From Octopus bimaculoides (Eukaryota), in assembly GCF_001194135.2 (NCBI RefSeq), contig NC_068983.1, forward strand, positions 37,078,807 to 37,142,806: a DNA stretch of 64,000 nt. Direction: 5' to 3'. Numbering within the stretch: position 1 is the stretch's first letter; each line of letters opens with the position of its first letter. The notes under the pieces were generated by a model. The model searched no databases. It saw nothing but the letters and a program-made list of their open reading frames with translations, and was not told the origin of the DNA. Positions 1 through 64,000 of this stretch are shown here, one piece after another. Made by a program: the position numbers and the translations under genes.

Positions 1-385
1 AACTCTAACTCTTGAGCATACTCCCCAACACAACCTAATTTTCAGTAAGAGATTAGACTAGATTACTTAATACCTTAATTCCCTGATGAACCTCTAACAA
101 TTCCCAATTGTTACAAAAATGGAATTCTTCTAAGTAGAACACAATCATAGAAATTTACTTAACTCAATTTATCCATTAATTTTTTAATTTAATATTTGTT
201 TTCCCATGCTAGCTTGCCTAAAATGAGAGTAAGTTTTGAAGCAGGATTTTTATGGTCAGAAGCACTTATCACTAACCCATGCCTATTTTCAAGTAAGAGA
301 TTTTTATTCCAATGCAATTCGAAAGTGCAGAGCTAGCAGACAATTTTGTAGACGAGAAATGTCAGTGAACTTCACTGTTTACAGC

Positions 386-418
386 TCAACCAGAAATAAT
401 GAGATCATTGTAACTGAG
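386..418 (-). CDS. per: Possible terminal coding exon of per (LSYNDLIISG*)
   Basis: Acceptor ATTTGATTTGTAG|CTC after an 89-nt intron, in phase 0 like the donor at 508. TGA at 386-388 and AATAAA (minus strand) at 303-308. No conserved motif supports it. Confidence 0.35.
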   Translation of the reverse strand, partial: LSYNDLIISG

Positions 419-507
419 CTACAAATCAAATATTCAAATAGAAGGAAATGATTTAACATTAACTAATAATATAAAATCAATTAAGAAAAAGAAAAGGAAA
501 TATTTAC

Positions 508-701
508 CCTTGATGTCATCATTAACTCTTTTCTATTTGTATTTGGACCACTACTAGATGTAATCTTGGTTTCTTGAGATTTGCTTTTGGGCAGATTAGC
601 AGTATTATGTGAATATGGAACAGGAGTATTGAAAGCATGGAACAAACCAGGGACTGATTGATAGAATCTTCCAACAAGTTGTGTTGCTACAAATGGCATA
701 C
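508..701 (-). CDS. per: per exon (GMPFVATQ...ELMMTSR)
   Basis: Acceptor TTTATTTAAG|GT (alternative in-frame TAG at 687-688) and donor AGG|GTAAAT. Its phase 1 start matches the upstream exon. Confidence 0.8.
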
Positions 702-3620
702 CTTAAATAAACATTTAAATAAGATGTATTTTCAAAAACAGTATTTTTAAAAAGAATAAAACATTGCTAGGGAAGAAATTTAAATTCATATTGTTGCTAT
801 TATGTTAAACTGTTTTATGTCCAAATTTGGCCAAATGCATTTTTTGCAATATTTTTGCTTGCAATAGCTGGTTCTTTTGGTTAAGCTATTATATCTCCAG
901 CTGCTTTTGATGCCAAGATATCAAAAATTGTCAAAGTGTAGTACAATGGTTTTGCTATGGAACGGTGAAGCTATTTTTTCATTTTCTGAAAAAGCAACGT
1001 TTTGGACTGATGACACTTTTGCATAATAGAAACAATATGAATATTCATGTATGTATAATGTTACTGAGCATGAGTGATGGTGTACACTAAAGCACTGAAA
1101 GAAAGATTGGCAATAAAGTATGTAGATTGTAAATAAAAAAAAACTAAGCTGGTACAAGCATGTGACACATCTCGAGGATTCTAGTTCAGAGTTTCAAATA
1201 GATGGAACCTATGAAAAAGGGAGGCACAACCCAACCTATGCAAATATAGAAAAATGTGTGTAAAATGAAGTTAGTGGTGGCAATGGAAAATGAAATGCAA
1301 GATATCTATACTGGAGATTGTCTTGACCATTCTGTTGAAATTAAGTTTCCATGTAACTACTCTCCCCAATTTTTCATAACACTTTTATATATCGCTTACC
1401 TCCTCACTGTCACTATCTCACTCTTATCATAATGCCTTTGCAACAAGGGATGGCATTGCATTGAATCCATAGATATTCAATGCTCTACTTACCATCTCAC
1501 TCTTTCCACTCACTCCTATCACTCATTACTGATATCCATCACATCCACTCTTACCATTAAGTGTCTTCATTCCTATCCTCCCACCAATTCTATCATCCTG
1601 TCTCCCTCATATCACTGTTTGCCCATCATACTGCACATACTGCTTCTATTCCATCACATTACCAACAATCCTTATGCAGCTGTCTCTCACTATAGCTTCA
1701 CTCTCTTCTATAAACCTCTTGATCCTGTAACTCTTATTTCACTTCCATTACTCTCTTCTCTTTCAGCCTCTTTCTTTGGTCCTCTTCTCTTTAACTGCTG
1801 GGATAAGACAACAGAGGGAAGGGAAGGTTCGTTCAGTTTTGCCAGAGACAAAGTAACTTCTCTGAAGGGCTGGTGCCACTATAAAATGCACCATGTAGCA
1901 CTCAATAGTTTGGCAATAGGAAAGCATATAGCCATAGAAACTGTGTCACAAATGGAATATAGGATTGGGGAATGGTCCCTGACATGTCTAGGAGGGTAGT
2001 AACTGAATAAGAACTAACTTGGAACCAGAACCCATCCTAAATTAGAATTGCTCATGCTACTATGTAAAAGTGAACAGAAAACTGATGATAATTTTGTTTG
2101 GTGATATTTTATAAAGAATTATATAAAGTATGATTATCAGAACATTCTAATGACAGTTAATAAGAAATATGTAAATGTTACAATTTTTCTTTTCATCTCT
2201 AAAGAATAAACTACCATATTTTAACGTGTATAAGGAACCCCTTAATTTTGGGGGCTTAAAATTAGGAAAAAAGGTTTTGCAAGGGATTATAATACTATCC
2301 CTATATAAAAAACTCCCGTATATTTTTAGCCTAATTTTTGACAAAAATGGGTTCGTTATACTCATTAAAATATGGTAATAGTCAACTAAAAACATCATTT
2401 TCAGTCATATTATACTGGAAGGACTAAATGAAAGCTGGAATCAAGACAAGGAACAATTAAAAATGTAATCTATGAGATGCAATGGTTGCAAGATTAAAGT
2501 GTTGAGTTACCAATCAGAGTCATAGGTTCAAATCTTACCATCACCAGTGTAATTGTTCCTGGGTTCATAACTTACTATTACTAGCACTAGTGTATTTGTT
2601 CCTGGGCTCTGCTTGGTAGAAAAGTGTCACTGCAACTTCACTGTTGAGAGGTTAACAATAAGAACAATTTCTAATGAAAATGATTCTTTTTCAAACAGTA
2701 ACAATGTTCCAAAACCCTTAATAGATCATTGGATCACTACTGGATGTTTCATCTTCGCAGAATGTTATGGACAGGTCATCTCACTAAGTTACTGAATGAA
2801 CACAGATATTGTAGATATAATGCATGAAATATCTCAACTGGGAACTAAACTGACATAACAGATTTAGCACAGTCTTTGATACTTGTTTCTAGAATATATA
2901 TCTGAATGCATATATACAATCAATCTAACAATAAAAATCATTCAAAGTTTAATATCAGCTCATTATAATTAAATTAAATAAAAAGTAACAAGCCCATAAC
3001 TTTTCTTGTTCATTATAGAAATAGACAGTAATTTTGTTCTTAAAACAGACTTTATAAAAATTCTCGTTATTATAAAATCTATATTTCACACCAGGAGCTC
3101 TTTTAGCAGCAGTTAGCAAAATAAAAATATTAATTTCTCCTTCTCAGAGCTGTGGGAGCTCTTTAGTTTTGTGAGTCACAATGTGAACTCGTGTGTGCTG
3201 GTGCCACGATAAAATGTACCCAATACACTCTGAAAAGTGGCTGGCAAATCAAGCAATACAAAGTAGGGTTGAATGGATTATTAAGTTTTGTTGAGAGAAT
3301 GATAATTTCTTTAGTTTTGCTGCCACAATGAAATGTGCCAAGATACTTAGTATAGTGGTTGGTGTTAAAAAGGCCATCCAACCATTGAAACTCTGCCAAA
3401 ACTGACTGAGTGAGATGTGGGCTTTCAACCTGTCTAGGAGATTGGTAACTCCAAATAAAAACTGACTTGCAATATAAAGAAACATCCAACTCATGCCAGC
3501 ATAGAAAAATGGATGTAAAATTATGATAATGATGTTTTTAAATATGACGTATTCTTTCAATAAAAAGTATAAAAACAACCCCAAAACATTGTTGTAGTTG
3601 ACATAAAATAATATCTTTAC

Positions 3621-4323
3621 CTGTTTGTGTATAACAAGGCCAGTATGTAGTTGGCATAGAAGCAGTTGTAGTATTTTGAGTGTAGTTCATTGAACTGACA
3701 TTATGAGTGGAATTATTAGATGTCATATGCATTGCAGGATCATACTGCAACACTGGAATAGCCTGTTGAAAGTTTTGTTGGAAGGCATTTTGTACATTTG
3801 GAAACTGGACTTGGGAAGGATATTTTGAGTAAGGCATATTCACAGGATAAGTGGGCCGGTAGAACTGATGATGAAGAGGTGTTTTGTTGAAAACTTGAGA
3901 TGAACTTAGTTGCTGATTTGTCATTTGAGCTTGTTGCATATTTGTAGGGTACATTTGAGATTGGTCTAATCTTGGTACTTTAGAAGGTGGATAATCTTCT
4001 TGATCAGAGCTGGATAGTTTGTGCCGATTAGGACGTTGGGTAGTATTTCTGTTACTGCTATTGTCTGAACTTCGTCCTCGATCCAACTCAAAAAGACTAG
4101 AATCACTGGTAGCTTGTTGCACATATAAGCGCTCCTGTAATTGCGTATGCATTCGCAAAACTTCTGGCGTTAAACTGACTGGTTGATATAAACTCTGTCC
4201 ATCTAAAGAAACTGAAGGTGGTGCAGTAGATATAGAAAGTTCTTTATGTATGTTAAAATCTTCTAAATAATCCTCTGCAGGTGGGCTGGTTGCATCTCGG
4301 GGTTCTTGGTCAGAAACAAGTAC
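3621..4323 (-). CDS. per: per large exon: second CK1-binding motif (LTPEVLRMHTQLQE) and Q/N-rich region
   Basis: Acceptor TTTTTTAACTTCTAG|GTA and donor ACAG|GTAAAG; 703 nt open. The motif matches PER LTKEVLAAHTQKEE (mammal) and LTESLLNKHN (fly). Confidence 0.93.
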
Positions 4324-5100
4324 CTAGAAGTTAAAAAAAAAAATGATTATTTTAAAATAAAACTGCTTTGTAGCTTGATATTTAAATTACTGTACTATTT
4401 CAAATAATCCTAATGACTGCATACATCCATATATATACACATACAAAATTGGATACATGCATTTATGTATCCTCCTCATTGTCATCAATTTAACATCCAC
4501 TTTTTCATGTTTGTACGAGGCAAACGGAATTTACTGAGGCAAACTTTCTGTGGCCGTATGCCCTTGCTGTTGCCAACCCTCACCTGTTTCCAAGTAGGGT
4601 AATATTTCCTCATGTCCAGCCATGTTTTCCATAGAAAACTTTAGAAAGGAGCAACACTTGTATGGAAGTATGCTCATTGACAACCATAACAAGAGTACAC
4701 ACACATGCATGAATACACACTCACACATCAAACATCGAAGCCAGGCACTATATTCTCATTTGCCAGCCCTAGCTGAACCATCCAACCCATGCCAATATAA
4801 ACAATGACAACAATTATATATATATATAGTTGGAAAGCAAGTTTCTTAACCACAAAGCTACATCTGCGCCTATGTATATATATTACGGAGATGTACTTGC
4901 ATAGCAAGTGACTTGATCTGAGATCGTGTGCTGAAACAAAAATAATTGCAGTATGAAGTTTTGTCAGTGAACAGGTCATGGTTTCAAATGATGAAGATAT
5001 TTTGACACAAATCAACTTAAATGTTGATGTGAAACTAACAGTTTTTGTGTGTTCTTAAATGGTTTACAAACATCTTCCATGCTGCAGTTGTGTATATATA

Positions 5101-5206
5101 TATGTAATTTAGAGAAAAATCACTATTAAACAATTCAATAATGAAGAATGTAATTACATTCTTCATTATTGAATTGTTTAATAGTGGTTTTTCTCTAAAT
5201 TATATA
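5101..5206. repeat. Near-perfect loopless palindrome with 53-bp arms
   Basis: Centre between 5153 and 5154; 51 of 53 pairs match by manual check. Confidence 0.95.
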
Positions 5207-5360
5207 CATATATTTTTTATTGGGAAATTTGATTTAGTTTTGCTAAATTGAATTTTCCCCTGTAAGTTTTGGATTTTATTCCCTAATATTATTATTATAT
5301 ATATTTGTAGAAAGAAGAAAACTAAAAGGAAACAAAAATTACAAGGAAAAAGCAACTTAC

Positions 5361-5446
5361 TTTTGTACTGCTTCCAAAGCTTGGTGGATTCAAAATAGGT
5401 ATATCTACGGGAACAAAATCTGTATCGGCACAGAAATCACTGCAAT
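5361..5446 (-). CDS. per: per exon (NCSDFCADTDFVPVDIPILNPPSFGSSTK)
   Basis: TTTCAG|AT acceptor and AAA|GTAAGT donor. 86 nt, phase 1 to 0, bridging its neighbours exactly. Confidence 0.88.
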
Positions 5447-6230
5447 CTGAAATAATGCAAAATACAAAGAAAAAAAATGTAAAATACTCCAGTAAATGTT
5501 TTATATACCAACAAATGTTATGTAATTTATTAAGTTTGAGAATAAACAGGATGTCTTGCACTCAACTTACAGGCACTCAAAGAGGATACCAACTGAGAGA
5601 TACAGTGAAAGCCACAGGCTTAGAGCCTTTCCTCCAGATCAAACCTGCCTCAAGAGACTGGAACTTATCCAGATTTTCAAGATGCTTGAGCTGAGAATAC
5701 AAGATGCTCCCATTCCCTGAACAGGACACCAGAGCATTACAAACGTAACTTGCAATGACCACTGCTACTCATTTTCAGATGAATGTACAGGAAGAAGATT
5801 AAATGGAGTGCCTTGATCAAGACCACACTGCACTACCCAATCTGAAAATTGAGCTCACAAACTAACAATTGCAAGCCCACCACCTTAACCACTAAACCAT
5901 ATACCTTAACCTTACAGACCAAACCATAATAAAAAAAGGGGGAAAAGAAACATCACAAGCCTAATACTTGGGTAAGATGGCAAGCTGACAGAATTATTAG
6001 CATGCTGGACATTGTGTAGTGGCATCTTTTTTTTTTTTGACTCGTTATGTTTTGAGTTCAACTTTGCTTTCATTCCCTTGGGAGTTGATAAAACAAAGTA
6101 CGAGTTAAGTACTGGAATTAATGTAATCAACTTATCCCTTCTCTTGGAAAAATTGCTGGCCTGCAACAGACTGGAATCCTCTTCAGAGAAATGTTGTGAT
6201 GTCAGTCACTTATAAGCTTTGGGATATGGG

Positions 6231-6290
6231 TTATTATCTTATTTTTCTTGAGACCAGTTCTAGGTCTCAAGAAAAATAATAAGATAATAA
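6231..6290. repeat. Hairpin with a 25-bp stem, 7-nt loop and 3-nt bulge
   Basis: TTATTATCTTATTTTTCTTGAGACC pairs with GGTCTCAAGAAAAATA(ATA)AGATAATAA. Confidence 0.9.
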
Positions 6291-6556
6291 AAAAATACTT
6301 GGATGCCTTTAGTTGAGTTCAATGTATCTCAAGCATGATCTCTCAACCCACATCAGGCTGGAATTTAACTGCATCTATCTCACTAGTTTATTAGGATCTG
6401 CAAAAACCACAGACACATTGTCCCATCACTCTTGACTAACTAAAAAAAAAATTTTTTTAATTTCCAAAATACTGATGAAAAGGGACCAAAAGTTGAAGTA
6501 AAAAAAACAAAAAGCCAATAAATATTTTTTTGTATTAAATTCAAAACAAAACTTAC

Positions 6557-6633
6557 TCTCTGACTTTACTTGTTTTGAATCTTCTTTATCTGAATTATCA
6601 GAGTGATATGTTTTGGGCTGGCTCAGCAGAAAC
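6557..6633 (-). CDS. per: per exon (RFLLSQPKTYHSDNSDKEDSKQVKSE), second half of the first CK1-binding motif
   Basis: TTTTCCAG|G acceptor and GAGA|GTAAGT donor. 77 nt, phase 2 to 1. Resembles fly PER LRFFNSKP. Confidence 0.92.
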
Positions 6634-7178
6634 CTGGAAAATAGAATTGATAATAGTAATACAAGTAGTTACAAATTTTAAGATATTATTTCACATTCAA
6701 AAACTCAAAGAATATATCCAAAAAAATTGTCACGTTATGTCACCGTGAATGATCTGCCATTGTATAGTTTATATGAATGTATGCTGTGATGTTTCACAAC
6801 TGTACCTGTCTGGCAAATCACTCGATCTGAGACCATGTTTTGAAAGTGAAGAAACTGCCTCACAGAAGAGCAATTCTAAAAAGACAAACTATTAAATTCA
6901 TTTATCTTTCGAGGTATTAAAATTTTCATCACACTAACTGCAACCTTGTTGGTTGCTGCCACAGTTCTGCCATGCTAAAACAAAGAATTGCAGTGGAACT
7001 GTGTCAGTGACCAGGTCACAGTGATGTCATGAAAATTTTAACACTTCAATAAATAAAAAACAAATTTAAAAGGTTCTTTAGTGTATGTATGTGTGTTGAC
7101 AGTGAAAAGTGCTCTAATTACTATATTATGATGATAATGTAGTCATCAACAAAACATTCACATTATTTAAAGAATTAT

Positions 7179-7449
7179 AGGCACAGAAACGGCTGTATGA
7201 TAAGAAGTTTGCCTCCCAAACACATGGTTCCTGGTTCAATTCCACTGCATGGCACCTTGGACAAGTGTCTTCTACTCTACCCTTGGGTCAACCAAAGCCC
7301 TGCGAGTAGATTTGGTAGATGGAAACTAAAAGAACCTGTATGTGTGTGTATGTATGTGTGTGTGCCCCACCACCACTTGACAACTGGTTTTGGTATGTTT
7401 ATATCCCTGTAACTTAGTGGCTTGGTAAGAGAGACTGATAAGTACCAGG
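7179..7449 (+). mobile_element. SINE family 1, diverged and 3' truncated
   Basis: Head, core and part of the 3' half are recognisable. Confidence 0.8.
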
Positions 7450-7470
7450 TACACACACACACACACACAC

Positions 7471-7800
7471 CATTATTGTTTTAATGCCCACTTTTCCATG
7501 CATGCTTGCATTGGGTGAATGGATTTTCCATGATCGGATGCCCTTCCTTTTGCCAACACTCACCTGTTTCCAAGCAAGGAAATATTTCCCCATGACCAGA
7601 CATGTTTTCACAGAATATTGGAAATAAATGACACTGCCTGTATGACAGCAACACTCATTTACAACTACTATGTGATGTCAAGACAAGGAGGTACATACAA
7701 ACGCATGCATATCACACACACACAACAGGTTACTTTCAGTTTCTGTCTACCAAATCCACTTACAAGGATGGACAATGGTGGGAGACACTTGGCAAAGGAA
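7471..7800 (-). mobile_element. SINE family 2 (same head/core as family 1, but with an RTE-type (GAT)n tail)
   Basis: Tail CACTTTTCCATGCATGCTTGCATTGG and core TTTCAGTTTCTGTCTACCAAATCC. Related copies at ~4476-4872, 12300-12672, 47852-48249 and 54288-54640(+). Confidence 0.8.
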
Positions 7801-8052
7801 GAACAGTAAATTAAAAAAAAATCTGATAATTTGTAGAAAAGACACTACAAACATGACTGTTTACAAATTTAATGGTGCAACAAAAACAAAAACTCTAATG
7901 TAAAATCTAGAGCTGCAACTGCAAAAAATAAATGCAAATGGTTTTAAATATATGTCAATATGGCTGAACAAAGTTGAATGTATTATAATAGCCAGCTAAT
8001 AAGTTTGATTAAAATATGGATATTAGTAAAGAGCAGAGAGAGAATCACTTAC

Positions 8053-8165
8053 CGCCTAATGTTGTAGGAATAGTTCAGCTGTTCATATGTAACGGATGTA
8101 TCTGAGTCAAATTGTAATGGAGGAGAACTGGAGTGTGATACAGCTGGACTAATATTGCCATCATT
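8053..8165 (-). CDS. per: per exon (NDGNISPAV...SVTYEQLNYSYNIR), first CK1/DBT-binding motif
   Basis: TTATTATTAG|AAT acceptor and GCG|GTAAGT donor. Motif resembles fly SYNQLNYNENL and mammal SYQQINCLDS. Confidence 0.93.
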
Positions 8166-8484
8166 CTAATAATAAAATAATAATTTTGACATTGAAATAT
8201 CTATCAAATGATCAACAAATTTGCAAGAATTAAATGCAATATAATGAAGAGCAGATTGTTTTTTTGTTTAAGCAAATACTGAGCTACATTTAAGTCAACT
8301 TATATGTTAGTCTAGACAGGACAATAGCATTTTAATTAAATGACAGATTATTGGTAATTAACAGAGAATATTAAAAGGAAACATAATTTCATTTTATTTA
8401 TTAAAAAAAACCGCAATCCTTAATAATGTTAATATGAAATCAAGATAGAGCCTAAATATATATAACTTGTATTTTGAGTACAAG

Positions 8485-9249
8485 TCATCATCATCATCAT
8501 TTAACGTTTATCTTCCCTGCTGGCATGAGTTGAACAGTTTGACAGGATCAAGCAAGTTGGAGGATTGCATCAAGTTCCAATATCTCTTTTGGCATAGCTT
8601 CTACATATGGATACCCTTCCTAATGCCAACCCCCTTACAATGTACTGGGTGCTTTTTCTCTGACACCAGCACTAGTGAGGTTGCCAAGTAACTAGCAAGA
8701 CAAAGAAAAGGTCCCTAGACTGATTGGGGTTGCTATTTGGGATTTCTTGCTATTTTCACCCACTCCTATATAATGTTGGCTAGCCATGTATCTCCTCTAT
8801 AGCAAGAGGCCTGTGCCTGTCCCGTCATCATAGTTTAACCTCCTAGCACCTGGTGTAAAGCCAACATTATATAGAAGTGGGTGGAAATAGCAAGAAAAGG
8901 GGACAATGGTGTTGGTGATAGGTATCAGAGTATACCCTCAAGATATAAGGTGAGTATAAGAGAGAATATGGACTGAGACGTCTGGTGGTTTGTTGTGCTT
9001 GAGAAAACACATCAAGCTAAGTAAAATTGTGGCTGTTCATGCACACAGATATGTCCTCTATATCTCTCTCTCAGCTGAGAGATCCTAGTCTTGCAGGCTC
9101 ATGGATGCTGGTGCCATGTTAAAGCACCCAGCACATTCTGTAAAGTAGTTGGCATTAGGAAGGGCAGTCAACTCTGCAGCTGCCAGTTCCTGTCAAACCA
9201 TCCAACTAATGCTAGCACGGAAAACAGATGTGAAATGAAGATGATGATG
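8485..9249. mobile_element. Two head-to-head copies of a non-autonomous element with an RTE-type (GAT)n tail
   Basis: The left arm begins (TCA)n TTTAACG and the right arm ends GATGATGATG. Other copies at ~3160-3530, 11563-11690, 14120-14230, 15269-16330, 23900-24330, 44235-44560, 52705-53760 and 56090-56300. Confidence 0.7.
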
Positions 9250-9335
9250 GGCAAAAAATAAGGAAGAATGTTAAACTGAATTCAAATAATTAAAGAAAAA
9301 AAAAAGATAAATCAACAGTAACTGATTAAACTTAC

Positions 9336-9415
9336 CGGACAATAGATTACATCATCAACAAAACTACCTGCTGTCATAAAACCTTCTTTTGATTGTACTT
9401 CTGATCTGCAGGTTT
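9336..9415 (-). CDS. per: per exon (KTCRSEVQSKEGFMTAGSFVDDVIYCP)
   Basis: Long polyT tract with TTTTTAG|AA acceptor and CCG|GTAAG donor. 80 nt, phase 1 to 0; only that frame is open. Confidence 0.85.
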
Positions 9416-10519
9416 CTAAAAATTAGAAAAAAAAAAAAAAAAAAAAAAAAAATGAAAATAACTGTTGATTGAAACTTTTGATAATTTTTAAACGAAATAA
9501 CTGGTTAGCTGTAATTTTAATAAGAAAATGGGATGACTTACAAGAGATAACCACAAGAGTAGCAGAGAAAGAAGTTAACAGAGGTTTACTTAACAAAAAC
9601 AGCTAAAAGATTAGTCTCTAAAATTTTACAAACAAAACAATAAAAAAGATCAGTTAAATTACTTTATATTTTCCATGATTAAAATGAAGTATTTAATCTG
9701 AGCACGCCATTCACCGATAAATAAAAACCTAAAAATCTGCTACTCACTCCATAATCATTGCGATCACTTGTGGTTTCTATTTTACCATTCTTCAAATAAC
9801 AGAATATAAAGAAGGTTTTTCTATAACAATTTACATATATTTGTTTAAATTATTGAATCAAATGATACCATGATTACATTCAATAATAATTATAACTCTA
9901 ATTTTGATAAAGGGCCAGCAATTTTGAAGGGAGGGGTCAAGTTGATTACATTGACCCCTATCCGCTGACTGGTATTTATTTTATTGATACTAAAAGAATG
10001 AAAGGCAGAATCAACCATGGCAGAATTTGAATTCATGTAAAGGGCCATGAGAAATGCTGCAAAGCAGTTTATCCAAATAGCTAATAATTCTGCAAGCTTG
10101 CTGCCTTATAGTCAATAATAATAATGTTGGAGACAAAGCAATAATTCAAGCTGATAACAGAACAGTCAAGAAAATAAGACGCTAGTTGATATTAGATAGT
10201 TCATCAGACATGATGGTGTCACACCAAATGGTTGATAATCATTATTACTGCTACAATAATATGTTTGACAATTTGGCAGATATCAACATGCATCAACAAA
10301 TAATTTGTTCGCGAAGATATGAACAAAAGCCAAAAACTAGTTAAACTAATTTGTCCAGAGGAGCTGCACTAATGAATAGAGTGTGTTATGAACATACATT
10401 CATCATCAAGACAACAGCGATAAACATATTCACATTTGAAGCTACCAGAACAAATTAAGAAGTCATTGTTGATATGCTTAAGTTAAATTGTAGAGAGAAA
10501 AAAAAAAATCTTCACTTAC

Positions 10520-10752
10520 TTGTTGCAGATATATTCACCACAAGAGAAGGTGAAGATTTTGCAACAGCAGGTTTTTGTTTGCTAAGTGGTTTATTTGTAG
10601 ATGGAACAACGAAAGACTTCTCAGTTGTCTGTTGTAATAGAATTTCTTGAATCTTCCGTTGCAATTTCTGTCCTTGAATTTGACTTTCTTCAGACAATTT
10701 TGAGTAGGAGTTGTTTGTATCCTCATCAAAAACATTAGGATTTTCAGGGATT
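10520..10752 (-). CDS. per: per exon after PAC (RIPENPNVF...LQRKIQEILLQQ...ISAT)
   Basis: CACTAG|A acceptor and ACAA|GTAAGT donor. 233 nt, phase 2 to 1. Corresponds to PER GPLNEDVF...EQIHRLLLQP. Confidence 0.9.
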
Positions 10753-11262
10753 CTAGTGGTAAAGAAAGTAATACAGACATATATATATATATTTTTTTAT
10801 TACATACAATGAATAACAACTTTGCTTGCAAGACAAAACAAATCATTCTAGCTATGGTGCTCTGTGCTATGATGGTCCTAAGTGGATTTTTAGGAACTAT
10901 GGTTAAAAAAAAATAATTTGTAAAATATCATAAAAATAATTAACTTAAATTATAAAGAAAATAAATGTTATTCTATAGTAAAGAAGCAGAAATAAAATGG
11001 CTAAAAAAATATGAATCCTCACACAAAAAACAAAAAAACAAAAACAAAAAAAAAAACAACTTAAATATAAATTTCTTTGGCTTTAACAATTACTTGAGTT
11101 AAATCAGACTAACAGCTCTCCAGAAATTGTTACAAACAAGATAACTTTATTCTAAGTTTTATCTACATCATTTAAATTAGAAGTTAAAAACAGCTATACA
11201 ATAAAATCCTTAATCTCCAAGAAATTAGAACAAAACTTAATAAAAGATTGTAACATATTTAC

Positions 11263-11340
11263 CTAACTACAGTGTGCTGGCCATTTACATCTTCAAGTCT
11301 TTTGGTCCATTGACTGAGAGTAGCTGACCATTCAGTTTCA
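11263..11340 (-). CDS. per: per PAS-B/PAC exon, 3' part only (ETEWSATLSQWTKRLEDVNGQHTVV); the 5' part lies in the N gap
   Basis: Matches the PER PAC motif [22 protein letters not shown]. Donor TAG|GTAAAT, phase 2. Confidence 0.9.
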
Positions 11341-11562
11341 NNNNNNNNNNNNNNNNNNNNNNNNNNNNNNNNNNNNNNNNNNNNNNNNNNNNNNNNNNNN
11401 NNNNNNNNNNNNNNNNNNNNNNNNNNNNNNNNNNNNNNNNNNNNNNNNNNNNNNNNNNNNNNNNNNNNNNNNNNNNNNNNNNNNNNNNNNNNNNNNNNNN
11501 NNNNNNNNNNNNNNNNNNNNNNNNNNNNNNNNNNNNNNNNNNNNNNNNNNNNNNNNNNNNNN
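11341..11562. other. Assembly gap of 222 N. Other gaps: 32929-32982, 36209-36218, 43379-43484, 56535-56544, 57553-57562.
   Basis: N runs. Confidence 1.
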
Positions 11563-12299
11563 GGTATTGAGCCATAAAAAAACCATGCCAAATCAGACTG
11601 GAGTCTGGTGCAGCCGTCCAGCTTACTAGTCTTGGTCAAACCGTCCAACCCAGCGCAGCATGGACAACGGACGTTAAATGATGATGATGATTCAAAAGTG
11701 TCATATCTCTGGCAGAACTCAGACAAACAAGTCTTAGTGAACAGCTTCATGAGCAATGTTTTCAGTTATTTTTCACTTTGAGCACCGACAAAGATTGTTT
11801 TTGCTTTCAACAGGTTGACATTCAACACATAAGCTAAGGCATGCACACACAATAGACAGGCATCCTCTCACATTTTAAGAATGTTGCTGTAAAGTGGAAC
11901 TGTAACATGCAAGTGATTGGTGTTAGGAAGGACATCCAGTTACAGAAACCACGCCAAAGCAAGCACTGGAATCTGGTGCAGTTCTCTGGCATGGCAATTT
12001 TTGTTGAACCATCCAACCCTTGCCAGCATGGAAAACCGATGTTAAATGATGAATATTTTTCTCTAGACTTTCCAATCATATAACATGGCAATCAATGACA
12101 ATGGCTTTGAGTTACAAGATTTCAAAATTATAGCAAAATTTTCTATAACACAACAAATGCTTGTATCAGAGATATTCATATATGATTATTTAGTGTATAC
12201 AAAAAATGTCCCAACAAAATATACCCTTTGTTGGTGGTCCTTATCTGCATACAATTAGAAATTTGTGGAATCGCATATTCTAAGTAATTTGGAAGCAAA

Positions 12300-12672
12300 T
12301 TCAAACAGAATTTTTCGAGGTAGATTTTCTATGGCTGGATGCTCTTCCTGTTGCCAAACCTCATCCGCTTTCAAGTGAGGTGATATTTTCTCATAGCTAG
12401 ACATGCTTTTTACAGAAAACTGGAAGCAAACCTTACTTGTATGATGACAATACTCAGTTACAACCATCACATAATGTCTAGGCATGGATGCATACAAATA
12501 CACACACACGTATACATGATGGACTACTTTCAGTTTTGGTCAACCATATCCAATCACAAGGATTGGTTGACCTAAGACTGTACTAGAAGACACTTGCTCA
12601 AGGTGCTGCACAGTGGGACTAAACCCAAAACCACAAGTTTAGGAAGCAAGCTTCTTAGCCACACAGCCCTGA
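12300..12672 (-). mobile_element. SINE family 2
   Basis: Same body as the 7471 copy, with the head GCTTCTTAGCCACACAGCC. Confidence 0.8.
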
Positions 12673-12827
12673 CTTCTTAAGATAGCTTAAATAAAAACTT
12701 GAGAGCTGGTAACATATTTGCCCCAAAATTGAAATATTACAGAAATACATAATAGAATAGCATGAAAAAGTCAAGTTAACAAAAGAGAAATGAAGGAAGT
12801 TGAGCACACAGATGACTGGAAACTGAC

Positions 12828-12934
12828 CTTTTTGATAAACAGTCTGTAAGTATGTCAAATCATCAGGATGATAGAGTTCAAATATAGACATGCCTATTAG
12901 ATCCTGAGGCAGGAAACCCAGTAAAGTAATTGCA
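12828..12934 (-). CDS. per: per PAS-B exon (AITLLGFLPQDLIGMSIFELYHPDDLTYLQTVYQK)
   Basis: Near-diagnostic PER PAS-B motif (LLGYLPQDL.G....LHP.D). TTTCAG|T acceptor and AAG|GTCAGT donor. Confidence 0.95.
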
Positions 12935-13293
12935 CTGAAATAAACAAGAAAATAATTAAAGATTCTGCTTTGTTTATAATTTATGAGATGACAGAATTTG
13001 GTTAATTTCTAATGTTAAGAATAGTTTTTTTTCTCTTTTGTTTGATTTAAGTTATGTGTTATTTTTTCTCATATTAAGTATTAAGTTTAAACTGATTTAA
13101 GTGGATTGCTAAAAAAAAAAAATAGGAAAAAAAACCACAGCAGTCATTTTTAAAGGTATAGGCTATCTAAGACCACATTATCTTCACTATTCATGTCTCT
13201 TTTCTTTTTTGAAAATGGTATGGTATGATTTAATGTAGAACTGGCTGCTATTTCTAGCAGGCCAAACCACAACATAGAGGACATTTATATTAA

Positions 13294-13505
13294 CCCTTTC
13301 ATTAACAACCTGGCTGAAACTGGCTCTGAGTACAAATGTCTTCTTTTCATAAATTTTGAATAATAAACTTCCACCAAACCTTACTCACAATTTATGTTCC
13401 TAACACTAGCAGAATGATAACTAAGTTATTTTACTAAATTCTTTGTTATATCTAAAGTAATTGAAAGAAACAGAGCATCTCAAAATAAATACAGTAATGA
13501 AAGGG
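13294..13505. mobile_element. piggyBac-type MITE
   Basis: TTAA|CCCTTTC...GAAAGGG|TTAA, with a second copy at 48289-48511. Confidence 0.8.
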
Positions 13506-14326
13506 TTAAATAGTGGTAGGCTACTGATACAATACTTATATCTAAACTGAAATCAATATCAAATTTGCATTTATTCCATCCATTTTTACTGCCCACTATT
13601 CATGGGAGAGTTATTAAAGCCTCCAGGCAACCCTTCTATAGGGTCTTATCAGAAGCATTTGTCATTAGACTTTCCAGCTGGATTACCAAGTGTCACCAAT
13701 CCTTAACTTCTTTTGGAAGAAAAGGATTTCTTTATTCCACAGGAAACTGGAAGTGTCAAGATCTATTGAAAGGAAATGTCAACAAACACTACACATGGTG
13801 GCCAAGCGACAAATTGCAGTGTCACTGTTTGTAGCTGTAGCTCAGCATAGATTGTAAACATTCGGACATACAGACAGACACATGCATACACAGACACATA
13901 TATACACACACCCTAGGTATTTTTCAATTTCCATCAACCAAATTCCCTCACCAGGTAATAGTCAGCCTGGAGCTTTAGTAGAAGATATTTGCTAAAAGTG
14001 CCACTTAGTGAGACTGAACCCAAATCCATGTAGTTAAAAAACAATCTCCTTAACCACACAGTGATGTTCATGCTACCTTCTATAAATTTTATGTCATGTC
14101 AAAAGAAATTTTCGTTAGCCAATCAGATTGGAGCCTGGTGTTGCCATCCAGTTTCACCAGTCCTCAGTCAAATCGTCCAACCCATGCTAGCATGGAAAGC
14201 GGACGTTAAACGATGATGATGATGATGATGCTGTTCACTAGAAAGATCTTACAACACTACTGGTGGTGATGCGATGATAATGAGGGTGATAAAAATTGTG
14301 ACAGATTAGAGGCTGTTTTTACTCAC

Positions 14327-14402
14327 CTGTTACTAATTAAGTTAAGGTTACAATAGAGATTATGACTGGTTGAAAAAGTGAAGTTTTTGGGCATTGAACA
14401 TC
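14327..14402 (-). CDS. per: per exon, start of PAS-B (GCSMPKNFTFSTSHNLYCNLNLISN)
   Basis: TTTATCTAG|GA acceptor and CAG|GTGAGT donor. 76 nt, phase 1 to 2. FSTSH...C matches FTTTHTPNC. Confidence 0.92.
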
Positions 14403-14860
14403 CTAGATAAAAAAAATAAAATTAAAAAAAACAATAGTAAAGAAATTAATTCCACTAGATACTTAAATACAATTAACATTTTAAATATTCATTTTTAAAA
14501 AAAAATATCAACCACAATTAGAAAGTGCAAAGAAAATGTTATTTTCAGTTTTTAAATCATACCTTCTAAGTTTCTCTGTCAGTATTAGATTTAAAAAAAT
14601 AACTGATTATTTCTAAATTTATCATGAGTGCCATGTGGAATCCCATTTAAAGTTAAGAAATGTGAATGTTCAAAATGATCTTTGAAGTTATCATATCGTT
14701 ATATATAAATTAATTTTGAAATCATTTTAGTCAACAGCTTTGAGGATAAAAGAAATCAATCTTTCAGTTTATTAAGGTTTCTCTATAAATACAAATATAT
14801 ATCTTATAATGTGATGTGTAACAAAAGAGAAGAGTGATATTAAACAAGGGAAATAATTAC

Positions 14861-15048
14861 CAATATAAGCAGACTGGAGTGGTACACATCTTAAGATAAA
14901 ATGCTTTGTTTTCTTAGAGCTGCCTAAAAGGTTCCTATCCTTTTCTGATGAAGGTGTATCTAAGATCTGTGTGGTAACATTAGCTTGGAATGCATAAAAC
15001 TTATCTTGTCGCTTCAGGCCATAGCCATCGTTCAAATTTTTGTAATAT
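14861..15048 (-). CDS. per: per exon, end of PAS-A (YYKNLNDGYGLKRQDKFYAFQ...HFILRCVPLQSAYI)
   Basis: TGTTTTAG|A acceptor and ATTG|GTAATT donor. 188 nt, phase 2 to 1. Corresponds to fly RRYRGLKSGGFGV...YEPF. Confidence 0.9.
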
Positions 15049-15719
15049 CTAAAACAGAAACAAAATCAACAAAATCATAAATATATCTCCAAGTTTTAAG
15101 TTAGATAATACTTCAAATATTAACATAACTACAATTGCATATTTAAGGTATTGGAAGTGGTTGAGAAGGTAGACTACTCCACTAAATGCATTTCATTTTT
15201 GAGCTTTTCTCTAGATTCTGGCTTTAACTTCCACAGACTGATTTTAATTTTCATCCCTATGACCAGTAATATCATGATCATTTTACATCCTCTTTCCATG
15301 CTGGTATGGGTTGGACAGGCTATGACATTCCTTATTGGGAGCCACTGCTTCTCATTGATTGATTCTTTTACATGTCATTCAGTTTGGTTTCCATGGTTGG
15401 ACATTTCCAACTGCCAATCACTTTACAGAGTGTACTGGGTCCATTTACTTATGATACCAACACAAGACAGCATTAAAAGAACCTCACATTTTCCTCTGCT
15501 CATTTACCTATTATTTAACACTGTGTGCTGGATGCACTTTTATGGTATCAGTCCTAGCGAGGTAGCCTTGCTCATCATTCACCTATAGGAGGTGCATGGC
15601 AGGTTCCATTGTCGGAACATAGGAAGTGGTGTATCTTGAACACAGTAAGAGTGAAGAATATGTTGACCAAGGAGAGAATAGAAGAGGGTGTAATGAGAGC
15701 AGAAAGGCCAGAGATGGGT

Positions 15720-15720
<1 letters not shown>

Positions 15721-15770
<50 letters not shown>
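15721..15770. repeat. (GT)n microsatellite, one of many (AC)n, (AT)n and (AG)n tracts
   Basis: Read directly from the sequence. Confidence 0.95.
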
Positions 15771-15772
<2 letters not shown>

Positions 15773-16841
15773 AAGGTGATAGGAGTGGAAGAGTGGAGGG
15801 TGCTTCAATCTAGGGTGTGTGTATTTGCTCAGGTGACTTAGGAGGGCGAGAGGGAGAGCAAAATATCAGACAGCCAGAATGAGTGGGAGCATGGAAAGAG
15901 CAGGTGCTTGATGAGGAAGGCAGTGATTGGCAATAGCTAGGTGAACAAAGTTAGGAGTGAACAACACAATAAAGGCAAGAGTAAGTGTTAGGTGACAACA
16001 GAGCTATCCCAGGAGAGAGGGAATGCTGGCTGGCTGGCAGTCCAGCAAGGTAGAGCTAGAGTGTATAGCACTGTTGTTGATCGAGTGACTGCACTCCTCC
16101 CATATTATGTGAAACAAAGCCTAGTATTAAGAAAACAACATGGGTTGGTCAGTTGACACAGTCCAAGTCAGGGAGTTACTGCTCCTAGATAGGTCAGAGG
16201 AATGCCTCTTACCTGAATGGAAAATATGGAACTAAGAGGTCAGTAACTCCAAATAAGAACTGATTTGGACTGTGATGACCGGTCTAACTCATATCAGTAT
16301 GGAAAGCAGATATAAAATAGTAATGATAACAATGGTGGCGGTGGTGGTGAAAGCGGTGGTGGCAGTGATGAAGTGATGAGAATATTCTTTCATTAGTTCT
16401 GAAGTAAAAGAAGTTTACATTAAGAAACCACAAACAAAGTTTTGGTCAACATAATGATAATTATAAATAATAATATATAACATTTATATATATACATATA
16501 TATATATATATTTTAATTAGTAATGAACAAATACTTTTAAAATTCTTAGAGAATCTGTAAATGTAAAATTTAGTATACCTAGTACAATTATTAATGGATG
16601 CTAAGTTCCAACAACAACAATAATCATCTATTTTTCTAGAAACTTCAATCAGTAAGTAAAAATGATTATTATTTAATTTAGAATTTGTTAATCCATCAAC
16701 CTAATTTCTCAAAACAACCCATCAGCACAGTCTGGAAGATCAGTTTAACTAATGAAGAAATGCTACCAATTCTTATTTAAAGCAATAAAATAATATAGAG
16801 CTAAACAGAGTTGTTATATATTTTGAAGGGAAAGCAATTAC

Positions 16842-16878
16842 CTGAGCCGGAAGTATATAGTATTTTCTTTTTGTTTAG
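16842..16878 (-). CDS. per: per 37-nt exon in PAS-A (AKQKENTIYFRLR)
   Basis: CTTTTTATAG|CT acceptor and CAG|GTAATT donor. It supplies the phase 1 to 2 bridge that its neighbours require. Confidence 0.88.
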
Positions 16879-17301
16879 CTATAAAAAGAAATGCACAGTT
16901 AGCATAATGTGAAGTCATCAGAAATATATTTTAATGAAGGAAAACACTTAAAACTCATAAAAACTAATTCATAGCATATTATGAAAAATTATTTTTAAAC
17001 TGATTTTGTGGCTAGCTGAATATGATGTATTAAAAGATGAGCACATTTTCTAAAAAAGAAAGAGCTTCTAATGACGTGACTAAAGCAATACTTAATACAC
17101 ATTTCATACTATTAAAGAAATCAGATAATAAACTGTTCACATCTTCATGTGTGTGTGTGTACATATGTGTTTTCTTAATGGAACTGAAAACAAAATAATG
17201 TTTTCAAAAACACTCATTTTATAAACTAAATTAAATGGATATGTGAAAAGAAAATTCTGAAAAAGGTGTATATTGCAGACAAAAAAAAAAAAAAATCTCA
17301 C

Positions 17302-17422
17302 CTGCCCCACCAGAATCTGCATATCGCTTGAACGTATTTTCATTTTTTGATAACATATTATTCACTGTTATAATATCTTTACGAGATGTGAAGCTAGTTA
17401 AAAGATGTCCACGCCAGCTATC
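17302..17422 (-). CDS. per: per PAS-A exon (DSWRGHLLTSFTSRKD...SGGA)
   Basis: TTTCAG|GAT acceptor and CAG|GTGAGA donor. 121 nt. Corresponds to fly DMWLGRSFIDFVHLKD. Confidence 0.9.
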
Positions 17423-18013
17423 CTGAAATAGAAAAAGAAAAACAAAGTTAATTTCCTATGTAACTGATATGTATACAAGAACTGATCTATATCAGTGGTT
17501 CTCAACCATTTTTCACCAGTGGATCCCTTTGTTTGCTATTTTATTCTGGTGGACCCCCATAGTCATTCAATGTTTAAAAACTAATTCTATAAATACGTCT
17601 TTCAAAATTCCTATTTTGCTTATTCACTCATTCACTTGTATAGGTTGAACTATGTAAAATGTTAGAGAACAAAATCTAGCTGTTTCTTGCAAAACATTAC
17701 ATTGAAAGCACATAGATGATGATGACGATGACAACGATGACGAAAGTACATTAAGTATTATCAATCTAGTTTGCAGCAACAGTTTCATTTTACAAAATAT
17801 CTAAGCTCGGTAAAAATGAACCACCACTACCACTGTCACCACCGCCACCATTATCATCATCATTTAGTGTCTGTTTCCCATGGTAGTATGGGTTGGATAG
17901 ATTAACAGGAAGTGGTAAGTCAGAAGAATGGTGTCTATGGTTGGATGCCATCTCATGGAAAAAAAAAAAAAAAAGACATAAAAAACATTAAAAAAATATT
18001 CAATGAAACTTAC

Positions 18014-18097
18014 TTTTGGATATCCAAGAAATTTCAGTAGAGAATCATGTACTGAATCCACTCTGCAATCCAAAGTGACAGCTAGAACAAAAGATCC
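18014..18097 (-). CDS. per: per exon, start of PAS-A (GSFVLAVTLDCRVDSVHDSLLKFLGYPK)
   Basis: CTCTCTTAG|GGA acceptor and AAA|GTAAGT donor. 84 nt, phase 0-0, with the PAS LGY motif. Confidence 0.92.
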
Positions 18098-19353
18098 CTA
18101 AGAGAGAGAGAGAGAGAAAAAAAAAAAAAAAAAAAAAACAATTTAGCTGATTAGGTAAAATTGAGGAAGAGAAAGATCAATAGAAATTCTTAGAATCTTT
18201 TCCCTTTTAGGTAGGAAATACATATTTTTCCTTTAACTTGTTTCAGTCTTAGGATTGCAGTACCATGCTCAAGAACTGCCTTCAAGGGTTACTAGATCAA
18301 CTTTAAACTCAGTCCTTTATTTTTTGGTATTTATGTCTGGTACCTACACTATCAGTCTCCTTTTGTTATTAGATGTAAACAAACCAACATTGGTTTTCAA
18401 GCACTGTGGACACACACATACACAGTAGGTCTAAATCTGAAATCATGTGATTGAGAAGACAACTTTTTAAACACAATGTCATGCCTGCACCTTTATGCAT
18501 ATATATTTTGCTTGCTTCAGTCATTGGACTGCAGCCATGCTGGGGCACTGCCTTGATGAGTTTTGTCAACCAAATTGACCCTAGTACTAATTGTAAATCT
18601 CTTTACCAAACTGTTATGTCAGGGGGATGTAAACAAACCAACACTGGTTGGCAGGTGGCAGCAAGGAACAAACACTAAGACACACAATGGGATTCTTTCA
18701 GTTTCCTTCTACCAAATTCACTCAAAGGCTTTGGGAGGAGGGGGCAAGCCTATTACATCGACCCTAGTGCTTACTGGTATTTAATTTACTGACTCCCAAA
18801 AGGATGAAAAGCAAAATCGACAGTAACGGAATTTGAACTTAGAATATAAAGATGGGTGAAATGCCATTAAGCATTTTGCCTGGTATGCTAACGATTCCGT
18901 CAGCTCACTGCTTTAAAGTATAAATATTATAAACAAAATATTAAGAACAGAACAACTAAATCATAACAATATTTAAATTGTTTGGTAACAGACACTAGCA
19001 AGATTTGAACTTTGGGAAACATGCCATGTTCAAAACTGTCAAAGCATGGAATAAACTACACTTATTAGTTGTTAGCTAACACTAATTGCATCCTTCAGGA
19101 ATTCCGTGCTTTTTATGCCTATCCATCCTTTCTGTTTTATAGCTCTTATACTGTTCACTTTTCTAACATTATTCAGTGTACTACACATGCACTTTTGGCT
19201 TTCACTGTTGTCTTTCTTTATTTGACTTACTACTGTTTTCTATCCTGTCTTTTTAGCCTTTTCTGACAAGCTGTAGTGCACCTGAGCTTTGTTTTGTATG
19301 TAATAAGCTCCTAAATATTATCATCACTTAGAAAAATAAGAAAAAAATCTTAC

Positions 19354-19463
19354 TGGTGATGGTTCTTCTTCAGTTTCTTTGCTCACAGTACCAGTGCTGC
19401 TGCAATGGTCAATACTATCAGTTGCACTATCTTCAAAGTTGAATTTTGAATCATCTTTACTTT
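19354..19463 (-). CDS. per: per acidic linker exon (ESKDDSKF...EEEPSP)
   Basis: TTTTCCAG|AA acceptor and CCA|GTAAGA donor. 110 nt, phase 1 to 0. Confidence 0.85.
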
Positions 19464-20249
19464 CTGGAAAAGGGAAAAATAAATAAAAATAAATAATATA
19501 AATTACATGGTATTCCTGAAACTGAAAGCAACAAGCATGTATCATGCTGAACATCTCAATTTGACATACATATACATAATACTTAATGAAAAATATATAT
19601 ATAGGCACAACTGGACCTGTTGTACAAATACGTTCCCCCTGAAGACACCCCCATATCCATAATTTCACTAACTGCAGTTCTTCCTTTATACTGCTTCCCT
19701 TACTCTACAGAACCAATTTATTTGTTATCCATCCTTCATCCATTACTATTGTTCTCTCCGACCACATTTTCATTGCTCTGCCTCCTGGGACACTAAATTC
19801 TCTCACCTCCCTCACACCATACATATCTCTGTATTCCTGCCTCTCTCTTCCCCACCCACTCCTGCAACCTACCCAAACTCATGTTATCTCTCTTGTCATT
19901 CTCTTATCTTTTGTATCACCTTCACTATTCTGCTGCTCCATACTGTCAGTCATCTACTCTCTCCACCTCCCACAACTCTTGAATCACTGGTCATTCATCA
20001 TTCACTACATCCACCCTTCAAACCTACCCAATCTTTACAGTGAGTTGCCTACCTATACTGTCTCCTATTCCCAATCTCCCATACTCTCTTGCCATCTCCA
20101 TCCATCCAGCACATTCCTAATATGTTTTCAACCACCAGAGTAACTTGGCATTTATTGAAGGACAGCTTCATTTACTCAAAACGTCTGAAACAAGGGCTAA
20201 TGAAGTTGGAAAACAAGCATAGAAATGCTTTGGATAGGCAAAGCATTAA

Positions 20250-20458
20250 CCCTTCAGTGTTCGCATTATTCTGCCAAAATTAATGCTTTTTTATCCACAT
20301 TGTTTTGAACTAATCATGCATTATCTTGTAACTATGAGATCTTGATGAGTTGGCTGTTAATTTTTAAAACAATATTGTAGGGTTGGTGTGAGAGGCCAGA
20401 TCTGGCCAGTTTGAACATAAAACAGGCAGAATACTTTTGGCCAGATATGGCTAAAGGG
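20250..20458. mobile_element. piggyBac-type MITE, second family
   Basis: TTAA|CCCTT...AAGGG|TTAA. Confidence 0.7.
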
Positions 20459-20512
20459 TTAAATGAATCAGAAGACAAGAACAGTTAGGTGATAAGAAAC
20501 ATGAGAACCAAC

Positions 20513-20679
20513 CTTTTAACTTCTTCAGCTTATCAATGACATGTTGAAGTGCAGTCAAGGTGCCAGTCTTCTTTCCACGTCCTTTTGATGGAGGAAGCAT
20601 AGATTTAATTTGTTGAATATACGCTTTAACTTTTTCTTTCTTGATTTGCCTAAATTCATTCCCAGTAACATGCATGCTA
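20513..20679 (-). CDS. per: per exon, N-terminal HLH-like segment (SMHVTGNEF...KAYIQQIKSMLPPSKGRGKKTGTLTALQHVIDKLKKLK)
   Basis: Matches mammalian PER1 LRELKLRLPPERRGKGRSGTLATLQYAL. Tandem acceptor CAGTAG and donor AAG|GTTGGT. Confidence 0.93.
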
Positions 20680-21425
20680 CTGCAAAAGAGAAAACAGAAA
20701 AAAAAAGGGTAATCAAATTAGGCTTTGGTCAATGAAAGAGATTATTTTGATTAAAAAAAAAAAGGAAAAAAAAAAGCATTCATCTTATCTTTTATTTTTT
20801 ACCTTCTACTTGTTTCCATCATTAAATGTGGTCATGCTGGGACACTACCTGGAAGAATTTTAATCAAAAGAATTGACCCAAGTACATATATTTTAAGTTT
20901 GGGACTTATTCTGTTAGTTTCTTTACCCAAACAACTAAATTATGGGACATAAACAAACCAACTGATCAGTTAATTAGTTAGATAATTAACCAATTGAAAA
21001 AAGAAAAAAAAAAAAATAAATAAATAGAATGTATGCGTGTGGTTATTATTGGCATAATGACCTTCCAAAGATATAACAAAATAAATAATATAAATTACTT
21101 GTGATTGATGTCTTATCAGTAAACAGAAACTGAAAGAAGCTTGTCATATGTGTGTGTGTGTGTTCTCCACCACCACTTGACAACCAGTTTTGGTGTGTTC
21201 ACATCTCTCTAACTTAGCAGTTTGGCAAAAGAGACTGATAGAACAAGTAGCAGTCTTGAACAAAAAATTACAACTGGAGTTGATTAATTTGACGAAAAAT
21301 TCTTCAAGGTGGTGCCCCAAACAAGTAAAAGATAAAAGATGTGAATGCAATATTGATTAAGACTATCATTAGTACACTCAACAGAGAAGTTAAACTGTAA
21401 ATAAGAAAGTTCATTTAAGACATAC

Positions 21426-21500
21426 CTGCAACCACTTGTTGATGGTTGGTCATCAGTAGTTTCACTGCTAAGGGATATACTTACACTACTAGAACTTCCC
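21426..21500 (-). CDS. per: per exon (GSSSSVSISLSSETTDDQPSTSGC)
   Basis: TTTTCAG|G acceptor and CAG|GTATGT donor. 75 nt, phase 2-2. Matches PER1 SEQDNPSTSGCSS. Confidence 0.92.
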
Positions 21501-22292
21501 CTGAAAATAAAACCAAATATGACACTTAAGAATATCGAATCACAAAACAATTTCATATTTAATTTGGATGTAATATCATTTAATGTAAACATTTAAGATT
21601 ACTGGATCTGTAAAATGCAAACCCAGTCCCTTCAATAATGAATTTTCATTTAAATAAGTCCATATTCATAGCAAGAATATTAGTAAGCAATTTAAAAATG
21701 ATTTATTACAAAAAAAAAACAAAAAACAAAAACAAATGAAATATAATGAACGATTCTAGTAATTCAGCTTAAATTTAATGATTTCAGATACATTGATTTG
21801 ATTGATTAATTTAGTTCTTAATTAAAAGCTGGCAGAACCTTCCCTCTCCAAGTTTACAGAACTGTAACTTCAGTAGTGAACCTAAAGACATCATCAGAAG
21901 ACCAAATTTTATCAGCTATATAGACACGGGTTTTAATCATTATTTCTATATAAAATAATTATGCCTAAAAGTATCAAACCCACAATACCTAAAAGTATCC
22001 TGATCAGATGCAATTAATCTACAGTACAAACTGTTTATTAAATTGTAACTTAGTATTTGCTATTATTTACACTGGATGAAGTTTGATAAAACAATTGTTA
22101 GAAATTATTATAATTGTGTATTGCAAATATTAGTTGTCACTACCTTAGAATAAAAAAGAATTTGTTTCAGTCGAAAATAAAATAGAAAAATATTTTTTAT
22201 GCTAAGTAAAACTGTAAGCATAAGGCTATTTTAGCAGAATCAGTTCAGAGATGACATAACTTCAGAAAGAGAATTCACAAATTCCTTAAGAC

Positions 22293-22333
<41 letters not shown>

Positions 22334-22423
22334 AGGCACAGGTTTGCCTATCACTGAGTCAGAAAATGAAAGTTTCAATTCTTACAGAAGAGATTTGAAG
22401 TAAAAATAAGCTAGCACCTTATA

Positions 22424-22790
22424 AGGTGTGGCTGTGTGGTAAGAAGCTTGCTTCCCAACCACATGATTCCAGCTCAGTCCTGCTACGTGGCACCTTGGGC
22501 AAATGTCTTCTACTATAACCTCGGGCCGACCAAAGCCTTGAGTGGATTTGGTAGACGGAAACTGAAAGAAGCCCATTGTATATGTGTATATGTTTGTCCC
22601 CCCTCCACCATTACTTGACAACCGATGTTGGTGTGTTTACGTCCCCTAACTTAGCGGTTCGGCCTAAGCGACCGATAGAATAAATACTAGGCTTACAAAG
22701 AATAAGTCCTGGGGTCGATTTGTTCGACTAAAGGCGGTGCTCCAGCATGGCTGCAGTCAAATGACTGAAACAAGTAAAAGAATAAAAGAA
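22424..22790 (+). mobile_element. Full-length tRNA-derived SINE (family 1, CORE-like centre)
   Basis: tRNA-like head GGCTGTGTGGTAAG, core GGCACCTTGGGCAA, tail GACTGAAACAAGTAAAAG(AAT). Near-identical copies occur elsewhere in the window. Confidence 0.9.
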
Positions 22791-24251
22791 TATACATTCA
22801 CGGTGGTGCACCAGCATGACCGCAGCCACTTGGCTGAAACACATAAATAAATAAATAAATAAATATACAATTTATTTATACACACGCGCACACAAAAGCT
22901 ATCTGGAAAACAAAGAACCACAACTCATGAATGTATAAATTGGAGTTACGTCCCATGTTTACAATAATTTTTGTCCTCCTATGATACATTGGCATCTCAG
23001 CACCTAACAAAGCCACCCACTTCTCTACTGCAACTCCACGCAGTCAAAGTAGGCCTATCCTTTCTGTGTCTTGAGATACTTGGTGACCTCACGAGTGCTG
23101 GTGTTATGGAAAAAAGTAATCAGAGAAATCAAGCCAAAGCAGAGTAGAACTTAAAGCTATTCTCTGGCTCACTGGATCCTGTCAAATAATTTGACCCATT
23201 CCAGTATGGAAGATGGACATCAAATGAAGATGATTCTGTGTGTTTGTGTATGTATAAATATGTATGTGCGTATAGGCATTTGCTTATTTGAAAATCAAAG
23301 TGGTATTGTAAGCACTGTCAATAATTTGTCCACTCGCTTCATACCTTCAAGATACTAACCATCCCTTGAAAAAACAAGTAAGGGTTAGTATCAGGAACGG
23401 TATCCAGCTGTAAAACAACATCTCAACACCAGTTGTCTAACCCATGCTAGCATGGAAAAATGGACATAAAAACGAACAAGTGAGCAAGCTATAAGTCTAA
23501 ATGCTATATTCATAAAATTAATGAATTTGATGGAGAATGTGAAATTAATCAGAGATTGAAAAGCATTAAAAAAGATGGATAAAATACATTCAAACTAGTC
23601 TGGATGTTAAATCAGTGGTAAGAATTAAGGTGATTAGTGGACAGAGATAAGTGAAATTAACAAGTAGTTCATGAAATGTGTAACATTGCTTTTGAATTTA
23701 CAACCTAACTAAATCTCCTAACAACAGTCAGACAGTAATCTCTTTGCAGTAGATTATATTCAAACTAATCTTTCCACAAGCTTACTGTAATCCCTCACTG
23801 TTGAGGACTGACATCAACTTGTTTTTACTTTCATCAAATCTACAATAACTAAGACTATAATTCTAGACCTCAGACTTAGTCAAATCATGACAATCATCAT
23901 CATCATCATTCCCATTTAATGCCCGTTTTCGATGCTGGCATGGGTTGGATGGTTCAACAGAAGCTGACAAGCAAGAAAACTGCACCAAGCTCCAATGTCT
24001 ACTTCAACATGGTCTTCTACAGTAAGATGCCCTTCCTAATGCCAACCACTTCACAGAAGTTTTTTTTTTTTTTACATGGCATGAGCATCAATGAGATCAC
24101 TAAAGTAACTTGCAAGACAAACACCCTCAACTCAGGTGAGGGTGTACTATTGTGCCAGGTGATGAAAAGCTAAAGTATGATAGAGGGACAGAAACAAGTG
24201 TCTAGCAGTAAAGGAGATAAATAGTTACAGCAGTTGGAAAAGTGAGAGGAA

Positions 24252-24288
<37 letters not shown>

Positions 24289-27200
24289 AGTGGCAAAGAT
24301 GTGTCAGGGTGAAACCACAAGTTACAGGGAGGTCAGTTTTTTGATATTTCAGTTCTAGTGTCTATCGATCTACATTTGTATTCATGCACATTGATGCAAC
24401 TGAGCAAGTTGCTTCAATCTACATGTTACTCTGTTTGACAGTGGAGACTTAACACTGTCTGCAGAATGTTTCAAAAGACAGTGTTTCCTGCAACTATGAG
24501 ACAGAATTTGAATTCAGAATTTAAAGAACATGAATAAATAACGCAAGGCATCTTGTCTTGAGACTCTAACAATTTCACTGCCTCTGGCTGGCAGTTATCA
24601 ATCCTGGAAGAATGAAAGGCAAAATTGACCTCTACAAGATTTGAACACAGAATGTCATTTCAAAGACTGCAAGTTACCTCCATCCTTAATATAAACTTAA
24701 ATATAAGAGATTCTTTTGGAAACCTTAAATTTGTTAAGTGTGTAAGAAGATTGAAAATGAACTGGAGTGTAAGTGGATTCTTTCCATAGAATCAAACCTG
24801 TCTATGGAAATCTTGAATTAGAAGAAAGAGGAATACTGTTGATCAGTAGGAAGTCTAGAGAGAAATGATGAACATCAATTTGTATCTGTTTTTAAACAAT
24901 AAACCAAATAAGCTGATAATTAAGAGTATAATGCATTAATTCTATAAGCTAGCTCTGAAATATTAGTGATATGTCACATCTATTGATTAACTTAATTATT
25001 AAAGCAATCTTGGTTGTGGTTTATGGCAACAGTGGCCAAATTGCAGCTCTCAAAGCTACCAAGTGTGACTCTTTAACATCCTACCGACTGGATTTTATAG
25101 AATAAAATATAATGAAGAAGACTCAACAAAAGCCTTCAATGGCAGGCATTAATCAATCTACTTTATGTAAAATATCATGTGGCTTTTCTTATTAAACAAA
25201 CTGGCTATCCTTTGTTTATAGTATCTGAGATACAGAAGTGGTTCAAGATAAGCAATAATGAGAATAGATGATTAAACACTACAAACCATGTCAGTATAGA
25301 GAAAAGCATGAAATACAATAATCATTTTATAGTTTATAAAGAGGTTGCAGAAAGTCTTGAGTTTCAAACATCATTGAAAGACATTACAAGAATAATCAAG
25401 TAGCATAAAAATGGATATATTACAATATGTAATTAAAATATAATTTAAGAAATCCATCTTTTCAAAAAGTATTTCCTACTATATCTTTCGCTATACACAA
25501 TGCATTGAATAGGTTTAAAAATAGCTTGGTGAAATTAAGGTAAATTAGCATTCACTGCAAACTCAATGATGACAAGAAGCCAAACAGATTTTTATGGAAA
25601 TTGAAATAAAATAATTCAAAATAGACAAAGCACCAAGAAAAGAAAATTTCAATATTGTTTCTACTTTAAAAATGTGTAAATTGATCTAATGCAGATTGAA
25701 TGAGAAATTAAAACGAAGATTAATTATAAGAGAATTGGCATTTCTCATATTATATAACAGCCATCTTTTCACACTAACAGAGTCAACAAGTCTTTTACAT
25801 TGTTTTCTATTGTATCCATGGTTATTTTCCCAACACTTTTTTTTTTATTATCAATCTTTCAACATTCGATTTAATATCATGTCCATACCACTCAAATATT
25901 CTCCTAATTAATAATATATGATCGCTTTGCTCGCTTAAAAACACATTCTAGCCTTTATGTCTAATATTACACTCTTTATTAGTGACATTTCCATCCATCA
26001 GATTCACAAATGACAAACCACGTTTTCTCCATTCATATTTCCTTGAAAAACACCCCCATGCTTTAGGACAAAAAGACTCTTCTAAATTCAAAGACAGAAT
26101 AACTGAAGTTTATTTAAGAAAAAAAAACCAACTAATATCAGAACAACGTGTTGATTAAAAGATGCATTTGACATTCACAGAACCTAGAATTTTCATATTA
26201 GCTTGTTTTTCTTCAAATCCTTAAAAAAATCAATTAGAGGAGGAAAAGCAAATTATTAAAGTGATTCAATTAATGTTCAGTTTGAACTTATGTATGCTGA
26301 TGTCTGCAGGAAAAATCAAAAGTGAAAAAGAAATTCCAAATGGTTGTAACTTTGGGGAAGATGAGACAGGAAATTATTAGTGAATGATATGGTTGGATGA
26401 GACCACAGTAAGAATGATAACAAAAGAGAAATAAGTGTATCAGATGGGATTGAGTATTTCGTCTGCTTTCTTTCATTTACATTTAAATTTGTGTAGATGA
26501 TATAGCAGAGAGGTAATATTAAGAAAAATGAAAGCAGCTCATGTCTCTGGGAGACTCAGCAGAATAAGTAAAGATTTACAGTGCAAAAGCAAGATTGTGC
26601 ATCTTCAACGAAAATTTCTTGTTTATCTTAATACGTCTTTGAAAGTAAGAATTAGTGAAAAACTGAACTAGTGAAACTGTCCTGGAAATATTTTAACATG
26701 GGATCACTCTAAAACTAAGAAATTAAAGATTTCTGAATGACTTATAGAATCATATGTAGTTCAAGTTTTGGGATTGGGAAAATGATAGAATAGTAGATGA
26801 AGTGAAAGTGTATAAGTGGAAAACAAAAAGATGATCACCAAAACAATTTCTGAAAGAAATAAAATAAGAAAGAAAAAAAAAACTTGCAAGAAGCCAGACA
26901 TTTTGGAATCCAGACAATAATCAAACAAAAATAACTAGCTGAAAAGAAAAAAGGACTAGTGGAGAATAGTATGGGCTGTAGATACTGTCTGATGATGTCA
27001 GTAGAAAAGAACAGCATAAAGTTTGGTCAATAATACCTGGGGACTATAATCTCAACATTAACCTTTGAAGAGGCTTGGAACATCAGTAACATACATGTGG
27101 AATTTTTAAAATTCTAAAGCAATGCAGATAACTATATAACTTGGCAGTCATGGTAGTAGGGACTGATTATAGAAAAAAAGTTGAAAAGCAATGTTATAAA

Positions 27201-29812
27201 TGCTCTGGCACAGAATTTTGTTATAAAATTAGGTTAGCTAGACAGCTGTGCAATCTATCTAGAATAACAAATGTACTGTTTACTGACTGGTTGGCTTGCA
27301 ACTGTACTTTAAGTACACCCACACAGCAAGCTACACAATACAGAGAAATGTTTAGGAAAAATTAAGAATACTAATACTAGTAAACATGAACCTACTTGCA
27401 AATCCATATTAAAAGCTTAAACCAATTTCCAGTTAGATTATTTTTACTTGATTACTATTTAACCTTTAGTAAGGAGTACATAAAAATTTATATAATAACT
27501 CATTATATTAATTATAATTATAATAAAATCCAATGTTATGTAACAATCTTTTATTGATACTAATTTGAAAACAAATCAAATCAAATTTAAAGGTTTCTAT
27601 GAACAAAGACTTAGTAGAAAGCAATTCTATTTCTCAGAATGAGATGTTAGTAAATTTTGGATTCAGAATTTTACTTTACCTATAACCCCCTATTGTACAG
27701 ATACATTTCTTTAATAAATTTTGTAGGGAAAACTTTTCTGTCCTTTACAATATAATTTTCATTTCATTTAAAAGGAAATATTTCATGTTACATTCACTTC
27801 TTAATAACGACAAAATTATTTTTCTAAATTCTTTATTATTTTCAAAATAAATTGAAATAAAGGGCAGTGTATTTCAACTGAGATATAGTAACAAAAAGGT
27901 TAATAATAATAATATATAGAAGCCACAACAGCAGCAACATGTGTTTAAACCCAAACTTTAATAGGCTAGGTACCAAGAAGTAGCCTGAGGATTTGCATTG
28001 GCCATGTATGTTGGGTTATTTCAATCAATCTAAGAAATATGTGATTAGTCTAATTATGAATAGAAGCACTGGTGTCAATAGTGCCATAAATTAAGGAGTT
28101 GGAGACAAGTCTCAAGACTGTGTGTACTGACTGCATAGCCATTATACTCAACAGATATTTTTAGCTAAATAGTGGTTCATCTTTTTCTTTAAAAGTGTTT
28201 ACTTTCATTTCACCATTTCTTTGGCAATCATTGAAAGTTATTCAGATATATTTACACAAATGTTCAATATGACTTCAAATCCAAGTTAAACGAAAACAAA
28301 ACTATCTATATAAATTAACATGGTCCTCAAACTATTGTGAGTTTACACAATAATGAGATAAATTAATCTTAAATACAGATTATTATTTAAAGAATATAAG
28401 TGGCCAGTTTATTTTAGAGATGTCAGGTTGTATATATTTATTTTTTTATCAATCATTGTCAATGATTTACAAATGTTATCCTTATCAAAAACTTCAATTT
28501 TCAGGTAAAAAGAAAAAAAAAGAAAAAAGAATAACCCGAGTTTTAAGTTTTTATCCCCTTTTTGAGATAATTTGCAGACTTCCAAACTGCTGATAATCTG
28601 AAGGACCACTGCAAATGTTATGCCAACCAAATTCCTTAATTTTTGGGGAAGAAATATTAATGAAAGAGAATGCTGTGTGCTGAGTTGATGGTGGTTCTCA
28701 TAACCAGCTGAGAAATTAATGGCACATATCCTTTTACCAAGACTTTATAGCATCTATAGCCAAGACATTTAACTCCCAATGCTTGAGTCTGTTCACCAAT
28801 CTCTGATTGAAACTATCACTGTAAGGAGTGGGAGGTATTGTAAAAGTCACAAACAAATCATGGGTTTGTGAAGTACTGAGCTTGATTTTTATCATGGAAA
28901 ACATTCCCTGTAATATTCAGAAGACATTTGTCCGACATCCGTTTAACATTATGGTATGCACTGGTCCAACGGATTGTAATGATTTCTGAAAGGAATGACT
29001 AGGAGCTGAAGTTTTCACAATATAAATGATTGCAAGTTGAACATATTCCATCTCATTCTAGGCAACCAAAATGAAATTTGTTTTTGTAATGGTTGAGTTC
29101 ATACTACTAATAACTTTTAATAAGTCCCCTTTAGACCTGAAAACAAAGTTTGAAACTCTTGAAAGTGAAGAAAAGCAAACATTTATTTGAATTCCAGAAC
29201 CACATCTTTGAAAACCATGGAGCAATTTCCTTAAATTATTACATCTTTTTAAACTCTGAATATCTGTAGTAGGTTGTATTGTTAAACTGCAATCATTATT
29301 CTTAAAATTTTAAAATGATTTCTGATATTTTCTATTTTATACACAGAATAACTGTCTTCATTATATGTACTCAATGTCTTCTGAAAGTACCACATAAATG
29401 GGTTTTCACAAAGTAACTGTGGTATCTTGGCCAGTATATTTCCTTTAAACTTGTTCAAATTTATCCCAAATTTCATTGCATAGTTCATTGAAAAGTATGA
29501 GTAATATTACTTTCTAAAAGGCAGAAGGCCTCATATTTGACAGATAGGCATACTTGATAAACTGAGCCCACAATACAACTGGTATTATTTTATCAACTTA
29601 AGCAGGATGAAAGGCAAACTCTACCATGGTTAAACTTGAACTCACGAAGTAAAGGGATGTAACTTAATCCCACAAGGGATTGTTTAATTTTACTTATTCT
29701 GCCAACCCACCACCCTTACAATAAGAGTAATATTGACACTAAAAGCCTAACGACAAAGTGGGCTATCTTTTAAGACACTGCATGGCTAGAATGGGAGCTA
29801 ATTACAACTTAC

Positions 29813-29829
29813 CTCACAGTATCTTCCAT
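29813..29829 (-). CDS. per: Candidate per start exon B, coding part MEDTV(R); whole exon 29813-29956
   Basis: Acceptor CTTTTTTTCTCTTTCAG at 29957, AATATGG start context, in-frame upstream TAA at 29893-29895, and donor GAG|GTAAGT in phase 2. Confidence 0.5.
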
Positions 29830-32748
29830 ATTTGTGAAGAGAAAGTAGAAATGGACTTGGGATAACACAGATATAAGATCTTTAACAATAACTTAAGTAA
29901 ATAGTTGAATTTCGTAGGTGCCAGAATCAAACCAAGCAGGGAGACAGCTAAAAAAACTGAAAGAGAAAAAAAGTAACTTACAAATTGTTGTTAAAAGCTA
30001 AAAGCATAGGTATAAAAAAACAACATGTGTTTCAAAATGAAAATCATTTCAAGCTATGAGGAAAAAAATACCAAAATTCTCAGCTGACATTCTCATATAA
30101 TTTCAATAACAAATATAATTTAATAAATTGAATATTTTAAAACAAAACAGAATTTTGTATAAAAGCAAATCCAATATGCTCAAATCATATTAAACAAAAT
30201 AAATATTCTATTCAAATTCACTTCAGACTTTGACTAATTAACATAGAGAGTAAGAAATTTATATTTCTATCTATTTTTTTTTTATTCATTCCATGTTCAG
30301 TTCAAATTTTACCTCTAAATTATGGAATTTTTTTACATCCAACTGAATGTTTTTAAAAAAGTAACTTTGCATCTTAAACTTTCTCAGCTAATATACATGT
30401 CTTACAAATGCACAGATAAATTTCTAAATGTGGGAGGAGAGGGGATGAGACTATGTGATGTCCTTATTTTTAAGGGCATTAGAAGATAAATGAAATGAAA
30501 TAGTTCCAACAAAAGAATATAAACTGAAATGCAGACTCAGCAGTGTTTAAGTTGCTTTATAAATGTAATATTAAGAATAATCTATCATCAAACGGTTTAT
30601 CACAAGCCTAAGATTTATAAAAATAGCATGGCCAGTGTACATAAACTCTAATCATAATTACAACTTCATTAAAATGCTACATATCATTATCTAAACTATA
30701 ATAAAGCAAGTCTCTTATTAATTAGCTTAAAATATGTAAATTTTACTAAAAGAAAGCAATTATCAAAGTCTATATTGTCAAAGAAATTCTTATAAATTTC
30801 AATTTTAATATATTATAAAGGTTGCTTAATTATTTGCAACACTACTTTCTACATACACATCAGTAAAAGCATTTTGCCAAATTATGTTTAATCTAGCATC
30901 AGCAGAATTATGTTGATTCCAGTCTTTCATATTTGTTGGGTGTTGTTGAAGATGGTAACCTGAAGAATGTTACGTGGTCAAGTTAAGTCAAAATAATACC
31001 CGATTTCTTCATAAATTCTAATGCCGTATTTGAATGCTGGATATTATTCTGAATTTATTTACTGAATGAGTACTATTAGACAAAGGATACAAAGGAAAAT
31101 TAAATGTAACATATCAGAAAAATTACACAAATTGAGAAACAAATGTGTACATCTCATTTAGAAACTAGTAAAAATCTGCCGAAGGGCAGTTTTTCTGTAA
31201 GAGATAAAAATAAAGGAAACATTTTTCCTCCTAAATATTGATCACCCATTGTTTAGCCTAGGAGCATTTGAGAAGGTTGCCACCTAATAAACTAAGAAAA
31301 AAATTAAATATCAATAAAATTTATTGTAATTCAAAAATGTCACCAGTAGTGCATTAGAGGATTTAAATATTGTTATAAATATTGAGTGAAGGAAATACAT
31401 ACAACAACACACTACATGATAAAGTGTGCCATGGTGCTTATGACCAAATCTGAAGCATGGTATATGCAGAGTAGTGGACCTGTGAATTACTCTTGCATAT
31501 CTGAGCAGCTGTTATTGCTCTACCATAACACTATTGCTTCAGCACAGTTGAACAGGATGTATGCATACATGTATGTGCACTACAATGATGTAAACATACC
31601 AACAAAACCAATAAGTATTTAAAAACTTTGAGAGATGTGACATCTGATTTTAACTGTAAAACTCAAAGTAGATAAAGCTATAAGTAATAGCATGTAGAAT
31701 GTTGGGTTAAAAAAAACCCAGGAACCATAAAATGAGGAAAAAAAAAAAAAAAAGCCAAAGGCTACCAATGGGAGCTGAACTCATATCTGGGCAGCCTTTG
31801 ACTTTTTCTATCCAAAGCCTTTTTTTTTAATGCAGTATCCTACATGCTATCATTTATAGCTATATCTATTTTGAGTTCCACAGTTGAAATTGAATTATAC
31901 CAGCTAATGTGACTACATATAGAGAGAATAGGGTTAAGTGCAAGTTAATATACTTATTATTTCAGTTGAACAATAAGGAATAAATTAAATGAGATGAAAT
32001 AAAAATGATTTCTTACAAAATCAAATAATTTACAAGTCAATTTTTTGAGAAACAAACAACAAATTTTCTTTTTCTTTGTTTGAAATTTCAAATTATGCAT
32101 GAATTCAGAGTTTGCTTAATTGATCTGTGATCTTAAGGTTTATCTCCCTGCAAGGCATGTTGGACTTTTCTACTATAGCCTTCAGCTGACCTTGTGAATG
32201 AAATTGGTAGATGGACACTGTAAGGAAGCCTGTTGTGTGTGTGTGAGTATGTATGTTCATGTTGGTAAGGTCTGGACAGTCATCACAATCCAAGCTCTTG
32301 TTTTGAGTTCTGTCTTCTTGGGTGTGGTCCCCTGACCACACATAAAAGAACAGCAACCCAACAAGAACTTCTATCCATTTTCATTTGGAATATTTATGGC
32401 TGGGTACCTTTCCTAACACCAATTACTTAACCAGTGTACTGGGTGCATATTTTCATAGCACAAGCATAAGAGAAGTTGTCATGTTCTCCAAAATACAAGA
32501 CTAAAGAGTCCTTCTAAACCCTATAATGCTGTTGTACATCCAGCTTGTTAATTGTATGTATGAATAGTTATGTGTGTGAGCGTTTAGATTTCACATTCCA
32601 CAGAAAAAGCATTGAGTTAAAAAATGGTGTTGTTTGTTGGCATTTCCTGTCAATAAATCAGGTGTCTTTCAAAGATATTTGAAATAAAAGATCTCTTGCT
32701 TGAAATAGCAATGGAAAAAGTTTCTGATTCAAACGTATTTGAGTAACT

Positions 32749-33204
32749 CAGTGGTTCCCAAAGTGGGTGGCACCATCTTTGTGGAGCAGAAGAAAGGTCC
32801 AGAGGGGCACTGAAGAAAAATGGAGTGATAATAAAGGTGGCCCAAAAGTATCACTGGATGGCAATGACCCCTTTATTTTTCAATGGGATATTCAGGTTTA
32901 GAGAACAAAAATAAATAAAAATTAAAAANNNNNNNNNNNNNNNNNNNNNNNNNNNNNNNNNNNNNNNNNNNNNNNNNNNNNNTAAAAAGAAAAAAAAAAA
33001 ACTTTAGTGATGAAGCTGGCCATAAAACTCCCAAGAAAATTCCCTAGAAAGATGAAAACACGACACTGAACGAAAACAACAACAAGAATAACATCAACAA
33101 CAATGACAAGAAGAACAACAAAATGAAAAGAAAAAAATGAATACATTCCCTCCACTGACCATCTTTGATGCCAATGCCAAATACATGTGTATATGTAAGT
33201 GTAC

Positions 33205-33245
<41 letters not shown>

Positions 33246-33933
33246 AAGAATTTTTTTAAATTAAAGAAAAAATTGAATTAAGAAAAAACATCTATATTGC
33301 TTTTATACAAATATATAAGTATATGTAGGCTTGTGCACTTATGTTAGAAAACCTTGTAGGGTGGGGGGATTTTGGTTGGAGACTGGGGAAGTTTTAGGTA
33401 ATTTTTATGTGCTTGTTTAGGGTAAAACTGTAAAAATGCTTTTCTTTTTATGTATATTATGGGGATAGTTTATGATGGTGAAAGGAGTGAAGTTGGGGAG
33501 ATATTTTTTAACTGTCAAAAAAACAAAAAAAAAACAAAACAAAAAAACTATTGGTTATTTTTGATTAAAAATACCAGTTTTGGGTGGTATCTGGATATCA
33601 GTAATGAGTAAGCAAGAATAATCGAGGAACAACTGGTTTCAGTTTAAAAGGACATTGAGCTGTGTCCAAAGTTCAAAAAAATCATATCAGTATCTTTGAT
33701 TGCAAAAGGATGGTTCTGACTGCTACCCAGCACTGATGAACAAAGACAAAATGTACTTCTTGCTTTCTGCCTCGCTTCTTTCTAAGCAAAGGAGCAGACT
33801 GAAAATATTGTGAAACACAAGTTGTTTTTAATTTGTAGGAGAAAGAGGTCTATATTCGTGGGAAGGAGGGGATGCTAGGAATGTGGGTTGGGTACCAAGT
33901 GGGTAGCAATTTGAAAAAGTTTGGGAACCACTG
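32749..33933. mobile_element. hAT-type non-autonomous element
   Basis: Perfect 14-bp TIRs CAGTGGTTCCCAAA/TTTGGGAACCACTG. The 8-bp flanks GAGTAACT and GTCTAACT match at 6 of 8 positions. Confidence 0.75.
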
Positions 33934-33990
33934 GTCTAACTCATGCTAGCTTGGGAAAACGAGTGTTAAATGAAAGAACAAACTGTATAT

Positions 33991-34194
33991 ACTCTCTTAT
34001 TCTTTTACTTGTTTCAGTCATTTGACTGTGGCCATGCTGGAGTACCGCCTTTAGTCGAGCAAATCGACCTCAGGACTTATTCTTTGTAAGCCTAGTACTT
34101 ATTCTATTGGTCTCCTTTGTCGAACCACTAAGTTACAGGGATGAAAACACACCAGCATCAGTTGTCAAGCGATGTTGGGGAGACAAGCACATAT

Positions 34195-34233
<39 letters not shown>

Positions 34234-34393
34234 TATGACGAGCTTCTTTCAGTTTCCGTCTACCAAATCCACTCACAAGGGTTTGGTCGGCCTGAGGCTA
34301 TAGTAGAAGACACTTGCCCAAGGTGCCATGCAGTGGGACTGAACCCAGAACCATGTGGTTGGTAAGCAAGCTACTTACCACACAGCCACTCCT
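33991..34393 (-). mobile_element. Full-length SINE family 1
   Basis: Reverse complement of the 22424 and 62247 copies, with an internal (TA)n run. Confidence 0.9.
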
Positions 34394-34857
34394 ACAAAGT
34401 AAAATACAAACAGAGAGGATTGAACAAATATTTTTCTAATTTTTTTTTTATTGATTAAAATTTCTGTTTTAGAATCTCCACCCACCCATTCAACACTTTA
34501 AGGTCAAGAGGTTTTCTGTTAATTTAAGTATTTGAAATTTCAAACTGGGAAAAATCTGTATAAGACAAAAATTTCTGCAACTGATCATACTATCAAAAAT
34601 TAAATCAAAGAGTATCACTTTGACAATGTATATTATCATCACTGATGTTAGAATTTAATATCAAGAAAACTGGACAAAAATATACCTTATTTCACAATTA
34701 TCATGTTTGGGTTGGAACAATGTTATAATATACTTTTTACAACTTATACCAAGATGAAGGTTCCATACTGTCACCACCAGCTTGGCTTGATATAGTTCAA
34801 CTTAAATAAGGAAAGAAATTTTTTTTTTTTTCAGTATTGACCAAGAAAATGACTTAC

Positions 34858-34907
34858 CTTAGTGTTGATTCATGGGCCGAATCATAGAGAGAATTAACCT
34901 GTGCCAT
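34858..34907 (-). CDS. per: Candidate per start exon A, coding part MAQVNSLYDSAHESTL(R); whole exon 34858-34936
   Basis: Acceptor TTTATTTATTTTAG|GAT, GCCATGG start context, and consensus donor AAG|GTAAGT in phase 2. DSAH resembles the insect PER N-terminal DSAY motif. Confidence 0.65.
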
Positions 34908-37900
34908 GGCAAAACTGCCGACCAGTTGAGCTGATCCTAAAATAAATAAATTTAACAATATTACAAATTGTTGTCACAATTACTATTGTTATACAGATGA
35001 TTTACATGCAAGACTCATTTATATATTTATTTTTTATAATAATAAAAAGAAAAATTTTAGGATCTACTGTGTAGAAATTAATACAAAAATAAAAATAATA
35101 AATGCAGTATATTACAACACATTGTTGCTGATGAGTCCCAAGTTGGTCATGATTGAGTAGATCTATGATGAAAGACAGTCCAACTGTGAACATTCTGTCA
35201 TTTTAATGTGTGCAAGGAACCTAGGATTACATTATCCAATGTGTCCTTTCTAAGAGTATGATTTGAGAGGGATTTGGCTCTCACACCACAAAGGCTCCTA
35301 TGATAATGGATTAGGTTCAGTTTACTTCTAAGAAAACAGTTTTAACAGCTCAAAAACAACAAGAGTACATTCTAGATATAACTTTTATATGTGTTATAGG
35401 CAGGGTAGGCAAAGACATGGCTGCAAGAACAACACAATGCCTCCAGCTAAAAGTAAGTCACTAATTGTTAAGTATAGTGTTCAGCAGATCCCACAGTTAC
35501 AGTTCCAAATAATAGTCTGCATTAACTGAAAATAATAATAATATACAACAAAAACTGAGAAAGGTGGTCATTAACTAGTTATTATTCCTACTCTCTATGA
35601 ACCATCTTCAAAAGAAAAAGCCTAAGAATGACAGGTAAGACAAAAGAAAATCACTAATATACAGAGAAAAACTACATTGCAATTATTTTAAAGGGGTTTA
35701 AAAGAAACAAGAAAAGTTCCTGAATCCATTTTAATGATAGAGGATTACTATACATGTTTGTGTATAGGATGGAATTTATTAGCTCCTCTGATTTTGAATC
35801 ATGCTCCAGAATTAAGTCATCTTTAACACCTAATACAAAATCTGAACTATAATATTGCAGTTTATCCATCAATCAAGATAGAAGACAGTGTAAAACACTT
35901 GCTATGGTCCAACTGTTCAAAATTTTCAACTGAAACTTACAGAAAACCTGCCTCAATAAACTTGTCTCATCCTTGCAAGCATGGAGAAGTGATGTTAAAA
36001 TGATGATGATGATTACATTTGATTAAGAAAGCTAATTATATGAGCAGCCTTTAATTGCCAATGAGGGAGCCTCAACAAAATTAATGGCCTTGCTAGATAT
36101 AACAATAACATCTTTTCAAACCATATCCTCACTATCTAATGAAAGATGCATTGGACAATGTAGTCCATATAACTATGTTTGAAAAAAAAAAGAGAAAAAA
36201 AAAAAAAANNNNNNNNNNAAAAAAAAAAAAAAAGAGAAGCTTGTCATGGCTGGGTTTAACCCCCTGACCTGGGGTTAAAGAACAGCAGTAACTAAGAGAG
36301 AGTAAACTTCAACGCTATATTTAAGTTATGCCACATAACAAAACAAACTAGAACTATATAAAAACTTGATACACTACATAAATATTAACACGAATTTTTG
36401 CAGCAATTGTTTATCAGCTTTTTGCAGGAAAAAAACAAAACAATGATAAAATCAATTATCCAACATTCAGATGAATGTTTTGTGCATGAACATGAAGTCT
36501 TGCTGAGATGATTTTTGTGGTTAGTGCTAACAACAGATTCCTGTGGTGTAAACAATCTTTCATATTGTGGAAAAGGAATGGTACGTGTGTGTGTGAAAGA
36601 GTGAGGGGGAAGAGAGAAATGGCATGCACACACATACATATGTGTGTACACAGACAATTTAATGCTTGGTGGTGGTTTCTAATTAAACTGTGGAATATCC
36701 ATAGGGGTCAGCTAGCAAAATTAAGTTTTGTGAGACTTTTTGTCACACTAAGGTAAAATTTTATGCATGCAATTTACCTATATTATTCTAATAAGAATTG
36801 AAATCATAACTGAGCAGCTGTTAAAACTTGGGTTTTAACACAAACATTCTCACAGAAAAATGTACATCTTACATACAGCAAATGGATAATTTCATTTATA
36901 TATTTCCTCCAGTGTAAGGCTTAATAAACAAACTATAGATAATTTTTTTTTTTTTAAGTGATACAAAAATATGAGAATATATTTCAGATGATTCTGCAGG
37001 TCTAAATGTGCTTCTTTATCACCCTACTAATCTCCCATCATGTCACAAGTTAGAGGAATGGCATCACATTGGATCTGTCAGTATTCAACCCACACCTACT
37101 ATCATCCAGTTTTCTCTTGTTCCCACTCTTCCTCCAATCATGCATTATTGACATCCATCACTCCAGCTCTCTTACTTTCACCTACTTTTATCCATCATTA
37201 TCACTCAGTCATTCTCTCACCACTACTTCTGCTCATGCTGTTCTTATTTAATCTCCTTACAAACAACCAGCATTAAGTTATCACTTTCTTTACTATCTCT
37301 ATCTTTCACTCACTTTGGTTCTCCTTTAATCACTCTTCTACTTACCAAAGGACAAGACAACCCAGAGCTTCTAGTGGACAAATGAACACAGACAACATAA
37401 GACAGTGAAGGCTAATCTAGCAGACTAACACCGCAATGAACGTACACTCAGTACACGGTCCATGTCATTGTGGTCGGTCAATGACTGAAGACAACGTAAA
37501 GTAGGACACGATGACCTTTCTAGTGCTGATACCATAATAAAATGTACCCAGTAGGTTCTGTAAAATTGTTAGCAGTAAGAAGGATAACAGCCATAGAAAA
37601 TATCGTCAAAAATGGAATATACAAAATAGGGTCCCCCAATCTATCTAGAAGGCACTAACTGTGAATAACTGACTCAAAGCAGAATAACACACCCATCCAA
37701 TCCACAACAAAGACATGAAAGTGATGATGATGAAATTGTTATTATCATACCACACTGTATCAAATCTATCACAGAATATACTTTATAACAAAGGAATTTG
37801 CAGGGTTAACGGGACATAAGTTAAAAGTATAGAAGATGGTAATCTTAATTGCTCTTTCACCTGAGTACAGAATGTCAAAATTTATGAGTGATAGCAAAGA

Positions 37901-37963
37901 GGACATCAATTAGCAGTCTCTATATGTGATGCATTGTTTTTGGTTTGTTAACCTTACGTTGTA

Positions 37964-38490
37964 CGAGTTTGGTGCAAAAATAATTACAGTTTTTAATCAA
38001 CATGTGTAGCATCCATTTGTTGAACATTTTTTTTTGATCTTCCAGTGTAGTGCAAATGTTGATCAACTGTTGAATGGTCAACATTCTGCAACCTCTCAAC
38101 TTTTGCAAGGATCTACTTCAATAATGACCCTCAACTGGTCACTGTCAATTGCAGAAGGTCACCTGAAACCTTCATCTTTCAAGGTTCTCATCTCCACTAA
38201 GAAATTTTTTTAATCAATGTTACATAGTATATTTGTTGAGAATCCCCTGGTTGATATAAGCAGTCTATTTTGAACTCCTACAAAAATCTTTCAAATTAGC
38301 ACTATCACCCACCATCTTTCAATTAAACAAGTATAAAAAGTGAAGGCAAAACTATTGGCATAAATTAATAGACTCAAATTTGCATCCCCAAATGGTTTAT
38401 TACATGAATATAGTTCAATAAAAGTTTATTTCAAAATAAGCATCAAAATTTAAAATATCAAAATCTGCAATTTTTTGCATCAATCCAACA
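37964..38490 (-). mobile_element. Internally deleted mariner-type DNA transposon remnant
   Basis: TA followed by a TIR-like GTTTGGTGCAAAAATAATTACAGTTTT, with a degenerate reverse TIR at ~38460-38490. The frameshifted minus-strand reading PSAIDSDQLRVIIEVDP...DHSTVDQHL...KWMLH resembles a mariner transposase N-terminus. Confidence 0.75.
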
Positions 38491-38860
38491 ATATTTGTGA
38501 AAATACTAGACTTTAATTTAGACTGATATAGTGAATAATATGCACTTGAGTTTTGTGTGAAACAAGTTTTGAGTTAAATCACAGCCATAGTACATGTATA
38601 TAAACTTGACACATATGGTACCTGGATGATGAACAGAGAAAGATCCATTCAAAATGGTCTGGTTCTATTATTTTAAAGAATAGCACCTTTTACACCTTAT
38701 ATACCAACCCATCTGAGATTGCCTCTGTTCTTTGATGCAAAAACCACCTATTTAAATTATTCATGTTTATATTCAAACCTTACCTCATGGTTTTATGTAA
38801 GAATCTTTTGTTATCTACACACATATTTTACTAAACCCCTAAACAAATTTTATCAATTTT

Positions 38861-39090
38861 TTCTTTTATTCTTTTACTTGTTTCAGTCATTTGACTGCAG
38901 CCATGCTGCAGCACTGCCTTTAGTTGAACAAATTGATCTCAAAACTTATTCTTTGTAAGTCTAGTACTTATTCTATCAGTCTCTTTTGCTGAACCGCCAA
39001 GTCATGGGGACGTAAACACATCAGCATCAGTTGTCAAGCGATAGTGGAGGAAAACACAGACACAAACATACACACACACACACATACATA

Positions 39091-39133
<43 letters not shown>

Positions 39134-39290
39134 GACAGGCTTCTTTTAGTTTCCATCTACCAAATCCACTCACAAGGCTTTGGTCAGCCCAAGGCTATAG
39201 TAGAAGACATTTGCCCAAGGTGCCATGTAGTGGGACTGATCCCAGAACCATGTGGCTGGTAAGCAAGCTACTTACCACACAGTCACTCCT
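38861..39290 (-). mobile_element. Full-length SINE family 1
   Basis: Same head, core and tail, with internal (CA)n(TA)n. Confidence 0.9.
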
Positions 39291-40339
39291 GTGTGTAAAG
39301 AAATTAAATAAAACAAATAGTGGGTTTTGTCACAGGAAAGATTAAAGCATGTTAGAAACATCTTTCAAGGGTACTGCATAACTAACAAAGTATGTTAACA
39401 CAATACTGAGTTCAAGTTCCTATGCAGACATGAACAAGACAATAAGAAATCCTTCCTCAGGAAATCTACAGTCACTAGTTGCCTTTAACTCATTAGTTGA
39501 CATTATTAACCCATTCATGGAAATATCTTAAAGTTAAACAAGTAGTTATTTTTTTGTGTAATACACTACCTGTTTGTTTCAATTAATCTCATCAACATTC
39601 AAGTATTTGGCATTATTTAGTGAGTTAACTATATTAAGATGCATAAAGGTGGTGAGCTGGCTGAATTGTCAGAAAGTCAGACAATATGCTATGAAATATT
39701 TATTCCAGCTCTTTATGTTCTGAGTTCAAATCCCAGAGGTTAAACTTTGCTTTCATTCTTTAATGATTTATAAAGTACCAGTTAAGTACTGGGGTTGGAG
39801 GTATCAACTTAAGTACTGGGATTGATTTGTTGGACATAAAACAAAACAAAACAAAGATACAGAGATAAAATGTTGGCACAAAACCAATTATTTCATCCAT
39901 CTACTCATAAACTTCTTAAGAGAGCTTTGCTTACACGTGGAGATGTTTTAGTATTTCAAGTACATACCACTTCCCACACATATTCAATCTGTAGGTGAAG
40001 TTGTTATATCACAGAGTGAATTAATTAGCCATTTTACATTTTCTAAGCCAGAAACTTTAACGATAATATTATTCCTGACAAAAACAAATAAGCAGCTGTA
40101 AAAGTTAATTACAATTTAATTTTGTTTTTAATTTGTAAATTTTAACTTTCTATTGTTTGATATGTACATCATCATCATCTTGAGTATGTGTATCCCAGTT
40201 TTAGAATCACATCCCTGCCTGTCAGAAGAGGCTAAAAGGGTTGGCATAGAGAGAGCATCTGTTCTTAAAACACTACCAAAGAAAACTCATTCAACCTATG
40301 TCAACATAGAAAAGAACACAAAATGATGGCACTTTAGAG

Positions 40340-41190
40340 TAACTAACAATTCAGGTATACTAATGGGTATACACAAGTTCCACAGGCACTCATGTATTCT
40401 TTTCTACTCTAAGCACAAGGCCTGAAATTTTTGGGGAGGGGGTTAGTCAATTTGATTGACCCCAGTATGCAACTGGTACTTAATTTATCAACCCCAAAAG
40501 GATGAAAGGCAAAGTTGACCTTGGCAGAATTTGAACTCAGAACGTAAAGGCAGACAAAATACCGCTAAGCATTTTGCCCAGCATGCTAACGTTTCTGCCA
40601 GCTCACCGCCTAGACAGGAACTCATGTATGCTGATGATCTAAGCCTCATAACTGAATAGGAATTCCAAACAAGGAAGCAGCATCTGGAGACAAGAGGCCT
40701 CTCAAAGTAAATCTATCAAAGGCAAAAGTTTTAATTAGCAAGAAAAATCACAAGGCTACTGTCATCATGGAGGTAGCCATGTTCAATTTGCAGAAAAGGA
40801 GTAGGTAGGAACTCTGTATGAAATGTAAACTGGGTGCACAAGAGATGCAATGGAATTACATTAAGCTGACAAAAGAAAAAAGACTTTATATGTAGCAATT
40901 GCAGAAGTATAGCAGTAAAAGGAACATAAAAAAAAAAATCAGATGTAGCATAAAAGAGAGGAAATGACACTCATGCAAACATGTGATGTATGTATAGAAG
41001 ATGACAGCTAAATAAACAAGTGCCTAGCAAACGAAATGAAAAGAAGCAGTGGAAAAGGAAGGCGAAAGAAGATGAGGAAAGAAGTGCTGAAAGCTGACCT
41101 CAAAGAAGAGATGATAAAAGACCACAACAAATGGTATGACAATTGGCTCAAGAAAACCTGGCAACCTATGCGATCATGGAAATGACATAA
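40340..41190 (+). mobile_element. Decayed RTE-clade LINE ORF2 (reverse transcriptase) fragment
   Basis: ELMYADDLSLITE* at 40618-40659, followed by degraded LE..GL.VN..K.KV and PCSICRKGVGRNS...WVHKRC segments, with stops and frameshifts. Confidence 0.8.
40399..40611 (-). mobile_element. tRNA-derived SINE family 3, inserted into an RTE fragment
   Basis: B-box-like GTTCTGAGTTCAAATTC on the minus strand and a body containing GGATGAAAGGCAAAG. Many other copies, e.g. 9890-10110, 18750-18915, 39640-39830. Confidence 0.85.
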
Positions 41191-43342
41191 AATTGACAAT
41201 TATGGAAATAGTGATTATATGTACACATACACGCACACATATGCACTTGTATGCATGCACACACACAAACACACATCACCTCTAAAAGAAATACTGTTAC
41301 CTTCTTTTTTTATGACTTCGGGGAGAAGGCAGCACCCATGACTTTGGTGGGAGGAAATTATTCAAAAACTGGAAACATGGTCCAAATATTTGCAATGCAG
41401 TGCACTTTACTAAAGGCATCCTAAGGCCAGGTGGTGGTAGTGGTAAACAAACTGGTTAAATCTATTTTAATTAACTAAATAAAATTAAGCTTACATTAAC
41501 CAATTTAATCCAGTTTTGTGACAAACACAATGACATGAGAAGGAAAAAAAAGACAAAAGAAGTTATTTCTGATCTATATATTCATTATTCTCTTAGCTCC
41601 CTAATCTTAATAAGAACTTGAAATTTTGTGGAACAAAAGCAAAATAGTTAAAAATAGACGAAAAAGTTATTTATTTTGTTTCTCATTATATAAAATACAG
41701 GTTTAGGAAAGCGGACAGAAAACATTTGTCTAGATTCAATAGACAAAAGAAAATATTTCACACTAAGTTTATAAATTATTTATTTTTAACTTTCAGCCTG
41801 GGAACCTTGTTCTGATAACAGGTTTCTTATTATTGTCTTTTCTGTTTTATTTGGTTACCCGAACATGTGAAACAGTGAGCAATGATTGGTAAAGTTTTTC
41901 AATTTCCCCCACTCACCCTCCAACTCTGATGCTTTACTAATCAAAGCAACACCAAACAATAGTCACAAGAAACAAAATTCAGCTTCGATATATGATATAC
42001 TCTATATCATGTATTGAGTACTCCTCATTCATTTATAAACTTTAACATTTGAATGTGTGCATGTGTGCATGCACACATGCATTTGGCATGTCTGTATGGT
42101 TAAGAAGCTCACATTGCAACAAGATTTTGGGTTCATTCCCAGTGTGACACCTTGTGTAAGTGTCTTCTATTGTAGTTCCTCCACTGACCAATGCCTTGAG
42201 AATGAATTTGGTAATGCATTTGTAAGAAAACCTATCACATGTGTGTGTGTGCGCACACGCGCATACATGTTCAACATGTAGCACTGTTAATTCAGACACT
42301 TTTTTTTCTCTTGAGTGTAGGGTTGAAATGTCAAAAAGTGTTCTTCCATTTTCCCAGTGTCAAACTAATACCCCTCCCCACCAATTTGTTGTTCTTTTAC
42401 TTGTCTTTTCTGTTTGTATATTTTAAAACCATAAACAGTTTGTATGAGTGTATCTTTGTGTATGTAAGTCTCCCACCCACTGTTTGACAGCCAGTGTTGG
42501 TTTGTTTACATCCCTGTAACTTAGCAGTTTTGGCAAAAGAGACAGAATAGGCACCAGACCCTTTAAGGTGGTACTCCAGTTCTTCACTGTTTGAAGCACT
42601 GGAGCCATGGATATGAATCTAAGATCTCAGATTTATCTAATCACAAATTATCCTTAGAGAGACGGTACCCAAAATTGATAGAAATAATTATAATAACAGA
42701 GGTTTTAGACAGGAAAACGAGAACCTAAATATAGCTATACACTGTTAAAAGTTAATATTCTTGTGCTTAGTTATAACATATGTGGTTTTATCTTGGCATA
42801 AAATAACCATGTTTGTCTGGATACATTTTGGCACTAAATCAAATATACAATTTATTTCAAACTGACTGACTTTCTTCAACACATTTTTCTATTTAGAAAA
42901 AGTAAAAATTTTCAATTCTTTCGCATGAAAGATTTGAAATTGCTGAAAGTTTCCAACTGTACAAATAACATTCTTGGCACAAGTAAAAATCAAGATAATA
43001 AACTTCATACATGTTGAGTCAATGTCGTAACTTTTATAAGAGAAAATTATCATACTTGTTCCTCCTTACAAAACAGTGATTGGTATCAAGAGTGATATTA
43101 AAAAAAACAATAACCAAATTTAAACCAAATGAAAAACCACAAAATTATGTATTTAAGACAGAAGATAAAATCATTTCTACATACTGCGTTCAAATTTTGG
43201 CACAAGATCAGTAATTTCAGGGGGTGGGAGTAAGTTGATTACAACAACCCCAGTACTCAGCTGGTACTTGGTAGGATCAACAAAAGAAATATTCCATCCA
43301 GTGAGCGATAAATATCATCAAAATCCTGTGTATATCAAATGA

Positions 43343-43378
<36 letters not shown>

Positions 43379-44570
43379 NNNNNNNNNNNNNNNNNNNNNN
43401 NNNNNNNNNNNNNNNNNNNNNNNNNNNNNNNNNNNNNNNNNNNNNNNNNNNNNNNNNNNNNNNNNNNNNNNNNNNNNNNNNNNNCACATACGGGCACTGC
43501 TGTCCAGTCTCCTCCTTAACAGCCTTACCACTCATCCTACACCCACTGTGGCTTCCCCTTGATTCCATTCTATTTTCTTGCTACCTAGAGCCATTTAACT
43601 GTTAGCCATTCTTCATTCATTAATTATTGTTCTCTTCACTCACACAATACAGTGTTCTCCCACCACTGAACCATCAAATTATTTCCCCTCGTGCACTATG
43701 CTAATTTCTGCCCACTTCTTTTCAACACATTTATCAAAGCCATAAATAGCAAAATTTCAGCACCGAAATAGCAGCAGATTGCAAATTCTACATTAAATGT
43801 CCAGATTTGGAAACTAGACAAGCTTTCAAAGCAAAAAATATTCACATTAAAAGCTAAAAATACAATTTTAATTTGTGAAAGAAAAAAAACCCAATAAAAT
43901 ACTATATGAAGTTAAACGGTTTTCAAATGAGCATGTTTTCAACATCAAAGTAAGAGTATAATTAATCGATTTCCCAAACTGCCATACCCATGTTCACACT
44001 AATTAATAAACCGTTCATTTAAATTAATCAAACTGTACTTTGGCTGTTGCATATTATTTTACAGGTTTCAAGGAACCTAATATGCAAATAAGAATGAATG
44101 CTACTTGAAGGGATGCAATAATAAGCAAAGTAGCCAATTATTGATTAACTGACCTAGCCTTATAGGCCAATACCAGGCGATCAGTTGCTGATTATTTATA
44201 ATGTAAATATGGATTGTGTATTGTAATTAATCGTCATCACCATTTAATGTCAGTTTTAGGACGTTTTACAGATGACAGGTCAGAGGACTGTGCCAAGCTC
44301 CAGTGTCTGCTTTGGTATAGCAACCTTGGTCGGTTGACCCTTCCTAACACCAAGTAGTTTACAGTGTGTACTTTTTAGATGGTACCAGTACCAGTGAGGT
44401 CATCGAGTAACTTGCAAGAAGATCTCTCAACTGAGGTGGTAGGAGTAGTATTGAGGGAGATGGCTTTGTACCAGGCGATGAGAGGTTAAAATCTGACAAA
44501 GGGACAGAAATAGGGTACCTTGCTCTAGAGGAGATACATAGCTTCCTCAGTAGGAAAAGAGAGAAGATAC

Positions 44571-44605
<35 letters not shown>

Positions 44606-47600
44606 TTGAAATGAGTTTCCAATTTGCAATTACTTTCAAACAAATTTTATAATCACAATATAGACTTGTGACAGTATAGGGTATTCACTTAATTCCTATA
44701 TTTGGTTACAAAATTTTCATTTTTCTTAAAGAGGGTTAAGGTAACAGAAACCATTATTAATGGAATATTTCTGAATACCTTTAAATAAATATGTAACTGG
44801 AATCTTTATAATATTCAAATCAATTCCTTTTTAAAAGATCAGTTAAGCACACACTGACATCCCAAGCAATTTCCCGTTGTGTAGATCAGTGCATTCAAGG
44901 ACTGGGAATGAGATTAAATTACACTGATTAGATTATATTTCCTCGGAAATAGGTTTCAATTTATTATATATATTATTGAATCCAATGTCTATAGAATTTC
45001 TCTATAACCCATGGTTTTCTTGCTCCAGCATATACATGCCTATCAATAAGAACAGCTAAATACATAATCTGATTTATACCAAAAGGCTGAAACCAATCAT
45101 TCGGCAAAATGGCTAATTAGTTGGTGTAACCATAGCTGCTTTATTACTTAAAATCCTACCTCTATACATAGTGGAAATGCTCAAGAAGAGATGACATTAG
45201 ACCACCAGATTATATCATTAGCCATTTCTTTATATCTTTCGAGAAAGTATATTCTACTTTGCTTCAATTTTGTTCTCTTTTTTTTATATCTCTTCTTTCT
45301 TGTAAAGCAATGTACAGAAAATGCTAATGTGAAATTAATGGACGTGGTGCAGAGGGGTGGGGAGTCTTTCAATGTGCTTGTTTTGAACGTATATCTGAAC
45401 ATGTGCTAACATCAACCATTAAGTGGTTGTGTATCAATCTTATTTTTTTCAGCTTTGGATACTCAGTTTCACATTAACCAAGGAATAAATACTAAACTAT
45501 TCATCCAAATAAATTAATGTAGTCAGACTATGCTCAAGTATTGCACTGTATTCTACATGTCTCAGTGAAGCTGAAGTGAAAATAATCATTACTGATGCTT
45601 CACTGAGCAGCTGGCATTAACTAAGATCTTTCATCCATAAATAACCAATATAAACACACATAGACACACACACCATTTGGCTGACATTAACTAAGATCCT
45701 TGAGCTATAAATAACCAGCATAAACAGGGAACAAGCACAACGGTCAAATGAACATGACATCAGTTCATTAGTTTATATATATATACCATTAGACAATTTT
45801 ATATCTGTGAAATTTTTTTTAAAAATAAAATAAAAGTTAATGCTTTCTTGACTTCAATTTAATAGTTAAGTAGACAGGCTCCAACTAATAACTTACAAAT
45901 TAACATTATGAATCCTATGAACTATTAAAGATCTGTAGCACAATATTTAAGTTAAATTAATCGAATAAAGGAGCTTCTAAATAGTTGCTCTAACAGTATT
46001 CATTATAGTAGTGAAATATCTTTTAAACTCAAAACTCAGGCATAACTGCGAGGCTAAGAAGTTTAATTCCCAATCACATGGTTTCATGTTCAATCCCACT
46101 GCAAGGCACCTTGGGAAGTGTCTACTTCCATAGCTCTGGGCTGACTAAAACCTTGTAAGTTTGGTAGAGGAAAACAAAGAGGCCCATTGCATATATATGT
46201 ATATATGTGTGCTTGGTGTGTGTTAGTGTCACTTTGCATCAGTATCAGACAAGCGAGAGTTGATGACATGAAGGACATCCGTCCATAGAAAATAGGCATC
46301 AACAAATTCTTGTCCAATCCATGCATAGACAGGTGGATGTCAAAATGATGACGACGACTATATTTCTGCACATCGTAGAAGAAAAATAATTAAAAAGGTG
46401 TTTAAAAGATTTCATTATGCAAATATCCATAAACAGTAGAAAAATTATCAATTTATTATTTTAAATCATTCATTTAGACAAGTCATCCCTTATTTCTTAC
46501 CAACAACAGCATTAATTAGAAAAAAGAAAACAAAGCAGCAAAAGTAAAGATATGTTTAAAAGCATTAGGTAACCATATGTAAATATCTAAACTGCAAGCA
46601 GGTGAGAGGAACCTTAATTACTTGGCTTCACAGAAGCAGGCAGAGAATCTAATCTACTTCAAGTCACAGCCTACCAATAACGGACAAGATAAAAAAAAAA
46701 AAATGTTGTTCTAGACATGCTAGGCTGAAAAAAAAAACCCATAGATTTGTTCTGTCAAGATCAATCAAGAAACGTTTGAAGTTCAACAACATAACATCCC
46801 ACAGTATAAATTTACAATTCAGCATCATTAAAATTACATGACAAACAGAATATGTTCAACCACAGTTCAGAACTGACTGAACACACCTATGATCAAATGT
46901 CTCCCAGCCATTACCAACCCTTCTTGTATTCAAGAATAGTGTAACTAAGACTACATTATTGAATATGTTCTTTTATTGTTGGGACAGTAGAATGTGATTT
47001 GTGGAAAGGGAGGGGGATTTGTTATTTTTAACAAGCCTAGCAACCACACAGATGCTTCATGTCGCTTGCTATTATTAATTGTCATGAACAGAAGTATATA
47101 TTGTAAATAAGAGACACCAATTAGCTACCATCATTGCATAAAAGAGTTTCTAAAATGCATCAAGGCAAAATGGTTCTCTATAATTTTAACTGTTAACAAA
47201 CAGACTAAGACTTCATCCTTAGAGCAAATATTTAAAATATTCTCCCTATAGCCAACAATGGTTGCTAATTAAAATTATTATTTTTATCTTCTAGTCAGGA
47301 TGGAAGGTATTCAATCAGCAAAAGTTTGATGAAATTTTAAATACCAGCCAGCACAAACTTTACAATAAAATATCAGTAAAGTATTTGATGGCATATAAGA
47401 AGCAGTTTTGTTTCAGAAAAAAAAAAAAAGTTTCAAAAATTCACACTGGGTCCTATAAGTTGGGATTCCCATAAGCTAAATTTGTCATAGACACTCATTT
47501 TTTCTTGAAAACTCACTGCTAAAATGGAGTGGGGTGGGTCTAATATGCCTGTTCGTCTTTTATCCCATCAAATACTATATATTTTGTTATAGAAAACACT

Positions 47601-47851
47601 GTATTGCCCCTGGCCTCACCCCACAACATTGTATCTCAAAATCTCTATGCATCCGACATTCATAAATTTAGGGTTTAACATTATCTGTTCAGCAAAGAGT
47701 CCAAGACACAAAAATTGTGGGCTCATATGTTGACCAAAACAGTGCCAAATATGTAGGCAGTCATCATGAAAACACTTGACAAAAAACATTACATTCCAGA
47801 AACTAAGTTGTAGTTTTGGGATTTTTTCATTGAGAAAAAGAAAATGGAATA

Positions 47852-48249
47852 CATCAACAACATTTTAGGGTTCATTTTTCCATGCTTGCATGAGTTGGAT
47901 GGAGTTAACTGAGGTAGATTTCCAATGACCAGATACACTTCCTATTGCTTACCTTGCCTATTTCCAGCAAGGTGGTATTTCCCCAAAGCCAGACATGATC
48001 TTGCAGAATATTGGAAATTAATGACACTGCTTCTATGATGATGACAAAACAAAGAAACACACACACACACACATGCAAATATATGTATAAGACTGGCTTA
48101 TTTCTATTTCTGTCCACTAAATCCTTTCTCAAACCTTTGTCAGCCTGGAGTTAGAGTAGAAGACACAAGTCTAAAAGACTACAGAGCAGTACTGAACCCA
48201 GGAACATGTAGCTGTGAAACAAACTTATAATCACACAGCCACACCTGTA
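47852..48249 (-). mobile_element. SINE family 2
   Basis: Tail, body, core and head all present in reverse orientation. Confidence 0.8.
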
Positions 48250-48288
48250 TTTAATCCAACAGTGTTTTTACATCTGAAATGTAATTAA

Positions 48289-48511
48289 TCCTTTCGATAC
48301 CAACCCGGCTGAAACCACCTCTGGCTCTGTAGTACAAATGTCTTGTTTTCTTAAGTTCTGAATTAAAATCTTTCACTAAACCTTAGTCACAATTTATGTT
48401 TCTAACACCAGCTTAATGATAACTAAGTCATTTTACTAAATTATTTGCTATATCTAAAATTAACTGAAAGAAACACAAAGCATCTCAAAAATAAATATGG
48501 TAACAAAAGGG
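48289..48511. mobile_element. piggyBac-type MITE, same family as 13294
   Basis: TTAA flanks and a colinear internal sequence. Confidence 0.8.
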
Positions 48512-49426
48512 TTAAACCAGTTTCCAGTCTCATATCACCTACTTTATTTACTGAGAGTACAACCAACTCAAATGAGAGCTAAGAATTAAAATTTCTGGTA
48601 TATGGAAGCAAGATTTTTGGCCAGGTCTCAAGAGCACTGGCAACATAAACTAACTGCCGAGATGGCTACATCTGGGAATTAAAGCAAGGTTACAAAATTT
48701 GTTTGCTGAGAGCAAACATTTAAATGTTTCAGTTTTTGACAGTTCATGAATACTAATATTTTCTTTACAAAGTTAATTTTTGTAATTAAGACAAAGATGG
48801 TTTTATATAACATTAGTGCCATCAATGCTAGTTGGTTGAAAAAGAAAAAAATTGGAAGATTTTAACTTAGAAATAAGAGAAATGAAACTAAATATCATAG
48901 TGCATTTTAGTAAATTACCTATGCAAATAGCTTTACCATCTTTCTCTTAATCTCTCAGTTCTAAATCTTGCTATGACCAGATTCCATTCATCCTTCCAAG
49001 GTTGATTTAAGAAAAAAAAAAAAGCAATAATATTACTTGACCAGAGGGAAAAAAAAAAAGCCTTTTTTTAAGACTTCTTAAATGTAATTTCAAGAAGCTT
49101 ACTATCACCTTAGGTTATTTACTATTTATTTATGACTACCTCTAACGTTTAATCAGGTTTGATACAGAAATAGATAAATGTTTTATACACTACAATTTAT
49201 GTTTGTTTTCCCAAGCTGACATGGGTTGGAAACGTACCACTAATATATTTTTGTATAGCATTCATTTCAAATTTCACATGCATGCATACACACACATGGT
49301 ATTACTTTCATTTGGTTATAACTGAATAACTGTGAGGAGGTCGTGTCTTCATGTATCATCCACATGTTATTGAAATGATTGTAAACATGGAATAAATGAA
49401 ACAACCAATAACTCCATTCTTCACTT

Positions 49427-49482
<56 letters not shown>

Positions 49483-51160
49483 TTACATGCACATGAGAGG
49501 GAGTGTGTGTTTGTGTCTCCTTGTCTGGATATTGAGATAGTTGGAAACAAAGAATGACTATCATATAAGTAGTGTCTTTCATTTTCAATCTTCCATGAAA
49601 ACACTTTGCTTATAAACAGGTGTGGGTGACAGGAAAGGTATCCTGCTGAAGAAAGTCTGCTTCACTGGAATACAGCTGCACAGAAAAGTGGATGTTAAAA
49701 ATAATGAGGATATATATATTGTTATCATTTTAACTGCCACTTTTCCATGCTTGCAGATTTTCTACAGGCAGTTGCCCCTTCTGTTACTTAACTGTACCTG
49801 TTTCCAAACAAGGTAATACTACCCCATGGTTAGACAAGTTTTTTTTTTAATTTTATAAAAGACTGGAAACAAACAACATCACTTGTACGATGGCAATGCT
49901 CATTCACAACAATCATGTGATGTCAAATCAAAGGTATATACACACACAAACACTTACATAAATACACAGCTGTTACCAGTAATTCATGTGTCTGAGTATT
50001 ACATACATACATACACAATCATTTGTTTGTTTTATGCCAGTCTTCCAGTACTGACATAGTTTGGTCAGGTACTTATTTCAGCCAATATTTTTTTTATGGT
50101 CAGACAGTTTTCCAAGTAAAGCATATTTTAATTCCACTATTTCAAGCACAAACCTATGGAACTAAATATTCCCCAGGAATGTAAACACAAACGCACCATT
50201 TTTTCCTTATATTCACTGAGATGATCTTGTGTGAGAAGCAGAAAAATGACAACTTCATGCACATACCCTTTGTGATTACTCGCACACATACAGTTTCCAG
50301 ACAGTTTCTTTTCACAAACTTCACTCACAAAGCATTGATTTTTCATACAAGGCAATAGAAAACTTCTGCTTGGGGTGCCACAGTGCCACACAGTGGGGAT
50401 GAACACAAGAGTATGTATTTGCCAAACAAATGTCTTAAACACACAGCCATGCCTGCACCCACTGAAGTTAGGACTATGTGGTTATTAAAAGAACTTCATA
50501 AGCATTTATTTGAGTAGGCACAAAGTTATCTTTTGTAATCAAGACAGAGATAGTGCCATTAATGCTAGTCATTAAATACAACTGTCTGATGAATGGTCAT
50601 GTGAAACTCTTAGTTACTGCTTGTGAAGATTTTTGCAGCTTTAATAAAATAGTATATTACTCTATCTTTGATTTTTTAGTACTAGTACTATTTTTTCCAC
50701 CTTGTTTAGCACCAATTTGCTTGCTTGCTTGCTTGCGTACACACACGCGCGCTTCCATCTATCAATTTTACTCATAAGCAGTTGGTTGGCCTGAGATTAT
50801 AGTAGAAGACATGCCCAAGGTGTCAGGCAGCTGGACTGAACCTCAGGCCATGTAGTTACAAACTGAACTTATTAACAAAGTTATGCCTGCACCCATTATA
50901 TAATACCGAAATATTTTTAGAGTAGGTGAAATTAAAATTCGCATAATGCATTCCTTCAACCTATATATGATAGATGAGGTTCAAAGGTCACATTTTTTTT
51001 TTTAACCAAATTAAAACAAGCTGATGCTTTCCAGAGAAACAGCTTATATTATCATGTTAGTCAACAGGACAAAGTGTTTTGTCAATTTGAAACAAAACAT
51101 ATTGAAACTAATATAGGACAAATCACAACAACACCAAACTTCCTTTAATTTGTCTAAGAC

Positions 51161-51528
51161 TTATCTTTTACTTGTTTCAGTCATAGGACTGTGGCCAAGC
51201 TGGGGCACTACCTTGAAGTGTTTAGTTGAATAAATCGACCTTAAAGTTACGGGAACATAAACAAACCAACACCAGTTGTCAAAGAGGTGTGAGAAAGACA
51301 AACACAAAGACATATGTGCAGACACACACACGTGTGTGTGTGTGTGTGTGTGTGCATATGTACACACACACACACACACGAAGAGCTTCTAGAGTTTCTG
51401 TCAACCAAATTCACTAACAAAGCATTGGTCAGTTCAGAGCTATAATAGAAGACACTTGCCCAAGGTGCAGTGGAACTGAATCCAAAACTACATGGTTACA
51501 AAGCAAGCTTCTTAACCACAGGGCCTAT
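51161..51528 (-). mobile_element. SINE family 1, diverged
   Basis: Tail CTTTTACTTGTTTCAGTC, core and head in reverse orientation. Confidence 0.8.
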
Positions 51529-53787
51529 GCTTTTGTATCTCTGTCAAAAAGAATTACAGACAATAATCCTTGAAGGCCTGAAAGCTTGCATTAGGGATCA
51601 GGTAGGGATGTTAAACCAAACAATGGATTCTGTCTAGCACCCAACTAGACCACATTGGAATTTGAAATCAGAACTCAAAAGAGGAGGAAGAAATACTGCA
51701 AGGTATTCTGTCCAATGTTATAATGATTCTGTCAGTTCACTTTTATTCCAGAAGGATAAAAAGTCAACATGGCAAGATTTGAATACAGAATGCAAGAAGG
51801 AATAAATACCAGAATGTATTTCATCTAATGTTCTATGAAACTTTAATTAATCTGTAGCCTGTGTATAGATTGTTGAGCCAACAGAATTCTGCACTGTTTG
51901 ATTCCAAATATCAATGGAAATAACAGTGCAAAATGCCTCAAAAGGCTTCTGGTTTCATATTCAGCAGATGAGAGGATATATATCCAGCAATTAGTTGAAC
52001 TGATCTCAAATCCTGTTATAGTCAGCTCTGCCTTTAATCCTGTCAGGGTCAACAAATAAGATACCAGTCCAGGAGAATGAAAAGTGGAATTGTTAGAGCA
52101 ACTAGGTAAGAGAAGTTGTAATACCTGTTCTATATTTTCTAAGTTCAAACGATTTGCTTACGTCATATTATTATTGTGAAGCAGCTTCTTCAAAGAGGAT
52201 TAAGAGAAAAAAAAAAAAAGAGGTTATGCCCTAACTAGGTAGGGATAATCTAAGGATGTTAAGTGCTGCTGCTGCTGATGATAATGATGTGAGGATTAGA
52301 AAATAATATCTATGAAAGAAAAAAATTCATATCTAACTTGTAATTGATGGTAAACTAAAGAAGGCATTTTAGAGGTTTGTGAAAGTACACAATTGAGAGT
52401 CTTCACCCTTCACCTCCAGTCTATTATTCATGACTATATTATATAAATATAGCCATAAATTTCAAAAGTTTATTTCATTGTTTAAAAATATGTCAGTTAC
52501 AGCATTTTATTTCAGCCTGTACATTAAAGAAAACCCAGTACGGTTTTATTTCTATAAATCTGTTCCGAAATAACACCCCCACCCCCAATCCCATACACAC
52601 AAGTATAATGGTGTAGTGGTGGAAGAGATGGCCTTACTGCATGGGCTTTTATTTGGGTTTAACAAATAATATAAAAGGTTTTACATAGTTTCCTTATCGT
52701 GAAATATCATCATCATTGTTTAACATCTGCCTTCCATGCTAGAATGGATAGAATGGTTTCACAAAAGCCAGCCCGGCTGAATACTGCACCAGATGTCTGT
52801 GACTGTTTTGGTAGGATTTTTACAGCTGGATGCCCTTCCTAACACCAACCACCCAGCAGAGTGGACTTAATGCCTTTTACATGAAACAAGCACAGGCGAG
52901 GTCAGTTTCAGCAAGGTTTTTACAGCTGGATGCCCTGCCAAACACCAACCACTTTACAGTGTGGACTGGGTGCTTTTAAGTGGCACCTGTACTGACAGGG
53001 TCACCAAGTAATTTGCAAAACAAAAATTTTCAAGAAGAGAGGAGATCTTGTGTAGGATGATGAAAGGTTATAGTGAGAGAGAAACAGGTGCTTTGCGGTA
53101 GAGGAAGTACAAAGTTACTCGGCTAGAGAGAGAGAGAGAGATGGCGAGAGAAGAGAAGAGAAAGAAGAGAGAGGGAGGAGAGAGAGAGGGAGGGGAGAGA
53201 GAGAGATCACAAATGAAGACAGAAACAGGTGTGCTACCATAAAGGAAATACATGGTTACTCAACCAGAGAGAAGTGCAGGAGAAGGAGAGAGTGGGATAG
53301 AGATGGTGGCAAAATGCCAGGCATACTCACAATGGGCGGAGATAAGAATATAAATGGGATGGTTGAGTAATGGAAGAGCGAGATATAGGTGGTGACAAGT
53401 ACCAGGGCATACCATTGAGGTTCGAACGCCACATAATATAAGTGGCAGGATATTGTGAAGGAAGTGTGATTAAAGAGTGCGGAAGTGGGGAGTGAGTGGT
53501 GAAAACCTGGGTATAAATAGAGTTGCGTGGGGGTGGGCTACTGGATAGCAATGATATAAGGAACAGGGGTGTGAGGACAGGATTGGCGAGTGAGAGCTAG
53601 GCATAGTGTATGAGGGGGGGGGGAACTGTGAAGAAGAGAAGAGATGTGGAGATGTAGATTGGTTTGTTGGGGTAGGGTGAATGAAAAGTTTTCTTGTTAT
53701 GTGTGGGTGGAACACACAAGTCGGGGAGGGGGGGGGGCTAGCAGATAGCAATAATAATTGAATAAATAAACCAGTATAACTTAAGCC

Positions 53788-53939
53788 AAATAAGGAATTA
53801 TTTGTCAAAAAAGGAACAATTTGCCAAATAAGGAATAATTTACCAAATAAAGAATTATTTCTCAAATAAGGAATTATTTGTCAAATAAGGAGTTATTTGC
53901 CAAATAAGGAATTATTTGCCAAATAAGGTATTATCTATG
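53788..53939. repeat. 19-bp minisatellite, ~8 units
   Basis: Consensus AAATAAGGAATTATTTGYC, head to tail with no spacers. Confidence 0.95.
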
Positions 53940-54094
53940 TTAAACACATGGAAATAAAATCAATAACTGAACAATGGGGGAAAAAAAAATCAATAACTAA
54001 ACAATGAAAAATGAACGTTTAACATTTTGCAAGTATCCAATCTCCAGCCAAGGTTTCACATTATTTCCATAAATGGCTTTATTACTGTCCTCAC

Positions 54095-54163
54095 TTGGTA
54101 TCGATTATATTTGGCCAGAGCCACCTACAGCTCTTGTTAGCAATATCCTTCTTTGGTCTACTT
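54095..54163 (-). other. Possible 5' UTR exon of per
   Basis: Acceptor TTTTTCCTTCTGTGCAG and donor CAA|GTGAGG bound 69 nt of non-repeat sequence. Splice signals are the only evidence. Confidence 0.3.
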
Positions 54164-54287
54164 CTGCACAGAAGGAAAAATAGTTTGTGGAATCTATTTA
54201 GTATTTCACCGATATATAAAAAAATCAAAAAATCATTGCCCCTCTGGAAAACTCCAAAATAATTCCCCTTATCAAATACCAATAAGT

Positions 54288-54640
54288 ACAGGCATGGCCA
54301 TATGGTAGGAAGTTTGCTTCCCAACCATGTAGTTTCATGCTCAGTACCACTGTGTGGCACCTTGGGCAAATGTCTTCTACTATAACCCCAGGCTGACCAA
54401 AGTCTTGTTAGTAGATTTGGTAGTCAAAACAGGAAAGAAACCCATCATATATCTGTATGAGTGTGTCCTTGTATTGACTTTATGTGAATGTTGTAAATAA
54501 ATGTCATACAAAAGCATGTCTGGTTATGGGAAAATATAACTTTGCTTAGAAATAGGCAAGTGTTTGCAGCAGGAAGAGCATCTGGCCTTAGGAAATCTGT
54601 CTCAATAGATGCCATTCGGCCCATGCAAATGGCTGTTAAG
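54288..54640 (+). mobile_element. SINE family 2
   Basis: Head GGCATGGCCATATGGTAGGAAG, core and family-2 body. Confidence 0.8.
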
Positions 54641-55739
54641 AAACAGTAATCTTTGACTTGATCTTAAAAGGTGAAGTGAAATAGCTTCAAAATTTCATTT
54701 GACCTTACATCTGACTAGCTATCATGACCTTAAGTTTTGGCAAAAACAGAATAAATGTTGCAACAGTCAAATCTTCCCACTGGGGATCAGAACTGTAATG
54801 GAACCAAACCCAGTTGCAAATCTTGACATGATCAGGACTTTGTCGCCTACTTTTAAGCCGATTGGCTTCATTAGAGGATTACTAATTACCCTCAGTTTTA
54901 GAAGTACAACCTTTTCAATCACCTACTACATCCATTCATGTTAGTTACAACTAAGTTCATAAATTCTTATTTATGTAGGATAGAGTGAACTGCATGACTG
55001 TGCAGGTATCTATCATGTAATACTCTTGACTTTTTATCAAGAGGATAACTGAAACAGCAACAACAACAAATTGAAGCTGACATAAACTTGATCCAGCAGT
55101 AGTTTATCCTTGTTTGTCTTAATCACCTACTACTCACCAGCTGAATGCAGCTAATTGCATGCACATGTCTGTGTGCGTGTTGAAGTAGGATTGGTGAAGT
55201 CATTCATTATGGTGATACTCTTAATCAGTACACAAACAAGTCTTGTGAACTCTATCTTCAACCGGTTTCTTGTGTGAGAAATATTTTATTGTTTGACCCA
55301 GCCACTCTGTTTCTGAGAAAGACACCTAACTAATTCTCAATTGAGTCAACGAGAGAGTCTCTACACGTGTGCGGAACATTTTAGAAAAAGCAGGCAAATC
55401 AGCCTCAAGTTATACACTGTCTTGGCAAAAAAAAGAGAAAAAAAATTGAAACAAACACATTGGATAAGGTAGTCCTTAATAGACTTAATAGACTAGTCCT
55501 TAATAGACTCAAAAAAATATTAGAATGGTAACAACTTTGATCAAAGGTTAAGAAGATAATAGCTTTGATAATAGGTCTCCTGGATCAGAGCTGATCCATG
55601 ATTACAACAGCCTGTTCTCACTGGCTCGGTCCACTTTGCTATTAATGAGCAATAAAGAACAGTGTGCTATAAATGAGAGCACTAGATAATTGAAGAGTGT
55701 TTGGTTTCTTAAATTCAAAAACTTTGCAATTTGCAACCG

Positions 55740-56830
55740 ATACCTGTTATTGTCCCTGGAAAGACAAAAGACAAAGTCAATCCTGGCTAGATTTGAACTC
55801 AAAACTTAAATGAAGCCCTATTCATTGTACAAAAATAAAGTTATCAATTTTTTTTTTTTTTAATAAGTACACAGTTTTGATAGGATTGGCAGAATTGTTC
55901 AAGCAGTATTAGTCCTAGTCTTTTAAAATTGTTATTTACATTCTGAGTTTAAATTCCACAGATCATTTTGGCCTTTCACCCTTTTATGCAAGTAGCCAAT
56001 TAGCTCCTCTACAAGAAACTTGGTCTGCTCTGGCCCTTTCTCTCAAACCTCTTCATCTAGCATAAACTGCCTTCCTCTCTACTGTAGCTCCACTCAGCCA
56101 AACGTGATCTTTGTCCTGCAAGCTGTATGCTGGTGCCATAAAAAGAGCATCCAGTAAACACTATGGTATGGTTAAGAAGGGCATCCAGCCACAAAATCCA
56201 TGCCATAGCAGACATTGGAGCATGATGCAGTCCTCAGACTCATCAAAATCCTGTCAAACCATCAACCAAAACCAGCATGGAACATGATGTTTAATTATCA
56301 TGAGAGTTGGGCTGGCAGGATCATTAGAAGAACTGCAGTATTTGTTTGAACTCTTAAGTTCTGAGTTCAAATCCCATCAAGGTCAACTTTGTCTTTCATC
56401 CTCGCAAGGTCAATGAAACAAAGTACCACTCAAATACTGGTGCTGGTGGTATCAATTAATCTCTCCCCTGACAAAATACTCTGAGCTATTTATTCCACTT
56501 CTTTATCTTTTCAAGGTCCAGTCAAGTACGGGGGNNNNNNNNNNCCCCTCAAAATTTCAGATCTTGCGTTTATATTATAAACAATCATCATCATCATCAA
56601 AGTAGTGGATTGGTAGAAACGTTAAAGCGTTGGTAAAAGTGCCTTGATGTGCTTCTTCCAGCACCATAACATTTTGAGTTCAAATCCCTATGAGGTTAAT
56701 TTTGCATTTCATCCGTCTGGGGTTGATAAAATAAAGTACCAGTTAACTACTGGGGTAGATGGCATTGACTAACCCTTCCCTTCAAATAACTGTTGCTCAT
56801 GCGAAGATTAGAAACAATTATAAAAGTATT
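55740..56830. mobile_element. Cluster of SINE family 3 copies and fragments, mostly on +
   Basis: GAGTTCAAAT...TTTCATCC...AAGTACCA recurs at ~55940, 56360 and 56675, with a reverse fragment at ~55760. Confidence 0.75.
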
Positions 56831-56940
56831 TTTAGTTCAGTTGATATAATAGTACAGGTACTTTATTTTGTTGTCCTCCAAAATAGCAAAGTCGAGGTTA
56901 AAAAAGAGTACTTAGCTTGGTTATGCAAAATCGGTGCGTG

Positions 56941-56977
<37 letters not shown>

Positions 56978-56981
56978 CACG

Positions 56982-57212
56982 CGCGCGCTTAGACACCCTA
57001 TATATAGAATCACAAATGCCACCAGCCGGTTATTATTATTATCATTATAAAAAAAGCATTGGAAAGTGATCACAATATGCGACTTCCACTGTATATATAG
57101 ACGCGCGCTTAGACACCCTATATATAGAATCACAAATGCCATCAGCCGGTTATTATTATTATTAAAAAAAGCATTGGAAAGTGATCACAATATGCGGCTT
57201 CCACTGTATATA
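56982..57212. repeat. Two tandem copies of a ~120-bp unit
   Basis: CGCGCGCTTAGACACCC...CTTCCACTGTATATA starts at 56982 and again at 57102. Confidence 0.95.
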
Positions 57213-57299
57213 AATGCACAGCGGGTGCCACTAATTAGAACTACGAGTAATGTCATCGACCGGTTATCAAAAACAGCACCAACAAACTTTTCATTTGTT

Positions 57300-58200
57300 T
57301 AATGTCGTCTGGTTTTGTTATCGCGAAGGCTTCGTAAAAAAAAAACTGATAACAATAAGCGACTTCCACTGTAATGTGACAAAGAATGACGTAATGTAAA
57401 GTTCATGTCACATTTCCAAGCGAGTGACTCGCTGATTTGGCGGAAAAAAGAAACCTAAAAAAATTCGGCGTAAATGGAATAATCAAGCACCAGTTTTTTT
57501 TTTTAATAAAAATAAAATTTCATATATATAATTTGAAAAAAAAAAAAAAAAANNNNNNNNNNGTAAAATCATCGTTCAGCGGTTATTCCTGGTCATTTCT
57601 ATTAGTAAACAGTATTAACCGACACGAGTAGAAAAGTAATTCTGAAAAGTACAGCGAACATGTGAAAGAGACCACCATGACAATGGTCACCCGTCGAAAC
57701 ATGTGAATTGACAAGCATTGCCGTTTCTAGTCGGTCCTGTAAGAGAGAGGAAGTGGGAGCTAAGGCAAGCAAGCAAGCAGCTTACTAAAAATAGCAGCAG
57801 GAGCAGCAGTCACGCAATGATGCAACAAATATTGCATTTAAAAGGTGCTTTTTTAAAAAGTCATTTTTACAATAAATACTTCTATTTATATTCACTAATT
57901 TTACAAGTGACATAACAAAATAAGAAATGGTTCAGATATCTGAAGCAGTTTACATTCAAATATACTTTTTATAAAATTAAATTAAGTAAATATCTAAGTT
58001 AGTTATTGCTATCTCTTAAAAGTACGGTAATTATTGAATAAATGAAAAAGCAAGCCAACGTGACTTCGCTTTCTAAATAAGTAGCGTGATTTTCTTTCAG
58101 ATTTTATTTTATCTAGACGCCTATCCCAATTAACCTGGTTGACAGCCATACTTTTAATTAAAAATTCATAATTTACAACAAAAAACTGTACTTTCGTATC
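57300..58200 (-). promoter_or_regulatory. Probable per promoter / first-exon region
   Basis: Non-repeat sequence with a sharp CpG enrichment at the 5' end of the gene. TGACGTAA at 57387, E-box variants at 57623, 57659, 57700, 57811, 58057 and 58083, and a candidate donor TTA|GTAAGC at 57785. Confidence 0.6.
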
Positions 58201-58537
58201 ACTTATTTTATTTATTTATTGGTTAATAGAATAAATATATAAAATAAAGATATTGACGTTAAGTGCAGGGTTTTTCAAATTGGATTTCGCAGATCCCCCT
58301 AAGTTTCGCAAGATAAGGGGTCTTTTGACAAAATTTAATAGAATTTCATTTTATAATAGCAATTTATAACACCATTTTCAAAACGACAAAAATATATGAT
58401 TTTTAAATAAATAAATTCTCTCTTAAAAACAATATTTCTTTAATTTTATGTTTTAATAAAAGTAGAATGGCAGGGGATTCCAAGACTTTTCTGAAAGGGA
58501 TCAGTAACAACGTCATCTGTATTAATGCAATTTTCAG

Positions 58538-58847
58538 ACTCTCTCTCTCTCTCTCTCTCTCTCCTTTCCCTCCCTCTCTTTCTCTCTCCCTTCCCTCCCT
58601 CTCTTTCTCTCTCTCCCTCCCTCTCTTTGTGCAGATGTTTGGCAACACTAAAAATCCAAGTGACTGTGCTTGAATAATAATAATAATGATAATAATAATA
58701 ATAATGATGATAATAATAATAATAATGATGATAATAATAATAATAATGATCATAATAATAATGATGATCATAATAATTAATAATGATGATAATAATAATA
58801 ATAACAATGATAATAATAATAACAATAATAATAATAATAATAATAAT
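58538..58847. repeat. (CT)n-rich tract (58538-58626) and compound (AAT/GAT)n array (58673-58847)
   Basis: Read directly from the sequence. Confidence 0.95.
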
Positions 58848-58850
58848 GCG

Positions 58851-59950
58851 TTCTACTAAAGGCACAAGGCCTGAAATTGTGAGGGAGGGGACTAATCGAT
58901 TACATCAACCCCCAGTGCGTACCTAATTTATCGACCCCGAAAAGATGAAAGGCAAAGTCGACCTTGGCGGAATTTGAACTCAGAACGTAAAGACGACGAA
59001 ATGCCGCTAAGCATTTTGTCCGTTTTGACGTTCTGAGAAGAAAAAAACACACCCTTCCACAAGACCTGAAATCTTGGATGTAGAGGCTTTGTCGATCACA
59101 TCGGCCCCTAGAGCTCGACTGCTATTTATTTTACGAAAACCCAAGAGGATGAAAAGCAATTTTTTTTACTAATTTTAACACAAAAGTCAGCAATTTTGAG
59201 GAGTGGGCTCAAGATTACATCGACCCAGAAAGGAAGAAAGGTAAAGTTGACCTCGGCGGGAATTGAACTCCGAATATTTTTACTCTATGAAGCTTACAGG
59301 AAGCTCAGAAAATGTGATGCAAACAAATTCAAATATTCAGTATTCGGTGACGTATGTCCCCAGTAATTTGATTTCCCCTTCACTCTTTTCATATTTATTT
59401 TATCGACAGATGATATTTTCTAATAATGATAATCCTTTCTACTACTAAGTGCTTTTATTGACCCCGAGAGGATGAAAGACAAAGCTGTCCTCGAAGGAAT
59501 TTGAACTCGGGACATAGACAAACGAAATGCCAACTAAGCATTTTGTCCGACGTGCTAACGATTTTGCTAGCTTGCTGCTTTAATAATGACAATGTTGTTA
59601 GGCGCCGAGCGAAATGCTTAACGGTATTTCGTCTGACTTCAAATTCGACTTTGCCTTTCATCTTTTCGGGGGTCGATAAATTAAGTACTAGTTGCGTACT
59701 GAGATCGATCTAATCGACTCGCCCCCTCTCCAAAGACTTCGGGCCTTGTGCCCAGAGTAGGAAAGAGTAATAACAATGTTTCCTACTATAGGGACAAGGC
59801 TAGAAAATTGGGGCGGAGAAGGTGGACTAGACGATTACATCGACTCCAATGTCCGACTAGTATTTATTTTATCAACTCCGAAAAGATGAAAGGTAAGTTT
59901 CTAAACTTGGACACAAGGCTTGAAATTTCGGAGGAGACGGGGCAGGCGAT
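58851..59950. mobile_element. Dense cluster of SINE family 3 copies and fragments in both orientations
   Basis: GATGAAAGGCAAAGTCGACC-like motifs recur at ~58945, 59150, 59235, 59470, 59650 (reverse) and 59885. Confidence 0.8.
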
Positions 59951-60161
59951 TAATTCTGAACTTTTTTTATGTAACAAATAAACTTTCGGAGTGTTTAATA
60001 TTCACATGCTTCTGTTTTCTAAACGAGTCGGCTAAATCTAGACCAATAAACTCTAATCATTAACATCTAGTGTGAACAGTGTCGATTATATATTTTGCCC
60101 TGACAATAATAGGTGGTGAAACCACGCAACAAGGTAGACGAAATAAGAAATGATTTAAGTA

Positions 60162-60167
60162 CACGTG
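60162..60167. promoter_or_regulatory. Canonical E-box CACGTG upstream of the per promoter
   Basis: Exact match in non-repeat sequence. CLOCK:BMAL1/CYC bind CACGTG at per genes. Function is not shown. Other CACGTG copies are at 39934, 51329, 55364 and 63242. Confidence 0.4.
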
Positions 60168-60443
60168 ATCTGAAGGAAGCAGGTGACGATGGTGGTAATG
60201 GTGGTGGAGGTGGGTGCGCCAGGTAAACGAGTTAAGTAGCAGCAATGCAAGATATTAAAACAAAAATGCTGTTGTTGTTTAACCCAGGGTGAACCTGGAT
60301 TCACCAAACATAATTAGATGCATTTTAATCATAGCCACCATATTTATTGTTCAAAATAGTGCATATCGAATGTCACTATTTTTTTTTTTAAATACAGGGT
60401 GTGTGGATTGAGAGATTTGGCTGCTATTTCTTGCAGATCGAGC

Positions 60444-60642
60444 CAGTGGTTCTCGAACCCCTCTGATTCCTATTTTACTAGAATGGACCACATAACCATT
60501 CGATGTTTAAAAATTTCTACTATATTTTTATAATCAAATTAAGAACTGTATAAAAAACCCCCCAATTTATTGCACAAACCCTGACAATAAACTCTAATAT
60601 GGCCCCACGAGGATAATATGGACCTCAGTCGAGAACCATAAG
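60444..60642. mobile_element. hAT-type MITE (related copy from 17493)
   Basis: Ends CAGTGGTTCTCGA and TCGAGAACCAT. The internal CATTCGATGTTTAAAAA is shared with 17493-17690. Confidence 0.65.
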
Positions 60643-62246
60643 CTTAGAGGTTCTTTCCCTTGCTGGGTTGCAATTCAGTGAAAGAGATTAATAAATAGGC
60701 TCACTCTGGCATTAAGTTTACAGGGATTAGAGAAAAGTTACCTAACAGGTAGATTAATAATGGTTGTAAAGGGCCAATGTTTTCTACTGTCAAGTCTAAA
60801 CACAGCATAAATAGGGTTAATGCTTTACATCCCTTATATGTGCCCAATATAGTGGATACTTTATATTTTAACAAATAGAAGAAAAAAAAAAGACGTACAA
60901 AAAAAGTTTAAATATTTAGGCTATGGGCTCAAAAAACTGAAGCATAAATCGGACGGCATAATTTTCGAGTCATTTTTCAATGAACAGGAAAATACAAATC
61001 AAAAATACTCTTAGAAGTATAGATTATAATAAAAATTTGGGATTAGTGTCTGTGAAATAAACTTTAAAAACATTATTTAGAATATAAAGGATATGGATGA
61101 GGAAAAGTAACTAAGTGGCGCTAACTCGGGGATGAAACAGGTGAGTTTACACGCATGAAAGAGTTCAAAGTGTTCGATAGCAAATCAATAATCTTAAGTC
61201 AAACTGACCCACATTACTACCAATGTGATCTTACAGGCATGGGCACATTTTGGCAGTTGCTTGGGGACCCCATGAGTTTAGGTCACCTATGCTTATTGTG
61301 TGCACGCTACAGTTGTGTATGCAAGGGCCCAATGCAATGGGGAAAGAGCTATAATGTTAAGATGCTCCTGCCTGCAACCTATACAAATTAGAAATGTGTT
61401 TTAAGTCTTAAGGTTTGGATTAAAATTAGGGATGATAAAGAGAATTTATTTAGGGGCAGTGGTGCACAAAGCATTGTCAATGTAACCAGTTACAATAGAC
61501 CACAGGTTGGACTTGGGTCACCATGTAGAGCGGTAAAAAATGCGATGCTCATGGAATGTCTTTGAGCATAGATCTACTCGATCAGAGCTGACCTAGTGCT
61601 AAATAATAACAAATCAGTTACAAAAAAAAAAAAAAAAGGTTTCATAGATTAAGTAAATATAAAATTGTATTATACATAAAATCTGAAATTAGAAACAAGA
61701 ATTGTGATGTTCGTGCCTTTTCCAAAGATTAGAAACCGAAGTTAATTAGAACGGTGCCAACAGGTAAACGAAATGCAAAATCAGTTTGTTGCAAACTGAT
61801 TTACCTTAATAGATTATGGCGCTCACATGAAATTATTTCATACATAAACACTTGTTTAGATGAGGATGACTGGGAAGAAATGACGTTCATACATTTCCTA
61901 AAGAATATTTGCAGTATAAATTGCCATGACTCAGATCTATGAAAACTTAACGACAATTGAGTGCAATTGAGTTACCCTGAATTCTGTTGAGATATGAAAT
62001 GATAAAAGTGGCATGTGTCAACAGCACATAGGTCAAAAAACAACTATAAGTGCAAAACATGTAATGAATAATAGTGGCATCTGGCCCATAATAATGAATG
62101 ATCTAGAAATGTTTACTTTGATTTTGTAGACAAAACTGAGTGTGTTTGAAATAAACACTCAGAATAGTTTATATTAAAATACATCAGTAAGACTGGTATA
62201 ACATTGTAAAAGGCAATCTGAACACAAAATGTAATATACAGTATAA

Positions 62247-62623
62247 AGGAGTGGCTGTGTGGTAAGGAGCTTGCTTACCAACCACATGGTTCTGGGTTCA
62301 GTCCCACCGCGTGGCACCTTGGGCAAGTGCCTTCTACTATAGCCACGGGCCGACCAAAGCCTTGTGAATGGATTTGGTAGACGGAAACTGAAAGAACCCC
62401 GTCGTATATATGTATGTGTGTGTTTGTGTGTCTGTGTTTGTCCCCCCCCCCCAACATCGCTTGACAACCGATGCTGGTGTGTTTACGTCCCCGTAACTTA
62501 GCGGTTCGGTAAGAGACCGATAGAATAAGTACTAGGCTTACAAAGAATAAGTCTTGGGGTCGATTTGCGGTCGACTAAAGGCAGTCAAAAATGACTGAAA
62601 CAGGTAAAAGAGTAAAAGAGTAA
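62247..62623 (+). mobile_element. SINE family 1, CpGs retained
   Basis: Same consensus, with a short deletion near the tail. Confidence 0.9.
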
Positions 62624-62849
62624 TATATGAAGCAATATAAATAAATATATACTTACGGCTGTAGAATCAGTATGTTATAGATCCGTTAGGTGGTTATGTT
62701 TATGGATACATATTGATATAATTGTATTTAAAAAAATGATAAAGAGGTAATAGTGAAATGGTAATTATAATCCGAGAGAATGAGTGTAAAATATCCAGAT
62801 ATTAGCATTTAGTAATATATAAATATTTCCTCAAACTCCAACTGGTTTG

Positions 62850-63450
62850 AAAGATCGAGGCTTGTTTTAAAAGATGGCGTATCCTCCAAGCTGGAAGATC
62901 TTTAAGCAAGCCCACAATTTTCGTATTAAGTTTTTCGGATAGAAGGAAGAAAATTATAGTGTAAAAAAATACTAAACTTTATGTAAAAGATAAATACAAT
63001 TTAAATGAAGAATATATTTGATCGTCCGTGACGGATATGACAAAAATGGTAGAGTTAAATTAATAAGAGGTTGTCGTCGGGACGCACTTCCACCATTAAT
63101 GTTTTCTCTTTGCATGGTATTAGAACGATCGGGGATAGCAGTAGCAACAATGTGTGGGAGTAGCAGACTGGAGAATTGCAGTCAGGTACTTAGATCTACT
63201 CTTCCTTTTCCTCGCTCTATACTAGTCAGCCCGTGCGGCTACACGTGAGGCACTGTTATAGAAAAATAACGAAGCTGCGCATGTGTATTCCAAACACACT
63301 CAGAGGACGGCCTCCAACTAAAAATAGAAAGTTGAATTGAGTAATGTATGGAAGTAAATAATGGCTATAATTCACTCATATTCAGTCAATCTCCGTTTCA
63401 TGTGTTCTTGTTATTGATTTACTATTGCGCATGCGTTTGTGTTATTTTAA
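62850..63450. promoter_or_regulatory. Second CpG-rich promoter-like island
   Basis: AAGATGGCG (YY1-like) at 62871, CACGTG at 63242, and TGCGCATG (NRF1-like) at 63276 and 63426. Many CpGs. Confidence 0.5.
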
Positions 63451-63828
63451 AATAAACATTATTTGTATTTGTTGCAAATTTAAAATTGCAGAATATATTG
63501 AATGCATATGTATATAATATTTTTTCCTCTCTTTAATTTTCATTACCATAACTGTAATTAGTTAAAAAAATGTAATTTAGTTTTCACTACTACTCGCTCA
63601 AGCTAATCACCTTTACCATGACTTTCGAAGGCTCTCCCACGCTTAGCAGTACACATTTATTTTTAATTGCTCCTCGGAAGCCAATGCTCTGTGGTTTGGC
63701 TTTTAAATATGCAATGTTGAGAATATTCATTTTTGTTGTTTGCCCATGAGGGTGATATTCATGTATTCTTAATGACCAAGCAAATTCAACATCAGTTACG
63801 TACAAGCAACAGAAATGACACTCTTAGA

Positions 63829-63859
<31 letters not shown>

Positions 63860-64000
63860 ATATGACCTAGGGCTAGGGTGCTGGGCTCACGATCACACAG
63901 TTGTAGGTGGTATTGTCTTAAAGCAGGAGCACACGACAGTTGCCCAGGGATCCCACAGGTCTCAGAGCCTAATTATTATCAATGTTTGCTACGACTTGTT

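Follow-up and report, generated by a model that had tools for sequence, protein, structure and literature searches.

A conserved cassette exon that probably acts as a start-codon switch in the cephalopod period gene

The window analysed here, a stretch of 64,000 nucleotides from Octopus bimaculoides, is 100% identical to the sequence of chromosome CM046603.1 in assembly GCA_001194135.2 and carries the 5' 60% of the period (PER) gene on its minus strand. The protein encoded in the window matches XP_014779392.2, annotated as 'period circadian protein homolog 1', and its model (P0225) gives a Pfam Period_C match of 49 bits against a cutoff of 25. The PAS matches of P0225 are weak because the gap at 11341-11562 removes a stretch of 26 amino acids; exons for both PAS-A and PAS-B were mapped in the window by tblastn, and the orthologs P0152, P0001 and P0151 all contain PAS_3, PAS_11 and Period_C. 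With these domains, the gene in the window is that of the PERIOD clock protein. It also contains the N-terminal PSTSGCSS motif common to protostome and vertebrate PER, present here as QPSTSGC|SS straddling the junction of exons 2 and 3 and found as the same motif in the mollusc, annelid and fish PER proteins returned by our searches. A word-indexed protein search with a 162-aa N-terminal model gave no matches; the orthologs were recovered when the representative proteins were searched exhaustively and with a profile built from the window model and P0001.

Exon A (34858..34936, minus strand) is an internal exon which matches XP_014779392.2 and has orthologs in Sepia and in a second decapodiform. 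It is preceded by an acceptor AG at 34938-34937 and followed by a GTAAGT donor in phase 2, and its start codon at 34907-34905 (GCCATGG), the ancestral PER start, opens a frame coding for MAQVNSLYDSAHESTL plus the bases AG. Exon B (29813..29956, minus strand) is a probable cassette exon of 144 nt, the 5' boundary of which was placed by homology to the Sepia junction. Its acceptor CAG, preceded by a pyrimidine run, ends at 29957, and its GTAAGT donor, also in phase 2, follows the last exonic base at 29813. A second AG is located 9 nt downstream of this acceptor and would leave the frame unchanged if used. A second start codon (29827..29829, minus strand; AATATGG, ACAAATATGG) present in exon B encodes MEDTV plus AG in frame with exon 2, and proteins P0229, P0226, P0233 and P0151 are evidence for it. 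Further upstream in the same exon, a TAA (29893..29895, minus strand) would end the frame of the exon A ATG upon inclusion of exon B.

Exon 2 (21426..21500, minus strand), common to both forms, is in phase 2 at both ends and codes for (R)GSSSSVSISLSSETTDDQPSTSGC. It begins at 21500 after TTTCAG, where the AG of the preceding exon and the first G make up an arginine codon that is followed by GSSSSVSISL. Exon 3 (20513..20679, minus strand) codes for (S)SMHVTGNEF...KKLK and completes the TSGCSS motif over the exon 2/3 junction. The original prediction that exons A and B carry phase-2 GTAAGT donors and join exon 2 at 21500 in frame is correct in every sequence statement, as is the difference of 11 residues between the two N-termini, which have 17 and 6 residues ahead of GSSSS.

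From 36000 down to 21500, the minus strand contains three cases of an ATG with an open frame and a phase-2 GTAAGT. Dinucleotide shuffles of the interval contain 0.93 +/- 1.16 such cases, with three or more in 10% of the shuffles, and the pattern alone is thus not beyond chance. It is homology and transcripts, and not the motif, that establish exon B as real. The third case (29982..30007, minus strand; open frame MLLAFNNN) was rejected as a chance look-alike and not an exon, its GTAAGT being lost in O. sinensis. That exon B itself might be such a functionless match in an intron, as the expectation of about 0.9 in the interval and the third match would permit, is an explanation with practically nothing left to it: the sequence and position of exon B are conserved in O. 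sinensis, two Sepia species and one further decapodiform, transcripts from 15 runs contain the spliced exon, and it also occurs in the RefSeq isoform X3. The transcript and conservation data have already refuted the chance reading.

Both N-termini exist, as had been foreseen, in Octopus annotation and in Sepia RNA-seq assemblies, and both are conserved. The form starting with MAQ(V/I)(N/S)SLYDSAHESTLR-GSSSS is annotated in O. bimaculoides (XP_014779392.2), O. sinensis (X1 and X2) and O. vulgaris, and the MEDTVR-GSSSS form in O. bimaculoides (UniRef A0A0L8GNN8) and O. sinensis (X3). O. sinensis X1 (XP_029633044.1) and X3 (XP_036357375.1) differ solely in their N-termini, by 11 amino acids (MAQ...STLR- versus MEDTVR-). 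The two protein N-termini are therefore already public. The annotation, which consists of proteins only, is silent on the location of exon B downstream of exon A in one transcript, on the conserved upstream open reading frame (uORF) described below and on the sharing of both with decapodiforms, and we found no paper on the arrangement of exons A and B.

Conservation of the two exons extends to O. sinensis, Sepia and the second decapodiform, where both could be found. Exon A is joined to exon 2 in 13 contigs of the Sepia RNA-seq assemblies, which encode MAETGEF-PER (junction confirmed in all 10 examined), and the order exon A, exon B (140 nt), exon 2 is present in 13/13 contigs encoding MEDTLR-PER; these are Logan contigs, each representing one assembly path per run, and they reveal which junctions are present, not their proportions. 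Six of the Sepia runs are named in Sepia esculenta papers, and the PER proteins of each form are identical across runs. Exon A is spliced to exon B in the second decapodiform species as well (2 runs). Transcripts of this species have an extra 54-nt exon C (L001, 236-289), for which no homolog was found in searches of the octopus window and the S. pharaonis locus, and exon C is therefore treated as lineage-specific.

These transcripts bear directly on the suggestion that A and B are alternative start exons, perhaps with different promoters. In decapodiforms the two exons occur together: exon A is spliced directly upstream of exon B in 15/15 contigs that contain exon B (13 from Sepia and 2 from the second species). 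Both Sepia forms share the same 5' UTR exon 1, several contigs of each type being free of mismatches to L002 over 100-590 nt upstream of exon A, and the inclusion and skipping contigs have identical exon A and exon 2. With exon A upstream and the first exon shared, exon B is therefore a cassette exon in these animals, and the idea of separate start exons finds no support in them. Exons 1, A, B and 2 follow one another in this order on the S. pharaonis genome, flanked by canonical AG and GT sites; exon B is bounded there as TTTCAG|exon B|GTAAGT, the octopus sites are conserved, and the A-B intron has a similar layout (4.5 kb in S. pharaonis versus 4.9 kb in octopus). From the decapodiform data we infer that exon B is used in octopus in the same way, as a cassette exon that is internal and has an acceptor of its own. 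Octopus mRNAs with exon B would accordingly also carry exon A; for the junction of A to B and the precise acceptor of exon B we rely on the decapodiform transcripts.

It could still be argued for octopus that A and B are mutually exclusive first coding exons with their own promoters, giving two differently regulated PER isoforms, as protein models starting with MEDTVR do exist in O. bimaculoides and O. sinensis and an extra internal start site could be present in octopus. We regard this as improbable, since besides the decapodiform contigs and the common exon 1, a strong acceptor, a pyrimidine run followed by CAG, is conserved at octopus exon B in the position that corresponds by homology to the Sepia junction. 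Near 30 kb there is neither an E-box (CACGTG) nor enrichment of CpG to hint at a promoter close to exon B; this is a weak argument, the test being uninformative in an AT-rich genome. An assembly gap in the A-B intron (32929..32982, no strand), in a T-rich low-complexity run and also present in GCA_001194135.2, is crossed by no coding frame. Both gap flanks directly abut within the T-rich run in the ungapped O. sinensis locus, and exon A abuts exon B in cuttlefish transcripts with nothing in between.

The frame of exon A is open upstream of its ATG up to the acceptor (xSAQLVGSFA-M), as predicted, and a longer PER form had been considered possible on this ground. In O. sinensis, an upstream exon reads ATG TCT GTG AAG CCA A|GT, matching the MSVKPR start of the O. 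vulgaris protein model CAI9720316. Alignment with this O. sinensis sequence (L023) locates the 3' end of a candidate upstream 5' UTR exon in the window at 46622..46670 (minus strand; last base 46622, donor GTAATT). GCT replaces the ATG in this O. bimaculoides ortholog of the MSVKP(R) exon and an in-frame TGA is present upstream, and the longer form is thus unavailable via the one upstream exon identified. We propose the octopus exon 1 as a candidate from the upstream exon of O. sinensis and O. vulgaris; the Sepia 5' UTR exon 1 gave a single short BLAST match to the window, on the wrong strand.

In an mRNA with the order A-B-2, the AUG of exon A opens a uORF of 37-41 codons that is closed 56-63 nt ahead of the exon B AUG. 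Its length is 37, 37, 41 and 40 codons and its stop lies 63, 63, 56 and 63 nt from the second ATG in the four species; in O. bimaculoides the values would be 37 codons and 63 nt if exon B is included. The stop occupies the same aligned position in O. bimaculoides, O. sinensis, Sepia and the second decapodiform. Conservation between O. bimaculoides and S. pharaonis is confined to two parts of exon B, the tail of the ORF (83% identity) and the region of the second ATG (82%), as compared to 35% in the middle of the exon, 47% in the upstream intron and 39% in the downstream intron. Between the second ATG and the donor there are always 17 nt, which preserves the frame with exon 2. Exon B as a whole differs in length (144, 140 and 147 nt), and its frame relative to exon A is accordingly not maintained. 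Read-through of the TAA, which would give one open frame through A, B and 2 in octopus (exon B of 144 nt with a single stop), was considered and set aside, as exon B is 140 nt long in Sepia and contains two stops in the other decapodiform.

The octopus ORF tail FFSCLPAWFDSGTYEIQLFT aligns with FFSWPSAWLDSGTYQVQLIT of Sepia with a lone indel of 3 nt. Over 21 codons, the second codon position is the least changed (5, 1 and 5 substitutions at positions 1, 2 and 3), and the changed codons comprise 2 synonymous and 7 non-synonymous ones, a pattern that is only weakly coding-like. Constraint on the ORF tail could act on the RNA, for example through splicing enhancers.

Taken together, these observations make it probable that exon B is a conserved cassette exon acting as a start-codon switch in cephalopod period. 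The same promoter would drive both forms. When exon B is skipped (A to 2), translation would start at the strong exon A AUG and produce PER with the ancestral N-terminus. When it is included (A to B to 2), the frame of the exon A AUG would run into the conserved stop 64 nt into exon B and yield a peptide of 37-41 amino acids only, and PER would be made solely from the exon B AUG beyond that stop, by reinitiation or leaky scanning. This PER would start with MEDTVR, and inclusion would be expected to reduce PER output per mRNA in addition to altering the N-terminus. Reinitiation, along with the effects on the amount and stability of PER, is something we infer.

A purine at -3 and a G at +4 are present at both AUGs. 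By the established rules of scanning, initiation at the exon A AUG would thus be expected for most ribosomes. Reinitiation is disfavoured by a uORF of 37-41 codons with no more than about 60 nt after it, and the included form might give little PER and act mainly via mRNA decay. Taken further, exon B would be a pure 'poison' exon whose premature stop leads to nonsense-mediated decay or to an untranslated mRNA, leaving MEDTVR-PER as a by-product of annotation. The strong context of the exon A AUG, a stop far upstream of many exon junctions, the long uORF and its short spacing to the second ATG are all in keeping with this, and unproductive splicing is known in clock genes, e.g. Drosophila tim-M (PMC12049834). 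We nevertheless consider it unlikely. Octopus and decapodiforms have kept the second ATG with its context and its 17-nt spacing to the donor, but not the 43 nt in front (82% versus 35%), and this ATG stays in frame with exon 2 despite the change in exon B length. Moreover, assembly in 13 Sepia runs followed the included form, probably the major path, and this would not be expected of an mRNA that is degraded efficiently.

The start-codon switch would also decide on a conserved motif. Exon A encodes DS-x-(Y/F/H)-x-S (DSAHES in octopus, DSAFGS in Sepia) at the same distance from PSTSGCSS as in bivalve and gastropod PER, where it reads DS[TNSC]YGS, and a similar DS(G/A)Y(S/G) motif is located near the N-terminus of insect PER. 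This ancestral DSxxxS is found in the exon A form only, where it would lie about 30 residues before the PSTSGCSS motif; PER starting with MEDTVR would be made without this segment. A phosphodegron of the beta-TrCP/SLIMB type has the form D-pS-G-x-x-pS and is bound by an F-box protein. We take DSxxxS to resemble this type (DSGxxS) in that the spacing between the serines fits, but the G is replaced; it is a resemblance only. The idea that the isoforms differ in CK1 priming or stability, raised in the original prediction, may have one concrete basis in this motif.

Either splice form can be the assembled one in Sepia, depending on the sample, and the choice therefore looks regulated and not like noise. 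It is conceivable, though on balance we doubt it, that inclusion of exon B is a regulated switch, responding for example to temperature, time of day or tissue and kept since the octopus/decapodiform split, by which period mRNA toggles between fully translated ancestral PER and a conserved-peptide uORF with a degron-poor MEDTVR-PER made by reinitiation.

Comparable arrangements are known from other clocks. In Neurospora frq, splicing around the first AUG sets the production of l-FRQ or s-FRQ, which differ in an N-terminal segment, in phosphorylation and in stability (PMC10140173, PMC6829141). As proposed for period, splicing picks the start AUG of a core clock repressor and the forms differ by an N-terminal segment; however, frq removes an intron holding the first AUG, whereas period inserts a cassette exon that stops the first frame and supplies its own AUG, and FRQ and PER are unrelated proteins. 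The leaders of mouse Per2 (PMC10556633) and Drosophila Clk (PMC12121920) contain uORFs, expected to lower translation, ahead of the main start codon, as does period with exon B included. Those uORFs are constitutive, while that of period is present in one splice form only and, unlike them, opens at the AUG from which the other form starts PER. Drosophila timeless has alternative starts (L-TIM/S-TIM) and the unproductive isoform tim-M (PMC12049834), and resembles the proposed period switch in that a short N-terminal difference has a functional effect and splicing shrinks the pool of productive clock mRNA; ls-tim, however, is allelic and not a matter of splicing, and tim-M arises when an intron midway along the mRNA is retained.

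Our search for published work on post-transcriptional control of cephalopod period returned nothing. Clock mechanisms are poorly known outside flies, mammals and fungi. A vague annotation of two isoforms is here replaced by a concrete model in which an optional conserved exon would set the output of the ancestral start codon, PER or a short peptide, and also whether PER keeps the conserved serine motif adjoining the serine-rich tract and the TSGCSS motif. For annotators it is a warning that an 'alternative N-terminus' can conceal a uORF arrangement. If the model is true, it would represent splicing-coupled translational control of a core clock repressor in a lophotrochozoan, similar to that of frq but built differently.

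With its gaps, the window matches chromosome CM046603.1 of the O. bimaculoides assembly GCA_001194135.2 at 100% identity and carries on its minus strand the 5' part of period (PER), the remainder lying past the window start. A tblastn search with a cephalopod PER ortholog as query placed PER exons between about 21.5 and 0.6 kb, which account for residues up to ~880. Joining the exons of the window gave an N-terminal protein with no difference from XP_014779392.2 ('period circadian protein homolog 1'), which has a Pfam Period_C match and whose orthologs contain PAS_3, PAS_11 and Period_C. An assembly gap at 11341-11562 takes out part of the PAS-B/PAC coding region, and XP_014779392.2 is without 26 residues (VVSTQGFRFKSEPYRLRTRNQSWVYV) found in the O. 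sinensis and O. vulgaris PER. The older annotation held the gene in two models, XP_014779387.1 (364 aa) and XP_014779392.1 (999 aa), the latter named 'serine-rich adhesin for platelets-like'. Introns and flanks contain many copies, on both strands, of a dispersed repeat (e.g. 62482-62177, 54423-54094, 39044-39262, 34141-34365, 22636-22385 and 7480-7280) whose sequence includes a microsatellite of the TG/CA type and a recurring pseudo-ORF (…FGRPEAIVEDTCPRCHAVGLNPEPCGW…); cross-matches occur within the O. sinensis locus too, and the repeat is probably a SINE-like element.

Re-reading of the window upheld all sequence statements of the original prediction on the two start exons (A and B) and the common downstream exon (exon 2), which lie on the minus strand. 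Exon A (34936-34858) is preceded by an acceptor AG at 34938-34937 and ends in the donor AAG/GTAAGT; its start GCCATGG (ATG at 34907) encodes MAQVNSLYDSAHESTL plus AG, and its frame is, as claimed, open upstream of the ATG, back to the acceptor. The exon B start AATATGG (ATG at 29829) encodes MEDTV plus AG, the last base of the exon being 29813 and its donor GAG/GTAAGT. From either junction exon 2 (21500-21426) continues with R and then GSSSSVSISL..., and the predicted difference of 11 residues between the two PER forms is confirmed. An ATG followed by a phase-2 GTAAGT is by itself weak evidence: three such combinations with an open frame occur between 36000 and 21500, as compared to 0.93 expected from shuffles. 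The third of them (30007-29982) shows no conservation even in O. sinensis and was rejected. The start of the O. vulgaris model CAI9720318 (MKLFCDSIFLSVIF...) is an intronic ORF running into exon 2, present also in the window (21592-21501, minus strand), and has the look of an artefact of ab initio start-codon prediction, not of a third isoform. Exon 2 has an internal GTAAGT (AGT AGT/GTAAGT, 21484-21479) where Sepia has GTGAGC; its use as a donor was found in none of the transcripts or protein models.

In cluster look-ups both forms were present in O. bimaculoides (exon A: XP_014779392.2, XP_014779387.1; exon B: UniRef A0A0L8GNN8) and in O. sinensis (exon A: X1, X2; exon B: X3), and the exon A form also in O. 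vulgaris and Sepia pharaonis. The N-terminus is the sole difference between the O. sinensis models X1 and X3. The two PER N-termini are therefore real but already public annotation, and not new as such.

Exon A encodes a serine motif, DS-x-(Y/F/H)-x-S (octopus DSAHES, Sepia DSAFGS). Bivalve and gastropod PER contain DS[TNSC]YGS at an equal distance upstream of PSTSGCSS, a conserved motif across the exon 2/3 junction, and a similar DS(G/A)Y(S/G) is located near the N-terminus of insect PER. Exon A is therefore the ancestral start exon. The spacing of the serines in DSxxxS resembles that of a beta-TrCP-type DSGxxS degron. In the exon B form MEDTV stands in place of the DSxxxS segment.

The O. 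vulgaris model CAI9720316 starts MSVKPR-SAQLVGSFA-MAQISS, that is, with an upstream exon followed by the open frame of exon A. The upstream exon is present in O. sinensis (ATG TCT GTG AAG CCA A/GTAATT, L023 2282-2297), whereas its O. bimaculoides ortholog, ending at 46622 (46622-46640), has GCT for ATG and an in-frame TGA upstream; the species thus differ in whether PER could be extended at its N-terminus (MSVKP), and the longer exon A form that had been considered possible is not available through this exon in O. bimaculoides.

The decisive evidence came from assemblies of public RNA-seq runs (Logan). A 1530-aa PER starting MEDTLRGSASS was present in 13 contigs from 13 runs, and in 13/13 the exon A homolog (GCCATGGCGGAAAC...AATAAG) lies upstream of this ATG and is followed immediately by an exon B of 140 nt, with exon 2 after that. 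For a 1544-aa PER starting MAETGEFSDSAFGSSSIVIRGSASS, exon A is joined straight to exon 2 in the 10 contigs examined, and three more contigs contain its N-terminus. The 5' UTRs of several contigs of each type show no mismatch to the Sepia contig L002 over stretches of 100-590 nt before exon A. Papers on Sepia esculenta name six of the runs: SRR19578103, SRR19578105 and SRR31864755-57 (PRJNA844162), as well as SRR20545808. In the S. pharaonis genome the order is exon 1, then A, B and exon 2; the splice sites are canonical and the spacing is much like that of octopus. In a second decapodiform species (two runs) exon A is joined to exon B, and an additional in-frame exon of 54 nt stands between exon B and exon 2. 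Exon B is internal and downstream of exon A in 15/15 contigs, and the first exon is common to both forms in Sepia. The two PER N-termini of the original prediction stand, whereas alternative first exons from different promoters are not supported; the choice in decapodiforms is between skipping and inclusion of a cassette exon B.

The extra 54-nt exon (L001 236-289, also in L024; SRR27666065, SRR24189490) encodes MSGKRCISLASTSKTPQ, giving MDDTLR-MSGKR...-GGSASS, and neither the octopus window nor the S. pharaonis locus yielded a homolog of it. Assembled Sepia isoforms (contigs L002-L021 and L025-L030) group by sequencing series: exon B is skipped in 7/7 contigs of SRR82816xx, included in 3/3 of SRR318647xx (judged by accession order, apparently the 28 degree C copper group of PRJNA844162) and in 2/2 of SRR239361xx, and skipped in three and included in five of SRR251581xx. 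This suggests condition- or tissue-dependent inclusion, but the contigs are not quantitative and the run-to-treatment mapping is not given. The series PRJNA844162 compares 20.5 with 28 degrees C at 0, 4 and 24 h.

By homology, the octopus cassette exon B is located at 29956-29813 (144 nt, minus strand), preceded by a pyrimidine run and CAG, with 98.6% identity between O. bimaculoides and O. sinensis. The octopus A-to-B junction is inferred from that of the decapodiforms. The run of N at 32929-32982, present also in the chromosome-level assembly, is inside the exon A-exon B intron and therefore crossed by no reading frame. Its flanks meet directly within a T-rich run in the ungapped O. sinensis locus, and in cuttlefish mRNAs exon A abuts exon B with nothing in between; the gap leaves the finding unaffected.

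When exon B is included, the frame of the exon A ATG extends through 21 codons of exon B as far as a TAA stop (29895-29893), forming an upstream ORF of 37 codons in O. bimaculoides (MAQVNSLYDSAHESTLSFFSCLPAWFDSGTYEIQLFT, then stop). It has 37 codons in O. sinensis, 41 in Sepia and 40 in the other decapodiform, with the stop at the same aligned position in all four species and a lone indel of 3 nt within the tail. From stop to exon B ATG there are 63, 63, 56 and 63 nt (O. bimaculoides, O. sinensis, Sepia, other decapodiform). The ATG-to-donor distance is constant at 17 nt, so the frame with exon 2 is kept, whereas exon B length varies (144, 140 and 147 nt), so that no constant frame with exon A is preserved. 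Between O. bimaculoides and S. pharaonis, identity is 47% in 200 nt of the upstream intron, 83% in the upstream ORF tail, 35% in the middle of exon B, 82% in the second-ATG region and 39% in the downstream intron. Exon B thus has two separate islands under constraint, one comprising the ORF tail and the stop, the other the second start codon. Changes in the tail between octopus and Sepia fall 5, 1 and 5 times at codon positions 1, 2 and 3 and alter the residue in 7/9 changed codons; they are only mildly coding-like, and selection may act on the peptide or on the RNA. In both Octopus species the 144-nt exon B has a single stop (TAA) in the exon A frame, and its read-through or recoding would yield one continuous A-B-2 frame. 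This continuity is probably a coincidence because it is not conserved in decapodiforms, where Sepia exon B has 140 nt and the other species has two stops.

In the most likely mechanism, translation from the strong exon A AUG would give ancestral PER when exon B is skipped. Inclusion would turn this AUG into the start of the upstream ORF, and PER synthesis would have to begin at the exon B AUG, through leaky scanning or reinitiation. A purine at -3 and a G at +4 are present at both AUGs; under the standard scanning rules, inclusion would therefore be expected to lower PER output, besides yielding PER that lacks the DSxxxS segment. A less likely reading, and the main rival, makes the included form simply unproductive and a target of decay; the conservation of the second ATG and the frequent assembly of the included form speak against it.

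The closest functional analogue of such a start switch is Neurospora frq, where splicing determines which of two AUGs starts the clock repressor (PMC10140173, PMC6829141). Leaders with upstream ORFs are known from mouse Per2 and fly Clk (PMC10556633, PMC12121920), and fly tim combines variant N-terminal starts with an unproductive splice form (PMC12049834). Period is built otherwise: its cassette exon ends the ancestral start frame and brings a replacement start. A literature search found no paper on this arrangement in cephalopods, and the architecture of a cassette exon, a conserved upstream ORF and a shared promoter appears to be undescribed.
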